A DNA stretch of 64,000 nucleotides from Gemmatimonadota bacterium (lineage in GTDB: Bacteria; Gemmatimonadota; Gemmatimonadetes; Palauibacterales; Palauibacteraceae): NCBI GenBank assembly GCA_039588275.1, contig JBDHAC010000027.1, positions 32,070 to 96,069 of the forward strand, written 5' to 3'. Made by a program: the position numbers and the translations under genes. Shown here piece by piece: positions 1-64,000 of this stretch. The stretch's first letter is position 1; each line of letters starts with the position of its first letter. Below the pieces are notes generated by a model. That model ran no database searches, was not told where the DNA came from, and saw only the letters and a list, made by a program, of their open reading frames with translations.

Positions 1-16
1 CGCGAGCTTCAGCCTG

Positions 17-985
17 GTGGCACTCGCGGGCGCCTCGATCGTCCTCCTCCTCCTGGCTACGCTCCCGCGGGTTCGCGCCCTCCAGACAGGGTTTCCCGAG
101 CAAACCGCGTACATGAAGGCCTGGCTGCGGGGCGAGGCACCCGAAGCCGAGCGAGTCGCCTATCGCCCAGTGCCTTTGTCGCGGATTCCGCAGTCGGTGC
201 AGCGGGCCGTGCTGGTCTCCGAGGACGCTTCCTTCTTCGGGCACCGCGGTTTCGACTGGTTCGAGGTGCGGGAAGCCGTGCGCGAGGCGTGGGAAGAGCG
301 GCGGTTTCCACGTGGTGCGAGCACGATCTCGCAACAACTGGCACGCAACCTCTTCCTCTCCCCCGCCCGCACGCCGCTTCGCAAGGTCCGCGAAGCCCTC
401 ATCGCGCGGCGGCTGGAGGGCGCGCTCTCCAAGACCCGCATCCTGGAGCTTTACCTGAACGTGATCGAGTTCGGTCCGGGCGTATACGGAGTGGACGCGG
501 CGGCGCGGCGCTACTTCGGGGTCGGAGTGGAGGGGGTGAGCAGGCGGCAGGCCGCTGAGCTAGCGGCCACGATCCCTTCCCCGCGGCGGAACAATCCCGC
601 CTCCCGGACGGCCTCCTTCCGGCGCCGGGCGGATCTCGCGTATCGGCGCGCGTTCGGGAACGAATCCGGGCGGATCGAGCCAGAAGGAGAGCTCATGCCC
701 CCGCCTGCACTCGTGGATTCAGTCGCCCCGCCGGAGTTGGATCCCGCACCGGGGGTGCGTCCCGACTCCAGCGCACTCGGGGCAGCGCTCGACTCGGCCT
801 CGGCGCCTCCGCCTGATACCGTGCCCGCGGGTGGAGCCGGCCGGCATCAGGCGGCCGGAACCCCCTCCCCGCCTTTGGTCGCGTCGAAGAACGGCGCCCA
901 TTTCTCCTTCGGGGACGGGCGCGTGGCGAGGCTCACGACGATCAGCAGCGTCATCGAGATCAGGACGCCCGGGATCACGATGTAG
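17..985 (+). CDS. mtgA: Monofunctional peptidoglycan transglycosylase (GT51); true start may lie upstream of the window
   Basis: GT51 motifs SEDASFFGHRGFD, RGASTISQQLARNLFL, RKVRE, ILELYLNVIEFG; N-terminal TM segment; Pro-rich tail overlapping the convergent gene. Confidence 0.9.
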   Translation: MALAGASIVLLLLATLPRVRALQTGFPEQTAYMKAWLRGEAPEAERVAYRPVPLSRIPQSVQRAVLVSEDASFFGHRGFDWFEVREAVREAWEERRFPRGASTISQQLARNLFLSPARTPLRKVREALIARRLEGALSKTRILELYLNVIEFGPGVYGVDAAARRYFGVGVEGVSRRQAAELAATIPSPRRNNPASRTASFRRRADLAYRRAFGNESGRIEPEGELMPPPALVDSVAPPELDPAPGVRPDSSALGAALDSASAPPPDTVPAGGAGRHQAAGTPSPPLVASKNGAHFSFGDGRVARLTTISSVIEIRTPGITM

Positions 986-2355
986 TCGCTGGCCGCGAAA
1001 TCGAACAGCGTTCCCCCGAGCGTCATCGAGAAATCGACGCCGAGACGATCCAGGACCGCGACCCCGACGATGCTCCCCAGCCCACCCGCGATGCATGCCA
1101 CACCGCCCTGCGGGGTGACCCGTTTCCACAGGAAAGCCGCCAGCAACGCCGGCGTGAGGCTGGCACCGACGAGCGAGTAGGCGTACAGCGCCATCGCGAG
1201 CACGCTCTGGAACTGCGTGAGCAGGACGAGCGCGAGCCCTCCGAACAGCACCACGAACGTCCGCTGCAGATTCAGCTTCGCCTTCTCGGAGGCTTCCGGA
1301 TTGATGAACCGTTCGTAGATGTCACGACTCACGTTCGTGGACGGAACCAGCAGGAACGTGTTTCCGGTCGAGAGCACGATCGCGACCGCGGAGGCCAACA
1401 GGATCGCCCCACCGATCATCGGGAGCCCGTTGCGCGCGATATGCAGGATCACCGTCTCGGACGCCTCGCGTCCACCCATCCAGGTGGCGGTGGCCAGCTC
1501 CGGGTACACGGCCCGGCCGACGACGCCCAGGAGCGCGATCACGACTTCGATGACCACGATCCCGATGAGCATCCCGATGACCGCTTTGCGCGCGGCGTTC
1601 TCGTTCTTGGCGGAGAAGAACTTCTGATACATCCCGCTCTCGCCCAGAATGAGCAGGAACGTGGGCATGGCCACGCCGACCACCCACAGGATGTTGTGAC
1701 CGCCGAGCGCCGTGGTGTGGCCGCTTGGGAGCGCGGCTATGACCTCACCGATTCCCCCGTTCGCGAACACCAGGTACGGGAGCGCGAGGAGCACGCCGAC
1801 CGTGATGATGATCCCGTTGAAGATGTCCACCGTCACGATCGACACCATCCCGGCCAGGGCCGTGAACAGGACGATGGCCGCCGCGGTGATCAGCATGCCG
1901 GCCGTTGGCGAGATGGCTCCATCGGTGACGATGTTGAGGATCCAGCCGCCGCCGCGGAACTGGTACGCGGCGATCGTCACGTAGGCGAGAATGATCGCGA
2001 GCGTGCCCAACAGACGCGCCGAGGCGTTGTAGCGCTGCTCGAGCAGGTCCGGCACCGTGTACTTGGCGATCCGCCGCACCCGGTGCGCGAGGAAGTAGGC
2101 GACCACGAGACCCACCCACCCCCCGGACGAGAACCACAGCTCGCTGACTCCGCTCCGGTAGGCGAGTCCCGCGCCACCGAAAAGCGAGCCCGACCCGATC
2201 CACGTACAGACGAGCGTCCCGACGAGCATCGCCACGGGCACGGATCGGCCCGCGACCATAAAGTCCGCGTGGCTCTTGACGGCGCGGGATCGCCACAGGC
2301 TGACCGCGATGAGGATCAGTGGGTACGCGATGACCGCGATCACGAGCAGATTCAT
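847..2355 (-). CDS. Sodium:solute symporter (SSS) family transporter
   Basis: Many TM segments; DFMVAGRS, WIGSGS, YTVPDLLEQRY, SRDIY motifs typical of the PutP/SSS family. Confidence 0.9.
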   Translation of the reverse strand: MNLLVIAVIAYPLILIAVSLWRSRAVKSHADFMVAGRSVPVAMLVGTLVCTWIGSGSLFGGAGLAYRSGVSELWFSSGGWVGLVVAYFLAHRVRRIAKYTVPDLLEQRYNASARLLGTLAIILAYVTIAAYQFRGGGWILNIVTDGAISPTAGMLITAAAIVLFTALAGMVSIVTVDIFNGIIITVGVLLALPYLVFANGGIGEVIAALPSGHTTALGGHNILWVVGVAMPTFLLILGESGMYQKFFSAKNENAARKAVIGMLIGIVVIEVVIALLGVVGRAVYPELATATWMGGREASETVILHIARNGLPMIGGAILLASAVAIVLSTGNTFLLVPSTNVSRDIYERFINPEASEKAKLNLQRTFVVLFGGLALVLLTQFQSVLAMALYAYSLVGASLTPALLAAFLWKRVTPQGGVACIAGGLGSIVGVAVLDRLGVDFSMTLGGTLFDFAASDYIVIPGVLISMTLLIVVSLATRPSPKEKWAPFFDATKGGEGVPAA

Positions 2356-2372
2356 TGAATGACTCCCGCGGT

Positions 2373-2420
2373 TAGCAGTTCTTCAGCGACCTGCCCGTAG
2401 CCGTTCTTCAGCGGCCTGCC
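2373..2420. repeat. Two 23-bp direct repeats (25-bp period), members of a dispersed intergenic motif family
   Basis: TAGCAGTTCTTCAGCGACCTGCC (2373-2395) and TAGCCGTTCTTCAGCGGCCTGCC (2398-2420), 2 mismatches. Confidence 0.8.
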
Positions 2421-2442
2421 GGCATCGGGTTGTGGAAGGACC

Positions 2443-3123
2443 TCAGTCCTCGTTCGGGTCCATCCCCATGCGCCGTTTCAGCTCACGAAGCATCTCATCC
2501 GCATCCGCCTCACGGCGAGCACGCTCTGACTGGAAGTCGCGGGGGATGGGCTCCGAGGCGAGCGGATCCAGCTCTCTCTCCAGTTCCTGCCGCGCCGAAT
2601 CCACATCGGTCTCGCGGCTCACCTTCTCGGCCATGCGGTCGAACGCGTCCACCGCGTCGAAGCCCGAGGTACGCGAGTCGATCGCCTTCGCTCGTCGAGA
2701 CTGGACTCCGAGCGCATCGCGTCGCGTCATCGCTTCCTTGAGCTGCGCGGTCATCTCCTCCACCTCATCGCGGTGCTGCAGGATCTCCGCGCGCGTGGCC
2801 TCCGCCTTCATCACGAGCACCTCCAATCGGTGACGGTGCTGTGACTCGAACCGACGGGCCACGTCGGTGGTCTCGACATCTCCGATCTCTTCAGCCTGCC
2901 GGGCCCGCCGATCGCAAGACTCCGCGCGCGCCTTTTCTTCATCGGCCTGCCGGAGGAGCGACTCGAGAAGGGACTCGAGCTCCGGGATCCGGGTCTTGGT
3001 CTCCACCAATTCGTCCCGCATCGCGCCGATCAAACGATCCACGTCATCGTCGTTCACGCCCTCGAACTTCGACTCCAGTCGGTCGAGCGTCTGATCGAGC
3101 ATGCGCTTTATCTTGTTGAACAT
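2443..3123 (-). CDS. pspA: PspA/IM30 family protein
   Basis: 226 aa coiled-coil; amphipathic N-terminus MFNKIKRML; AFDRMAEKV and C-terminal LRELKRRMG as in PspA. Confidence 0.8.
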   Translation of the reverse strand: MFNKIKRMLDQTLDRLESKFEGVNDDDVDRLIGAMRDELVETKTRIPELESLLESLLRQADEEKARAESCDRRARQAEEIGDVETTDVARRFESQHRHRLEVLVMKAEATRAEILQHRDEVEEMTAQLKEAMTRRDALGVQSRRAKAIDSRTSGFDAVDAFDRMAEKVSRETDVDSARQELERELDPLASEPIPRDFQSERARREADADEMLRELKRRMGMDPNED

Positions 3124-3193
3124 GCCGAGCAGTTTACGGGCGACGGGGCTCCGGCGTCCAGCAGAGTAGGGGAGGATCTTGTCTGGAACCTGT

Positions 3194-3210
3194 ATACCCT
3201 ACCAGGGTAT
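3194..3210. promoter_or_regulatory. CsoR operator
   Basis: Perfect inverted repeat ATACCCT-ACC-AGGGTAT upstream of csoR-copA; matches the TACC...GGTA CsoR-type operator. Confidence 0.8.
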
Positions 3211-3342
3211 TGTATCGCGTTCGACCTGGGTCCGTCCCGATCCCCGGCCCAGGGAGGCGCCGATGCCGTCTGGTGGGTGGATGAAGAACACCGAGACCCA
3301 TCGGCTACGAACCGGAACCCAGCGACACCGGAGCATGACACG

Positions 3343-3651
3343 ATGACCGTGGACACCACCCCGCCACACGCGATGGGCATCGCGGAAACGACCAGAAGGG
3401 ACCTGCTGACTCGTCTCGCGCGGATCCGAGGACAGGTCGAGGGGATCGGCCGCATGATCGAGGAGGAGCGTTATTGCCCGGACATCCTCCAACAGTTCGC
3501 GGCCGTGCACGCGGCTCTTCGGTCGGCCGAAAAGGAGCTTCTCGCCAACCACCTGGAGCGCTGCGCCACGCACGCGATCTCCGAGGGGGGCGAGGCCGCC
3601 GACGAGGTCCGGCGGGAGATCGTGGACCTGTTTCATCGGTTCGTGCGATGA
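3343..3651 (+). CDS. csoR: Copper-sensing repressor, CsoR family
   Basis: [24 protein letters not shown] Cu(I) ligand pattern; start moved to ATG 3343 after GGAG; ATGA overlap with copA. Confidence 0.9.
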
Positions 3652-5933
3652 GTGACACGACCGGTCCGACCCGAGGAGTCTTCAAGGTCGAGGGAATGCA
3701 CTGCGCCGGCTGCGTCACGGCGGTAGAGCGAAAGCTGAACAGCCTCGATGGGGTGCAGGCGACCGTCAGCCTGCCTTCGGAATCGGCCACGATCGAGTAC
3801 CCCGGAGAGCGCCTCTCGTACGAGGACTTGCGGCAGGCGGTCGAGGACGCGGGCTACGAGCTCAAGCCGCCGGCCGAACCCGGTGAGGACCGGGCCGCAC
3901 GAGAGCGAGAGCGCCTGAAGGAGGCCGAGGGGAAACGGAAGGTCGCACGTCGCCGCGTCGCGCTCGCCTGGGGGCTCACCATCCCGATCATGCTGTGGAT
4001 GATCCCCGAGATGTTCTTCGGCATCCGGTGGCCGAGCGAGCTCGCGTTCGACGCCGGCATGGTGGCGCTGGCGGCCTGGGTGCTCGGGATCCCGGGCTGG
4101 GAGACGCTCAAGAGCGCGTGGCGCTCGGCGCGCGGCCTGACCCCGAACATGGACGTGCTCATCGCGATCGGGAGCGGCGTGTCGGTCCTCACGGGCATCG
4201 TCGCGATCCTGCACGATCTGGGCGCCGCGCCGATGATCATGAACTACGCGGGAATCGGCGCGATGATCATGGCCATCCACCTCACCGGCCGATACGTAGA
4301 GACGAAGGCGCGGGGTCGTACCTCCGCCGCCATCCAGAAGCTCCTCTCGCTGGAGGCGCCGACCGCGCGCGTGGTTCGTGACGGCGGGGAGATCGAGATT
4401 CCGACCGCGGAGGTCGGGGTCGGCGACGTGATGATCGTTCGGCCCGGTGAGAAGATCCCGACCGACGGCGAGGTGCTGGACGGCCGCAGCGCCGTGGACG
4501 AGGCGCTGGTCACCGGCGAGTCCATCCCGGTCGAGAAGGGACCGGGGGACGCGGTCATCGGGGCTACGGTGAACCGCGAGGGCGTGCTGCGCGTGGAAGC
4601 CACGGGCGTGGGGGAGGAGACGTTCCTCGCGGGCGTGGTTCGCATGGTCGAGGAAGCGCAGGCGAGCAAGGTGCCGATTCAGGAATTCGCGGATCGGGTG
4701 ACCGCCATCTTCGTCCCGGTGATTCTGGTCGTCGCCCTCGTCGCTTTGATCGGCTGGGTCGTCTTTCCCGGCTTCTTCCGCGGCGTCGCCGAGTGGGCCG
4801 CGGGGTTCGTCCCGTGGGTGAACCCCGGCCTGGGGCGGATCTCGCTCGCCGTATTCGCCGCAGTCGCCGTGCTGGTCATCGCCTGTCCGTGTGCGTTGGG
4901 GCTGGCGACGCCCACCGCCCTCATGGTGGGGACCGGCGTCGGAGCGAGCCGCGGCGTGCTCGTGCGCGACGGTGCAGCCATCCAGACGCTGGAAGGCGCC
5001 GACACGCTCGTCTTCGACAAGACCGGCACGCTCACGCGCGGGGAACCACGCCTGGTCGAGGTGCGCACGACCGAGGGAGTGGACGAGGAGGAGCTGCTTC
5101 GACTCGCGGGAGCCGTGGAGCGCGTCTCGGAACACCCCCTCGCCCGCGCGGTGGTGGACGCGGCGCGCGAACGGGTTGGCGAGCTGCCCACCGCTGCCGA
5201 TGTGGAGGCGGTCGTGGGACGCGGGGTGCGAGGAACGGTGGCTGGAGAGCGGGTGGCCGTCGGTAGCGGGCGTCTGTTGCGGGAGACCGGCATCGGGCGG
5301 GGAGCGCTGGATGCCGAAGCGGCGGAGTTGGAAGCCAGGGGTCATACGGTGATGTTCGTGGCACGGGAGCGAGACGCGATCGGGCTTCTGGCCGTGGCGG
5401 ATCCGGTCAAGCCGGACGCGCGCGCCGCACTGACCGAGCTCCGGGGTCTCGGCTTCCGCACCCTGCTCCTGACCGGCGACAACGAGCGTACCGCGGCTGC
5501 CGTCGCGGGCGAGCTCGGGATCGAGGAGTACCAGGCCGGGCTGCTTCCCGATCAGAAGGTGGACGTGGTCCGCGGGCTGCAGCGGGAGGGGCGTACGGTG
5601 GCGATGGTCGGGGATGGGATCAACGACGCGCCCTCGCTCAAGCAGGCCGATGTCGGGGTAGCGATCGGGACCGGGACGGACATCGCGATCGAGGCCGCGG
5701 ACGTGACGCTCGCGAGGGGTGACCTTTCGGCGGTCGTGCGCGCGGTGAAGCTGGCCCGGGCGACGTTCCGGAAGATCCGTCAGAACCTCTTCTGGGCATA
5801 CTTCTACAACACCGTCGCGATCCCGGTGGCGTTCTTCGGGCTCCTGCACCCGGTGATCGCCGAGGCGGCGATGGCGTTGAGCAGCATCACCGTGGTGACC
5901 AACGCGAACCGCCTCCGACGGGCGAAGATCTGA
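3648..5933 (+). CDS. copA: Copper-translocating P1B-type ATPase
   Basis: GMHCAGC metal-binding domain, [22 protein letters not shown] and MxxSS motifs. Confidence 0.95.
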
Positions 5934-6053
5934 CGCGTTTGCCGACGGGCTGCATGGGGCGCAGTATACGGCGTTCGAAACCCCCGCTGCGATCGGCCGG
6001 GGGGCTCACGAAGGCTCTTCAGCGGGCTTCGGCCTGCCGCGCGAGAGGACAGC

Positions 6054-6401
6054 ATGCGGTCACCGTTCGTCGGCATCACGCTCGGCCTGTGGTACCTGGC
6101 GGCACCGGTCGTGTGGGGGTATCCGTTCGGCTTTCTGTGGTGGAACAGCATCGTGATCGGTGCCGCGATACTCGCGATCTCGATCTCTTTCCGGCTCGGG
6201 ATCAATCGCCTGAGCGGCTATCTCCTGATCGCGGTCGCGGTCTACAGCATGTTCTCGCCATTCCTGCACCAGTACCTGAACCTGGCCGCTCCGCTCTGGA
6301 ACGACCTGGTCATCGGAGTCGTGACGGTGGCGACCGGCGTGGCGATGGCCGGGGCGGGATTGGAGTACAGCGGTGAGGCGTCTTCCACGGTGGGCGCCTG
6401 A
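6054..6401 (+). CDS. SPW-repeat small membrane protein
   Basis: Two repeats of GxW..AP/SP..(W)N..G, four TM segments; GAGG before ATG. Confidence 0.7.
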   Translation: MRSPFVGITLGLWYLAAPVVWGYPFGFLWWNSIVIGAAILAISISFRLGINRLSGYLLIAVAVYSMFSPFLHQYLNLAAPLWNDLVIGVVTVATGVAMAGAGLEYSGEASSTVGA

Positions 6402-6463
6402 GCGACTGCGGGGGGCTGGGGGCCGCTGGGAGGACTCGCTGAAGAACTCGGTTGCGACCTGCC

Positions 6464-7669
6464 TCAGGCGCCGAACTTGGCCAGGCGGCCGGCACGCGCG
6501 GCGGCGAGCGGCATGAGATCCCGACCCCGGCGTATGCCCATCGAGCCGAGTGCACAGGCGGACTCACCGAACCGCTCGACCGGCTCCGAGCGGCCTACTC
6601 CTCCGTAGATTAGAAACGGCACCGGATGCCAGCTATGACTCCGCAGCAGTGCCGGCGTGGAGTGATCGCCCGTGATGATCACGACGTCGGGACCCGCGTC
6701 CACAAGATCTGGAACGATTCGATCCGCGGCTTCGATGTATGCCACCTTCTGGTCGAAGTCCCCGTCTTCTCCGGCCTTGTCCGGTGGCTTGTAATGGAGG
6801 AAGAAGAAATCGTAGTCGTCGATCCTCCGCCTCAGCTCGCGGACGAGACTCTCGGGCTCTTCCGGCACCGAGACCGCCTCCATCCCGACCAGGCGGGCGA
6901 CCCCACGGTACATCGGATAGGCAGCCGCCCCGAAGGGACGCATCCCGAAGGCGTCTCGGAAAGAGGGCCAATCGGGCCGGCTGGAGAACCCTCTCAGGAG
7001 CGCCCCGTTCGCCTGCGGGTGGCCGGCGAGGACCTCGCCGGCCGCGTCCAGCCAGGTGCGCACCAGCGTCTCCGTCGCACCCGCGGCCGGGGTCAGCGCG
7101 TGGACCGGTGCGGGCGGGACCCCGGTGAGCCCGGGATCCGTGTCAGCCAGGTCGGCACCCGTGGCGGTATCGGGACGGATCACCAGCATGAATCGGTGTT
7201 CTTTGACGTGCCGGACGAACGCCTGTGCCCCTTCGAGCTCGATCGCGTCCAGGGCTTCGGCGATCGGCGCCGCGTCTTCGGTCGAGATCCGACCCGCCCG
7301 CCGGTCTGTGACGAGGCCGTCGGCGTCGAGCGTGCAGAAGTTGCCGCGGGCGGCGATGTCCGACCGCTCCAGGGGGAACTCGATTCCGAGGGCGGAGAGG
7401 ACGCCCCGACCGGTCTCGTAGCGCAGGGGATCATATCCGAACAGCGCCAGGTGCCCCGGGCCGCTCCCGGGAGTGATACCGGGAGCTACGGGTTCGTGCA
7501 GTCCACAACTGCCGGCACGAGCCAACTCGTCCATGTTGGGTGTGGAGGCCGCCTCGAGCTCGGTCGGGCCACCGGGTTCCATCGGCAATCCCCCGAGCCC
7601 GTCCAGCACGTACAGCAGTACCTTGCTACCCGAATCCTGTGCGAGCGCCCCGATCCGCTCCAGTTGCAT
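6464..7669 (-). CDS. apgM: 2,3-bisphosphoglycerate-independent phosphoglycerate mutase (ApgM type)
   Basis: LDGLGG, TPGSGPGHLALFGY, PDKAGEDG, TGDHSTP, HSWHPVP; start set at ATG 7669. Confidence 0.9.
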   Translation of the reverse strand: MQLERIGALAQDSGSKVLLYVLDGLGGLPMEPGGPTELEAASTPNMDELARAGSCGLHEPVAPGITPGSGPGHLALFGYDPLRYETGRGVLSALGIEFPLERSDIAARGNFCTLDADGLVTDRRAGRISTEDAAPIAEALDAIELEGAQAFVRHVKEHRFMLVIRPDTATGADLADTDPGLTGVPPAPVHALTPAAGATETLVRTWLDAAGEVLAGHPQANGALLRGFSSRPDWPSFRDAFGMRPFGAAAYPMYRGVARLVGMEAVSVPEEPESLVRELRRRIDDYDFFFLHYKPPDKAGEDGDFDQKVAYIEAADRIVPDLVDAGPDVVIITGDHSTPALLRSHSWHPVPFLIYGGVGRSEPVERFGESACALGSMGIRRGRDLMPLAAARAGRLAKFGA

Positions 7670-7830
7670 GTGTCCGTGATCCCCGGCGTTGGGTCCCGTA
7701 CGAGGTGCTTCGCCGACCGACAAAGCCAACGTATGACGGCCAATTCTCCGCGGCCAGCGCGGTCAACGCGCGATTCCCGGTCCTGCGGACGCGCCGTGCC
7801 GAGACGTGCCCCGAAGGGCGCGAGGGTCCG

Positions 7831-8514
7831 ATGAGTCCGTCTTCCGACCTGGCATTGCGAACCGAGCGACTATCACGCCGCTTCGGTCGCAGCTGGGCTC
7901 TGGACTCCCTCGACCTCGAAATCCAGCGCGGTTCCACGGTCGCGGTGCTCGGTCCGAACGGGGCGGGAAAGACGACCCTGTTCCGGGTCCTGGCGACGCT
8001 GCTACGCCCCTCCACCGGCCATGTGGAGGTATTCGGTTCGGTCCTCCCCAGGCATGCGGACGCGGTGCGAAGCCGAACCGGGATGTTGACCGCCGCGGGG
8101 TACGTCTACGACGAGCTCACCGGTCTCGAGAATCTGCGCTTCGCGGCGCTCATGTCGGGGGAGCGCCCCGACCTCACGGCCCTGCGCGCCGCGATCGCGG
8201 AGGTGGGGCTCGAGGAGGCCGCCGATAAGCGGGTGCGCGCGTACTCGGCCGGCATGCGTAAGCGACTCGAGCTCGCCCGTCTCATGCTCCGACGGCTCGA
8301 GCTGGTTCTCCTGGACGAGCCTTTCGTGAGCCTCGATCAGGAGGGAGTGGAGTTGGTGCAGGCGGCGATCCAGCGCTGGAAGGCCGCCGGAGGGACGGTG
8401 CTGGTCGCTTCGCACCAGGTCGCGGACGCGCTGCGTCACGCCGACCGCGCTCTGCTCCTGACCGCGGGCCGGCTGGAGCGCGATGCCCCTGCGGTGGAAT
8501 GGGCGCAACCGTGA
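7831..8514 (+). CDS. ccmA: Heme exporter ATP-binding protein CcmA
   Basis: Walker A GPNGAGKT, YSAGMRKR, LLDEP; directly upstream of ccmB and ccmC. Confidence 0.88.
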   Translation: MSPSSDLALRTERLSRRFGRSWALDSLDLEIQRGSTVAVLGPNGAGKTTLFRVLATLLRPSTGHVEVFGSVLPRHADAVRSRTGMLTAAGYVYDELTGLENLRFAALMSGERPDLTALRAAIAEVGLEEAADKRVRAYSAGMRKRLELARLMLRRLELVLLDEPFVSLDQEGVELVQAAIQRWKAAGGTVLVASHQVADALRHADRALLLTAGRLERDAPAVEWAQP

Positions 8515-8545
8515 CCGGGCGCAACGTCACGCGGCGAGGCGCGGC

Positions 8546-9226
8546 ATGAGCGACCTGTGGCGACGGACCTGGGCGATCCTGTGGAAGGACCTGCTCATCG
8601 AGCTTCGCACCAAGCAGGCACTGAACGCCATGGTGTTCTTCGCAGGGCTGGTCCTGCTCTTGTTCAGCTTCGCGATCGGACCCAACCCCGATTTGCTGCG
8701 CGAGCTCGCCGGCGGACTTCTTTGGGTGGCCATCGTGTTCACGGGGACCGTCTCGCTCGGTCGTTCCTTCCAGTCCGAGGAGCTGGCGGGCGGGTTGCAG
8801 CTCATGCGGCTTTATCCCGGCGAGCGCCGGGCGATCTTCCTTGGCAAGCTGCTGGCGAACCTCGTGCTTCTGCTCGCCGTGGAGGCGGTGCTCTTCCCCG
8901 TCGCGGGCGTGCTCTTCCAGATCAACATGTGGCCCAACGCGTGGGGCCTGGCGGGCATCGCGGTGCTGGGGTCGTTCGGGTTCTCGACCGTCGGCACGTT
9001 CTACGCCGCGCTCACGGTCCACCTGCGGGCGCGCGAGCTCATGCTCCCGCTCCTGGTGTTTCCGGCGTTGATCCCGCTGCTGCTCGCCGCGGTCAACGCC
9101 ACCGGCGGGCTGATCCTGGGCGACGCGATGGGTCAGGTGAGCGGCTGGCTGCGCTTGCTCGTAGCCTACGACGTGATACTGTTCGTCGTTTGCGTATGGA
9201 TCTTCCCGATCGTTCTGGAGGAATAG
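8546..9226 (+). CDS. ccmB: Heme exporter membrane protein CcmB
   Basis: WKDLLIELR, GLLWV, IFLGK, LMLPLLVFP..IP motifs; about six TM segments. Confidence 0.9.
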   Translation: MSDLWRRTWAILWKDLLIELRTKQALNAMVFFAGLVLLLFSFAIGPNPDLLRELAGGLLWVAIVFTGTVSLGRSFQSEELAGGLQLMRLYPGERRAIFLGKLLANLVLLLAVEAVLFPVAGVLFQINMWPNAWGLAGIAVLGSFGFSTVGTFYAALTVHLRARELMLPLLVFPALIPLLLAAVNATGGLILGDAMGQVSGWLRLLVAYDVILFVVCVWIFPIVLEE

Positions 9227-9278
9227 ATCTCATGAGCCCCGGATCCGGCGACTCGATGTGGAGTCAGGGCAGGCCCCG

Positions 9279-9947
9279 ATGAGCGGCGCCGTGCGCGGGC
9301 GCGCGTTGGGTTGGGTGGCTTTTGCCGCCCTCCTCGTCGGCAGCGCCGTCGCTCTGTTCGTCGTGCCGGCGGACGCGGCTCAGGGGGAGGTGCAGCGCAT
9401 CCTGTACATCCACGTGCCGTCTGCGTGGGTGGCGATGCTCTCGTTCTTCGTCGTGTTTCTGATGAGCGCACTCTATCTCGTCCAGCGTCGGTTGCGCTGG
9501 GACCTGATCGCGGCGAGCGCGGTCGAGATCGGAGTGTTGTTCACGGGGCTCACGCTCGCGCTCGGCATGCTGTGGGGGAAGCCGACCTGGGGCGTCTGGT
9601 GGATCTGGGACCCACGGCTCACGACGACCGCGATCCTGTTCGTCATCTACGTGGGGTATCTGCTGGTGCGCTCGGTGTCCGAGGATCCGGATCAGCGGGC
9701 GCGGTGGTCGGCGGTGATCGGGATCGTCGCGTTCGTGCAGGTCCCGGTCGTATACCTGTCGGTGTTTTGGTGGCGAAGCATCCATCAACCGCCGTCGTCA
9801 CCGCGCTCGATGGCTTCCGAGTTCTTTCTGGTGCTCATGCTGAACTTCGCAGCGTTCACGCTGTTCTACGTGTATCTCATGATGAGGCGGTACCGGTTGG
9901 CGAAGATGGAGCTGGAGCTCGAGCTGCAGGAGCCGTCTCGTGAATAA
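9279..9947 (+). CDS. ccmC: Heme exporter / cytochrome c biogenesis protein CcmC
   Basis: YIHVPSAW, WWD motif WGKPTWGVWWIWDPRLT, WWRSIHQ. Confidence 0.93.
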   Translation: MSGAVRGRALGWVAFAALLVGSAVALFVVPADAAQGEVQRILYIHVPSAWVAMLSFFVVFLMSALYLVQRRLRWDLIAASAVEIGVLFTGLTLALGMLWGKPTWGVWWIWDPRLTTTAILFVIYVGYLLVRSVSEDPDQRARWSAVIGIVAFVQVPVVYLSVFWWRSIHQPPSSPRSMASEFFLVLMLNFAAFTLFYVYLMMRRYRLAKMELELELQEPSRE

Positions 9948-10089
9948 CCCGCTCTATCTGGTCGCCGGCTTCGGCCTCACCTGGGGCGCCCTGGTCTGGT
10001 ACGCCTGGCGCATATCGCGACGGACGAGCGCCACGGTAGCGGACCTGGCCCGCCACCGCGGCGATTCGGGGTCCGACATCACGCCCTGA
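9940..10089 (+). CDS. ccmD: Heme exporter protein CcmD (49 aa, not in ORF track)
   Basis: Hand translation MNNPLYLVAGFGLTWGALVWYAWRISRR...ITP*: one TM then basic residues; CAGGAG before GTG; overlaps the ccmC stop. Confidence 0.75.
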   Translation: MNNPLYLVAGFGLTWGALVWYAWRISRRTSATVADLARHRGDSGSDITP

Positions 10090-10271
10090 CGGGCGCGCCT
10101 GGGAACAACGACGCAACCCGAAGAACCCAAGCTCGTTACGGCCATTCGGCAGTCGACCCGGGAGGGGAGCACAACGGGGGAACTCGGGCGTATCATATTT
10201 GTATCATTTGTGCTTCGATCGGAGCGCTTTGGGGGGAGCTCTGATTCGTAACCCGGTCTGACCGGAGGCTT

Positions 10272-11135
10272 ATGTTCTTCGATTCTCGTGCTCTTGACTC
10301 GTTCGATCAGTACCTCCAGGACGTCGAACGATATCCTCTGATCAGCGATCCGAAGGAGGAACGTCGCATCGCCCGCCGCGCGCGGGCCGGTGACCGTCAG
10401 GCCGCCGAGCGCCTGGTCACCGCGAATCTCCGCTTCGTGATCTCGTATGTGAAGAAATATCAGGGTCGGGGTCTGAATCTCGCCGAGCTCGTGTGCATCG
10501 GTAACGAGGGCCTGCTCAAGGCCGTCAAGAAGTTCGACCCTGACAAAGGCGTCAAGTTCATCTCGTACGCGGTGTGGTGGATTCGGCAGACGGTCCTTCA
10601 GGCCCTCGCCGAGCAGACCAGATCCGTCCGCATTCCGCTCAACCAGAACTCGAACCTGGTGAAGCTGTCGCGCACCGAGACGGCCCTCACCCAGAAGCTG
10701 GGGCGTTCTCCGACCGATCGAGAGATCGCCGAGGAGATGGAGGAGCCGGTCGAGACGGTTCGCGCCCTGCGCCGTGTCGCGTCGGCGGAGCTCAGCCTCG
10801 ACGCCCCGCTGGACAAGTCCGATCGCGATAGCGCTTCGTTCGGGGAGCGTTTCGCGGGTATGGACGATGCGGACATCGAGGAGGACGTGGAGGGCCAGGC
10901 CCGGCGCGAGTTCCTCGAGCGGATGTTCGAGCGCTATCTCACGGAGCGTGAGCGGAAGATCCTCGTCCTGTACTACGGCCTCGATGACGGCGAGGAGATG
11001 ACGCTGGAGGAGATCGGGTCTTTGCTCGGCGTCACTCGTGAGCGGATCCGCCAGATCCGTAACCGTGCGTTCGACAAGCTGCGCGCGTCAGGGGACGGAA
11101 CCGCCCTCGAGGGTTTCTGGCGCGCGACGGCGTGA
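10272..11135 (+). CDS. RNA polymerase sigma-70 factor, short RpoD/SigA type lacking region 1.1
   Basis: ANLRFVIS, KFISYAVWWIRQ, SLDAPL, TLEEIG, TRERIRQI; GGAGG RBS. Confidence 0.93.
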   Translation: MFFDSRALDSFDQYLQDVERYPLISDPKEERRIARRARAGDRQAAERLVTANLRFVISYVKKYQGRGLNLAELVCIGNEGLLKAVKKFDPDKGVKFISYAVWWIRQTVLQALAEQTRSVRIPLNQNSNLVKLSRTETALTQKLGRSPTDREIAEEMEEPVETVRALRRVASAELSLDAPLDKSDRDSASFGERFAGMDDADIEEDVEGQARREFLERMFERYLTERERKILVLYYGLDDGEEMTLEEIGSLLGVTRERIRQIRNRAFDKLRASGDGTALEGFWRATA

Positions 11136-11561
11136 AAGCAGGTCGCCCCACGGGAGCGCGCACAGAAAGATCAGGACGGTGAGGATCGCGCTGGCCACGC
11201 ACCAGCGACAGAACGCCCGCAGCACGAACGCCTCGATCGCCGTCAGGTAGAATGAAAAGGCCAGGCCGCCCGCTGCCAGGATGAGCAGCGCGCGACCTGG
11301 CCATTTCGCATCCGCGAAGCGTCCCTGTACGGAGAGCATCGCGGTGACGAACACCGCCGCGTACCAGGCTACCCCCCAACCCGAGACCGGTAACCCGAGA
11401 AAGCGGGCGTACTCGGACGCCTGCACATAGTCGCAGCTCCCGCCCGCCCCGCATACGAGCTCGTTGTAGGCGCCCAGCGCGTACAGGAGCAGGTAGACCG
11501 ACATGAACAGCCCGGCGAGCGCCACGAGGGCGGCCGCCATCCTGCAAGTCGTTCTACTCAT
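11088..11561 (-). CDS. Vitamin K epoxide reductase (VKOR) family protein
   Basis: Loop cysteines VCGAGGSCDYVQASEY, active site FCRWC, four TM; adjacent to DsbA. Confidence 0.9.
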   Translation of the reverse strand: MSRTTCRMAAALVALAGLFMSVYLLLYALGAYNELVCGAGGSCDYVQASEYARFLGLPVSGWGVAWYAAVFVTAMLSVQGRFADAKWPGRALLILAAGGLAFSFYLTAIEAFVLRAFCRWCVASAILTVLIFLCALPWGDLLSRRRAPETLEGGSVP

Positions 11562-11577
11562 GAGCGGGGCGGAGGGC

Positions 11578-12345
11578 TCACGAGCCGGGCTCGCTCTCGC
11601 CGACTGCCTCTGAGTCGCCTTCGGGCGCGCTCTCAGCCTCGGTCACCGCTTCCTGGATGAGGCCCTCGATGGCCGTGTAGTCAAACTCGGTCGGTTCGAG
11701 ACGGCGGCCGTTCAGGAAGATCGTCGGCGTGCTGCTCACGCCCATCTGATCCCCGTACTTCCGGACGGCCATAACGCGGTCCAGGTGGCGCTGCTCGCTC
11801 AGGCAGCGTCCGAACTCGCCCCCGTCGAGGGCCAGGTCATCCGCGATCTCGCGGAAGCGCCCGTTCGGATCTCGGTCCGTCGCCCACCGTGTTTGCCTTG
11901 CCAGCAGTAGGTCGTGCATCTGCCAATAGAGGCCCTGGTCTCCCGCGCAACGCGCCGCGATCGAGGCGGCGATGGAGTTGGGAAACGTGCCGAGCACGTA
12001 GTCGTAATGGATCCATTGGACGGGTCCGGCGTCCGCCACGTAGTTCTGGCGGATCAGGCGGCCCGTAAAGGACGCGAATCGCGCGCAGGCGGGACACGAA
12101 TAGTCCGCGAACTCCATGATCGTCACGGGCGCGTCGGCCGGCCCGGTCGCCAGGCCCGCCGATGGGTCCGCTTCGACATCGATCGGGATCTCCGGCAGCG
12201 GCTCGGCCGTCGACTGTGAGCCCCCGCCGCTTGCCGCGATCAGCCACGCGATGCCCCCTGCGGCCACCAGCGCCAGCAGCATGTAGAACGTGCGGCTTTG
12301 GCCGCGTTCCCCGCTCCGAGGTGGGGTCAGTTTCCGCTGATTCAA
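11578..12345 (-). CDS. Membrane-anchored DsbA-family thiol:disulfide oxidoreductase
   Basis: EFADYSCPAC, cis-Pro loop GVSSTPTIFLNG, N-terminal TM. Confidence 0.9.
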   Translation of the reverse strand: MNQRKLTPPRSGERGQSRTFYMLLALVAAGGIAWLIAASGGGSQSTAEPLPEIPIDVEADPSAGLATGPADAPVTIMEFADYSCPACARFASFTGRLIRQNYVADAGPVQWIHYDYVLGTFPNSIAASIAARCAGDQGLYWQMHDLLLARQTRWATDRDPNGRFREIADDLALDGGEFGRCLSEQRHLDRVMAVRKYGDQMGVSSTPTIFLNGRRLEPTEFDYTAIEGLIQEAVTEAESAPEGDSEAVGESEPGS

Positions 12346-12385
12346 GCGTCCCTCCCGTTTTGGTTCTCTTTGCCCGCCGGTTTAG

Positions 12386-13861
12386 CTACATCAGTAGCAG
12401 AACCGCCGTCGCGACCACGGCGAACGCCGCGATCGCCATCAGGACGAGCACCGTCCTCTCCTTCATGCGGCGCTTCGGCAACAAGGCGACCCGCACCATG
12501 CGCGGCAGCAACGCCGAGCTCCACAGATCCGCGATCTCGTCGATCAGCTCGCGCCAGGTCGCTCCGTACACCCGGTCGAGCTTCACGATCTCCGATCTCC
12601 ATTGAGCCGCGGCCTCTTCGACTTGCCCTTCCTCCGTGCCGGGGGGACCTTGCTCCAGCGCGTGCAACCGCTGCATGAGCAGGTGCTCCCGGGCCAGAAC
12701 CCGCGTCAGGCTGGGCTCCAACCGTTCGGTGAATTCCCGCAGCTTCCTACCCAGCTCGCGCCGCTCTGTGTCCATCGACCGGAATCTACGCGCGAGCTCT
12801 TCCTCGGGCCGCTTTTCGGACAGGAGTCGATTCAACTCGTACTCGTACACCGTGAACAGCCGGTCCGCCGCGGTCTTGAGCGCGGCCTGCGTGTCCTCGC
12901 GAAGCTGCTCCGCTTCCATCGCCTCGACGGCCCTCGCGAGACTGTCAGCGGCGTACGCCGCCGATTTCCTCAGCATCAGAGGACCGAGCGCGATCTCGCC
13001 GAGCTCCTGGAAGTGACGCTCGAAGAACTCGGGCCTGAAACCGACCTTCAGCTCCGGCTCGACGTGTATCCTCTCCGCTCCTTCTTTACAGGCCTCGCGC
13101 ATCGTCTCCACCGAGATCTCGAACACGGGGAGGCGCGCGGGCAGCGGTGGTGCCACCTCGCCGCGGGCGAACATCTCGATCGCGAGGTCCGCGTCCGCGG
13201 GGCTCTTGGGCGGCGACTTGGCGACCCGGGCAACGGCCTGGATCTCCTCGGGGAACAGGTAGCGGAGCTTCAGTGAGATCTCTTCATCCTCGAGCGCGAG
13301 CCCTCCCCAGCCGACCTCGGGCCCGCTGGAGTCCAGCTCCTCCACCGAGGCCACCGGCCAGGTGACCGAATGCCGCCGCTCTCGAGCGATCAGGTGAAGG
13401 CCGCGCTGGGTGAAGACCGCGAGGTGGAGACCGCCGAGGCGTGTGCCTTCCACGGTTCCGCTCACGGCCGTCCCGGCGGTGCACACCACGACCTCGCGCG
13501 CGAGTGGCTGAAGCAGGAGCCGCTGCGCGCCTCGATCGCTCCCGCGCTCCACTGCGCGCGCGACATCTTCCAGATCGCTGCTCTTCCCGAGCAAGGCCAC
13601 GGTGTCATCGCGACCGAACACGAGCACAAGACCGGCGCGTCTCGAGACCCAAAACACGGATTCGAGGGGGATCTCACGATCTTCGAGCTTGAGGGTCGAC
13701 CGAGTCAGTTGGACCCGCGCATCACGACGCACCGGACTTCCATCGATCAGGACGTCCAGTGCGTACGCGCGGGAATCCGACGTCCCGGATCCGCCCCCTG
13801 CTTCCTCCAAGGTGATTCGCCCTCCCGGCTTCACGCCTGCTTCGCGCGCTTTCCCGTCCAT
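12386..13861 (-). CDS. Hypothetical protein with C-terminal TM anchor
   Basis: Long ORF filling the gap, beta-rich N-half, helical C-half, terminal hydrophobic helix; start uncertain. Confidence 0.7.
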   Translation of the reverse strand: MDGKAREAGVKPGGRITLEEAGGGSGTSDSRAYALDVLIDGSPVRRDARVQLTRSTLKLEDREIPLESVFWVSRRAGLVLVFGRDDTVALLGKSSDLEDVARAVERGSDRGAQRLLLQPLAREVVVCTAGTAVSGTVEGTRLGGLHLAVFTQRGLHLIARERRHSVTWPVASVEELDSSGPEVGWGGLALEDEEISLKLRYLFPEEIQAVARVAKSPPKSPADADLAIEMFARGEVAPPLPARLPVFEISVETMREACKEGAERIHVEPELKVGFRPEFFERHFQELGEIALGPLMLRKSAAYAADSLARAVEAMEAEQLREDTQAALKTAADRLFTVYEYELNRLLSEKRPEEELARRFRSMDTERRELGRKLREFTERLEPSLTRVLAREHLLMQRLHALEQGPPGTEEGQVEEAAAQWRSEIVKLDRVYGATWRELIDEIADLWSSALLPRMVRVALLPKRRMKERTVLVLMAIAAFAVVATAVLLLM

Positions 13862-13958
13862 CACTCGTGGCCTACGACACCTCGCCAAGCTTGAATCTCG
13901 CGCACGGCGGCCCCGTCCGCGACATGCATCCGAGTGTCGTCCGAGTCCGTGTCGCGGA

Positions 13959-14654
13959 TCAGGCCGCCTCGATCAGCTCGACGACGGCAGCGACATCGTC
14001 GAGCCCCGGGACCACCCAGTCCGCCCCATGTGCCTCGAGCTCCTCCACCGAGAAGCGTCCGGTCGCCACGGCGAGGATTCGCGCTCCCCCCGTGCGGGCG
14101 CACCGAACATCCTCCGGCGTGTCGCCGATCAGGATCATCTCTTCGCTCGTGAACGCGATCCCGGTGGTGGCTCGCGCCCGGCGCAACGCTATGGGGGGCA
14201 GGTCCACGCGTCGCTCGGCGTCCGAACCGAACGCCCCGAAGCCGAAGCAGCCGTCCAGACCGCAGGAGCGCAGCTTCATCCATGCTCCACGCTCGACGTT
14301 GCCGGTGAGCAGCCCGAGCCGAAAGCGGGGCTCCTCCGCCAGGCGCCCGAGCAGATCGGTCACGCCCGGGAAGACCGCCACGCGGCCCCGCCGTGCCTGC
14401 AGCTCGCCCTCGAGCCGCCAATCGTAGGAGTCCCATAGCGAAGCGAGCCGGGCGTCGATCGCGGGATCCTCGAGCCCCGCCATGTTCAACAGGCTACGCA
14501 CGATGTCGGGGTCCGTGAGGCCGTCGAACGCGAACTCGTCGATCGGACCGGTCGTCTCGTACACCTCCCGCATGGCCCCTTCGAGCGCGGCTCGTCCCGC
14601 GCCGGCGGCGTCCAGCAGCGTCCCGTCCACGTCGAACAGCAGCAACCGATTCAC
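13959..14654 (-). CDS. HAD-superfamily hydrolase (phosphoglycolate phosphatase-like)
   Basis: LFDVDGTL, LLTGN, IGDTPED motifs. Confidence 0.9.
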   Translation of the reverse strand: MNRLLLFDVDGTLLDAAGAGRAALEGAMREVYETTGPIDEFAFDGLTDPDIVRSLLNMAGLEDPAIDARLASLWDSYDWRLEGELQARRGRVAVFPGVTDLLGRLAEEPRFRLGLLTGNVERGAWMKLRSCGLDGCFGFGAFGSDAERRVDLPPIALRRARATTGIAFTSEEMILIGDTPEDVRCARTGGARILAVATGRFSVEELEAHGADWVVPGLDDVAAVVELIEAA

Positions 14655-14656
14655 GA

Positions 14657-14958
14657 GAAGACTGGTGAAGGAGTACGGTGGACCGCGTTACGGACGCCAC
14701 GGTCCCAGATCCAAGGCGAACCGGTGAAGGCATAGCCGTAGCTACGTCGAGCCGGTTCAACGACGGAGGTGGGGCCGTGCCGCCGTAACCCGCCAGCACG
14801 CATGACCATGTCAGCCCACTTGAAGGGCGCAGGGGGGTCGCGCGGTTGATCCATCGTCTCTCCTCCTCGCCGTAGCGCTGCTACGCCTCGTCCTCGTTCC
14901 TTGCCTGAACCACGCGAGACCCCTGCGCGCGGCCCGCCGTACTCCTTCACCAGCCTTC
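14657..14958. mobile_element. MITE-like non-autonomous element (~300 bp)
   Basis: 31-bp terminal inverted repeats with 3 mismatches (14657-14687 / 14928-14958); direct repeat TTCACGAG at 14650-14657 and 14956-14963; no transposase. Confidence 0.8.
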
Positions 14959-15898
14959 ACGAGCCGCCTTCCAGCCCGACCGCGCGCGCGATCGCGGCTT
15001 CGAGAGCCTTCTCAGCCCGTAGGGCCAGCGACGTGAGACCGAGATCGTCCTCCGGCCGCGGTCGTGTCGCGGTCGACAGCGCGAACACGATGTCCCCGTC
15101 GAACAGCGTCCCGGCAGGCGAGATGCGGCGCGAGAGCGCCGCAGCCGCGTGGCGGGCCACGATCTTGAGCTCGCGCTTCGTAAGCTCGGCATCGGTCGCC
15201 ACGACACCGAGCGTCGTGTTCTCGACCGCCTCCGGTGCACGGAAACCCGCGTTCCCCTCTCCGCGCCGGAGCCTCATGGCCGTATCCACGAAGCTTCCGT
15301 CGGCGGCGCGGGCCCCCGCCACGATCTCCCCCCGCTCGTCCAGCACATCGCCGAACGCGTTCACGACGGCCAACGCGGCGACGGTAGGTTCGCCGACGTC
15401 CGCCCAGCTACCGAGCCCGGCGCCCTGCGCTCCTTCAGCACCTCGCAGCTTGCCGACCGTGGCGCCCGCACCGACGCCGTGCCGCCCTTCGCGGACCGGG
15501 TCTTCGGACGCCGCGGACGCCGCCTGGTATCCCATGGACGCATCGGGCCGCACGTCGGGGCGTCCCACGCCGAGGTCGTAGATCACCGCGGCCGGGACGA
15601 TCGGTACAGTCGCGGCGCGAGTCCGGAACCCCTGGTCTCGCTCCTCCAGCCAGCGCATGACGCCGTCCGCCGCCCCCAGACCGAACGCCGATCCGCCCGT
15701 CAACAACAGACCGTCGCAACGGGGCACGAGGTGCAACGGCGACAGTGCGTCCAGCTCGCGGCTACCGGTCGCGAACCCGTGGACCTCGACCGCGCCGACG
15801 AACGGACCCAGCACCACCGTGCAGCCGGTGGCTGACTCGGGGTCGTCCGCGTGGCCGACGCGAAGACCGCTCACGGCGGTCAGCGTCAGGTTCTGCAT
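14957..15898 (-). CDS. P1/S58 family peptidase (DmpA-like)
   Basis: VGHA, TGCTV, LTGGSAFGL, VPIVPAAVIYDL, NTTLGVVATD, DGDIVF; start set at ATG 15898. Confidence 0.9.
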   Translation of the reverse strand: MQNLTLTAVSGLRVGHADDPESATGCTVVLGPFVGAVEVHGFATGSRELDALSPLHLVPRCDGLLLTGGSAFGLGAADGVMRWLEERDQGFRTRAATVPIVPAAVIYDLGVGRPDVRPDASMGYQAASAASEDPVREGRHGVGAGATVGKLRGAEGAQGAGLGSWADVGEPTVAALAVVNAFGDVLDERGEIVAGARAADGSFVDTAMRLRRGEGNAGFRAPEAVENTTLGVVATDAELTKRELKIVARHAAAALSRRISPAGTLFDGDIVFALSTATRPRPEDDLGLTSLALRAEKALEAAIARAVGLEGGS

Positions 15899-15905
15899 CC
15901 CATTG

Positions 15906-16922
15906 TCAGGTGGTGAGCCACTCTGCGAACAGTGCCGGTTCGATGTTGCCGCCCGAGAGCACGGCGATTGTCGGGCCCGTTTCGGCCGGCTGCACGACGC
16001 CTCCGAGGAGGGCGGCAATCGTGGCTGCGCCGCTCGGCTCCACCACGAGCCGCTGACGGAAGAGCCACACGACCGCCTGGCGGATTTGCGCATCGGTCAC
16101 GGTCACGACGCGCTCGACGAGATCGCTGCAATGGGCGTAGGTGAGGTCGCCCGGCCGGACGGGCTTCAGCCCGTCGGCGATGGTCTCGACCCGCTCGAGC
16201 GTGACCGGGCCGCCCGCCTCGAGCGAACGCTTCATCGAGGGCGCTCCCTCGGGCTCGATGCCTATGACGCGGGTGCTGGCCCCCAACTCCCGCATCACGA
16301 CCGAGACGCCCGAGATGAGCCCGCCGCCACCGATGGGAACGAGCACCAACGCGGGCTTCACATCCGCTCCGGACAGGTGGGTGGCAAGCTGCTCCAGGAT
16401 CTCCAAACCGACGGTCCCCTGCCCCGCGATGATGTCGGGGTGGTCGAACGGCGGCACCATCGTACCGCCCCGCTCGCGCTGGATCTCCTCCGCCCGCTCG
16501 CGCCGTTCCGAGGAGGTCGTCCCGACCTGCTCCACCTCCGCGCCCAGCCGACGGGTTCCGTCGAGCTTCACGCGCGGAGCGTCGACGGGCATCACGATGG
16601 TGGCCCGGGTCCCGAACGCACGGGCCGCGAAGGCGACGGCCTGCGCGTGGTTGCCCGATGAGTACGTGATGAGACCCACGTCCCGCGCCTCATCCGTGAG
16701 CCTGCTGACGAAATGGTAAGCGCCGCGGGCCTTGAACGCGGAGACGTGCTGCAGGTTTTCGCACTTCAGCCAGATCCGGTCCGTGGCGATCGAGTCGGAC
16801 CGATCCGCGGAGGGCACCGCAACCGGAAGCAGAGGCGTGCGGCGAACGGTCCCGGCAATCCTCCCCGCGGCGGCCTGTACGGCCGTTGCCGAGACGAGCT
16901 CGAACTGCGCGCCGACGCTCAC
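15906..16922 (-). CDS. PLP-dependent threonine/serine dehydratase
   Basis: KCENLQ..AFKARGA, SSGNHAQ, PIGGGGL, VEPSGA, SGGN; start set at GTG 16922. Confidence 0.9.
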   Translation of the reverse strand: MSVGAQFELVSATAVQAAAGRIAGTVRRTPLLPVAVPSADRSDSIATDRIWLKCENLQHVSAFKARGAYHFVSRLTDEARDVGLITYSSGNHAQAVAFAARAFGTRATIVMPVDAPRVKLDGTRRLGAEVEQVGTTSSERRERAEEIQRERGGTMVPPFDHPDIIAGQGTVGLEILEQLATHLSGADVKPALVLVPIGGGGLISGVSVVMRELGASTRVIGIEPEGAPSMKRSLEAGGPVTLERVETIADGLKPVRPGDLTYAHCSDLVERVVTVTDAQIRQAVVWLFRQRLVVEPSGAATIAALLGGVVQPAETGPTIAVLSGGNIEPALFAEWLTT

Positions 16923-16932
16923 CCGGGAGTCC

Positions 16933-19431
16933 TCAATCCACCTCCCCGGTCGCGGACTCCGCCCCGATGCCCTCGGGATCTTCACCATCGGGCACCATCT
17001 CCCCGCCGTTGATCACCCGAGCCACGTCGACCAGCTCATCACCCTCGTCCAGGTTGATGAGGCGAACGCCCTGAGTGTTCCGACCGATCACCCGAATCTC
17101 CCGGGTGGGCTGACGGTTGATGACGCCGTTTCGCGTCACGAGCATCAGCTCGTCTTCGTCGGTGACCTCCTTGACCGCGACCACGCGACCGGTCTTCTCG
17201 ACCGTTTTGATGTTGATCAGCCCCTGCCCGCCGCGTCGCTGGGAGCGGTAGTCGTCGATCTTGCTTCGTTTCCCCATCCCCCGATCTGTGACCGTGAGGA
17301 GCGTCGCATCCCGCTGGACGACGACCATTCCGATCACCTCGTCGCCTGCCACGAGCTTGATGCCGCGGACCCCCTGCGTGGCGCGACCCATCTGGCGGAC
17401 GTCTTCCTCATCGAAGCGAATCGCCTTCCCACCCCGAGTGCCGAGGAATACGGTGTTCGACCCGTCGGTGAGCTGGACATCGATGAGGCGGTCACCCTCC
17501 ACGACGTTGATCGCGATGATCCCCGTAGAACGGACGTTCGCGTATTCGGCCAGGCTCGTCTTCTTCACGAGCCCGTTGCGCGTGGCGAAGATGAGGTGCC
17601 GGTCTTCGCTGAACTCGCGTACGCGCACGATCGACGCGATTTCCTCGTCCTTGTCGATCCTGAGCAGGTTCACGATCGGCTTGCCACGCGCGGTACGGCC
17701 CGCTGGCGGGATCTGATGCACCTTGAGCCAGTAGCACTGCCCCGACACCGTGAAGATCATCAGGTAATCGTGCGTCGAGGCGAGGAACACGCCCTCGACC
17801 CAGTCTTCCTCCTTCGTGCTCATGCCCGCGATCCCCCTCCCACCGCGCCGCTGTTGTCGATACACGTCGGGGGGCACGCGCTTCACGTATCCGACATGGC
17901 TCACCGTGATCACCATGTCCTCTTCGGCGATCAAGTCCTCCTCGGTGAAGTCGGCGGCGAAGCCGAGGATCTCGGTGCGCCGGTCGTCTCCGTATTTCTC
18001 CGCCAGATCGCGGAGCTCGTCGCGCACGATCGTCATGCGCCGTTTGCGCGAGCGGAGGATCGCCTTCAGCTCGGTGACCCTGGCGCGCACCTCTTCCAGC
18101 TCGGCCTCCAGCTCCTCGATCGCCAGACCGGTCAGTCGGGCCAGACGCATGTTGAGGATCGCCTCGGTCTGCCGCTCGCTCAGCTTGAACCGCTTCCGCA
18201 GCTGCTTCTCGGCCGCGTCCCGGTCACGAGCCTTACGGATGATCTGGATGACCTCGTCGATGTTGTCGACCGCGATCTCGAGCCCCTCCAGCACGTGCTC
18301 GCGGTCTTCAGCGGCGGTCAGCTCGAACTTGCTGCGGCGCTCTACTACCTCGTGTCGGTGCTCGAGGAAGTGTTCCAGCATCTCCCGGAGCGGCATCACC
18401 CTGGGGACCCCGCCCACGAGGGCCAGCATGATGACCCCGAAGGTCGACTGCATCTGGGTGTGCTTGTAGAGCTGGTTCAGGACGATCTGCGGGATGGCAT
18501 CGCGCTTCAGCTCGATCACGAGGCGGATCCCGTCGCGGTCCGATTCGTCACGCAGGTCCGAGATGTCCTCGATCCGCTTGTCACGGACGAGCTGCGCGAT
18601 CTGCTCGATGAGGCGCGTCTTGTTGACCATGAAGGGGATCTCGGTGACGACGATCTGCTCGCCTCCACGAGCCCGTTCTTCGATATGCGCACGGGCGCGC
18701 ATGGCGATTCGGCCACGCCCTTCTCGGTACGCCTCCAGGACTCCCTGGCGTCCGAAGATGAACCCCCCAGTCGGGAAGTCTGGGCCCTCCACACACTCCA
18801 GGATCTCGTCCAACTCCGCCTTGGGCTTCTCGATCAGGAGCTCACACGCGGCGACGATCTCGCGCAGGTTGTGGGGCGGGATATTGGTGGCCATCCCGAC
18901 CGCGATGCCCGACGACCCATTGACCAGGAGGTTCGGCATGCGCCCCGGGAGGACCGAGGGCTCCTTGAGTCGGTCGTCGAAATTCGGGGTGAAATCGACC
19001 GTCTCCTTGTCGATGTCGGTCAGCATCTCGAGGGCGATCGAGGCGAGGCGTGACTCGGTGTATCGGTACGCCGCCGCGCTGTCCCCGTCGATCGATCCGA
19101 AGTTGCCCTGACCGTCGACGAGGGGGTAACGAAGCGAGAAGTCCTGGACCATGCGGACGAGCGAGTCGTACACCGCGCCGTCGCCGTGCGGGTGGTACTT
19201 GCCCAGCACGTCTCCCACGACCGTCGCGCTCTTCTTGTAAGGGCGGGTCGGCGTGAGTCCGGCCTCATGCATCGCGTACAGGATGCGACGGTGCACGGGC
19301 TTCAGACCGTCGCGGACGTCCGGCAGTGCTCTCTGTACGATGACGCTCATCGAGTAGTCGATGAACGAGTCGCGCATCTCGTCTTCGAGCAGACGCGGCT
19401 GGATGCGGTCTACGGTCTCGGAGGTCTCCAT
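16933..19431 (-). CDS. gyrA: DNA gyrase subunit A
   Basis: [17 protein letters not shown], catalytic RYTE, GyrA-box QRRGGRG, beta-pinwheel repeats; start ATG 19431 after AAGGAG. Confidence 0.97.
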
Positions 19432-19619
19432 GGACTCCTTTCCAGGCTTCGTTCGGCGTTGTCGTTCGGGCGATGAAGAGGATCCCGGGATCCCACGTGA
19501 CGGGCTCCTGAAGGTGCTTCTCGGGCGGGCAGACCCGGCCCTGCTCACATGCGCGCAAGCCCGGGACCTGCCGGGAATAATCTACCGTCCCGGGGGATCG
19601 GACGCGACTCCGAATGTGA

Positions 19620-20651
19620 TCAGGCGACGGCCCTGTATCGCTCCGTCTCACGTAGTCCCATCGCGTCCAACGCGTCCCGGATTTGCGCCCTCGCTCCCGG
19701 TGAGCCAACCGCGACGAGCACGTATGTCGCCGGGGATAACCTGTCCGTCAACTCACCCGGGTCCAGCACGGGCGCACCGTGGATGACCTGGCCGATCTTG
19801 CGCGGATCCAGGTCCACAAAGGCTTCGATCGGGGGCGCTCCCTCCTGCTCCGCGAAACGGCGTGCAAAACCCTTCCCGACGCGACCTGCACCCCAGATCA
19901 CGATCTCGCGCCCCGGTGGCAGAAAAGCACGCACGAGGTAGTGCGCCTTGCAGCGCTGGAAAGCGGACGTGGCGTAGCGCTCGGACGTGACCGAGAGCCG
20001 GCGGGAGTGGACCCTCCAGTCCAACAGCGGGCGGTCTACGTTCGCCAACTGGAGGCCTGCCGCATGCAGACGCAGGACCAGGTCGTAGTCCTCCGGCCAC
20101 TCCACGGCTCGGTAACCTCCTATGGCGTCGAACGCTCCGCGCCTGAGGACGAGCGTCGGGTGCGCGATCGGGCACTCCACGAACAGGTCGCGCGCGACAT
20201 CCGCAGGCTCGGTGAGCCCGTTGAGCCATCGCTCGTACCTGCGGTAGCCGCTCCCGAGCGCCGAGCGGGGGAAGAAGCGGATTCCGGTGCCACAGCCGGC
20301 CAGCCCGGGGCGCGACTCGAGGAGCGCGAGCTGTGCCGCCAACCGCTCCGGGTGAGCCACGTCGTCGGCGTCCATCCTCGCCAGAAAGTGCCCGTGCGCG
20401 ACCTCCACCGCGCGCCGCAGTGCGTCGACGATCCCGAGACCGGCCCCGTCGATGACGCGGACGCGCCCATCCCGCCCGGCCCAGGCGTGCAGGCGAGCCG
20501 GGGTCTCATCGCGAGAGCCGTCCTCCACCGCGAGCAGCTCGAAGCTGGGCTCGGTCTGCGCGAGGAGGCTCTCTACACACGGATCCACGAATTCTTCGGC
20601 GTCCCGACACGGGAGGAGAATCGAGATTCGCGGTGCGGTCGATGAGCTCAC
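19620..20651 (-). CDS. Glycosyltransferase family 2
   Basis: EDGSRD, ARMDADD, EDYDL motifs; C-terminal Rossmann-like WGAGRVG. Confidence 0.88.
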   Translation of the reverse strand: MSSSTAPRISILLPCRDAEEFVDPCVESLLAQTEPSFELLAVEDGSRDETPARLHAWAGRDGRVRVIDGAGLGIVDALRRAVEVAHGHFLARMDADDVAHPERLAAQLALLESRPGLAGCGTGIRFFPRSALGSGYRRYERWLNGLTEPADVARDLFVECPIAHPTLVLRRGAFDAIGGYRAVEWPEDYDLVLRLHAAGLQLANVDRPLLDWRVHSRRLSVTSERYATSAFQRCKAHYLVRAFLPPGREIVIWGAGRVGKGFARRFAEQEGAPPIEAFVDLDPRKIGQVIHGAPVLDPGELTDRLSPATYVLVAVGSPGARAQIRDALDAMGLRETERYRAVA

Positions 20652-20654
20652 CGC

Positions 20655-23585
20655 TCAACGGGACGCCGAGGGGGCGTCAGCTTCTGGGGCGGCCGTCGAG
20701 GGGTGTCGTCTGAGGTATGCCCCGGTTCGCGACTCCGAGGCAGCGCGGATGCGGGATGGTGGGCCGGCCGCCACCACGAGACCGCCCTCCTCGGCAGCTC
20801 CCGGTCCCAGGTCCACGATCCAGTCGGCTCCAGCGATCACGTCGAGGTTGTGCTCGATCACGATGACGGTGTGGTGCTCGGCGACCAGCTGCCTCAACAC
20901 GGAGCAAAGCGTCGCGACTTCGCCCACCCCCAGCCCGACCGTGGGCTCGTCGAGGATGTAGACTCGGCGCCCGGCACGGCGGGGGCGGGCGAGCTCACGC
21001 GCGATCTTGAGCCGCTGCGCCTCGCCCCCGGACAGGGTCGTGGCGGGCTGGCCCAGGCGCAGGTACCCGAGTCCCACTCGCTGGAGCTGCCACAGGGTCT
21101 CGCCGAGGCGGTCCTGGCGAATGAAGAAACGGATCGCCTCGTCGACCGTGAGATCCAGAACGTCCCGGATGTTGCGTCCGCGGTATTCGATCTCGAGCAC
21201 ATCGTCGCGAAACCGCGCGCCGCCGCAGGCCTCGCACGGGACCGCGACGTCGGCCAGGAACACCATCTCGACGATCTCCTCGCCCGCCCCCTTGCAAACC
21301 TCGCACCGTCCTCCTGCCCGATTGAAGCTGAAGTACCCCGGGCCGTAGCCACGCTTCCGGGCCTCGCGCTGGGCAGCGAACACCCGGCGGATCTCACCGA
21401 AAGCCCTGATGTAGGTGGCCGGGTTCGAGCGTGAGGTACGCCCGATCGGCTGTTGGTCCACGAGCACCACCGCCTCGACGGCCGAGGTCCCTTCCAGCCG
21501 CTCGTAGGTGCCCTCCGCCTCGCCCAGGTGAGCCTTGGCGCTCGCCCGGCCACCGAGTGCCCGTTCGAGCCCGTGATACAGCACGTGGCGGATCAAAGTC
21601 GACTTCCCGGATCCGGATACTCCCGAAACGACGATCAGGGCGCCAAGGGGGAGATCCACGTCGACTCCGCGCAGGTTGTGCAGCCTCGCGCCATTCAGCT
21701 GAAGCCACCCGTCTTCACCCACCTGCCGACGCGAGCCGGATGGCGCCTCGAACCGGCTGTGGGCTCGCTCCGCCAACGCGCGCCCGGTGCTCGTGTCGGC
21801 CCGCACAAGCTCGGGCCAGCACCCCTCGAACACGACTTCCCCGCCTCGCTCGCCAGCCCCCGGCCCGAGCTCGACGATGCGATCCGCCCGTTCCAGGACG
21901 GCGGGCTCGTGCTCGACGACCAACACGGTATTCCCCCGGCCACCGAGCCGCTCCAGCACGCTGACGAAGCGCTCGATGTCGTACGCGTGCAGTCCTATGG
22001 TGGGCTCGTCCAGAACGTAGAGCGTGTCGACCAACTGGCTGCCCAGGCAGCTCGCGAGCCGGATCCGCTGCATCTCGCCACCCGACAGCGAACGCGCCTG
22101 GCGGTCGAGCGTCAGGTACCCGAGTCCAACGTCATCCAGGAACTGGAGTCGGTCCGCGATCTCACGGTGGATCGTCTTCGCCACCTTGCGCTCGAACGTC
22201 GTCAACTCGACCTCCTGGAGCCACGCCAGGAGTGCCGAGATCTCGAGCCCGGCGGCGGCGGCGATGGTCAGCTCGCCGACCCGGACGTTCAGCGCCTCGG
22301 GCTTGAGACGGGTGCCCGAGCACCGCGAGCACGGGCGAGGGAGCTGGTACTGCCGCAGGAACATCCGGATGTAGGGCTTGTACCGCTTGCGCTCCTTCGA
22401 GCGGAGGAACGGAATCGCCCCCCTGAAGCCATCACCGCCTTCGAGGAGCTGCGCCCGTGCCCGCTCGGGGAGGTCTCGCCAGGGAGCGTCCATGTCGATC
22501 CCGGCGTCATCCGCGAAGCGTCGCAGCGTGGCTCGCTCGCGGCGGTACCGGGGCTTGCCCCACGGATCGATCGCCCCCTCGGTCAGGGAGCGAGAGGCAT
22601 CGGGCACGATGAGCTCGGGGGCATACTCCAGGGTCGCACCGAAGCCGGTACATTCCGGGCACGCGCCGGCCGGGCTGTTAAAGCTGAACAGGACGGGGCG
22701 AGGCTCCGGAAAGTCGCGTCCGCACTCGGTGCACCGGAACGCTTCGGTGAACGCGTATCGCTCCGCGACGCGAGGATCGGACTCGCCTTCCGGCAACCGC
22801 AACACGACCGCGTGGCCGCCTCCCTCGGCGAACGCGGCCGCCAGTGAGTCGGTCAACCGCTCGCGGTCCTCCGGCTCGACCCGCGTGCGGTCCACCACCA
22901 CCAGAAGATCGCGTGTCTTCGGGAGGTCGAGCCTGGTCCCTCCACGTGACTCGTCTTCCGTTGCTCCCTCTGCGTTCGGCGCAGCCATGTCGGCGTCTGC
23001 GGCACCCTCTTCCGCCAGATCGGGCAGATACAGCTCCGCACCGTCGGCCAGGACCCGCAGATACCCCTGCGCTTGCAGGTTGGAGACGGCGAGCGTGTGG
23101 GTGATCTCGGCGCTGAAACGAAACGGGAACGCCACGTAGATCCGGGTCCCCTCATCCCACGCCAGGACCCGGTCCGCCGCGGTCTGAACGGTGTCGGGAA
23201 CGACGTGTCGCTGGCACTCCGGACACACCGTACGGCCCACGCGAGCCCACAGGAGTCGCAGGTAGTCGTACACCTCGGTCACGGTGCCGACCGTCGAGCG
23301 GCTCGACTTGACGGTGTTCCGTTGGTCGATCGACACCGCGGGGCTGACGCCTTCGATCCGATCCACGGCGGGTTTCGGCATCCGCTCGAGAAACTGCTTC
23401 GCGTACGTCGACAGCGACTCGACATAGCGCCTCTGCCCCTCGGCGTAGATCGTATCGAAGGCGAGCGTGGACTTGCCGGATCCGGACGGACCCGTCACCA
23501 CGGTGAGCGCGCGGTGTGGCAGGTCGAGATCGACGCCCTTGAGGTTGTGCTGTCGCGCACCGCGCACCCGGATGACGTTGGCCAT
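20655..23585 (-). CDS. uvrA: Excinuclease ABC subunit A (UvrA family)
   Basis: GARQHNLK, two Walker A motifs (GPSGSGKS, GVSGSGKS), two LSGGE signatures, CxxC zinc modules. Confidence 0.93.
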   Translation of the reverse strand: MANVIRVRGARQHNLKGVDLDLPHRALTVVTGPSGSGKSTLAFDTIYAEGQRRYVESLSTYAKQFLERMPKPAVDRIEGVSPAVSIDQRNTVKSSRSTVGTVTEVYDYLRLLWARVGRTVCPECQRHVVPDTVQTAADRVLAWDEGTRIYVAFPFRFSAEITHTLAVSNLQAQGYLRVLADGAELYLPDLAEEGAADADMAAPNAEGATEDESRGGTRLDLPKTRDLLVVVDRTRVEPEDRERLTDSLAAAFAEGGGHAVVLRLPEGESDPRVAERYAFTEAFRCTECGRDFPEPRPVLFSFNSPAGACPECTGFGATLEYAPELIVPDASRSLTEGAIDPWGKPRYRRERATLRRFADDAGIDMDAPWRDLPERARAQLLEGGDGFRGAIPFLRSKERKRYKPYIRMFLRQYQLPRPCSRCSGTRLKPEALNVRVGELTIAAAAGLEISALLAWLQEVELTTFERKVAKTIHREIADRLQFLDDVGLGYLTLDRQARSLSGGEMQRIRLASCLGSQLVDTLYVLDEPTIGLHAYDIERFVSVLERLGGRGNTVLVVEHEPAVLERADRIVELGPGAGERGGEVVFEGCWPELVRADTSTGRALAERAHSRFEAPSGSRRQVGEDGWLQLNGARLHNLRGVDVDLPLGALIVVSGVSGSGKSTLIRHVLYHGLERALGGRASAKAHLGEAEGTYERLEGTSAVEAVVLVDQQPIGRTSRSNPATYIRAFGEIRRVFAAQREARKRGYGPGYFSFNRAGGRCEVCKGAGEEIVEMVFLADVAVPCEACGGARFRDDVLEIEYRGRNIRDVLDLTVDEAIRFFIRQDRLGETLWQLQRVGLGYLRLGQPATTLSGGEAQRLKIARELARPRRAGRRVYILDEPTVGLGVGEVATLCSVLRQLVAEHHTVIVIEHNLDVIAGADWIVDLGPGAAEEGGLVVAAGPPSRIRAASESRTGAYLRRHPSTAAPEADAPSASR

Positions 23586-23751
23586 TCCGGATGATGGCCG
23601 AAGGGCGCTGACGGCGCCAACCTCCCGGCCAGTGGAAGCTGGCGCGGACGCCGACTATCTTCCGCCGAATCCGTCCGGGGATGCCGAATTCCGAAAAGCG
23701 CTCGGAAGAAAGGCGCTCGGCATCTGCGGCACCGACGACCGGCCTGGCTGA

Positions 23752-25596
23752 ATGCAGACGAGCCCGCAAGGACCGATTCGCGAAGAAGAGGCGCTCGGGA
23801 AGGCGTACGACGCACGGTTGATGCGTCGGCTGCTCGCCTATCTGCGCCCATATCGACCGCGGGTCGCGCTCGCCGTGGTGATGCTGATCCTCGCCTCGGG
23901 ACTGGCTTTGGTGGGGCCATGGCTGACGAAAGAGGCGATCGACGGGGCGATCCCCGCAGGGGATTATCGCGCCCTGGCCCTGCTCGGCTCGCTCCTGGTC
24001 GCGTCGCTCGCCTTCGCCGGACTCCTCGAGTACGGGCGCACGATCCTCACTACCTGGATCGGGCAGAACGTGATGCTCGATCTGCGGGCGGAGATCTTCG
24101 CGAAGCTACAGCGCCTCAGTCTGTCTTACTTCGATCGGCACCCGGTGGGGAGGCTGATGACGCGCCTCACGAGCGACGTCGAGGTGCTGAACGAGATGTT
24201 CACGTCGGGCGTCGTGACGATCTTCGGGGATGTGTTCACGGTGGCGTTCATCATGGCGGCGATGCTGGCCATGGATGTGCAGCTCGCACTCGTCACGTTC
24301 GCCGTGTTGCCGCTCGTATTCGCGGCGGGGTGGACCTTCCGGCGGAAGGTGAGGGAGGCCTACCGGGACATCCGGGTACGGCTGGCGAGGATCAACTCGT
24401 TCCTCCAGGAACGGATCAGCGGCGTCGGCGTCGTGCAGCTCTTCGGTCAGGAGCGCGCGACGCAAGACCGCTTCGAGGAGATCAACGACGACCATCTCCA
24501 GGCGCACCTGCGATCGATCACCTACTACGCGCTCTTCTTTCCGGTGGTGGAGCTCCTCGCCGCCGTCGCGCTGGCACTCATCATATGGTACGGCGGAAAC
24601 GAGGCGCTGCGAGGCTCGCTCACGATCGGCGTGATCGCGGCCTTCCTTCAATACGCCAGACGGTTCTTCAGGCCGATCCAGGATTTGTCGGAGAAATACA
24701 ACATCCTCCAGGGTGCGATGGCGAGCTCGGAGCGAATATTCCGGCTGCTGGACGAGATCCCGGAGATCGCCGATCCCACCCGCCCCGCGAGCCGGCCGGC
24801 GTCGGTTCGAGGCCGGATCTCGTTCGAGGATGTGTGGTTCCGATACGGTTCACCGTCGGCCGAGGCCCCGGATGAAGAGGCCGAGACCCAACCCGGGGAC
24901 GTGTGGGTCCTCAAGGGGATCGACTTCACCGTGGAACCCGGACAACGTGTGGCTCTCGTGGGTGCGACGGGAGCCGGCAAAACGACCATCTTCAGCCTGC
25001 TGATGAGGTTCTACGAGCCCCAGCGAGGACGGATAACCCTCGACGGAGTGGACATCCGCGAGATCCCCAGACAGGAACTGCGGAGGTGCATGGGACTCGT
25101 GTTGCAGGACGTCTATCTCTTCTCGGGCTCGGCTGGCAGGAACATCACGTTCAGCCGCGAGCAGATCACGGACGCTCGGATGCGGGAGGCCGCAGCGCGG
25201 GTCGGGGTCGCCAAGTACGTGGAGCGGCTCCCGGCGGGCTACGAGCAACCGCTGGGGGAGCGAGGCAGCAACCTGAGCGTGGGGGAGCGTCAGCTTCTGT
25301 CGTTTGCGCGCGCCCTCGCCGGAGATCCGCGGATCCTGCTACTGGATGAGGCCACCAGCTCGGTGGACTCCGAGATCGAAGCGCAGATACAGATCGCGCT
25401 TGAAGAGCTCATGCTGGGTCGCACGAGTCTCGTGATCGCGCACCGGCTCTCCACCATTCAGGGAGCGGACCGGATCCTCCTCCTGCACCACGGGGAGATC
25501 ATGGAATCCGGGACGCACGCCGAGCTGCTGGAGCGCGGGGGGCTGTACGCGCAGCTGCACCGGCTACAGTTCGAGCGTCCGACGGCTGCGGCGTGA
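23752..25596 (+). CDS. ABC exporter, fused permease/ATPase (MsbA/MdlB-like)
   Basis: TM domain plus GATGAGKT, LSVGERQ, LLDEATS, IAHRLST. Confidence 0.93.
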   Translation: MQTSPQGPIREEEALGKAYDARLMRRLLAYLRPYRPRVALAVVMLILASGLALVGPWLTKEAIDGAIPAGDYRALALLGSLLVASLAFAGLLEYGRTILTTWIGQNVMLDLRAEIFAKLQRLSLSYFDRHPVGRLMTRLTSDVEVLNEMFTSGVVTIFGDVFTVAFIMAAMLAMDVQLALVTFAVLPLVFAAGWTFRRKVREAYRDIRVRLARINSFLQERISGVGVVQLFGQERATQDRFEEINDDHLQAHLRSITYYALFFPVVELLAAVALALIIWYGGNEALRGSLTIGVIAAFLQYARRFFRPIQDLSEKYNILQGAMASSERIFRLLDEIPEIADPTRPASRPASVRGRISFEDVWFRYGSPSAEAPDEEAETQPGDVWVLKGIDFTVEPGQRVALVGATGAGKTTIFSLLMRFYEPQRGRITLDGVDIREIPRQELRRCMGLVLQDVYLFSGSAGRNITFSREQITDARMREAAARVGVAKYVERLPAGYEQPLGERGSNLSVGERQLLSFARALAGDPRILLLDEATSSVDSEIEAQIQIALEELMLGRTSLVIAHRLSTIQGADRILLLHHGEIMESGTHAELLERGGLYAQLHRLQFERPTAAA

Positions 25597-25814
25597 CCGA
25601 ACTGGTCGAGGTCGCCGCGAGGATCGACCTTCGCTGGGTGCTGGCGGCCCTGCTGGGAGCGCTGGATGTTTGGTCGATCTCGCTCGTGCTGCTGTCGGCG
25701 GCGGCGCGGCGGGAGAAGGTCCTGTGGACCAGCGTGATCCTGCTATGCCCGATCGTCGGCTGCCTCTTCTGGTTCGTGCTCGGACCCAAGCCGGCGCGCT
25801 CCGCGCAGCGCTGA
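25593..25814 (+). CDS. Small two-TM protein, PLDc N-terminal domain-like
   Basis: KVLW...ILLCPIVG.L.WFVLG pattern; GTGA overlap with upstream gene. Confidence 0.7.
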   Translation: MTELVEVAARIDLRWVLAALLGALDVWSISLVLLSAAARREKVLWTSVILLCPIVGCLFWFVLGPKPARSAQR

Positions 25815-25829
25815 CCGGTCTATCCTCCT

Positions 25830-27185
25830 TCACATCACTCGTTCCCTGATCAGTTGCAGCATCAACTCCGCCCCCGCCTGCGCGGCGCCACCTCGTGAGT
25901 CCACGTAGCGCCGTCCGCGGTCGCCGATCCGATTGCGGCTTTCCTCATCGAAGAGCCCCTCGATCGCCTCGATCAAGGAGTCCCGGGTCACTTCGATCGC
26001 CCCACCGACCGCGACCAGTTCGCCCGCTTCACGCCGATCATGGCGGGGACCGAACAGGACCGGCACCGCGGCGGCCGCGGGCTCCAGCACGTTATGCAGC
26101 CCGGTGCCTCCGATTCCTCCACCCACGTACGCTAAATCGGCAGCCGCGTACAGCTCGGCCAGCGGCCCGATCTCATCAAACGCGACCACCTCGGCGCCGG
26201 CTTCGCCCCTGAGGCTCGCTTCCGGCTCGACCTCCCCGTGGTTGACGCGTGGGGCTCCGCCAGGCGCGATCTCGGACCAACGAACGGCGCGCGCGCCGCG
26301 CCGCCGACAGGCGTCGAGCAGGCGCGTCAGGTGGGAATCGGTAGGCTGGTGCGGCGCTATTACCATCTGGATGCCGCGCCGCCGCACGTCCAGGGCGTCC
26401 TGCGCGGCGAGCAGCGCATCCTCGTCCTCGGGCCACGTGGACCCGGCCACGAGCCGCATACCTCCCGGCGGTCGGGGCGGCAGCGACGCCTCGAACCGCT
26501 CGCGCGCTCCACCCGGCACACGCGCACGCTCGGCGCGCGCGACCGCGAGGTCGAAGCTGGCGTCACCGGTCACGCGGAGCGCCTCCGGTCTCACGCCCAT
26601 CCGCCGCAGCCGTCGAGCATCCTCGTCCGAAGCCGCGCCCACGAGCGACAGATCGGCGTAGACGGGGTGAAGGGCGGCGCGTGCGAGGGGTCTCATCCGC
26701 CGGCTTTTCCGGCGCACTACCGCGTTGATCATTCCGACGGGCACTCCCGCACGCACGGCCGCCCGCGTCAGACCGGGCCACACATCCAGCTTCGCGTACA
26801 CGAGGGCGTCCGGGCGTACGGCTGCCATCGCGCGCTGGCAATCCCGGCGTGTGTCGAGCGGTGGGTACGCGGCCTGGTCGGGCTCCAGGTGTGCGAGCGC
26901 GGCGGCACCGGAGGGGGAGAAGTGAGTCACCAGCAGCTGGATATCCGTCTGCCGACGGAGCGCCTGAACCGCGGGTGCGGCGCCCAGCAACTCACCGGCG
27001 GAGGCGCCGTGCAGCCACACGAGCGGTCCAGCCGCCCGCGAACGACCCCAGGTCTCCAGGAGACCCGCTGCGGCGCTGCGCTCGGCGATCATGGCTGCCT
27101 CGGACGGCCGCACGTGATGCAGAAGTGGTGCGACCCACCGGGCGAGCGCCGCCACCGTCCCGGATGCTCGTTCCGCGACGCTCAA
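25830..27185 (-). CDS. waaA: 3-deoxy-D-manno-octulosonic acid (Kdo) transferase
   Basis: WLHGASAGE, YPPLD, AGSTWPED, YVGGG, HNVLEPA; start uncertain. Confidence 0.85.
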   Translation of the reverse strand: MSVAERASGTVAALARWVAPLLHHVRPSEAAMIAERSAAAGLLETWGRSRAAGPLVWLHGASAGELLGAAPAVQALRRQTDIQLLVTHFSPSGAAALAHLEPDQAAYPPLDTRRDCQRAMAAVRPDALVYAKLDVWPGLTRAAVRAGVPVGMINAVVRRKSRRMRPLARAALHPVYADLSLVGAASDEDARRLRRMGVRPEALRVTGDASFDLAVARAERARVPGGARERFEASLPPRPPGGMRLVAGSTWPEDEDALLAAQDALDVRRRGIQMVIAPHQPTDSHLTRLLDACRRRGARAVRWSEIAPGGAPRVNHGEVEPEASLRGEAGAEVVAFDEIGPLAELYAAADLAYVGGGIGGTGLHNVLEPAAAAVPVLFGPRHDRREAGELVAVGGAIEVTRDSLIEAIEGLFDEESRNRIGDRGRRYVDSRGGAAQAGAELMLQLIRERVM

Positions 27186-27232
27186 TGGCCTTCTGCGCTT
27201 CCCCCGTAATCGGGCACGGACTATCCTCTGGT

Positions 27233-28324
27233 GTGCGCTACCTGGGAAACAAGACGCGCCTGATCCCGTTCCTTCTGCGAGCCGTCGGCCGGTTCACGAG
27301 CGAGCCGGGCGTCGCCTGTGATCCGTTCTCGGGCACGGCGAGCGTGGCCAGCGCGCTCAAGCGGGCCGGCTGGCGGGTGCATGCGGGCGATTTGATGGCG
27401 TTCTCGTATGCTCTGCAAGTCGCTCGAGTCGAGCTCGACCGCACGCCTCGATTCGATCCTCACGTGCTTCCCGAACGAGAACGGAACGGATCCAAGAGCG
27501 CCTCCTATCGACGGGTCCTCGAGCACCTCTCCTGCCTCCAGGGTGAAGACGGGTTCGTCACGGAGCATTACACGCTGGCTGGCCACGAGGGGAGGGCGCA
27601 CGGCCGAATGTACTTTGCGGCCGAGAACGCCCGCCGGATCGATGCCATTCGATGTCGCGTCGATCGGTGGTCCGAACGAGGGATTCTCGACCGGAGGCGC
27701 GCGCAGCTGCTCATCGCTACGCTGCTCGAGGCGGCGGATCGCGTCGCGAATACCACCGGCGTATACGCGTCTTTCGTGAAGACGCTGCAGCCAAACGCCC
27801 GTCGGCCGCTCGAGCTGCGGGCGCTTCGTGCAACCAGGCCGATCAACGGCTCGAACGGGTGCAGGGCGTATCTGGGACCCGCCGCCGAGCTGCTGCGGAC
27901 GGTGGGTTCGGTGGATCTGGTGTACCTGGATCCGCCCTACAACGGACGCCAATACCCCGGCTACTACCACATTCCGGAGCTTCTGGCACGGGGTTGGAGC
28001 GACCCGCCCGATCTGCGCGGCAAGACCGGCCTCATCCCGGACGAGGCCGAGCGTTCGGACTGGTGCCGGAAGCATCGGGCCCCGGCTGCGCTGCGAAGCG
28101 TGCTCCAAGCCACGGACGCGCACCATATCCTGTTCAGCTACAACGACGAGGGTTTGCTGCCCCGTCGGACGATCGCCGCCGCACTGCGTGAGTGGGGCAA
28201 CGCGGACACCTACCGATGTTTGCAGCGACCCTACCGTCGATACCGCAGCGATGCGGATGGCCCGGCCCGGAACTACCGGCGCGACCGGGTCCACGAGCAC
28301 CTTCACTACGTCGCGGCTCGTTAG
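27233..28324 (+). CDS. N6-adenine DNA methyltransferase (D12 class), orphan
   Basis: RYLGNK, motif I DPFSGTASV, catalytic YLDPPY, FSYNDEG; start set at GTG 27233. Confidence 0.88.
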   Translation: MRYLGNKTRLIPFLLRAVGRFTSEPGVACDPFSGTASVASALKRAGWRVHAGDLMAFSYALQVARVELDRTPRFDPHVLPERERNGSKSASYRRVLEHLSCLQGEDGFVTEHYTLAGHEGRAHGRMYFAAENARRIDAIRCRVDRWSERGILDRRRAQLLIATLLEAADRVANTTGVYASFVKTLQPNARRPLELRALRATRPINGSNGCRAYLGPAAELLRTVGSVDLVYLDPPYNGRQYPGYYHIPELLARGWSDPPDLRGKTGLIPDEAERSDWCRKHRAPAALRSVLQATDAHHILFSYNDEGLLPRRTIAAALREWGNADTYRCLQRPYRRYRSDADGPARNYRRDRVHEHLHYVAAR

Positions 28325-28392
28325 AAGGCAGCTGTGGGCTCGAGCGGGGTGTGAGCCTCGAACCGCCCGCGCGCAAGCGTTCCGGTGACCCG

Positions 28393-28695
28393 TCAGGACT
28401 CCCCGTCAGACTCCCATTCGCGCCTCGCATCGTCTTCGTCCTCGAGCGCCTCTTGTACGATGCGACGTGACTCGCGCTCGGTCGGATCCTCGGTCGGGAG
28501 GAGCCGCTCGGTGACACGGACCTCGTACTCGAACAGCATGCGGCGCAGGTCCCCGAGACGACCCATGATGAGTGGCAGATTCCGGAACAGCCGCTCGTCC
28601 TGATCCAGGCGCTTCAGCAAGTCGGCGAACGCGACGAGCGCTGCCCTCACCTCGCGCTCGGTAGGCGGTCTCTTGTCCTGTGAAGGATTGGACAT
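28393..28695 (-). CDS. Hypothetical protein (100 aa, helical)
   Basis: GGAGG RBS before ATG; natural-looking composition; fills the gap. Confidence 0.7.
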   Translation of the reverse strand: MSNPSQDKRPPTEREVRAALVAFADLLKRLDQDERLFRNLPLIMGRLGDLRRMLFEYEVRVTERLLPTEDPTERESRRIVQEALEDEDDARREWESDGES

Positions 28696-28813
28696 CGGGT
28701 CCTCCAGCTTGCCCTTCGCTTCGCCACGGGTCTGCTCGGGGCGCGGCGCCGAACCGGGCAGCGACCTGCTATGTTGTGAAATCTAAGGTCGGATTGGCTA
28801 GGGGGGCCGGCAC

Positions 28814-29878
28814 GTGAGCGTGCGCAACACAGGTGTGATCCGCGGCATTGCTTTCGGGGCTCTGCTCGTATGGCAGGGGTGCTCGCCCACGTACGTCCTG
28901 CGAGCGGGCTGGGAGGAAGCGCGCATCCTCTCCGCGCGGCGACCGATCCAGGAGGTCGTGCACGACACCGCGGCCCCCGCCGAGCTGCGCGCCAAGCTCC
29001 GTCTCGTTCAGGATGCACGCGATTTCGCGGAGCGCTCCCTCGGGCTTCGGGCCGGCGACAGCTTCACGAGCTTTGCCCAACTCACGCGCGACACCCTCGC
29101 GATCAATATTTCCGCGGCTCCGGAGCTCGGGCTCTACTGGAAGACCTGGTGGTTCCCGATCGTCGGGCGTGTGCCGTACAAGGGTTACTTCGACTTCGAG
29201 CAGGCGTTCGAGGAAGCCGAGCGGCTTGAGGCACAGGGATACGACGTGTCGGTCCGGCCGGTCTCCGCCTTCAGCACCCTGGGCTGGCTGCCGGATCCAA
29301 TCCTCTCCACTACGCTGCGGCTCGACAGTCTGTCGCTCGTGGAGACAGTGATTCACGAGATCACGCACACCACGTTCTTTCCCGCCGGGCAGGCGAACTT
29401 CAACGAGAGCTTCGCGAATTTCGTCGGTAGCCGGGCGGCCATCGAGTTCTACTGCGAGGCCGTGGCCGACGCGGAAAAATGCGAGGTCGCACGGTCGCGC
29501 TGGGGCGATACACGCGAGTTCGGCCGCTTCTTCAATTCGGTCGCCGAGCCACTGAAGGAGGCGTACGCCAGCGACCTGTCGGAGGAGGCCAAGCGCGAGC
29601 GAAAGCGTGAGATCTTCCGCAACGCCGCCGAACGATTCGAGACCGACGTCAAGCCACGCCTGCGGGCGGGCCGGTACGGATCCCTGGACCCGGCTCGGCT
29701 GAACAATGCATGGGTCCTGGCGCGTCTGCTCTATTACACGCGGCTGGATGACTTCGAACGGCTGGTTCAGCGGTACGGCTCGTTGGAGCCTTCGCTCCAG
29801 GCCGTATTCCACGAAGCCGCAACGGGGGATGCCTGGGAAGCCCTCGACCGTCTCATCGGGAGCTCGGACCGACAATGA
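28814..29878 (+). CDS. Putative secreted zinc aminopeptidase
   Basis: WWFPIVGRVPYKGYF, AFSTLGW..DP, HEITH zinc motif, FNESFA; signal/lipoprotein-like N-terminus. Confidence 0.85.
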   Translation: MSVRNTGVIRGIAFGALLVWQGCSPTYVLRAGWEEARILSARRPIQEVVHDTAAPAELRAKLRLVQDARDFAERSLGLRAGDSFTSFAQLTRDTLAINISAAPELGLYWKTWWFPIVGRVPYKGYFDFEQAFEEAERLEAQGYDVSVRPVSAFSTLGWLPDPILSTTLRLDSLSLVETVIHEITHTTFFPAGQANFNESFANFVGSRAAIEFYCEAVADAEKCEVARSRWGDTREFGRFFNSVAEPLKEAYASDLSEEAKRERKREIFRNAAERFETDVKPRLRAGRYGSLDPARLNNAWVLARLLYYTRLDDFERLVQRYGSLEPSLQAVFHEAATGDAWEALDRLIGSSDRQ

Positions 29879-30162
29879 CGACTGCCTTCAAGTGTACACG
29901 CTGCGAGCGCGACGGGGCTCGGCCTCTCGATCGAGAGCCGTTCCCCAACGAGCTGGGTCAGCGGCTGATCGCCGAGATCTGCCACGACTGCTGGGAGGAG
30001 TGGAAAGAGCGGCAGATGCTGCTGATCAACCACTACGGGCTCCGTCTGCAAGAATCCGAGGCTCGTGAGTTCCTCTACACGAACCTGCGATCCTTCCTGT
30101 TCGGCGAGGGAGACGCGGGGGCCGAGATCGACACGTCGCAGGAAGGGTCGGTCGACTGGTGA
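29875..30162 (+). CDS. yggX: Fe(II)-trafficking / oxidative damage protection protein (YggX family)
   Basis: PFPNELGQR, CHDCWEEW, QMLLINHYGL, FLFG. Confidence 0.85.
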   Translation: MTTAFKCTRCERDGARPLDREPFPNELGQRLIAEICHDCWEEWKERQMLLINHYGLRLQESEAREFLYTNLRSFLFGEGDAGAEIDTSQEGSVDW

Positions 30163-30199
30163 GACGGATCGTACTTGACGCCACAATCGGTGAGGCGCG

Positions 30200-30931
30200 A
30201 TGAGCGATTTCGGACCCGAAACCTACGGAGACACGATCGCCCCGCGGTACGACGACCTGTACGCGGGCCTCGATCCCACCTCCGCCGTTGACCGCCTCGC
30301 CGAGCTGGCTGGTGGCGGCCGCGCGCTCGAGCTGGCGATCGGGACAGGACGGATCGCTCTTCCGCTGCGCGAGCGGGGCGTGGATGTCCACGGGATCGAC
30401 GCTTCGGCAGAGATGATCGCCCTCTTGCGCCAAAAGCCCGGTGGCGACGAGATCCCAGTCACCATGGGGGACTTCGCGGATGTGTCGGTCGACGGGACGT
30501 TCTCTCTGATCTTCGTCGCGTTCAACACCTTCTTCGCGCTCCTCACACAGGAGGACCAGCTACGCTGTTTCCGGAACGCGGCCGCGCGCCTCACTCCCGA
30601 CGGGGTCTTCGTGATCGAGGCGTTCGTACCCGACCTGTGTCGCTTCGACCGTGGTCAGCGCGTGGCGGCCAGCCGCGTGGAGGTAGGCAGGGTGACGATC
30701 GAGGCGTCCGTCCACGACCCCGCGAATCAACGCGTGGACACCACCCACATGTTCGTGTCGAACCAGGGTGTCGAGCTCTGCCCGTTGAAGATCCGCTACG
30801 CGTGGCCCTCGGAGCTGGACCTCATGGCGATGCTGTCTGGACTCCGGCTGCGAGAGCGCTGGGCGGGCTGGGGGAAGGAACCGTTCTCGAGCGAGAGCGG
30901 CTTCCACGTCTCGGTGTACGCCGCGATCTGA
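30200..30931 (+). CDS. Class I SAM-dependent methyltransferase
   Basis: LELAIGTGR, GIDAS, GDF, LTPDG motifs. Confidence 0.88.
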   Translation: MSDFGPETYGDTIAPRYDDLYAGLDPTSAVDRLAELAGGGRALELAIGTGRIALPLRERGVDVHGIDASAEMIALLRQKPGGDEIPVTMGDFADVSVDGTFSLIFVAFNTFFALLTQEDQLRCFRNAAARLTPDGVFVIEAFVPDLCRFDRGQRVAASRVEVGRVTIEASVHDPANQRVDTTHMFVSNQGVELCPLKIRYAWPSELDLMAMLSGLRLRERWAGWGKEPFSSESGFHVSVYAAI

Positions 30932-30940
30932 TCGGCTAGT

Positions 30941-31015
30941 CGGCCAGATCCGCTTGGCGGCCAGATCGTCAGCCGACCCGAAGCGTCAACCGACCCGAAG
31001 CGTCACGAAGCGTCA
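30941..31015. repeat. Short tandem repeats with 17-nt period between convergent genes
   Basis: CGGCCAGATC at 30941 and 30958; CCGACCCGAAGCGTCA at 30973 and 30990; partial CGAAGCGTCA at 31006. Confidence 0.7.
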
Positions 31016-33469
31016 GCGGACGACGAGGTTGATGAGCCGGTCCGGTACGTGGATCACCTTGCGGATCTCACCTCCATCCAGCTGCCGGAGCACGTTGTCC
31101 TCGCGCAGCGCCGCTTCCTGCACCGTTTCCTGCGAGGCACCGCGTGCGACGCGGACCATCGCGCGAAGCTTCCCGTTGACCTGAACGGGGATCTCCAGTT
31201 CGTCGACCACGAGCTTCGAGTCGTCGTGCTCCGGCCAGGGCGCGTGGTCGAACACGCTCGGCGACCCGCCCAGACGCTCCCACAGCTCCTCGGCGATGTG
31301 AGGCGCGATGGGGGCCAGCAGGATGACCATTGGCCGTACCTCGTCGACTGACGGCACCCGGCCCTCGGCCCGCACTTGATTCAGATAATCCATCAGCGCC
31401 GCGATCGCGGTGTTGTAGTCGAGGCTCGCCAGGTCCTCGGTGACCTTCTTGATCGTGCCGTGGAGCGCGCGCTCGATACCCTCGTCATCGAACCCGGTTC
31501 GCCCCTCCGACACCGCGCTCGTCACGCTGTCCCACACCTTGTTCAGAAAGCGCTCGGGGCCGGCGAGCCCTACGTCGCGAAAGTCGCCACCGACCTGGAA
31601 CGGACCCAAGAACATGAGATAGGTCCGGAACACGTCCGCGCCGTAACGAGCGATGTACTCGTCCGGCAGGATCACGTTGCCGCGCGACTTCGAGATCTTG
31701 GCTCCCTCCTTGATCAGCAGCCCGTGCTTCTGGAACCTGTGATAGGGTTCCTCGAACTCGAGATGTCCCAGATCGTGGAGCACCATGGTCAGGAAGCGCG
31801 AGTAGAGCAGGTGAAGCACGGCGTGCTCTTCCCCCCCGATGTACATGTCCACCGGGAGCCATTTCTTCGTGCGCACGTCGTCGAACGGGCGATCGTCGAT
31901 GTCGGTGCTCGGGTATCGAAGGAAGTACCAGCCGCTGTCCAGGAACGTGTCGGACACATCGGTCTCGCGGCGCGCCTCGCCGCCACACTCCGGGCAGGTC
32001 GTGCGATAGAACTCCTCCGCGCGCGCCAGCGGGCTGACACCGCTCGCATCCGGACGAAAGTCGTCCACGAACGGTAGCAGGACCGGGAGGTCTTCCTCGG
32101 GCACCGGTCGCAGGCCGCAGCCGTCACAGTAGATGACCGGGATCGGAGGGCCCCAATACCGTTGCCGGGATATGCACCAATCGTGCAGCCGGTAGTTGAC
32201 GTGTGGCGCCGCCAGCTCGCGTTCCGCGAGCCACTCGACGATCGCGTGCCCGCCCGGGTCCGCCTCCATCCCGCTGAAACGATCGGAGTTGATGAGGATC
32301 TCGTCATCGGTGTGCTCGATGAACGCCTGGTCGAGTTGCACGTCGATGGCGGCGGGGTCGGCACCGGGTGACAGCGAAGCGGCCGGCCTCACGACCGGAC
32401 GGATCGAGAGATCGAACTGCCGGGCGAACTCGAAGTCACGCTGATCGTGGGCCGGAACCGCCATGATCGCGCCCGTCCCGTATTCCATCAGGACGTAGTC
32501 CGCGACCCAGATCGGGATCGGCTCCCCCGTGGCCGGGTTGGTCGCGAAGCCGCCCGTGAACACACCCGTCTTCTGCCTGTCTTCGATCTTGCGGCGCTCG
32601 ACCAGGTCGGTGGCGGCCGTGGTGCGCAAGTACGTCTCGACATCGGCGCGCTGGCCGGTGGTCGTCACGCGATCCACGAGAGGGTGCTCGGGCGCGAGCA
32701 CCATGAACGTCGCACCGAAGATCGTGTCGGGTCGGGTCGTGAAGACTTCGATCCTCTCGTCGGTGTCCGGGACCGGAAACCACAGGCGTGCCCCCTCAGA
32801 ACGGCCGATCCAGTTGCGTTGCGCCGTCCGGGTCGTCTCCGACCAGTCGATCCACTCCAGGTTGTCGAGCAAGCGTTCGGCATACTCGGTGATGCGGAAG
32901 AACCACTGACTCAGGAGGCGCTGCTCGACGGGGGTGTCACAGCGTTCGCAGCGTCCGGAGATCACCTGCTCGTTGGCCAGGACGGTCTGGTCCTTGGGAC
33001 ACCAGTTGACCGGAGCCTCCTTCTTCACCGCGAGACCCGCCTTTAACAGCTGCAGGAAGATCCACTGGGTCCAGCGGTAGTAATCGGGGTCAGTCGTGTC
33101 GACCGTGTGCGACCAGTCATACATGAGGCCGGCGCGGCGGAGCATGCGCTCGAAGTTGGCGACGTTGGCCGGGATCAGCTCCATGGGGTGGATGTTCACC
33201 CGGAGGGCATGGTTCTCGGAGTGAATTCCGAACGCGTCATACCCGATGGGCTCGAACACGTCTTCGCCCTGCAGGCGGCGGTAGCGGCCGTAGATGTCGG
33301 CGCCCGTAAACGCGTACAGGTTGCCGACGTGCAGTCCCTCCGCCGATGGATAGGGGTACATCATGAGGTTGAAGAACGGGCGCTCCGCCGACTCGAGGTC
33401 AGGCTGGTTCGTGCCGTGCTCCTCCCAGTAGGTTTGCCACTTCAGCTCGGTCTGTGCCGGATCGTACAT
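31013..33469 (-). CDS. leuS: Leucine--tRNA ligase
   Basis: YPYPSAEGLHVGN, FTTRPDT editing motif, GTGAIMAVPAHD, WCISRQRYWG, KISKS, QVNGKLR. Confidence 0.96.
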   Translation of the reverse strand: MYDPAQTELKWQTYWEEHGTNQPDLESAERPFFNLMMYPYPSAEGLHVGNLYAFTGADIYGRYRRLQGEDVFEPIGYDAFGIHSENHALRVNIHPMELIPANVANFERMLRRAGLMYDWSHTVDTTDPDYYRWTQWIFLQLLKAGLAVKKEAPVNWCPKDQTVLANEQVISGRCERCDTPVEQRLLSQWFFRITEYAERLLDNLEWIDWSETTRTAQRNWIGRSEGARLWFPVPDTDERIEVFTTRPDTIFGATFMVLAPEHPLVDRVTTTGQRADVETYLRTTAATDLVERRKIEDRQKTGVFTGGFATNPATGEPIPIWVADYVLMEYGTGAIMAVPAHDQRDFEFARQFDLSIRPVVRPAASLSPGADPAAIDVQLDQAFIEHTDDEILINSDRFSGMEADPGGHAIVEWLAERELAAPHVNYRLHDWCISRQRYWGPPIPVIYCDGCGLRPVPEEDLPVLLPFVDDFRPDASGVSPLARAEEFYRTTCPECGGEARRETDVSDTFLDSGWYFLRYPSTDIDDRPFDDVRTKKWLPVDMYIGGEEHAVLHLLYSRFLTMVLHDLGHLEFEEPYHRFQKHGLLIKEGAKISKSRGNVILPDEYIARYGADVFRTYLMFLGPFQVGGDFRDVGLAGPERFLNKVWDSVTSAVSEGRTGFDDEGIERALHGTIKKVTEDLASLDYNTAIAALMDYLNQVRAEGRVPSVDEVRPMVILLAPIAPHIAEELWERLGGSPSVFDHAPWPEHDDSKLVVDELEIPVQVNGKLRAMVRVARGASQETVQEAALREDNVLRQLDGGEIRKVIHVPDRLINLVVR

Positions 33470-33681
33470 CGTCTCGCTACGTCGCCCTCCCGGCGATCCT
33501 CCCGTTCCGCCTCACCCCATGCGCCTTCGGCTGCGCCATATACAGCGGCGGCGGATGTCCATGTGGGCACCCGCCGCAGCGGCCCAAACATGGCCCGCAG
33601 ATCCCGATCGAACAATGGCGGGCACCCAGTGCGAGCCGCTTCCCAGCCGCTCCACGCTCGCGACGCGATGGCCGATGCAGC

Positions 33682-34140
33682 CTAGTCTGATGAGCCTCGC
33701 AGCAACCCATCCAGGCTGAACCGACCGGGGCCGGCCGCGACCAGAAACAGGAAGATGAAGCAGAACAAGATCGGGAGCTCGCCGCGGTTCTGGATCGGCC
33801 AACCACCGTTCGGAAAATGCCGCCACCAGAAGACGACGGCCATCTCGCCCGCAAGCAGGAGAGCGACGTGCCTCGTCCACAGCCCTAGCAGGATCAGAAT
33901 CCCTCCGAAGAACTCGAGCATGCCCGCTACACCGATCGGCCACGAGAACCATGGGACCCCGCCGCTCTCACGTCCGAGCCAGCCAAAGAGCTTCTGTGCG
34001 CCGTGCTGCCAGAACATGAGTCCTGTCACCATGCGCAGGATGCCATGCGCGAGGCCCACGCGCCGGCCGCCGGCCACGAGGCCGGCGCTGTCCGCCCCAG
34101 CCGAAGTTCTCTCCGCATCGCTCACGTGGGTCTCACGCAT
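33682..34140 (-). CDS. DoxX family membrane protein
   Basis: HGAQKLFG, EFFGG, GEMAV, GPGRFSLD. Confidence 0.88.
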   Translation of the reverse strand: MRETHVSDAERTSAGADSAGLVAGGRRVGLAHGILRMVTGLMFWQHGAQKLFGWLGRESGGVPWFSWPIGVAGMLEFFGGILILLGLWTRHVALLLAGEMAVVFWWRHFPNGGWPIQNRGELPILFCFIFLFLVAAGPGRFSLDGLLRGSSD

Positions 34141-34190
34141 GCCATCGCTCCCCCCTGATCAGGTAGGGGTTTGGGACAGATCCTCTTTGA

Positions 34191-35387
34191 TCACGATAGG
34201 GCTCGGGACAGGTCCTCGATCAGGTCGCCCGGGTCCTCGAGCCCGACGGATACCCTCAAGATGCCTGGCTGGATTCCCATCTCGCGGCGTCTCGCCTCGG
34301 GCAGGACGCTGTGACTCATCGTGTATGGGTGTTGAACCAACGTATCCAGCGTGCCCAGGGTCGGGGCCAGTGTGATCAGCGACAGCCGATCGACCACGGC
34401 GAGCGCTTCCTGCTCGCCACCGGCCACCTCGAAGGAGAGCATGGGCCCACCGGACGTCAGTTGGCCTGCCGGGAGCTCTCCAGGATCCGGATAGAACACC
34501 CGCTCGACCCGCGGGTGGTCCTCTAGCATGCGCGCCAATGCCTCCGCGTTCGCGACGTGCCGCTCCATCCGCACCGCCAGGGTCCGCAGTCCAAGTCCCG
34601 TCATCCATGCCGCGAAGGGATCGGCCACCCCACCGAAGTTCTGTCGGAGAGGGTCGATCTTCGCGGTCAGGATCTCGGCGGCCCCGGACACTACACCGCC
34701 GAGCACGACCCCGTACCCGCTCATGAACTTCGTGGTGCTGTGCAGGACGAGGTCCGCCCCCCAGGCCAGCGGGCGCAACAACGCCGGAGTCGCGAAGGTG
34801 GCGTCGACCGCAAGACGTGCACCGGCTTCGTGCGCGATCTGTGCCGCGCGTCGCACATCCGTCAACTGAAGAAGGGGGTTCGCCGGACTCTCGATGTACA
34901 CGAGCGCGGGCGGCATGTCACGGGCGACCGCAGTGCCGAGCGCCTCCAGGTCGCCGACCGGCGCGAGGTCCACCCGTACTCCGAGCTCATCCAGGCGGCC
35001 GACCATGGCCTCCGTCGTTCCGTAGATGCCCGACTGGCAGACCACTCGCCCCCCAGCACCCATGGCGAGGATCACGGCAGAGATCGCCGCCATCCCCGAA
35101 CCGAAGAAGCGCGAGTCGGCATCCTCCGACGCCTGTAGCGTCCCCTCCGCGACCTCGACGGGCGCTCGCTCGAGAGCCGCGATGTGTCGCTCGAGCGCGC
35201 GCACGGTGGGGTTCGCCTTACGGCTGTAGATGTAACCGGAGCCTCCGAAGGCCTCGATCGCCTCGTGCGCCGCGGGGAAGGTGAACGCCGTTGTCTGGAA
35301 GATCGGTGCGACGTGGGCCTCGGCCGTCGACGTGGCCTCGCCGGCTCCGTGGACCGCTCGCGTTCCGAAGCCGCTCACGACGCCCAC
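34191..35387 (-). CDS. Cys/Met metabolism PLP-dependent enzyme (cystathionine/methionine gamma-lyase family)
   Basis: PIFQT, YSRKANPT, SGMAAI, ESPANP, VDATFATP, HSTTK, RVSVGLED. Confidence 0.88.
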   Translation of the reverse strand: MGVVSGFGTRAVHGAGEATSTAEAHVAPIFQTTAFTFPAAHEAIEAFGGSGYIYSRKANPTVRALERHIAALERAPVEVAEGTLQASEDADSRFFGSGMAAISAVILAMGAGGRVVCQSGIYGTTEAMVGRLDELGVRVDLAPVGDLEALGTAVARDMPPALVYIESPANPLLQLTDVRRAAQIAHEAGARLAVDATFATPALLRPLAWGADLVLHSTTKFMSGYGVVLGGVVSGAAEILTAKIDPLRQNFGGVADPFAAWMTGLGLRTLAVRMERHVANAEALARMLEDHPRVERVFYPDPGELPAGQLTSGGPMLSFEVAGGEQEALAVVDRLSLITLAPTLGTLDTLVQHPYTMSHSVLPEARRREMGIQPGILRVSVGLEDPGDLIEDLSRALS

Positions 35388-35394
35388 CGCCGGA

Positions 35395-36150
35395 TCATGC
35401 CAAAGCGATCAGCGCCCCGAAGGCGGCGCCGGCTGCCGTCCCGATCCAGTTCACGACGTCGTTGCCGATCCATGACACTCGTTGCTCCCACGCGGCTCCG
35501 ACCCAGGAGTCCACCAGCATTCCGCCCATTCCGCCAAGGCTGACGGCGGTCATCATCTTCGGCTCGCCCCAGGCCGCCGACGCGAGGGCAGCGATCAAGA
35601 GCGCCCCGGCCGCGCCCGAAGTGGAGCCGGCCCAGGACACGCCGCCCGAGCGCCCCGGCTCAACGCGCTGGCCGTTCGTGAGCAGCCGCGTGCCCCCTCG
35701 GACCCACATCCCGATCTCGCTCGCCCAGGTGTCCGCGGTCGCCGCTGCCAGGGCCGCAGCCGCCGCATAGTGGGTGGCCGCTCCGAGTCCCGCTACCCCG
35801 AGTAGAGCGCACAGCGCGGCAACCCCACCGTTCGCGAACACCTGGCTCGCACGTCGCCCTTCGGCATCGCGATCACGCCGCTCGATCGCCGGAACTGCCC
35901 GGGTGCGTCCGGTCTTCGTGAGGATCGACGAAGTGGTGAAGAACGCGATGAGCAGGAGGACGCCAGTCCACCCCTCCCCGAGCAGCAGCGCGATCGCGAC
36001 CAGGACGGCCGCCCCTGCCCCACCCCACGTCAGCCAGCCCACCCGTACCGTCCAAGGCAGCAACGCAGCCGCGATCACGAGGCCGAGGACGGCACCCTGT
36101 GTGACGGTCACGGGCGCTCGAGCCGATTCCCGCGTGTCGCCGAAGCGCAT
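35395..36150 (-). CDS. DUF92 (TMEM19-like) membrane protein
   Basis: QVFANGG, ATADTWASEIG, PGRSGGVS, DSWVGA, NDVVN. Confidence 0.88.
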   Translation of the reverse strand: MRFGDTRESARAPVTVTQGAVLGLVIAAALLPWTVRVGWLTWGGAGAAVLVAIALLLGEGWTGVLLLIAFFTTSSILTKTGRTRAVPAIERRDRDAEGRRASQVFANGGVAALCALLGVAGLGAATHYAAAAALAAATADTWASEIGMWVRGGTRLLTNGQRVEPGRSGGVSWAGSTSGAAGALLIAALASAAWGEPKMMTAVSLGGMGGMLVDSWVGAAWEQRVSWIGNDVVNWIGTAAGAAFGALIALA

Positions 36151-36200
36151 CCGCGGCGCGCCTTGCTCGCACCCAGCGCCCTTCGTAGCCTAGGCGACGT

Positions 36201-36848
36201 ATGGGACACGACAACGATTTCCGCGGCCATGTCGCCTCGTCGGTCGCCCTCGCGCTGCTGGAATCGCTGCGCGCGGCCGATACTCCCGCCGATGAAGCGG
36301 CGCTCCACGAAGCCGTCCTCCCGCTCAACCTGCGACGGCGTCTCGGCCTGTCGAGCGTCATCGAGGATCAGATCAAGCGGTACTCCGATCGGAGTGGCGA
36401 TGGCGTTTCGGCCCACGAGGTCGCCAGCCTGTTCGAGTTGATCAGCCGGAGGGATGACGCCACGCGCGTGTTCTCCGAGGCGGGCCGACGGCTCGCGCAG
36501 ACCGAGCTCGACGATCGGCGGCTCGGAGCTCGGCTCGGGGCCCGAGCGCTCCCGCACGGGGCTCGCGAGCGGCTCGCTTGGAGGCGCGTGCGCCGCATCG
36601 CGAAGGCGGTGAGCCCGAGGGGCCGAGTCCACATAAGACGGAGGCCCGCCAAGCTCGTCGTGGAGAAGTGTCTGCCCGCCCGCGCCGTCGAGGGCGGATC
36701 GGGATGCTCCCTTCTCCACGGCGTCATCGAGCGGATCCTGGACGAGTATCGAGCGGGCGGGGCTCGAATCGTCCACGAGCAATGTGAGAGCCGGGCGGAG
36801 GAGCGCTGCCTGTGGCTGGTGGAGGCCAACGGCTCGCACTCGTCCTGA
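36201..36848 (+). CDS. Hypothetical protein with V4R-like C-terminus
   Basis: C..C and HEQCESRAEERCLW cysteine pattern resembling V4R domains. Confidence 0.6.
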   Translation: MGHDNDFRGHVASSVALALLESLRAADTPADEAALHEAVLPLNLRRRLGLSSVIEDQIKRYSDRSGDGVSAHEVASLFELISRRDDATRVFSEAGRRLAQTELDDRRLGARLGARALPHGARERLAWRRVRRIAKAVSPRGRVHIRRRPAKLVVEKCLPARAVEGGSGCSLLHGVIERILDEYRAGGARIVHEQCESRAEERCLWLVEANGSHSS

Positions 36849-36877
36849 GAGACCGGGAAGAACCCCCCGCGGCAGCC

Positions 36878-37759
36878 TCAGACCTCACCGCCCGGGCCGG
36901 GCGCGGCCGGCTCGACATGGACCACCACCCGCGAGAAGCCGACGTGCTCCTCCAGTCGCTTTTCCACCTCGTCGGCGATCTCGTGCCCCGATACCACGCT
37001 CTCGCCGGGGTCGACGTGAATCGTGAGCTCTGCGAATGCAGCGCTCCGACGGCCTCGCGACCGGATCTGGCTTGCCTCGAGCACGCCCGGCGTCTGTACC
37101 GCGACGGTACGGATTCGCTCGGCCTCCAGGGCCCGCTCGTCCACCAGGACCGGAATGGTTCGCCTCAAGATCTGGACGCCGCTGTACGCGATGACGCCGG
37201 CCACCAGGATGGCCAGGATCGCATCGGCCGCGCCGAGCCCCAGGTGGACGAGCACCAGCCCACCGAGCACCGCGGCGGTCACCAGCACGTCCGCGGCGGT
37301 GTGACGCGCGTCAGCCTCAAGCACCTCGCTGTCCAGGAGCCGGGCGTAGCGGGACTCCGCCCCGGCGACCGCCAGGTTGACGATCATCGCCCCACCCAAC
37401 ACCGCGAACATGATCGGCTCCACCCGTGGGGGCGTCCCCCCGGAGACCAAGCGACCGATGGCTCCCTCGAGCAGCTCGAAGCACGTGATCGAGAGGAATG
37501 CCGCCACGGCGAAGGCCGCGAGCGTCTCGAACTTTCCGTGACCGTACGGGTGCTGGTCGTCCGGCGGCGCGGCCGCGAGCCGAACCGCCAACAGACCGAC
37601 GACGTTGTTGATCGCGTCGACACCCGAGTGTGCGGCGTCCCCGAGCACGGCGATCGAACCGGATCGAAGACCGATCCACAGCTTCGCGACGATCACGGAC
37701 ACGTTGGCGAGCAGGACCCACCACAGGACGCGCCGCACCCGGGCGCGACGGGTGATCAC
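36878..37759 (-). CDS. Cation diffusion facilitator (CDF) transporter
   Basis: GDAAHSGVD, HPYGHGKFE, ADARHTAAD, VVVHVEP; start uncertain. Confidence 0.92.
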   Translation of the reverse strand: MITRRARVRRVLWWVLLANVSVIVAKLWIGLRSGSIAVLGDAAHSGVDAINNVVGLLAVRLAAAPPDDQHPYGHGKFETLAAFAVAAFLSITCFELLEGAIGRLVSGGTPPRVEPIMFAVLGGAMIVNLAVAGAESRYARLLDSEVLEADARHTAADVLVTAAVLGGLVLVHLGLGAADAILAILVAGVIAYSGVQILRRTIPVLVDERALEAERIRTVAVQTPGVLEASQIRSRGRRSAAFAELTIHVDPGESVVSGHEIADEVEKRLEEHVGFSRVVVHVEPAAPGPGGEV

Positions 37760-37790
37760 CGCGCCACCGTCGTCGCCGAGACCGCCCGGA

Positions 37791-38030
37791 TCAACGCCGC
37801 CAGCGGCCACGCAGGCCACGGTGCCCTGGGGTCCGTCGGCTGCGAGGTGGTGCGCGGCGCCCCATCCCGAACCATCGCAATAGCTGCTTGTAGGGCGCTT
37901 CGCGGGGTGCCCGCCCCGTCGAGGCGAATCGATCGTACCGGCCCGGGTAGCCCAACCCCGCCCAGATCCCGAACGCGAAGGCGATGATCGCGGGGATGGC
38001 CAACAGGATCAGCAGGGTTCGGTCGCTCAT
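37791..38030 (-). CDS. Small single-TM hypothetical protein
   Basis: MSDRTLLILLAIPAIIAFAFGIWAGLGYPG hydrophobic N-terminus followed by a basic tail. Confidence 0.55.
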   Translation of the reverse strand: MSDRTLLILLAIPAIIAFAFGIWAGLGYPGRYDRFASTGRAPREAPYKQLLRWFGMGRRAPPRSRRTPGHRGLRGRWRR

Positions 38031-38190
38031 GTGAGCCCGGCCCACGGTATCCGGCAGATCCCACGTCTGCCCGGCGACGATGCCGGCCCCGGATGTGGCT
38101 GTTTCTTGCGTGTCAAAGCAGACCTTCTTCTAATGTGATCTTCCTAATGTCGGCCTTTGCCAGCCTCCCGCAACGCCCGGGTGAATACCG

Positions 38191-40179
<1,989 letters not shown>

Positions 40180-40213
40180 CTGGAGGAACGGCCGTGTCCG
40201 GGCCCGGTGCGTC

Positions 40214-41473
40214 GTGAGCGCGGTCGGTGCGATGAGCGACGGCCTCGACCCCCGGGCCGCTGGCGGCGGGCGGTGGCGCGCCCTCGCGCTACTCGCGCTG
40301 GCCGAGCTCCTCGCCATGGGTCTGTGGTTCAGCGCCAGCGCCGTGGTCCCGGAGCTGCGCGAAACCTGGCAGCTAACCGACTCGGGCGCGGCGTGGCTCA
40401 CCATCTCCGTTCAGCTCGGATTCGTGACGGGCGCGCTGCTGTCCGCGTTCCTCACGCTCGCCGACGTGTGGGATCCTCGCCGTCTGGTCGCGGGCTCCGC
40501 ACTGCTCGGCGCCGGCGCCACGACTGCGATCGCGGCCCTCGCCGAAGGGCCGGCGGCGGCCCTCCCGCTGCGGTTCCTCACGGGAATGGCGCTCGCGGGG
40601 GTCTACCCGCCCGGCATGAAGATCGTGGCGGGGTGGTACCGGGGCGGACGCGGCATGGCCATCGGCATCCTCGTCGGCGCCCTCACGGTCGGCTCGGCCA
40701 TGCCGCATCTCCTGCGCCCGATCGGGGGGATCGGCGAGTGGCGTCTGGTGCTGTACGGCGCGGCGGGACTGGCGCTCGTTGGAGCGGCGATCGCCGCCTT
40801 CGGACTCGAGCGGGGGCCGTACGAGGCGCCCTCATCGCCGTTCGACCCACATGCGGTGGGACGCATCGTGCGCGATCGGGCGACGATGTTGGCGAACGCC
40901 GGATACTTCGGACACATGTGGGAGCTGTACGCCGTGTGGACGTGGATCCCCGCCTTCCTCGCGGCCAGCTTCGCGTTGGACTCCTCCCCGGCTTCCACGC
41001 CGGAACTGGCGTCGTATCTGGCGTTCGGTACCATCGCGATCGGGGGGCCGGGAGCCTGGTTGGCCGGCGTCTTCGCCGACCGCATCGGGCGGACGGCGGT
41101 GACGAGCGCGAGCATGATCGTGAGCGGAGCATGCTGTCTCTCGGCGGGCACTCTGTTCGGCGCGTCGCCCTGGCTGCTGGCCGCTCTGTGTCTCATCTGG
41201 GGCTTCGCGGTGGTAGCCGACTCGGCGCAATTCTCCACCTGCGTGACCGAGCTCGCTGAACGATCCTACGTCGGCACCGCGCTCACGCTGCAGACGGCGA
41301 TCGGGTTCCTTCTCACGGTGATCACCATCCGTTTGCTCCCGGTGTGGGAGGGGATGTGGACCTGGCGGTGGGCGTTCGTGCCCCTGGCGATCGGCCCCAT
41401 CCTCGGGACCGTTTCGATGCTGCGACTCCGCGCGCGGCCCGAAGCGGCCAGACTCGCAGGAGGGAAGCGCTAG
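40214..41473 (+). CDS. MFS transporter
   Basis: About 12 TM; GVYPPGMK, GHMWELYA, ADRIGR, ADSAQFS. Confidence 0.9.
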   Translation: MSAVGAMSDGLDPRAAGGGRWRALALLALAELLAMGLWFSASAVVPELRETWQLTDSGAAWLTISVQLGFVTGALLSAFLTLADVWDPRRLVAGSALLGAGATTAIAALAEGPAAALPLRFLTGMALAGVYPPGMKIVAGWYRGGRGMAIGILVGALTVGSAMPHLLRPIGGIGEWRLVLYGAAGLALVGAAIAAFGLERGPYEAPSSPFDPHAVGRIVRDRATMLANAGYFGHMWELYAVWTWIPAFLAASFALDSSPASTPELASYLAFGTIAIGGPGAWLAGVFADRIGRTAVTSASMIVSGACCLSAGTLFGASPWLLAALCLIWGFAVVADSAQFSTCVTELAERSYVGTALTLQTAIGFLLTVITIRLLPVWEGMWTWRWAFVPLAIGPILGTVSMLRLRARPEAARLAGGKR

Positions 41474-41586
41474 GGCCAGATCCGAGACGTCCGGCGGGCG
41501 CGGGACTTGTCTCACACATGGCGTCGGTCCTAGGGTTCCGCATCCCCCATGTCCGGTGGGATTCGACGGAACAGGAGCGCACCGTG

Positions 41587-42354
41587 ATGTCTGAAGTGAT
41601 TCCCATGCTCTCCGCCCTGACCGTCTTCGGGCTCGTCGGGTGCTACGCGGCCGCGGCCGCCGGAGAGAGTGACCCGGAAACTCCAGCGCCGACCCAGGCC
41701 GCCTCCCTTCAGAACACGCTGACGACGGAGGAGCGCGAGCAGGGCTTCCGTCTGCTGTTCGACGGCGAGACACTCGAAGGGTGGCGGGGATTCAGACGCG
41801 ACGACGTCCCCGCCGCATGGGTCATCGAGGACGGCGCGCTTCACTTCACGGACCAAGGGGAGCGCGAGGATCGCGGCGACATCATCACGGTCGAGCAGTT
41901 CGGCGACTTCGAGGTCCGCCTCGAGTGGAAGATCTCTCCCGGGGGAAACAGCGGGATCTTCTTCCGGGTGAGCGAGACGACCCAGCGTACCTACGAGAGT
42001 GGACCGGAGATGCAGGTGCTGGACGACGCGCAGCACCCGGATGGCGGGAGCCCGAAGACCTCCGCGGGCTCCAACTATGCCCTGCACGCACCCGACCCCG
42101 GCAACGTGCGGCCGGTCGGGGAGTGGAACGAAGTCCGCATCCTCGCGGTGGGGGGCCATGTCGAGCATTGGCTCAACGGACTGAAGGTCGTGGAGTACGA
42201 GCTCGGCTCGGAGGAATGGGAGCGTCTGGTGGCCGACTCGAAGTTCGCCGAGTGGCCCGATTACGGGCGGCACGCGGTGGGTCACCTCGCGCTTCAGGAT
42301 CACGGGGACCCCGTGTGGTACCGAAACATCCGGGTTCGCTCGATCGGACGTTGA
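41587..42354 (+). CDS. DUF1080 (3-keto-disaccharide hydrolase) domain protein, probably exported
   Basis: LFDGETLEGW, GNSGIFF, EMQVLD, GEWN, HWLNG, LQDHG, YRNIRV; start uncertain. Confidence 0.88.
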   Translation: MSEVIPMLSALTVFGLVGCYAAAAAGESDPETPAPTQAASLQNTLTTEEREQGFRLLFDGETLEGWRGFRRDDVPAAWVIEDGALHFTDQGEREDRGDIITVEQFGDFEVRLEWKISPGGNSGIFFRVSETTQRTYESGPEMQVLDDAQHPDGGSPKTSAGSNYALHAPDPGNVRPVGEWNEVRILAVGGHVEHWLNGLKVVEYELGSEEWERLVADSKFAEWPDYGRHAVGHLALQDHGDPVWYRNIRVRSIGR

Positions 42355-42438
42355 TTCGGGGGCGCGCGCGCCGAGAGCGGCGAACCGTGCGGGCGCGTCT
42401 CGCCCACGACCCGGAGAAGCTTGCAGTGGCCTGCTAGC

Positions 42439-43338
42439 GTGAGCATCACAGGCGATTTCGACGTCCACCTGCTGGACGGCACGTACGAGCTGTTCCGACA
42501 CTTCTACGCGCTTCCTCGACGGTCCAACGCGCTCGGCGAGGAGGTCGCGGCAGCTGCCGGCGTAGTGCGTTCCGTGCTGACCCTCCTGGCCGACGGCGCG
42601 ACGCACGTGGCCGTCGCTACCGATCACGTGATCGAGTCGTTCCGGAACGAGCTGTGGCCGGGCTACAAGGATGGGTCGGGCATCGACCCCGAGCTACGAT
42701 CGCAATTCGGGCTGCTCGAGGAGGCGCTCAGCGCTGCCGGCATCGTCGTGTGGCCCATGGTCGATTTCGAGGCCGATGACGCGCTCGCTTCGGGGGCGAG
42801 GGTCGCGGAAGCCGATCCGCGTGTGCGCCGCGTCCTCATCTGCACCCCGGACAAGGATCTCGCGCAGTGCGTTGTCGGTGAGCGCGTGGTGCAGTTCGAC
42901 CGGCGGCGCCGGCAGCTGCGCGATGAATCAGGGGTGATCGACAAGTTCGGGGTGGCTCCGGAATCGATCCCGGACTATCTGGCGCTCGTCGGGGACAGCG
43001 CCGACGGCTTCCCCGGTCTCCGTGGCTGGGGCCCCAAGTCCACATCCGCCGTGCTTGCGCGGTACGGCCACATGGAGGACATCCCGCTCGACGGCACCCT
43101 GTGGGACGTGGAGGTGAGAGGCGCGGTCGGGCTCGCGCGGACCTTCGCGACGGACATCGAGCACGCACTGCTGTTCCGGGTACTCGCCACACTCGTCCGT
43201 GACGCGACCGTCAGCCCCGCCGTGGACAGCCTCGAGTGGCGCGGCCCGCGCGCATCGTTCCCGGCCATGTGTGACCGCCTCGAGGCGCCCGAGTTACGAG
43301 AACGGGCCCGCGCCGTCGCGGCACGTCGCACGTCCTAA
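42439..43338 (+). CDS. Stand-alone 5'-3' exonuclease / flap endonuclease
   Basis: LLDGTYELFR, FRNELWPGYK, FEADD, PDKDL, LVGDSADGFPGL.GWGPK helix-3-turn-helix. Confidence 0.9.
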   Translation: MSITGDFDVHLLDGTYELFRHFYALPRRSNALGEEVAAAAGVVRSVLTLLADGATHVAVATDHVIESFRNELWPGYKDGSGIDPELRSQFGLLEEALSAAGIVVWPMVDFEADDALASGARVAEADPRVRRVLICTPDKDLAQCVVGERVVQFDRRRRQLRDESGVIDKFGVAPESIPDYLALVGDSADGFPGLRGWGPKSTSAVLARYGHMEDIPLDGTLWDVEVRGAVGLARTFATDIEHALLFRVLATLVRDATVSPAVDSLEWRGPRASFPAMCDRLEAPELRERARAVAARRTS

Positions 43339-43460
43339 GTGCGTGCTTTGCCGTGTCGACAGGCTGTCGTACGGCGGCACCTGTGTGGGTAGTCCGATCA
43401 AGGTGATTCGTCAGGGGAGCGGGGTGATCGTCGGTCGCGGCGTGATGGAGGCCTAGGATC

Positions 43461-45755
43461 GTGAGCATTAACCAGCTATTCCGCCGTCTGTCGATCCGGG
43501 CGAAACTGCTGATCGCATTTGTATTCCTCGCCGTCGTGCCATTGGTCATCATGGCCACTTTGGGGGTGCGACACACGATTCGTCAGGTTCGAGCGCTCGC
43601 ACGAACGACGCTCGAGAATGATCTGGCGGTGGCACGCACACAAACGGAGCGAGCCCTCGCGGAGGTCGAGCGCGATGTGGCGTACCTCACCTCCCACGTG
43701 CTCGGCCCTCTGATTGCTCAGCCCCCGAAAGATCCGTGGGAGGAAGCGGGTCTGGCGGCGTCCGAGTTCCTCAGCTTCAAACCCGCGCTGTTTCGCGTGA
43801 AGGTCATCGATGTGAACGGCCGCGTGATCCTGGTGGTCTACGCATCGGGGAGCGAGGTGCCCACTCCAGCCCAAGATGAGGAGGGGTTGTACTACGCTCT
43901 GCGGGCAAGCTCTCTGCAACCTGGTGAGCATCTCCTACTGCCGGTTGAGCTGCGTAGGGTTCCCGAGCAAGCCGGAGCGACGGAGACAGTTCCGGCGATC
44001 GCGATTCTGAATGCTGTCAGAAGCCCGGACGGTTCGGTGCTGGGCGCTGTCGTCGGGGAGGCACACGCGTCCGCCCTGTTCGCGCCGCTCGAAGCGAGCT
44101 CGCCGCAATTCGGCGGCGTTACGGGGCTCATCGACTCCGAAGGCCTCTACCTGTACCACTCGACTCGAAAGCGAGACTGGTCGAGCCTGCTTGCGTTGCG
44201 CTCCGAGGTGGACATCCGCAGCGAGCTGGCGCCTGAGGCGGTTGAGGTCATGCTCTCGGGTCAGACGGCGGAGACGATGCCCACCACGGACCAGCAGATC
44301 GTCAGTTATGTCCGTCTCCCCTTGGCCGGTACGGGCATTCCTCCCCTCGTACTGTATCGCCTGGTTCCTTTGTCGGCTCTGGAGGCCGGTGTGCGAAGCT
44401 TCCTGGGCATGGTAGGAATCGGGGGGCTGGTGGTGTTGAGCCTGGTGCTGGGGCTGGGGACGCTCGCCGCTCATCAGTTCACCCAACCCATCTATCAACT
44501 CCGACAGGGAGCCCGACGGCTGGCCCGAGGAGAGTCGGAGGGCCCGCTCGAGATTACGACGAGGGATGAACTGGAGGATCTGGCAAACGACTTTTCGGTC
44601 ATGGCGAGATCGCTGGTGGATCAGCGGCAAAAGCTGGAGGAGCTTGTACGGGAGCGTACGCACGCGCTGCGCGAAGTGCACGCGGAGTTGGCGGGGATTC
44701 TCGAACATTCCGCGGACGCGATCATTGGAACGGACATGGAAAGTCGGGTGCGCGTCTGGAACGACGGGGCCAAATCACTGTTCGGCTACACGGCCACCGA
44801 GGTGCATGGCCGTCCGCTCGACGACCTGCTTCTGCCATCGGGGGACAGTTGGCTGGAAGAGGCCGCGTTCCTGCGTCGCGAGGCTGGTGCGCAGGGAGCA
44901 GTCGTGAACTACCAGACGCGCAGGGTAACCCGCGATGGCACCGTGAATCCCGTGAGCCTGACGCAATCCATCATCCGTGGCACGGACGGGCAACCGATCG
45001 GCTACTCGGTCATCATCCGGGACACGCGGATGCAGGCGAGGCTGCAAGAGCAAATGCACCGTTCGGAGAGCCTGGCGACGGTCAGCGTGATGGCGGCAGG
45101 CCTCGCCCACGAACTGGGCAATCCACTCGCCGTCATCGGCAATCGCATCGAGTGCATGGAGCAGGAGATCAAAGAGCACCGCGAAGGCGAATTCCTGAAT
45201 GAAGACCTGGTGACTCTCCGCGAACACGTACGCCGTCTGGACGGTGTGATCAGGGACATGTTGAGCCTCGCACGCGAAGGTGCCGGGGATGACGAGAGCG
45301 TGGCGCTCAACGCCGTGGCCGCCAGGGTGGTACGTATCCTCGAGCGCACGTACGTGGCAAGGAAGGTCAGACTGGAGACCGATTTCGATGACTCCCTGCC
45401 TACCCTCACCGGCAGTGAGAAGGCGATCGAGACGGTGTGCGTCAACCTGATGATGAACGCGCTCGATGCGACGCCGCGTGAGGGCACCGTCTCCGTGAGG
45501 ACCCTGGCCAGCGACGGAGGCGGGGCCGTGGATCTGGAGGTAGAGGACACCGGGTCGGGCATCCCCGCCGAGTTGCGGCACCGAATCTTCGAGCCGTTCT
45601 TCACGACCAAAAAGGCCGGGCGCGGGACAGGGCTCGGTCTCGCCGTGTGTCGCAGCATCGTCGAGCGACACGGCGGAAGCATCACCGTACAGAGCCAGCC
45701 GGGGAGCGGAAGTCGCTTCACCGTTTCGCTCCCCGTCAGACGGTTTGAAATCTGA
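43461..45755 (+). CDS. Sensor histidine kinase (periplasmic Cache-like, HAMP, PAS, HisKA, HATPase)
   Basis: Two TM, RDELEDLANDF HAMP, WNDGAKSLFGY PAS, AHELGNPL, NLMMNA, DTGSG, FEPFFTTK, GTGLGL. Confidence 0.93.
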   Translation: MSINQLFRRLSIRAKLLIAFVFLAVVPLVIMATLGVRHTIRQVRALARTTLENDLAVARTQTERALAEVERDVAYLTSHVLGPLIAQPPKDPWEEAGLAASEFLSFKPALFRVKVIDVNGRVILVVYASGSEVPTPAQDEEGLYYALRASSLQPGEHLLLPVELRRVPEQAGATETVPAIAILNAVRSPDGSVLGAVVGEAHASALFAPLEASSPQFGGVTGLIDSEGLYLYHSTRKRDWSSLLALRSEVDIRSELAPEAVEVMLSGQTAETMPTTDQQIVSYVRLPLAGTGIPPLVLYRLVPLSALEAGVRSFLGMVGIGGLVVLSLVLGLGTLAAHQFTQPIYQLRQGARRLARGESEGPLEITTRDELEDLANDFSVMARSLVDQRQKLEELVRERTHALREVHAELAGILEHSADAIIGTDMESRVRVWNDGAKSLFGYTATEVHGRPLDDLLLPSGDSWLEEAAFLRREAGAQGAVVNYQTRRVTRDGTVNPVSLTQSIIRGTDGQPIGYSVIIRDTRMQARLQEQMHRSESLATVSVMAAGLAHELGNPLAVIGNRIECMEQEIKEHREGEFLNEDLVTLREHVRRLDGVIRDMLSLAREGAGDDESVALNAVAARVVRILERTYVARKVRLETDFDDSLPTLTGSEKAIETVCVNLMMNALDATPREGTVSVRTLASDGGGAVDLEVEDTGSGIPAELRHRIFEPFFTTKKAGRGTGLGLAVCRSIVERHGGSITVQSQPGSGSRFTVSLPVRRFEI

Positions 45756-47146
45756 TGGCCGACCCACGTGTCCTGATCGTCGATGACGAGCTGGCGATGC
45801 TCGAGAACTGTTGTCGACTGCTCAGTCGGGAGGGGTACGTCTGCGATACCCTCTCACAGCCGGTCGACTTTCGAGATCGTCTCGCCATGACGCAGCCCGA
45901 TGTGGTCCTCTTGGATCTCCGTATGCCGGAGGTCGATGGAATGACCCTGCTTACTGTGGCGCTGGCCGATGACCCGACCCTCCCGGTCATCATCATGACG
46001 GCCTACGCGACAGTCTCGTCCGCAGTCCACGCGATCCGCGAGGGGGCGTTCGACTATCTGACGAAGCCGTTCAGGGGTGAGGAGCTTCTAATCGCTGTGG
46101 AGCGGGCCATCCGTCATCGCGAGCTGGCCAGGGAGAACAAGGTGCTGCGAGAGCGGATGGCACGCGGAGCCGACAGAGAGACACTCGTCGGCTCCAGTCC
46201 CGTGATGGTCAGACTGATGCAACGGATGGAGAAGGTGGCGGCAGCCGAGGCCAACGTTCTGATAACGGGTGAAAGCGGAACGGGCAAAGAGCTGATCGCT
46301 CGAACCATTCATGAGCTGAGCGAGCGGAAGAGGCATCGCTTCGTGCCCGTAGACTGTGCAGCCCTGCCCGAGGGTCTGCTGGAGAGCGAGCTGTTCGGGC
46401 ACGAGCGCGGCGCTTTCACCAGTGCGGACGCTCGAAAGATCGGGCTACTCGAGGACGGAAACCACGGCACCGTGTTTCTGGACGAAGTCGCCGAGCTCAG
46501 CCAGCCGCTGCAGTCCAAGCTCCTGCGCGTACTCGAGGAGCGAAAGGTGCGACGGGTCGGCGGGAACGAGCTGATCGAAGTGGACATACGTGTGATCGCT
46601 GCCACCAATCAGGAGCTTGATAAAGCGGTCGCGGACGGTCGGTTCCGCGAGGATCTGTACTATCGCCTCAAGGTCGTACCGATCCAAGTTCCTCCGCTTC
46701 GGGATCGAGCCGGTGATATCGCTTTATTGGCGCAGGGGTTCCTCGCGCGGTATTCCGCCGCCCAGGGGAAGGAGGCGCCGAGAATCTCACCGGATGTTTG
46801 GGATCTGTTGGAGCGCTACGATTGGCCGGGAAATGTCCGAGAGCTCAAGAACCTCGTCGAACGACTCGTGGTGTTGGACGAGGACGGCTTCGTCTCGCTT
46901 GCCCACCTTCCGGAGTCACTCAGACCGCCCGTGAGGCTCTCCAGGCCGCCTGGGGCTACGGCGCCTGAGTCCTACGAGGAGGCCCGCGAGGCAGCTCTGC
47001 GCGCCTTCAAGGCTGACTACGTCGCACAGCTCCTCGGCGCGAACGACGGCAACGTCTCGAAAGCGGCCCGACAAGCGGGCGTCAGCCGGCGCACCTTTCA
47101 CCGATGGCTTGCGGGGCTTGGTCAAGCGGGCGGAGCGAAGCCATGA
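45755..47146 (+). CDS. Sigma-54-dependent response regulator (NtrC/AtoC family)
   Basis: Receiver VDDE/LLD/KP; AAA+ GESGTGKE, GAFTSA, FLDEV, FREDLYYRL, WPGNVREL; Fis-type HTH; TGATG coupling to the kinase. Confidence 0.95.
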   Translation: MADPRVLIVDDELAMLENCCRLLSREGYVCDTLSQPVDFRDRLAMTQPDVVLLDLRMPEVDGMTLLTVALADDPTLPVIIMTAYATVSSAVHAIREGAFDYLTKPFRGEELLIAVERAIRHRELARENKVLRERMARGADRETLVGSSPVMVRLMQRMEKVAAAEANVLITGESGTGKELIARTIHELSERKRHRFVPVDCAALPEGLLESELFGHERGAFTSADARKIGLLEDGNHGTVFLDEVAELSQPLQSKLLRVLEERKVRRVGGNELIEVDIRVIAATNQELDKAVADGRFREDLYYRLKVVPIQVPPLRDRAGDIALLAQGFLARYSAAQGKEAPRISPDVWDLLERYDWPGNVRELKNLVERLVVLDEDGFVSLAHLPESLRPPVRLSRPPGATAPESYEEAREAALRAFKADYVAQLLGANDGNVSKAARQAGVSRRTFHRWLAGLGQAGGAKP

Positions 47147-47769
47147 AGAGGACGTTTCCGTGGCTCGCGGCGTTCCTTGCACAATTGCTCATTCATGCAC
47201 CCATCGCAGCCCAGCCCGTCACCATCGAGGGGGTCGTGCGCGCGTCCGGAAGGGTCGCAGATCTCGTCGTTTACCTCATTTCGGCGACCCCGTTCGGGCC
47301 GCCCAAACCTCAGACTACTCCGTTCATCGACCAGGTGCGGCTCCGGTTCGTGCCCGCCGTCCTCGCGGTGTCAGCAGGCTCAACGGTCGAGTTCCGAAAC
47401 AGCGATCCGATCCTGCACAACGTCTTCAGTCCGGAGGGCCCCGGGCCCGGCTTCGACCTGGGCACCTATCCTCGGACCGAATCGCGCTCCCACACGTTCA
47501 CCGAACTCGGATCACACGTCATACTCTGTCACGTCCATCCCGAGATGTACGCCTACGTGATCGTCGTCCCGACGCCGTATCACGCCATGGTGAACGAGGA
47601 CGGCACCTTTCGGATCGATGGCGTCCCTCCAGGGCGATACACCCTGAATGTCGTTGAGCGTCGACAGAACCGTTTCTCTCGAAACATCGCGCTGGAAGGC
47701 AATGATGGATTCAATCTGTTGCTCGACCTGACCACAGACGAGCTGGAGGTCCGTAGTCGTGGCCGATAG
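47143..47769 (+). CDS. Exported cupredoxin-like protein with type-1 copper ligand set and prealbumin-like flanking domain
   Basis: Signal peptide; HNVFS plus CHVHPEM (Cys-X2-His-X2-Met); ATGA overlap with the regulator. Confidence 0.75.
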   Translation: MKRTFPWLAAFLAQLLIHAPIAAQPVTIEGVVRASGRVADLVVYLISATPFGPPKPQTTPFIDQVRLRFVPAVLAVSAGSTVEFRNSDPILHNVFSPEGPGPGFDLGTYPRTESRSHTFTELGSHVILCHVHPEMYAYVIVVPTPYHAMVNEDGTFRIDGVPPGRYTLNVVERRQNRFSRNIALEGNDGFNLLLDLTTDELEVRSRGR

Positions 47770-49192
47770 CGCAAACCGGTTCTCGCTCGCGGCGTTGACG
47801 CTCGCTGTGATGGGCATCGTCGGAACCGGAGCCGCGTCTCCTGCATCCGTGACGCGCAGCTCGCACCCGAATGTGCTTGCCGACATCCCGGCATTCGCCC
47901 GGAAGTATCGCACCGGCTGCTCCACGTGCCATACGGCGGCCCCCAAGCTGAACGTGCTCGGCGAGGCCTTCCGGCTGAACGGGTACAAGTTCCCCGAAAA
48001 CGACGCACTGCTCCGAAGAGACGAGCCGGTACCATTGGGGGCGGACCCCTGGAAAGATCTTTGGCCGCGCGCGATCTGGCCGGGTGAACTACCGGGCGGT
48101 GTCCCGATCGCGGTGGGGCTCCGGAGCGACATACAGTACACACGAGATCCCGACGCAGGTGCCACCTGGGATTTCTTGTTTCCGGAAGAGCTATACATCG
48201 TCGCCGGCAGCAGCCTCGGCCAGAGTGTCAGCGCTTACTTGTCCACCGAGTGGACTCCTGGCGAGGGCGTCGAAGTGGATCAGGCGAAGGTGGAGCTTCA
48301 GGATCTCGTACCGGGGCTGCCGGCGAGGGCGGTCAACCTCTGGATCGGATTCCAGAAACTGTACCCGTTGACGTTTGCCGATCGATACATCGACGGCGCT
48401 GCGCGTCAAGGCTTCATGTGGCAGAGCTTCCGGGCCTCCGATCTCGACCTGGTTAATCCCGCGACCGGCGAGAGCGTCCGATCATCCAATGACTTTCGGC
48501 TCCGCCATAGTCAGGCAGCCATCGAGATCAACGGGCTCGGGGCAGGACGGTTCTATTACGGGCTGGGGGTCAGTCAGGGTGCGAGTGGCTTGAGCCGTGA
48601 CAACAACGCGCGAAAGGACTTCTTCTACAAGCTCCGATACAAGCTCGGCGGCCTGCGGCTCGACGGACGCTACGATAGCGCTGGCGTGCTGCCTGAGGGG
48701 GCCGGAGGGCAGCTTCTGGATAAGACCCTGACCGTCGAGCACTTCGGCTATTTCGGTGCCGAACCCGTGGAGGGTGGGAGGCAGGATACTCACCAGTCGT
48801 TCGGAGTGAGCGCTCGCGCGCGGTACGGCCGTGCCGATCTCGGCCTCGGGTTCGTGTGGGGGACTCACGAGAATCCCTGGGGCGACATCGCGGCGGGCGA
48901 GCTCTCCCATTCGAGCCTGTTCGCGAAGGGAGAGTACCTGGTGTATCCGTGGCTCATCGGGTCGCTGAAGTTCGAGACGTTCGACGCTGACGTGCCAACT
49001 GAGATCCGCGTGGCCGGGTACAGTGAGGGTAGCGCCGACCAGACCAGGCTCCTGCCGGGGGTGATCGCGCTTTTGCGTCAGAACGTCCGGGCCGTGGTGG
49101 AGGCCGAGTTGTTTACGGAGCACGCGCTGAACGCATCCGTCGGCAAGCCTAGGCCCCATTCCCTTTGGTTCCGCCTCGAGGTCGCCTACTGA
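47759..49192 (+). CDS. Cyc2-like fused monoheme cytochrome c / outer-membrane beta-barrel
   Basis: Signal peptide; IPAFARKY-x3-CSTCH-x3-PKLNVLGEAFRLNGY; amphipathic beta strands; C-terminal FRLEVAY; GGAGG RBS. Confidence 0.8.
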   Translation: MADSANRFSLAALTLAVMGIVGTGAASPASVTRSSHPNVLADIPAFARKYRTGCSTCHTAAPKLNVLGEAFRLNGYKFPENDALLRRDEPVPLGADPWKDLWPRAIWPGELPGGVPIAVGLRSDIQYTRDPDAGATWDFLFPEELYIVAGSSLGQSVSAYLSTEWTPGEGVEVDQAKVELQDLVPGLPARAVNLWIGFQKLYPLTFADRYIDGAARQGFMWQSFRASDLDLVNPATGESVRSSNDFRLRHSQAAIEINGLGAGRFYYGLGVSQGASGLSRDNNARKDFFYKLRYKLGGLRLDGRYDSAGVLPEGAGGQLLDKTLTVEHFGYFGAEPVEGGRQDTHQSFGVSARARYGRADLGLGFVWGTHENPWGDIAAGELSHSSLFAKGEYLVYPWLIGSLKFETFDADVPTEIRVAGYSEGSADQTRLLPGVIALLRQNVRAVVEAELFTEHALNASVGKPRPHSLWFRLEVAY

Positions 49193-49203
49193 CACTTCGC
49201 CCG

Positions 49204-49244
49204 GTGTGACGCTCGCTGACACACTGGGACCGCCATCGTCACAC
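49204..49244. promoter_or_regulatory. Candidate tandem enhancer (UAS) for the sigma-54 activator
   Basis: GTGTGAC-N7-GACACAC (49204-49224) and CTGGGAC-N7-GTCACAC (49224-49244), two imperfect palindromes 20 bp apart. Confidence 0.55.
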
Positions 49245-49351
49245 TCTCCTCGCGCGGCCTACAGCCGACACGGAAGCCGGCCGCACTCATAATCGGTTGT
49301 CGTAACACACCATACAGGCTCCGCACGCGAACGCGCCCACCGAACCACGTT

Positions 49352-49367
49352 GGGCGTACTCCGTGCA
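49352..49367 (+). promoter_or_regulatory. Candidate sigma-54 -24/-12 promoter
   Basis: GGGCGTACTCCGTGCA with GG(49353-54)-N10-GC(49365-66) spacing, upstream of the porin gene. Confidence 0.5.
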
Positions 49368-49490
49368 TGGGTGGCATGTCGAGCTCCTGCGGATCTGATC
49401 GCTCGTCGGCCGGCGAGCCGTTTTCGTTCCGCACACGAATTCCCCTCCGGACCGTTGAGTCCGGGTGCCAGTCGGAAGGGAGGCTCGGCC

Positions 49491-50543
49491 ATGCGAAGGT
49501 TTTTTGAGTGCCGATGGGCCGGTGTCCTGGTTTTGGGCCTGTTGGCGGCGGTCGTCAGTACCGGTCGCCTCCATGCCCAGGGTCTGATCGTCAGCGGGTA
49601 CGGAGATATTGAGTGGACGTTGGAAGACCGGGGTGAGGAGGACGGTTGGAGGCACGCGTTCGACAACCACCACATCAACCTGATCCTGCTCGGTGCCATT
49701 CTCGACGACCTGCTCGTCGGGGTCGAGGTGGAGTACGAGCATGCCGGAGAGGAGATCGTGCTGGAGTACGGGTACCTGGCGTATACGGGTATCAAGGGTC
49801 TGCGGATCGCCGGCGGGAAGTTCATCATTCCGTTCAATAAGTGGAACAAGGACATCCACCCGACCTGGATGAGCCGCATGCCGGGGCGGCCGCTGACGTA
49901 CGTCAACGTGTTCCCGTCGACGTACTCAGATGTCGGCGTTTGGCTGTCTGGAGGGGCTCCGGTCGGAGGAGGGTCTCGCGTCGTATACGACGCGTACATC
50001 GTGAACGGGCTGGAAGGTGACCCGGACGCCACGAGCTTCCGGGGGCTGCGCGACAATGATCGGGAGCGCCCCCGCCGTGGCAACAACAAGGCAGTCGGGG
50101 GAAGGCTCGGAGTGGAGCTCGCGGCCGGTCTGGGCCTGGGCGTGTCCGCGTACACGGGCGACTACGCCGAGGACGAGAACGAGAATGGTCTCGGGATCAC
50201 CTTCTTCGGCGCGGACATCGACTACAGCAGGAACAACCTGGATCTGCGCGCCGAGTTCGTGACGGCGAACCAGGACCTGACGGTGCCCGGTCGCAACAAG
50301 CGCACCGGGTTCTACGCTCAGGCCGCGTATGAGATCAACCGGTTCGAGCCGGTCGTGCGCTACTCGTGGGTCGACTTCGAGGAGGACTCGGGCGACACGT
50401 CCGAGCTCGGGATCGGGTTCAGTTATTACGTGGGCTCGTCCTCGGCGTTTCGGTTGGCCTACTTCATCAACACGGAGCGGCACGGGACCGATTTCAAGAG
50501 GGACAACAACAAGCTCATGTCGCAATTCGTCATCGCATTCTGA
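49491..50543 (+). CDS. Outer-membrane porin-like beta-barrel protein
   Basis: Signal peptide ending LHA-Q; alternating beta strands, NNKAVGGRLG, GFYAQAAY, terminal Phe; GGGAGG RBS. Confidence 0.8.
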   Translation: MRRFFECRWAGVLVLGLLAAVVSTGRLHAQGLIVSGYGDIEWTLEDRGEEDGWRHAFDNHHINLILLGAILDDLLVGVEVEYEHAGEEIVLEYGYLAYTGIKGLRIAGGKFIIPFNKWNKDIHPTWMSRMPGRPLTYVNVFPSTYSDVGVWLSGGAPVGGGSRVVYDAYIVNGLEGDPDATSFRGLRDNDRERPRRGNNKAVGGRLGVELAAGLGLGVSAYTGDYAEDENENGLGITFFGADIDYSRNNLDLRAEFVTANQDLTVPGRNKRTGFYAQAAYEINRFEPVVRYSWVDFEEDSGDTSELGIGFSYYVGSSSAFRLAYFINTERHGTDFKRDNNKLMSQFVIAF

Positions 50544-50555
50544 GGAGCTAGCCAA

Positions 50556-51188
50556 ATGACCAAGCAATCGATGCTCAAGACGGCGCTGGCCGGCACGACC
50601 GTGCTCGCTGCCTTGTTGGCAGCTCCTTCGCCGGCCTCGACGCAGGAGTCGGGCGCGGAGGTCTGGGGCCGAACGTGCGGACGGTGTCACCGGATGCAGC
50701 CGCCGAACAAATACGACGCCCGGCATTGGGAGGCGATCGTCCGACATATGGCGCTCAACGCACGGATGACCGCCGATGAGGAAGCCGCGGTGAGCGAGTT
50801 CCTCATGGGGGCCGCACGGCGCCTGGCGGCGGAGAGCCCGAGCGAGGGTTCTGTCGAGGTCGCGCAGTTGGCATCCGTGGACCCCGCCATCGTGGTCGCC
50901 GAACTCATCGCTCGAGCAGAGGGCGACGCGATCTACAAGAAGCAGTGTGCCGCCTGCCATGGTGACAGCGGAGAGGGAGACGGTCCTGCCGCCGGTGCGT
51001 TCAACCCGAAGCCGACGGATTTGACGGACGCCGATCGGATGAGCGAGTTGACCGACGATCAGCTGCTGACGGTTCTGAAGGATGGGAAAGGAGCGATGCC
51101 GGGCTTCTCGGCCATCCTGAAGATCGAAGACCTGCAGGCCCTGATCGAGTACCTCCGGACGCTAACCGATGGGGACGACGGCAGGTAA
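50556..51188 (+). CDS. Periplasmic diheme c-type cytochrome
   Basis: Signal peptide; CGRCH and CAACH; candidate distal Met in RHM and GAMPGF; GAGGAG RBS. Confidence 0.9.
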   Translation: MTKQSMLKTALAGTTVLAALLAAPSPASTQESGAEVWGRTCGRCHRMQPPNKYDARHWEAIVRHMALNARMTADEEAAVSEFLMGAARRLAAESPSEGSVEVAQLASVDPAIVVAELIARAEGDAIYKKQCAACHGDSGEGDGPAAGAFNPKPTDLTDADRMSELTDDQLLTVLKDGKGAMPGFSAILKIEDLQALIEYLRTLTDGDDGR

Positions 51189-51284
51189 TCAAGCAGGAAG
51201 ACGGACAGGTGACTAGGGCATGAGCCAATCAAGCGGATGAATCGCTCCGTTTCGAGGCGGAAGAATGGCTCGATAAGACCCTGG

Positions 51285-51359
51285 GCCGGGGCCCGTTGCC
51301 CGACGTGAGCTTTGCCCCAAGCAGGAGCTCAGCATGGCGTCGGGGAGCGGGTCCCCGGC
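51285..51359. terminator. Long GC-rich stem-loop between convergent genes (possible terminator/stabiliser)
   Basis: Nested stems GCCGGGG/CCCCGGC, CCCGACG/CGTCGGG, TGAGCT/AGCTCA; no U-tract. Confidence 0.4.
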
Positions 51360-51399
51360 GCATCTCCACGATCCCCAATCGTCAACGGGGCGAAGGGGG

Positions 51400-53379
51400 C
51401 TACCGCGCCCACAGGGCCCCGATGCCCTCCTCGTAGGGTACGAGGGTCCATGCGTCAGCCGGATCCGCCTCGCGCCCCGGCGGGAGCAGCACGAGCGGGA
51501 CGCGATCCGGATAGCGCTCGATGAGCCGCGCGTTCTGGTCGGGACCCAGGTCCCTCGCCCACATGATCCCCGTGCCGGGCAACCCGGGCAGATCACCCTT
51601 CCACAAGAATCCGCTGAGACCGATGATGCCTCGGGCGTCCGCGGCTTCTTCGCGACGGCACCTCTCCTGGCCCTCGTCCGGCGGGACGCGATCCAGCGCC
51701 AGCTGCAGGGTACACGTCGGATATCGCGACAACAGGGCTCGAAGGCTATCCAATCGGAGGCCCTGGCCGGCCAGGCGTCCCCCCACCCGGTCGCTCCACG
51801 CCTCGTGCACGAAGCCGAGCGCCGGGACCGCGGGCGCGCCCCCCGGTTGCGGGTCCAACCGTGATGTGAACCGCTGGAGCCGAGTCGCTCCGCCATATGC
51901 GAGGCCGTAGGCGAGCAGCAGCAGGAACGCCACGGAGGCTCCCTCGGAAACCCACTTCACCTGGCCTCGTGTACGTCGCAGCGCGCCCACGAGACCGATC
52001 CCGGAGAGGACGGCCAACAGGCACCAGGCCGGGGCGGCCTCACCGAGCATGCGCGGGCCGAACACGAGATCGTGGTGCCAGTACAGCGCGCTCGCGATGA
52101 CGGGCAGTCCGGCCCACGCCAGGAGGATGCGCTCGCCGCGGCTCAGTCGCCGGGCAATCAACAGGTAGACCCCGATCAGCGCGACGAGCGGGACGGGCGT
52201 GCCGAGCAGGTCGCGGCCCAGCGTCACGAGCTCGGCGGAGGAATAGCCCACTCCGTCGGCCACACCGTAGGGCCGCCCCCACGGATCGACATGGAAGCCC
52301 AAGCCATGGTTCGGACCTGCGGCGGCCTGGTATCCGAGCCGAAACGGGCTCCCGAAGAAGTGGCGATTGAACGCACCGAACCCGATGGCGAACGGAAGAC
52401 CTCCAATCACCAGGGCGGCTGCTCGCTTCAGAAGAGCTCCTCTTCCCCCAGCGCCCGACAGAAGGCCGTGCCACCACACGCCGATCGTGACCACCGCGCC
52501 GATGATGAGCCCCGTGAGAGGCCTGGTGATCACCATCCACCCCACGGCGGCTCCCGTCGCTGTCGCCCAGCTCCAATGCCCGTCCTCGGCTCGTAGCGCG
52601 CAGTAGAGCGCGAGCGCCGCGAGCGCCGCCATGGTCGCGTGGCTCATGTAGCCGGCCGCCAGGCCGAGGAGCAGGGGGCTCCCGGCCACGAGGATCGAGC
52701 CCGCGCGGACCTGCGCCCTTCGGTCGGGGAGTAGTCTCTCCATGGACAGCGCCGTGAACAGCGCCGTGATCCCCATCGCCAGGACACCGATCAGCCACGG
52801 AGCGCCGAGCAGGATGCCGATGGCGAGCGCGAGCGAGTGGCCCGGCGGGTATTGCGAGACCCACCCGGCCTCGGTGTGGACCATGAACTGGATCGACCAG
52901 AACTCGGGCAACTCGAGCGGCGGGGCCGACAGGTGGCCGGACGCGAAGTACCGAGCCTGGATGAGCTGAACGCTGGCGTCGATCAGGACCGTTTGCGCCT
53001 TGAAGACCCCGAACGTCACCCAGAGGGTGAGAAGACTCGCCAGGAGCCCGATTCCGAGGGCGAACGGCACGCGCGGAAGCGATCGCAGCGTCTGGCCGAC
53101 GCGCTCGAACAGGTGTGTCCCCCGCCCTCGGAGGAGGGCCCCCAGGACCAGACCCGCCGCGAGGGCGACGCCGAGGTAAACCCACCCCATGCGCCATTGC
53201 TGCTCGGCGGACCCGGCCATCAAGCGACCGGTCACACCGGTATGGGGTGCGTCGACGATGCGGAACACGGGGACCACGACCGCCAGGACGAGAACCAGCC
53301 CGGCGAGGCGGCGTAGTCCGTCAGCGACCGCCGGCATCGCCGGTTGCCGACTCACACGCCGACGGCCCTCGGCTACCAC
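51400..53379 (-). CDS. Polytopic membrane protein, probable GT-C fold glycosyltransferase
   Basis: Many TM; SQYPPG, YMSH, TRP, FGSPF..GY, FGPR patterns seen in ArnT/PMT-like proteins. Confidence 0.65.
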   Translation of the reverse strand: MVAEGRRRVSRQPAMPAVADGLRRLAGLVLVLAVVVPVFRIVDAPHTGVTGRLMAGSAEQQWRMGWVYLGVALAAGLVLGALLRGRGTHLFERVGQTLRSLPRVPFALGIGLLASLLTLWVTFGVFKAQTVLIDASVQLIQARYFASGHLSAPPLELPEFWSIQFMVHTEAGWVSQYPPGHSLALAIGILLGAPWLIGVLAMGITALFTALSMERLLPDRRAQVRAGSILVAGSPLLLGLAAGYMSHATMAALAALALYCALRAEDGHWSWATATGAAVGWMVITRPLTGLIIGAVVTIGVWWHGLLSGAGGRGALLKRAAALVIGGLPFAIGFGAFNRHFFGSPFRLGYQAAAGPNHGLGFHVDPWGRPYGVADGVGYSSAELVTLGRDLLGTPVPLVALIGVYLLIARRLSRGERILLAWAGLPVIASALYWHHDLVFGPRMLGEAAPAWCLLAVLSGIGLVGALRRTRGQVKWVSEGASVAFLLLLAYGLAYGGATRLQRFTSRLDPQPGGAPAVPALGFVHEAWSDRVGGRLAGQGLRLDSLRALLSRYPTCTLQLALDRVPPDEGQERCRREEAADARGIIGLSGFLWKGDLPGLPGTGIMWARDLGPDQNARLIERYPDRVPLVLLPPGREADPADAWTLVPYEEGIGALWAR

Positions 53380-53406
53380 CCGCTCGCGCCCCCGGCCCGG
53401 CCGCGC

Positions 53407-55665
53407 TCAGGCGGTCGTGCGGGGTTCCCCGTCTTCGGCCGGACCCAGGTGCTCGAGCAGGAAATCGGAGATCAGCCGGAACAGGTTCACTCGGGTTACG
53501 CTACCCGTGATGCCATGTCGCTTGTTGGGGTAGATGCGCATCCGGAACTGTTTGTCCGCCTGCTCGAGCGCGTCGACCATCTGGAGCATGTTCTGCGAGT
53601 GCACGTTGTCGTCCCCGGTACCGTGCACGATGAGCAGCGGCGATTCCAGCTCCGCAGCGTAACTCACGGGGGCGCCGCGCTCATACCCCTCCGGATTCTC
53701 CTGCGGAGTGCGCATGAATCGCTCGGTGTAGATGGTGTCGTACAGCTTCCAGTCAGACACCGGGGCGACGGAAACGCCCGCCGCCACGCGACCTTCGCTT
53801 TGCAGGGTGGTCATCAGCGTCATGTACCCTCCGTAGCTCCAGCCCCATATTCCCACGCGCGCCCCGTCTACGTACGGGAGGTCGGCCAGCTGCGATAGCG
53901 CTGCCAGCTGATCGGCGGTCTCCAGCTGCCCCAGTCTCTGGTATGTCTGCTTCTTGAATTCCCGTCCCCGCGCCCCGGTGCCCCGGTTGTCCACGCTGGC
54001 AACCAGAACGCCCTGCTTGGCCATGTATTGGTGCCACACGTAGCGCGACCCGCCCCAACGATCGATGGCGGTCTGCGACCCGGGTCCGCCATATACGTAC
54101 ATCAAGAGTCCGTACTCGCGGGTGGGATCGAAGTCGGGCGGCTTGAGGATGAACGCGTTCAACGGCGTGCCGTCCGCCGCCTGCACCCGGGTGAACTCAG
54201 GCGTTCCCAGGTCGGCGGCTTCCAAGCGCGCCACCAGTTCGGCGTTGTCGATGAGCGTCCGGACGGTGCGGGGCTCGCGTCCGCGCATGCGTGCGAGGGT
54301 CCACACCGGTGGCCGTTCGATCGTCGAATGATTGTAGATGAGGTACTCGAAATCCGGGCTGAAAGACGCCCCGTACGAGCCTCGCTCGGCGGAGAGGACC
54401 GAGCGGACCTCCGGCGTGCGGGCACCCAGGTCGACGGACAGCAGGGAGCGCGTCAACGGGCTCCCGTAGGCCGCGGTGAAAAACACCCGATCCCGCTCTA
54501 CGTCCACTCCGTCCAGTCCCGTGACCTCCCACTCGCCGCGCGTCAACGGACGCACCAGCGAGCCGTCGCGCTCGTAGAGGTATATGTGCCGCCAGCCATC
54601 TCGCTCGCTGGTCCACAGGAACCGCCGTCCCCCGTCGAGCCACGTCATGTCATCGCGGACATCGACCCAGGCGTCATCCGTCTCGACGAGAATCACCTTC
54701 GTCCGACCCGTCCGCGCGTCGCCGACCAACAGCTCGAGCCGGTTCTGGTGTCGGTTCAAGCGCTGAATCACGACTTCGTCTGCAGATGCCGCCCACTCCA
54801 TGCGCGCGATGTAAATGTCCGGATCGTCTCCAGTGTCGAACCAAGTCGTCTCGCCGGTTTCCAGATCCAGCGACCCGACGCGCACGCGCGAATTCGGGGT
54901 ACCCGCCTTCGGGTACAGAACCGGGTTGAGCTCCGGGTAGAGCTGCATCTCGTCGATCAGGAAGAAGGGGCGGATGGTGCTCTGGTCGAGCTGCCAATAC
55001 GCGATTCGACGCCCGTCCGGGCTCCAGCGGAAGGCATCGCGCAGACCGAGCTCCTCTTCATAGACCCAGTCCGTGGTCCCGTTGATGATCGTCTCGCTGC
55101 CGTCGGTCGTCAGCCGTCTCTCGGCGCCCGTCGACAGGTCGGTGACGTACAGGTCATGGTCACGGACGAAGGCGACAAATCCCGCATCCGGTGACAGCTT
55201 CGCGAACATCTGCCCGCCCGTCGTCCGACTAATGGGGGTCAGCGAGCGCCGGTCGAGATCGAATACGTAGTAGGTGCCCCTCGTTCGGGCGCGCCACACC
55301 TGCTCGGAATCGGTGAACAGGAGGACCGCCCGCTCATCTCCCGAGAACGCGAAGCGCTCGATTTCAATGCTCGCCTCCGCACCCTCGGGTACGAGCTCCT
55401 CGGTGCGGATGAGCGGCTCGCGCCCGCCCGTCTCGGCATCCACGCGCACCAGCTCCGTGGCTCCCGCGTCGTTCCGGTCGAGCGTCGCCCACGCTCCGTC
55501 CCGCATCCAGGTGCCGGAGAAGGAGGCGCTCGTGAAGTCACCGCTTCCGTGGATGCGCTCGAGCGAGAACTCGCCCTCGCCGCCCGTCTCGCCCTGAGCA
55601 GCGATCGAGTGCGGGATCGCCGTCACGGTCAGGAGCACGAGCGCGGCTCGCAGGAATGCGGTCAT
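53407..55665 (-). CDS. S9 family dipeptidyl peptidase IV
   Basis: DWVYEEE, YGGPGSQ, GWSYGG, HGTGDDNVH, KRHG; signal peptide; start set at ATG 55665. Confidence 0.93.
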   Translation of the reverse strand: MTAFLRAALVLLTVTAIPHSIAAQGETGGEGEFSLERIHGSGDFTSASFSGTWMRDGAWATLDRNDAGATELVRVDAETGGREPLIRTEELVPEGAEASIEIERFAFSGDERAVLLFTDSEQVWRARTRGTYYVFDLDRRSLTPISRTTGGQMFAKLSPDAGFVAFVRDHDLYVTDLSTGAERRLTTDGSETIINGTTDWVYEEELGLRDAFRWSPDGRRIAYWQLDQSTIRPFFLIDEMQLYPELNPVLYPKAGTPNSRVRVGSLDLETGETTWFDTGDDPDIYIARMEWAASADEVVIQRLNRHQNRLELLVGDARTGRTKVILVETDDAWVDVRDDMTWLDGGRRFLWTSERDGWRHIYLYERDGSLVRPLTRGEWEVTGLDGVDVERDRVFFTAAYGSPLTRSLLSVDLGARTPEVRSVLSAERGSYGASFSPDFEYLIYNHSTIERPPVWTLARMRGREPRTVRTLIDNAELVARLEAADLGTPEFTRVQAADGTPLNAFILKPPDFDPTREYGLLMYVYGGPGSQTAIDRWGGSRYVWHQYMAKQGVLVASVDNRGTGARGREFKKQTYQRLGQLETADQLAALSQLADLPYVDGARVGIWGWSYGGYMTLMTTLQSEGRVAAGVSVAPVSDWKLYDTIYTERFMRTPQENPEGYERGAPVSYAAELESPLLIVHGTGDDNVHSQNMLQMVDALEQADKQFRMRIYPNKRHGITGSVTRVNLFRLISDFLLEHLGPAEDGEPRTTA

Positions 55666-56052
55666 GCCGCGCGAGCGAATGCCCCGAACGGCGGCTCGCG
55701 ACCGGAATCGGATGTATGCGCGCACGAGGTCCCCTCCGTCTTGGGCGATCGATCTCTCGATTTCGGGCTGGCCGCTTCAGGGACCTGATGGATGATGCCC
55801 CCGTTGCTCGCTGCGCGGCGAGCTGCGGCCGGGGCCGGTTGAATCTATCCCGAGGACCGTCTGTTGTCCCGAGCCGCCTCTGTCGTACCAAGGGCGATCG
55901 GAACGCGCTTTTCAAGCTTGACTTGGACCGCGGCGTCACTACTTTCGCACCGCTGAAGATCACCGTGTACGACCCGGTGGCGTGGCTGGAGCTTCAGCGA
56001 CCTGCTAGGCGGTTTCGCGGCGCATCCGGTGCACTGAATACGATTAAGCTCG

Positions 56053-57093
56053 ATGTCGCTTCTCGCTCTCACAGACGTGGTGAAAGCGTTCGATGGCGTG
56101 CGCGCCGTCGACGAGGTCAGCTTCGTCATCGACCGAGGCGAAGTGGTTGGCTTTCTGGGCCCGAACGGGGCGGGAAAGACGACCACGATGCGCCTCCTGA
56201 CGAAGTTCCTCGAGCCCGATGCTGGACGCATCGAGATCGACGGCGTCTCGATCGAGGAAAGCGGATCGGAGATGCACCGTCGGATCGGCTACCTGCCCGA
56301 GGCCAATCCCCTGTACACAGGCATGCTCGTCCGGGAGTACATCGACTTCATGGGCCGCTTGCGTGGGATGTCGGCCGAGGATCGACGCCGGCGCACCGAC
56401 GATGTCGTGGCTCAGACCGGCATCGAGGACGTGTACTACCGTCCGATAGGCCAGCTCTCCAAAGGATACCGGCAGAGAGTCGGATTGGCCCAAGCCATCC
56501 TGTCGGAGCCCGAGATCTTGATTCTCGACGAGCCCACCGAGGGACTCGATCCGAATCAGCGGGTGGAGATCCGGCACCTGATCACCGAGTTGGGCGGCGA
56601 TCGGACGGTGCTCCTCAGCACACACGTGATGCAGGAGGTGCAGCGTTCGTGCAGCCGCGTGTTGATCATCAACCGCGGACGGATCATCGCCGACGGGTCG
56701 GTCGCCTCGCTCGTGGCGTCGGGAGGGCGGGGCACTCGGGTCACCGTAGAGGTCGAGGCGCCGCTGGCCGAGGCCCGCGTGGCGATCGAGGCGCTCGACT
56801 CCGTCGCGACCGTCGAACCCGCCGACCCCGCGCTGGGACACGGGCGAGCCCCGGAGCCGGGTTCGGGGCGTTCCCGACTCACGGTGAGCGGCAGCGGTGG
56901 ACTCGATCCACGGGTGAACATCTTCGAGTTGGCCGCGGCCCGCGGCTGGCCGCTTTGGGAGCTGCATCTCGAACAGGAGAGCCTCGAAGACCTGTTCCGG
57001 CAGCTCACCGGGGCGGAAGCGGCTCCGGGGCCCGCCACCGACCTCGAGGTGAGAGCGGAGACCGGGGAATCCGAGCCGGAGGCGGACTCATGA
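56053..57093 (+). CDS. ABC transporter ATP-binding protein (GldA-like)
   Basis: GPNGAGKT, LSKGYRQRVGLAQA, LDEPT, LSTH. Confidence 0.92.
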   Translation: MSLLALTDVVKAFDGVRAVDEVSFVIDRGEVVGFLGPNGAGKTTTMRLLTKFLEPDAGRIEIDGVSIEESGSEMHRRIGYLPEANPLYTGMLVREYIDFMGRLRGMSAEDRRRRTDDVVAQTGIEDVYYRPIGQLSKGYRQRVGLAQAILSEPEILILDEPTEGLDPNQRVEIRHLITELGGDRTVLLSTHVMQEVQRSCSRVLIINRGRIIADGSVASLVASGGRGTRVTVEVEAPLAEARVAIEALDSVATVEPADPALGHGRAPEPGSGRSRLTVSGSGGLDPRVNIFELAAARGWPLWELHLEQESLEDLFRQLTGAEAAPGPATDLEVRAETGESEPEADS

Positions 57094-59396
57094 TAAGCCG
57101 CATCTGGACGATCGCGCGACGCGAGGTGGCCGGCTACTTCGACCACGCGACGGCCTATATCCTCCTGGTCGTCTTCCTGGGCATCAACTTCTTTTTCTTC
57201 TTCAGGGACGCGTATCTAGTCGGGGAGGGCTCGCTCCGGTCGATGATCGGCCTCCTGCCGTGGCTGCTGCTCTTCTTCGTCCCGGCGGTGAGCATGCGCT
57301 CCATTGCAGAGGAGCGTCAGACGGGCACGCTCGAGCTAGTGTTGGCGCAGCCCCTGAGCGTCCTCGAGTTCCTGCTGGGAAAGGCCGCCGGCGTGTTCCT
57401 CTTCCTCGCGATCGCGCTCCTCGGGACGGTGGGTGTCCCGCTCACCCTGGCGTGGGGTGCCGATCTGCAGTGGGGAGTGGTCTTCGCCCAGTATCTGGGA
57501 GCGGGATTCCTGCTTGCGGCCCTCGTCGCCATCGGCTTATGGGCCTCCTCGCTCACGCGGAACCAGGTCACGGCGTTCATCCTCGGAGTCGCGATCACCT
57601 TCGCCCTCTACCTGATCGGACTCGAGGTCGTGGTCCTCGGTCTTCCTCCGGTCCTCGGAACCATCGCTACGCGCCTCGGGATTCTCGGCCATTTCGAGAA
57701 CGTGGCGCGTGGCGTGATCGACCTCCGGGATGTGCTCTACTTCGCGGCCGTGACGGCGGCCTTTCTGGCATTGACGTACTTCTCGCTCATGCGAGGCATC
57801 TTGAGTCGCGAGCGCGAGCCGTATCGCCGCCTCGTCGCCGGCACCGCCGGGCTGGTGGTCCTGGCGATCCTGGCCAGCGTCGTGGGCGCGCAGCTTCGAG
57901 GCAGGCTGGACCTTACGCCGGGCAAGCTGTACACGCTGTCCGACGCCACCCGGGACCTGGTCCGAGGCCTCGACGACATCGTCACCATAAAGTTCTTCAG
58001 ATCGCAGGAGATCCCCCCGCAGTTCACTTCGCTCAAGCGGGATGTCGAGGATGTGCTGCGTGACTTCGATGCGGCGGGAGGGTCGAACCTCAACCTGATC
58101 CGGTTCTCGCCCGACGATGACGAGGAGGCGGAGCGAGAGGCTCGCTCGCTGGGCATCCAGCCGGTCGAGTTCAACGTCTTTGGCGAGGAGGAGTTGCAGG
58201 TCAGGTCTGGATACCTCGGGCTGGCGGTCCAATACGCCGACAAGGTGGAAGCCATACCCTTCGTACGGGCATCGGCCGACCTGGAGTACCGACTCGCTTC
58301 GATGATCCGCTCGATGGTCTCGGAGCGGCGCCCCGCGGTCGCTTTCCTGACGGGACACGGCGAGCTGGATCCGTTCCGCCAGATGCGTATCGTGTCCACG
58401 CAGCTGCGCGAGGAGTACCAGGTGCAAACGTTGCGGCTGGACACCGCCCTGGTGCAGATCCCGGACTCGATCGACGTGCTGGTGGTGGCCGGTCCCCGCA
58501 CGCCGCTGAGCGAGCTGGAAGGGCGACAGTTGGGAGAATACCTCGAGGGCGGCGGGGATGCGCTGATCATGCTGCCCGGCGTGCAGGTCAACGAGCAGAC
58601 GCTCGTCGCCGAGCCCGGTTTCCACCCCGTGCTCGACTCCCTACTCGCCTCGCACGGGGCCAGGGTCACACCCGGGGTGGCGTACGACCTCCGGGCACAC
58701 CAGAACGTTCAGCTTCGCGGGGCCGCCGGCGTCCCGATCCTGCGCCAGTATCCGCTGTGGCCGATCAGCCAGGCTGCCTCCGGTCACGTGATCGTGCGCG
58801 ACCTGGGAGCCGTCCCGGTGCAGTGGTCCAGTCCGCTCGAGCTGACTACGACGGACACCGCCTCCGTGACCCCGCTTCTCATCACGACCCAGTACGGTGG
58901 GACTCTCAGCGCACCGGTCTCGGTGGACGTGAACCAGGATTGGTCGAGCGTTCAAGCGGAGGATCTGGCGCCGCAAGTCGTCGCTGCGGCGATGGGCGGC
59001 TCTCCTGCCGAAGCCTCCGGCGAGACGGGCGGCGCAACGGGCGAGAACGAGCCCGGCGGGGCCGGAAGCCAGGCCGCGCGTGGACGGATCGTGCTGCTCG
59101 GGACCGCCTCGTTGGTTCAGGACGAGATACTGGAAGGGCTCGGTCCCGGCGGGTGGACGTTCTTTCAGAACGCCGTCGACTGGCTCGCCCAGGACGAGGC
59201 GCTGATCTCGATCCGATCCAAAGACCGGGCACCGCCCCAGTTGGTGTTCCGATCCGCTCTCGCGCGTGACGCGGCCAAGTACGGCAACCTGATCGGCGTG
59301 CCTTTGTTGTTCGTCATGTTCGGGATGTTCAGGCTGGCGCGCCGCCGGGCGTCGCACCTGCGCGTGTACTCGTCGGCAGGCAGAGACGCGACATGA
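57090..59396 (+). CDS. Fused ABC-2 permease / GldG-type auxiliary protein (GldF-GldG-like)
   Basis: MRSIAEERQTGTLE, SSLTRNQV, RGVIDLRD, then DLT...YTLS, FLTGHGE, NAVDWL; ATGA overlap at 57090. Confidence 0.85.
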   Translation: MISRIWTIARREVAGYFDHATAYILLVVFLGINFFFFFRDAYLVGEGSLRSMIGLLPWLLLFFVPAVSMRSIAEERQTGTLELVLAQPLSVLEFLLGKAAGVFLFLAIALLGTVGVPLTLAWGADLQWGVVFAQYLGAGFLLAALVAIGLWASSLTRNQVTAFILGVAITFALYLIGLEVVVLGLPPVLGTIATRLGILGHFENVARGVIDLRDVLYFAAVTAAFLALTYFSLMRGILSREREPYRRLVAGTAGLVVLAILASVVGAQLRGRLDLTPGKLYTLSDATRDLVRGLDDIVTIKFFRSQEIPPQFTSLKRDVEDVLRDFDAAGGSNLNLIRFSPDDDEEAEREARSLGIQPVEFNVFGEEELQVRSGYLGLAVQYADKVEAIPFVRASADLEYRLASMIRSMVSERRPAVAFLTGHGELDPFRQMRIVSTQLREEYQVQTLRLDTALVQIPDSIDVLVVAGPRTPLSELEGRQLGEYLEGGGDALIMLPGVQVNEQTLVAEPGFHPVLDSLLASHGARVTPGVAYDLRAHQNVQLRGAAGVPILRQYPLWPISQAASGHVIVRDLGAVPVQWSSPLELTTTDTASVTPLLITTQYGGTLSAPVSVDVNQDWSSVQAEDLAPQVVAAAMGGSPAEASGETGGATGENEPGGAGSQAARGRIVLLGTASLVQDEILEGLGPGGWTFFQNAVDWLAQDEALISIRSKDRAPPQLVFRSALARDAAKYGNLIGVPLLFVMFGMFRLARRRASHLRVYSSAGRDAT

Positions 59397-60337
59397 GCGC
59401 CAAACAGCTCAGGCTCATCGCGGTCCTTCTCGGAGTCCTCGCGCTCCTGGTGCTACTCAGGCTCGGTCGCTCGGACGGCGGCGGTTCCATCGACGTGGGC
59501 GCCGGCTTTTCCCTCGATCTCGTCGGGGAGCCGGTCCGCGTGGACATTCTACAGCCGGTGCTGGGGGAGACGATCCGGCTCGAACGAGACGGCGAGAGGT
59601 GGGTGGTGGATGGTCACCCGGCCGACTCCGCGAAGATCGCCGATCTCCTGCCCGCTCTCGCGGAGGCGCGGTCGACCGAGCTCGTGGCTCGAAACCCGGA
59701 CAATCACGACGCGCTCGGCGTATCCGACGAGAGCGGCAGGCGGATAGAGCTGCATATGCAGACCGGCGAGCCAGTCGCCTTTCACCTTGGAAACCGGGAC
59801 TTCGGGCGAGGTGGGTATTATGTGCGGGACTCCGCAGCCGTGGAGGTCTACCGGCTGGATGGGCCCGTGGGCGGCTTCCTCAGTCGGGATCGAGATGGGT
59901 GGCGCGATCGCCTGATCGCGGCGCTCGACACGGCCGCGCTGCGAGAGATCCTGATCCGGCGGGGAGACGCTGAGGCCACGCTGGTGAGAAGCGAAGGAAG
60001 ATGGCAGGTGGGTGGCCTGCCTGCCGACCCCTCGACGGTCGAAGACCTCCTGCAGATGCTCGCGACGCTGTCCGCCAGCACGGGGTTCCCGAGCGATGCC
60101 CAGGCGGACGAGGCCGACTTTTCGAGACCCGATGGGGCGCTCGACGTCTTCGCGGTCGGCGAAGGCGACATCACCGCGCGATCCCTCGTGCTCTCGCTCA
60201 GATTCGTCGAGGCGGAGGGTGAGGGTGGCGAGTGGTGGGCCCGCCGTGCGGATGAGCGCGAGACGTATGGTCTCTCCGCCGCCTCCGTCCGCCGCTTGCT
60301 GCCGGCGGGAAGCCGGCTGCTACCCGCGGATCGCTGA
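59393..60337 (+). CDS. DUF4340 domain protein
   Basis: N-terminal TM, duplicated W...PAD modules, YYVR, WRDR; usual third gene after GldG-type ABC systems. Confidence 0.75.
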   Translation: MSAKQLRLIAVLLGVLALLVLLRLGRSDGGGSIDVGAGFSLDLVGEPVRVDILQPVLGETIRLERDGERWVVDGHPADSAKIADLLPALAEARSTELVARNPDNHDALGVSDESGRRIELHMQTGEPVAFHLGNRDFGRGGYYVRDSAAVEVYRLDGPVGGFLSRDRDGWRDRLIAALDTAALREILIRRGDAEATLVRSEGRWQVGGLPADPSTVEDLLQMLATLSASTGFPSDAQADEADFSRPDGALDVFAVGEGDITARSLVLSLRFVEAEGEGGEWWARRADERETYGLSAASVRRLLPAGSRLLPADR

Positions 60338-60348
60338 CAAGACGCCGG

Positions 60349-61782
60349 TCAGTCGAGCCCGGGCTCGGTCATCGCGCGAAAATCGAGGATTCGGTCCACT
60401 TCGTCCTCGCTCATCAGACCCTCCGCCAGCACGACCTCGCGCAACGTCCGGTCCTCCTTGAGCGAGCGTTTGGCCACATCGGCCGCCTTGTCGTAGCCGA
60501 TGGTCGGGGCGAGGGCCGTCGCCAGGGCGGCCGTGCTCTCCGCGTTCCGGCGGCAGCGGTCCTCGTTCACCGTGATGCCACGGAGGCAACGCTCCGTGAA
60601 TTCGCGGCTCGCGGAGGAGAGGATCGCGATGCTTTCGAGCAGGTTGTGCACCATCACGGGGATCATGACGTTGAGCTCGAACACTCCCGACTGACCACCG
60701 ATCACGATCGCCGTGTCGTTGCCGATGACCTGCGCGCACACCTGAAGCACCGACTCGGCCATCACCGGGTTCACCTTGCCCGGCATGATCGACGAGCCCG
60801 GCTGCACCGCCGGGAGGTTGATCTCTCCGATGCCCGTGCGCGGCCCGCAGGACAGCCAACGGATATCGTTGGCGATCTTGGTGAGGCTGACAGCCACCGT
60901 TCGCAGCGCACCGCTCGCCTCGACGACCGCGTCGCGACCCGACTGCGCCTCGAAGTGATTCTCGGCTTCCCGAAACTGCACGCCCAGGCGCTCCGACAGG
61001 CCAGCGGCCATCCGCCGGCCGAACTCGGGATGGGTATTGATGCCGGTGCCGACCGCCGTTCCGCCGATCGCCAGCTCCGCCAGGGAATCGCGGGCCTTCT
61101 CGACCCTTCGTATCCCGTGCGCTACCTGGCTCGCGTACCCTCCGAACTCCTGCCCCAGACGGATCGGGGTCGCATCCTGCAGGTGGGTCCGCCCCGCTTT
61201 CGGCACGCTGTCGAACTCGTGCGATTTGTCCTCCAACGCCTCCTGGAGCAGACGGAGAGCCGGGAGCAGCTCACGGTCCACCGCGAGCAGCGCGGAGACG
61301 TGCGTGGCCGTCGGGATCACGTCGTTGGAAGACTGCCCGAGGTTCACGTGGTCGTTGGGGTGCACGGGCTCCCGGGTCCCGACCTCACCGCCCAGCAACT
61401 GGATCGCGCGGTTCGCGATCACCTCGTTCGCGTTCATGTTGGTGGAGGTTCCGGAGCCCGTCTGGAAGATGTCGAGCACGAAGTGCTCATCCAGTGCACC
61501 CTCCATGACTTCGGTCGCGGCGCGCTGGATCGCATCGGCCCGCGCGGCGTCCAGCAGATCCAGCTCCAGGTTGACGGTGGCGGCCGTGAGCTTGATGGCC
61601 CCCAGCGCCTCCAGAAAGCGCCGGCTGAAGCGCAGCCCGCTGATCGGGAAATTCTGCCGGGCGCGCTCGGTCTGCGCGCCGTACAGCTTGTCGGATGGGA
61701 TCCGAACCTCCCCCATCGAGTCGCGCTCGATCCGGTGATCCGACTCCACTTCTGCCTCCGGGGCCATCGTTTGCCCAGACAC
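60349..61782 (-). CDS. fumC: Class II fumarate hydratase
   Basis: QTGSGTSTNMNANEV, GRTHLQDA, GSSIMPGKVNP, FELNV. Confidence 0.93.
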   Translation of the reverse strand: MSGQTMAPEAEVESDHRIERDSMGEVRIPSDKLYGAQTERARQNFPISGLRFSRRFLEALGAIKLTAATVNLELDLLDAARADAIQRAATEVMEGALDEHFVLDIFQTGSGTSTNMNANEVIANRAIQLLGGEVGTREPVHPNDHVNLGQSSNDVIPTATHVSALLAVDRELLPALRLLQEALEDKSHEFDSVPKAGRTHLQDATPIRLGQEFGGYASQVAHGIRRVEKARDSLAELAIGGTAVGTGINTHPEFGRRMAAGLSERLGVQFREAENHFEAQSGRDAVVEASGALRTVAVSLTKIANDIRWLSCGPRTGIGEINLPAVQPGSSIMPGKVNPVMAESVLQVCAQVIGNDTAIVIGGQSGVFELNVMIPVMVHNLLESIAILSSASREFTERCLRGITVNEDRCRRNAESTAALATALAPTIGYDKAADVAKRSLKEDRTLREVVLAEGLMSEDEVDRILDFRAMTEPGLD

Positions 61783-61830
61783 GTCCTCTATCTCCTTCGA
61801 GACCGTTGTCTCCTTCGAGATTCCAGTCGC

Positions 61831-62385
61831 TCAGAACTCCAACCGGTCGCCCACCTCGACCCCATTCGTCTCGAACCAACCGAGGTTCATCTCGAGTGCG
61901 TACATCATGGGATATCTCGATGTGGTCAGCTCGTCGGTCTGCGGCTGCATCTGCTGGACGTCCACGATCAAGCCATCCGGATCGATGAACGCGATGTCGA
62001 GCGGGATCAGCGTGTTCCGCATCCAGAAGGACCGGACCTGCTGGCTGGCGTACACGAACAGCATCCCCTGGTCCTCGGGGAGCGATTCGCGGTACATGAG
62101 GCCCCTCTCGCGCTCCGACGCGTCGTCGGCGATCTCGACGCGGATCTCGTGGCCTCCGACGCGCACGGCCACGAGCTCGCCCGAGCCGACCTGGCTCGAG
62201 TCACCGGGCGATCCGGCCTCCTGGGAGAGCAGAGGCGTGGGCACATCCTGCGCCCCGTTCCCCTCCCCGCCCCCCCCACACGCCACCGCGAACGCCAGGG
62301 CCGCACACACACCCCCTGCCCTGCGAAGTCCGACTCGCGGCGCGTGCGGCGCGCGAGCGCCCTCGTGCGTTGAAAGCTCGATCAT
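61831..62385 (-). CDS. DUF192 domain lipoprotein-like protein
   Basis: RGLMYR, GMLFVY, FWMRNTLIPLDIAFI, ALEMNLG; start uncertain. Confidence 0.88.
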   Translation of the reverse strand: MIELSTHEGARAPHAPRVGLRRAGGVCAALAFAVACGGGGEGNGAQDVPTPLLSQEAGSPGDSSQVGSGELVAVRVGGHEIRVEIADDASERERGLMYRESLPEDQGMLFVYASQQVRSFWMRNTLIPLDIAFIDPDGLIVDVQQMQPQTDELTTSRYPMMYALEMNLGWFETNGVEVGDRLEF

Positions 62386-62448
62386 GCGATCCTCCAGACC
62401 GGGGTGGCTCTCCGTCTCAACCTAGCGACCCGGGTTTCAGGTCGAAAA

Positions 62449-62628
62449 GCGGTGCGGCCACGCCGGACGCCGTCCGGCAAGCTTCATGCAGATATGGTGT
62501 ACCCGGTTGGGGCCGTCGTGGCTCCTGCTTGGGGTCGAATCCTCAAGTGGGGCACCCAGATACAGCGCCCGAACGGGGTGACGGTGGTGACGCTCGTCAC
62601 GTCATCTTGATGAGGGTGAGCCGCCCGC
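62449..62628 (+). ncRNA. Rod-shaped structured RNA (~180 nt), probable 6S RNA
   Basis: Nested end-to-end pairing read by eye, with several G-U pairs favouring the + strand; length and shape fit 6S RNA. Confidence 0.55.
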
Positions 62629-62678
62629 ACACCGGGCCGGTTGTCGCGAAGAGCGACCGCCGGATACGATCCGGTCGA

Positions 62679-62708
62679 GCAGGCCGCTGAACAACGCTAG
62701 CGACCTGC
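62679..62708. repeat. REP-like palindrome of the dispersed intergenic motif family
   Basis: GCAGGCCGCT-N10-AGCGACCTGC; left arm matches the reverse complement of the 2398-2420 repeat. Confidence 0.6.
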
Positions 62709-62730
62709 CAGGAGGCCGAGGAGGGTCGAC

Positions 62731-63468
62731 ATGATCCTACCCAACGTACGCGCGTCGTTTGGCAGGGACGAGGCGCACTTGCTGATTCGCGCCCTGGGTC
62801 GTGACGACCCGGCACGCGAGCGTCGGTGGGAGTCGATCCTGAGCGAGCGGGGCATCGATCCCCTGCTGGACGATCCGGCGACGCTCGAGTCGATCATGGA
62901 GGGGACGAACATCTCCACCTTCCCGCTTCGGATCGTTCTGTACGTTCTTCTGCGTCAGAGCCTGCTCACGGGCGGCATCGAGAGCCGGGTGTTGGCCGAC
63001 TATCTGGCGTCGCTCGTCCTGCACTTCGGTAAAGGCGATCGATTCACCCGAATCGCCGAATACGACGACGAGGAATACCGCTATCTGGTCGACATCCTCC
63101 AGGACATCGGTGAGGCGTCCGGCCCGCGGGCGTTCCTCCTACGTGCGCATCTGGGCAACTTCGCCCTGTGGCTGTCGGGCCTCTTCCCGGATTACATCAC
63201 CGCGCGGATGAACCGTGCCGGCGGACCGAACCTTGACTACTACGAGGAGATGGGTCAGGCCGGGTTCCTGCTCGCGTCCGAAGATCCGTATGCGCGCCGA
63301 CAGGCTCTGGATTCCTTGTTCCGCGATGCGGCGGGAGCGTTCGTGCCCATGCGTCGCGCGCTGAACCGCTTCTCGGATCGTTTCCTGGTGCCCCACGCCG
63401 CGTCCCCGGTCGATAGACTTCTGCGGCAGGTGAAGAGCGACTTCGAGGAGGGCTGGTTGCAGGCCTGA
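62731..63468 (+). CDS. Hypothetical protein (245 aa)
   Basis: GGAGG RBS, long clean ORF, motif LGNFALWLSGLFPD. Confidence 0.8.
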   Translation: MILPNVRASFGRDEAHLLIRALGRDDPARERRWESILSERGIDPLLDDPATLESIMEGTNISTFPLRIVLYVLLRQSLLTGGIESRVLADYLASLVLHFGKGDRFTRIAEYDDEEYRYLVDILQDIGEASGPRAFLLRAHLGNFALWLSGLFPDYITARMNRAGGPNLDYYEEMGQAGFLLASEDPYARRQALDSLFRDAAGAFVPMRRALNRFSDRFLVPHAASPVDRLLRQVKSDFEEGWLQA

Positions 63469-63484
63469 TACGGAGGCGTATCTT

Positions 63485-63506
63485 TGTTCTCAACAGCGTG
63501 AGAACA
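63485..63506. promoter_or_regulatory. Perfect inverted repeat upstream of fur (candidate operator)
   Basis: TGTTCTCA-ACAGCG-TGAGAACA. Confidence 0.5.
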
Positions 63507-63553
63507 GCCCATGTAGCGGGGCGTTGCACCGATCGCCACCCCGGAGACTACGC

Positions 63554-64000
63554 ATGAACGAAGTCGTCACACCCCGTCCGCCTCTCGGCTGCGCGGCCGT
63601 GATGATGAGTCTCTTCAGGGCCTCGCTTCACGAGCATCACCTGCCGGTGACGCACCAGCGCGCGGCGATCGCACGCACGCTGTTCGAGTCCGCCGCGCAT
63701 CTGTCCGCCGACGACATCGCGGCCCGTCTGCGCGAGGGCGGAGACCACGTGGGAAAGGCGACCGTGTATCGCACGCTCAGCTTGCTGGTCGAGGTCGGCC
63801 TGGCCACCGAGCACGATTTCGATGAAGGCTTCAAACGGTACGAGCCTCGCATCGGACCCGCACACCACGATCACCTCATCTGCACGTCCTGCGGCGAAGT
63901 CGTGGAGTTTCATCGCGGCGAGCTTGACCGGATCCAGGCAGAGGTCGCGAGCGCTCGCGGATTCCACATCGTAACGCGTCAGCTGAAGCTGTACGGACTC
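63554..64000 (+). CDS. fur: Fur family transcriptional regulator (truncated by window end, not in ORF track)
   Basis: Hand translation: VTHQRAAI, HLSADD, KATVYRTL, HHDHLICTSCG; GGAG before ATG. Confidence 0.88.
   Translation, partial: MNEVVTPRPPLGCAAVMMSLFRASLHEHHLPVTHQRAAIARTLFESAAHLSADDIAARLREGGDHVGKATVYRTLSLLVEVGLATEHDFDEGFKRYEPRIGPAHHDHLICTSCGEVVEFHRGELDRIQAEVASARGFHIVTRQLKLYGL

Follow-up and report, generated by a model that had tools for sequence, protein, structure and literature searches.

Among the closest described systems, the rus operon of Acidithiobacillus ferrooxidans comprises cyc2, cyc1, an ORF, coxBACD and rus (PMC10367259, PMC5506826), and the known Cyc2 proteins include Mariprofundus Cyc2PV-1, A. 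ferrooxidans Cyc2 and Ghiorsea Cyc2TAG1 (Keffer et al. 2021, PMC8406198; PMC13692758). The published Cyc2 screen uses the motifs PXFAR[Q/K][T/Y], CXXCH and PXL and a length of at least 365 aa (PMC8406198). Many Cyc2 homologues are reported from organisms not known as iron oxidisers, so that membership of the family does not fix the substrate (PMC9769843). Homologues in Gemmatimonadota MAGs have likewise been reported by surveys already (PMC9769843, PMC10367259, PMC11316326), which tells against an earlier sequence-only reading of the locus studied here, in which the lineage was called not established as a metal oxidiser. Our literature search found no paper describing a regulated Cyc2-cupredoxin cassette.

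The window analysed, a stretch of 64,000 nt from a Gemmatimonadota bacterium, carries six ORFs between 43461 and 51188, all on the + strand as read from the sequence and translations, which encode a sensor kinase, a sigma-54 regulator, a type-1 copper protein, a Cyc2-type haem-porin, a second porin and a dihaem cytochrome c. Each has many conserved relatives and is thus more than a chance ORF, and all six were confirmed as real genes with the positions, common direction and identities that the sequence-only reading had assigned. The proposed coupling of the first four by overlaps was also borne out: kinase and regulator genes share 1 base (TGATG at 45753-45757, read from the sequence), regulator and copper genes overlap in ATGA at 47143-47146, provided that the copper gene starts at 47143, and copper gene and Cyc2 overlap by 11 nt, where Cyc2 begins with GTG at 47759, preceded at a distance of 10 nt by GGAGG, and the copper gene ends in TAG at 47767-47769. 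A copper-gene start at ATG 47104 is unlikely; the signal-peptide Met at 47143 gives the ATGA overlap. The kinase, regulator, copper protein and Cyc2 genes make up a single unit that is conserved and translationally coupled.

Linkage was counted over 52 Gemmatimonadota Cyc2 ortholog loci, with denominators varying with the number of loci having enough flank. The copper gene lies directly upstream of Cyc2 in 46/48 loci, while the sigma-54 regulator is present in 37/40 and the kinase, upstream of Cyc2, in 32 of the 34 with enough flank, in agreement with the claimed link of the two-component system to the copper protein and Cyc2. In a phylum sample of 301 genomes, the copper gene is adjacent in all of those with a strong Cyc2 ortholog (9/9), and among 16 more distant Cyc2-type loci hand-picked from this sample, 10 have a copper-protein homologue within 3 kb, seven of them in the order Cyc2, dihaem cytochrome c, copper protein. 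Cyc2 and copper genes are also paired in Acidobacteria and Elusimicrobia loci (L052-L054). The closest locus, 91% identical, comes from a Gemmatimonadota MAG, which fits the lineage that had been guessed. The porin and dihaem genes follow Cyc2 in only 3/39 loci with sufficient downstream DNA; thus, the order kinase, regulator, copper protein, Cyc2 proved conserved in the synteny comparison, whereas the six-gene order did not, and the single six-gene cassette first proposed is reduced to its first four genes.

The sensor histidine kinase (43461..45755, + strand) combines a periplasmic Cache-like domain with HAMP, PAS, HisKA and HATPase_c domains (Pfam 8e-08, 2.1e-13, 2.5e-09 and 1.4e-29, respectively). 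Its Cache-like sensor scores 34.5 bits with dCache_1, under the Pfam cut-off of 45, and no NCBIfam equivalog matches the protein at or above its cut-off. The regulator (45755..47146, + strand) is of the NtrC type, with Response_reg (7.5e-27), Sigma54_activat (2.9e-69) and AAA_lid_14 domains, contains GESGTGKE and GAFTSA, and falls slightly short of the HTH_8 cut-off (21.1 bits against 22). The source genome has rpoN, and in loci L016, L018, L019, L029 and L049 the kinase gene is preceded by sigma-54-type promoters that match the consensus at 9-11 of 11 bases. The dedicated NtrC-type control that had been proposed stands as regards the conservation of the two-component genes with the copper protein and Cyc2, but a search of the 64-kb window gave no convincing sigma-54 promoter, the best conserved candidate (43338-43353) having AG in place of the required GG.

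The Cyc2-family fused monohaem cytochrome-porin (47759..49192, + strand) has 477 aa and a single CXXCH, at residues 54-58, within the order PAFARKY-RTG-CSTCH-TAA-PKL (three residues between each motif). It passes the motif and length screen of Keffer et al. (PMC8406198); where the longer published motif AXPXFAR opens with Ala, it has Asp. Neither Pfam nor NCBIfam gave a match to the protein. In the AlphaFold2 model, 16 long strands span residues 117-476 and the N-terminal haem region (21-113) has a pLDDT under 50. A Foldseek search with this model returned 16-strand porins, including Omp32 (2fgq, E 5.8e-12) and, at rank 29, OprP (2o4v), the template named by Keffer et al. (PMC8406198). The suggested cytochrome-barrel fusion is thus upheld by both the published screen and the predicted 16-stranded barrel. 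A profile search retrieved 2456 cluster representatives at E<=1e-3; 141 of the best 150 have exactly one CXXCH, of which 82 fit the motif regex in its strict form and the remaining 59 are near variants. The FARQT-type Cyc2 in L078 keeps the same motif register.

The periplasmic type-1 copper protein (47143..47769, + strand) has an amicyanin-like cupredoxin domain and, after it, a beta-sandwich resembling CarboxypepD_reg. Pfam gave a weak Copper-bind match (19.3 bits, cut-off 21.2) plus CarboxypepD_reg, and TIGR02657 scored 22.2 bits against a cut-off of 110.2. By phmmer against PDB sequences the protein resembles amicyanin 1sf3_A (E 5e-4), with the His, Cys, His and Met ligands aligned, and its AlphaFold2 model (pLDDT 92.4) matches amicyanin 1sfd_A in Foldseek (E 3e-7, TM 0.76 on target). 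C-x2-H-x2-M is found in 52/52 copies adjoining Cyc2, the first ligand His in 50/50 of those covering the position, and all ligands are invariant in a 30-sequence alignment, so the type-1 site noticed at first sight retains all four of its ligands. An N-terminal beta hairpin before the cupredoxin, a segment that by itself has no Pfam match, may belong to the CarboxypepD_reg-like domain.

Homologues of the copper protein occur in 208/301 Gemmatimonadota genomes (including G157) and Cyc2 in 91/301, and the window's Cyc2 matches nothing within some 6 kb of the related kinase-regulator-copper loci L075 and L079, which indicates that the copper protein is not dedicated to Cyc2. In other Gemmatimonadota, homologues stand in the order cytochrome c / EB_dh, copper homologue, COX2, COX1, COX3 by Pfam (L083, and likewise L084), or regulator, copper protein, Rieske, cytochrome b/c, cytochrome c, decahaem (L076). 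That such homologues are encoded within the operon of an aa3 oxidase or next to a Rieske/cytochrome b complex supports the view that the copper protein carries electrons in the periplasm.

Going by their relatives, the conserved unit and the porin-dihaem pair are likely to supply the respiratory chain with electrons that dissolved iron, or a comparable reductant, would give up outside the cell. On balance, we favour a switchable outer-membrane-to-periplasm route, running from Cyc2, most probably with Fe(II), through the copper protein and c-type cytochromes to a terminal oxidase. In the periplasm, the kinase would respond to the substrate or to some redox or metal signal, and the regulator would switch on the operon through sigma-54; the haem-porin would then oxidise the dissolved reductant and hand the electron directly to the co-encoded blue-copper protein, from which it would flow inwards via the cytochromes. 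The porin and dihaem pair would be accessory, likely supplying a periplasmic cytochrome c relay in a Cyc1-like role and a pore of its own. RuBisCO was not found in the source genome (86% complete), which has several haem-copper oxidases (six COX1 matches), so the route would supplement a heterotrophic aerobe and not support autotrophy.

A spacer of 295 nt separates Cyc2 from the last two genes. An imperfect inverted repeat (49200..49228, + strand; arms cccggtgtgac / gacacactggg, 9/11 paired) begins 8 nt past the Cyc2 stop codon, pairs without a mismatch in L001 (the 91%-identical locus) and survives in part in L007; it may act as a terminator, as a stabiliser or as a site for protein binding. 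Further spacer features on the + strand (49265..49418) are a sigma-70-like site at 49265-49293 and a hairpin with a T-rich tail at 49401-49418; promoter-like matches number 2 against 1.1 expected and terminator-like ones 4 against 4.3 expected, which places these sites at chance level. An Rfam search of 43000-51600 found no family. The stand-alone outer-membrane porin (49488..50543, + strand) carries no haem motif and is assigned to the Porin_O_P / Porin_4 type through its homologues: the protein itself has no Pfam match, while 62 of the 120 homologues listed carry PF07396 and/or PF13609, four are named 'porin' by NCBI, and the ortholog in L077 scores 22.9 bits with Porin_O_P (cut-off 20.9). 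A TTG start at 49350 was replaced by ATG 49488, most likely the true one, which follows GGAAGGGAGG and opens a signal peptide. The periplasmic dihaem cytochrome c (50556..51188, + strand; CGRCH and CAACH) starts 12 nt past the porin stop codon, matches DHC (24.4 bits, cut-off 22.2) and Cytochrome_CBB3 (1.3e-19), and has c552, c6 and cbb3 CcoP-type domains among its PDB sequence matches.

The porin ortholog directly precedes the dihaem cytochrome in 7/7 further loci fetched, and by gene arrangement the two are a separate, strictly paired two-gene module. That this module is functionally independent, for example as a small-anion or metal pore with its own periplasmic cytochrome merely neighbouring the Cyc2 route, is a real possibility, though one we rather doubt. 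Its rarity behind Cyc2, its occurrence apart from Cyc2 in G086, G135, G281, G060, G179, G258 and G105, the spacer with its promoter-like and hairpin features, and the lack of profile similarity between porin and Cyc2 barrel (hhalign probability 0.2%) all speak for independence. Conversely, 6/10 genomes with the dihaem ortholog also have a strong Cyc2 ortholog, against 9/301 overall (related genomes in these counts are not independent), the pair in G261 (L077) is convergent to a kinase-regulator-copper unit without Cyc2, and other Cyc2 subtypes precede dihaem cytochromes c.

The proposed route could also serve protection, a toxic reduced metal (Fe(II), Cu(I) or Mn(II)) being sensed, oxidised at the cell edge and its electrons disposed of by an inducible system. 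Most new Cyc2 homologues are placed in putative heterotrophs by one survey (PMC9769843). A two-component switch of its own is a usual mark of a stress response, and the absence of detected RuBisCO and the heterotroph-like flanking genes (acetyl-CoA synthetase, peptidases, sugar hydrolases) agree with this explanation, but we consider it unlikely: the neighbours of the copper homologues point to the respiratory chain, so that energy would be conserved anyway, and neither the cassette nor its immediate surroundings contain genes for metal efflux or chaperones. Type-1 copper proteins usually have high potentials, suited to the oxidase end of a chain, which argues against outward flow to an external acceptor via the copper protein and Cyc2; this, or uptake from a solid or humic donor in place of dissolved Fe(II), seems quite improbable. 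Direction cannot be given by sequence, a survey of marine Gemmatimonadota states that such annotations cannot separate iron oxidation from reduction (PMC11316326), and one measured Cyc2 potential is down at -130 mV (PMC13692758); nevertheless, every characterised Cyc2 named in PMC8406198 and PMC13692758 oxidises Fe(II), and a monohaem within a 16-strand barrel has been argued to reach only dissolved species (PMC8406198). Inward flow from Cyc2 to the oxidase remains our preferred reading. That the copper protein instead handles copper, as a periplasmic binding or resistance protein under a metal-sensing two-component system, is hardly credible: cupredoxin-like folds do serve in copper resistance and the cassette has its own sensor, but the full set of type-1 ligands (His-Cys-His-Met) does not vary, the genes nearby encode haem proteins and oxidase subunits instead of copper pumps, and the regulator is NtrC-type by its domains, whereas copper-sensing regulators are usually OmpR-type.

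With the known Cyc2 proteins, the window's Cyc2 shares the signal peptide, one N-terminal CXXCH with PXFAR[Q/K][T/Y] before and PXL after it, a length of about 450-480 aa and a predicted 16-strand OprP/OprO-type porin. Unlike theirs, its gene follows those of a dedicated sigma-54 two-component system and of a cupredoxin; the protein forms a separate clade with a FARKY-type motif, shares about 30% identity or less with the other Cyc2 types of Gemmatimonadota, and resembles the FARQT-type copy in the haem region alone. The copper protein resembles the amicyanin/plastocyanin family (PF00127, TIGR02657) in its His and Cys-x2-His-x2-Met ligands and cupredoxin fold, but scores below the Pfam and NCBIfam cut-offs and carries the CarboxypepD_reg-like domain. 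Like MtrAB / PCC conduits, the pair strictly joins a porin gene to a c-type cytochrome gene; its cytochrome has two haems where theirs have ten or more, and its porin is about 320 aa, of the Porin_O_P/Porin_4 type. The rus operon differs from the cassette in several respects: oxidase genes are missing here, the copper protein is amicyanin-like with an extra beta-sandwich and rusticyanin is absent among its PDB sequence matches, none of the 30 PDB matches listed for the dihaem protein is named cytochrome c4 or Cyc1, a dedicated NtrC-type pair stands in place of the global RegBA system described for rus (PMC5506826), and the host belongs to a neutrophilic lineage of marine sediments (its organism label reads 'marine sediment metagenome'). 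Nevertheless, the comparison with rus made in the sequence-only reading is a fair functional analogy, and holds as such because the neighbours of the copper homologues support a periplasmic carrier role: both combine an outer-membrane Cyc2, a dihaem cytochrome c and a type-1 copper protein, and both imply a route from Cyc2 to cupredoxin, cytochrome c and oxidase.

An ORF scan of 43461-51188 found six plus-strand ORFs, each the longest of its own stretch. The first gene (43461-45755) encodes a sensor histidine kinase, in which the domain scan recognized a Cache-like periplasmic part followed by HAMP, PAS, HisKA and HATPase_c, and the second (45755-47146) an NtrC-type regulator with Response_reg, Sigma54_activat (2.9e-69) and AAA_lid_14. 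They are followed by the genes of a secreted copper protein of 208 aa (47143-47769), with weak Copper-bind and CarboxypepD_reg matches, and of a 477-aa Cyc2-type protein (47759-49192) that has a single CXXCH and belongs to no Pfam or NCBIfam family. The last two genes encode a porin-like protein (49488-50543), whose own sequence gave no family-profile match in Pfam at E≤0.1, and a dihaem cytochrome c (50556-51188) with DHC and Cytochrome_CBB3 matches. Kinase and regulator genes overlap in a TGATG (45753-45757), and regulator and copper genes in an ATGA (47143-47146), so that the copper gene is likely to begin at 47143. The copper gene in turn overlaps the Cyc2 gene by 11 nt, and the latter starts with a GTG that has a GGAGG ten bases upstream. 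The overlaps indicative of translational coupling that the sequence-only reading had reported for the first four genes were therefore borne out. A spacer of 295 nt follows; the most probable start of the porin gene is 49488, preceded by GGAAGGGAGG, and not 49350. The dihaem gene begins 12 nt past the porin stop codon, with a GGAG lying in the gap. The cassette is flanked by housekeeping genes without relation to it, namely those of acetyl-CoA synthetase, an MFS transporter, a 3-keto-disaccharide hydrolase and a 5′-3′ exonuclease upstream, and of a DPP-IV peptidase and ABC transporter parts downstream. For the ORFs of 51200-53400 no counterpart was found in the related loci, and the end of the cassette was therefore placed at 51188. 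Outside it, a 659-aa minus-strand ORF (51400-53379) gave a weak PMT_2 (glycosyltransferase-like) match below the cut-off (E 1.4e-4). No Rfam family was detected at E≤1 within 43000-51600. A search of sequence data sets with 45755-51188 listed none from RNA, and one from DNA, a marine sediment metagenome, contained 0.36 of its sequence words.

Cyc2 is the main marker gene for calling iron oxidation in metagenomes, and no Pfam or NCBIfam model covers the family. The protein encoded at 47759-49192 was compared with the criteria of Keffer et al. 2021 (PMC8406198), whose definition includes 365 aa or more, one CXXCH only, preceded by AXPXFAR[Q/K][T/Y] (PXFAR[Q/K][T/Y] in its screening form) and followed by PXL, and a 16-strand porin barrel resembling OprO/OprP. 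The 477-aa protein has its sole CXXCH at residues 54-58; its motif stretch reads ...DIPAFARKYRTGCSTCHTAAPKL... and passes the published screen, the sole deviation from the longer motif AXPXFAR being an Asp in place of the first Ala. PAFARKY lies three residues ahead of the first Cys, a spacing identical in the FARQT-type copy of the related locus L078, and the haem motif is followed by PXL (CSTCH-TAA-PKL), with P62, K63 and L64 invariant among 25 sequences. In the AlphaFold2 model built on these 25 sequences, 16 long strands were predicted over residues 117-476, mostly at pLDDT 80-94, while the haem region (residues 21-113) had pLDDT <50. Foldseek against the PDB returned 16-strand porins, among them Omp32 (2fgq; E 5.8e-12) and, at rank 29, OprP (2o4v), so that the barrel fold proposed for this protein is upheld at the level of a predicted structure. 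By the published sequence criteria, 47759-49192 is thus a member of the Cyc2 family. With a profile of the 25 sequences, 2456 cluster representatives were matched at E≤1e-3, of which 686 also reach E≤1e-10. Among the best 150 representatives, 141 contained exactly one CXXCH and the other nine were fragments without it; 82 passed a strict regular expression of the whole motif and 59 showed near variants such as FSRKY and FARRY. None of the 120 closest proteins to the window's Cyc2 carried a precomputed Pfam domain, and those named among them were Gemmatimonadota entries called "hypothetical protein".

The copper protein was aligned to amicyanin (1sf3_A) by phmmer against PDB sequences (E 5e-4), and the His of "HNV" together with a C-x2-H-x2-M loop coincide with the amicyanin ligand positions. 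These ligands (H70, C107, H110 and M113) were invariant in a 30-sequence alignment; the loop was found in 52/52 Cyc2-adjacent copies, and the first His in all 50 copies covering its position, two copies being cut by contig ends. Family scores stayed below the cut-offs of PF00127 (19.3 against 21.2 bits) and TIGR02657 (22.2 against 110.2), and a homologue in locus L076 clears PF00127 with 29.5 bits. The structural model (pLDDT 92.4) has a cupredoxin fold, for which Foldseek ranked amicyanin best (E 3e-7, TM 0.76 on target), followed by pseudoazurin and plastocyanin. Rusticyanin was absent both among the 34 PDB sequences matched by phmmer at E≤1 and from Foldseek ranks 1-50 with similar chains collapsed. 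C-terminal to the cupredoxin lies a CarboxypepD_reg-like beta-sandwich, whose Pfam match spans profile positions 17-74 only, and N-terminal to it a conserved beta hairpin. Because of this partial profile match and the preceding hairpin, we suspect that the cupredoxin is nested within a CarboxypepD_reg-like domain; the N-terminal 29 residues that form the hairpin gave no Pfam match by themselves.

To what extent the cassette is conserved was evaluated by an ortholog scan with one genome per species, which returned 100 matching stretches and 57 confirmed loci. Of the latter, 52 are Gemmatimonadota loci with Cyc2 of the same ortholog group, at 44-91% identity, and the nearest of them, at 91%, belongs to a Gemmatimonadota MAG. 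Among those loci that have sufficient flanking DNA, we found the copper gene directly upstream of Cyc2 in 46/48 loci, the exceptions being a rearranged locus (L023) and one with a 1.2-kb insert (L029), the sigma-54 regulator in 37/40 and the kinase in 32/34. A porin gene followed Cyc2 in only 3/39 loci (L007, L025 and L046), partial matches at the ends of L001 and L009 being left out of this count, and a dihaem-like cytochrome lay within 4 kb of Cyc2 in 8/33, with full-length orthologs only in L007 and L046. Elsewhere, what lies downstream of Cyc2 varies, and includes additional cupredoxins, a beta-propeller-like protein and c-type cytochromes. Since the copper protein, regulator and kinase are nearly constant while the porin is rare, the conserved unit consists of four genes (kinase, regulator, copper protein and Cyc2) and not six. 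The six-gene order that had been proposed as the cassette therefore persists across loci in its first four genes, and the porin and dihaem genes, usually absent, drop out of it. The cassette itself is real and well conserved.

Across a sample of 301 Gemmatimonadota genomes, the Cyc2 profile matched 91 at E≤1e-10. A strong full-length ortholog was found in only nine, including the window's genome with its one Cyc2 copy, and the copper gene was adjacent in 9/9. The remaining matches are to Cyc2-type proteins of another build and span little more than their haem motif in most cases. We further inspected 16 distant Cyc2-type loci, picked mostly for long contigs and not randomly. Seven have the order Cyc2, dihaem cytochrome c, copper-protein homologue; three have copper and Cyc2 genes adjacent, one of them in the order kinase, regulator, Cyc2, copper protein; and in six no copper homologue was found within about 3 kb of Cyc2. 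The copper/Cyc2 pairing also occurs in Acidobacteria (L053, L054) and Elusimicrobia (L052). A longer Cyc2 subtype with FARKY..C[SA]ACH was noticed in L061, L062, L066, L069, L070, L072 and L073, with complete ORFs of 518-580 aa and a shorter copy of 264 aa in L073. In every case a two-domain cytochrome c comes next and a copper-protein homologue after it, so that these loci have the same three parts reordered.

Orthologs of the dihaem cytochrome were present in 10/301 genomes, six of which also have a strong Cyc2 ortholog. In seven further dihaem loci (L085-L091, from genomes G086, G135, G281, G060, G179, G258 and G105), the dihaem gene is immediately preceded by a co-directional porin ortholog in 7/7, and in four of them (L085, L086, L087 and L090) the pair adjoins other histidine kinase/sigma-54 regulator pairs, apart from any Cyc2. 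Given this adjacency, the porin and the dihaem cytochrome are a module of their own. Among the 120 porin homologues listed, 62 carry PF07396 (Porin_O_P) and/or PF13609 (Porin_4) and four are named porin, and the porin ortholog of L077 scores just above the Porin_O_P cut-off. That the pair might be a "split Cyc2" was rejected on homology, as the porin and Cyc2 profiles aligned with an hhalign probability of 0.2% and the dihaem and Cyc2 profiles have only the CXXCH stretch in common.

The copper-protein family is broader than Cyc2, being found in 208/301 Gemmatimonadota genomes, a tally that counts G157, marked unpublished. Ten loci were examined outward from the copper gene. In L075 and L079, nothing within about 6 kb of the kinase-regulator-copper unit matched the window's Cyc2. 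In L078 (2285-8065) such a unit converges on a Cyc2 gene of the "PSFARQTGMACASCH" type, whose 467-aa product has the haem region alone in common with the window's Cyc2, and in L077 it is convergent with orthologs of the porin (59% identity) and the dihaem cytochrome (56%), with no Cyc2. On one strand of L076 (1897-7458), a sigma-54 regulator and the copper gene are followed by genes for a Rieske protein, a cytochrome b-c fusion, a monohaem cytochrome c and a decahaem cytochrome; here the copper carrier adjoins a bc-type complex and a multihaem protein in place of Cyc2. Two other loci (L083:4078-9858 and L084:3973-9781) hold an aa3-type oxidase operon of cytochrome c/EB_dh, a copper homologue about 34% identical to the window's copper protein, COX2, COX1 and COX3, and no Cyc2 match was found in 16/16 sampled genomes of their genus. 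Such oxidase-operon and Rieske/cytochrome b settings would be expected of a periplasmic carrier feeding the respiratory chain. Mid-range copper homologues were also seen beside a membrane Ser/Thr kinase with dCache_3-HAMP in Pfam (L080:5965-8704 and L082:3872-6683), a sensor of another kind than the window's histidine kinase; the ORFs of L081 gave no Pfam match to such a kinase, though the arrangement is similar.

As for regulation, the NtrC-type protein combines a receiver, a sigma-54 AAA+ domain and a C-terminal HTH, the HTH_8 match falling just below the cut-off (21.1 against 22 bits). Its GAFTGA-type loop reads GAFTSA, and it reached none of the NCBIfam equivalog cut-offs (best AtoC, 452 against 714 bits). 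The window's genome contains rpoN. A consensus scan for sigma-54 promoters in the window, allowing at most 3 mismatches, gave no excess over chance, with 157 matches against 175 expected from shuffles. Near-consensus sites of the TGGCAC-N5-TTGC type, with 9-11 of 11 bases matching, precede the kinase gene in five relatives (L016:3596, L018:3625, L019:2853, L029:2383 and L049:3432), which suggests that their operons are autoregulated. The conserved candidate at the corresponding position of the window (43338-43353) is degenerate, with AG in place of the required GG, and L001 has GG. An inverted repeat with 11-nt arms and a 7-nt loop (49200-49228), 8 nt downstream of the Cyc2 stop codon, recurs without mismatch in L001 and in part in L007; as it has no T tract, it may be a candidate protein-binding site rather than a terminator.

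Cyc2 homologues in Gemmatimonadota have been reported by surveys (PMC9769843, PMC10367259, PMC11316326), one of which also lists "sulfocyanin" matches in this phylum (PMC11316326) that may be such cupredoxins. No description of a kinase/sigma-54 regulator/cupredoxin/Cyc2 cassette was found in the full-text literature searched. Two questions about Cyc2 are open, that of the periplasmic electron acceptor in neutrophiles and that of the control of expression: a 2026 biochemical paper speaks of soluble carriers "unidentified until now" (PMC13692758), and a 2026 review describes regulation as incompletely understood (PMC13741234). The cassette gives a testable candidate for each, namely a translationally coupled type-1 copper protein with relatives in oxidase operons as the acceptor and, for the control, a sensor kinase of its own paired with a sigma-54 activator.

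What the genes encode, their motifs and folds and their conservation are established above; the protein contacts, substrate, direction of flow and sensed signal of a likely route we infer as follows. The haem of the Cyc2 barrel would take electrons from Fe(II) in solution, or from a comparable soluble reductant, and hand them to the co-translated type-1 copper protein. From there they would reach a haem-copper oxidase by way of c-type cytochromes, in this case probably the dihaem protein encoded nearby; electron flow as a whole would be inducible and inward. The window's assembly (4.1 Mb, 103 contigs, 86% complete) contains six COX1 matches on four contigs, and no RuBisCO large subunit was found in it at this completeness. 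A more far-reaching interpretation, which we regard as speculative and rather doubtful, is a switchable, self-contained "iron socket" in Gemmatimonadota, with similar ones in Acidobacteria and Elusimicrobia, in which a periplasm-sensing kinase and a sigma-54 activator would switch on Cyc2 together with a dedicated acceptor. That acceptor would be a previously undescribed cupredoxin with a beta-sandwich docking domain, from a family plugging into aa3 oxidase and Rieske/cytochrome b, and the porin and the dihaem cytochrome would together make up another porin-cytochrome conduit, with its two parts unfused. If this were true, the periplasmic partner of neutrophile-type Cyc2 would be named. The host phylum is widespread, mostly heterotrophic and found in sediment, and the cassette serves as a warning that a Cyc2 match in such genomes would denote a regulated accessory route and not an iron-based lifestyle.

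The analogy that had been drawn with the rus operon of Acidithiobacillus ferrooxidans stands as to the way the system would work, and not as to membership. In rus, cyc2, cyc1, coxBACD and rus lie together, whereas no oxidase subunit genes occur within 38191-61782 of the window and COX1 is on other contigs. The cupredoxin is amicyanin-like, in contrast to the rusticyanin of rus, and the dihaem protein bears no recognizable likeness to Cyc1. Finally, the window's cassette differs from rus in its control, for which it carries a dedicated NtrC-type pair.
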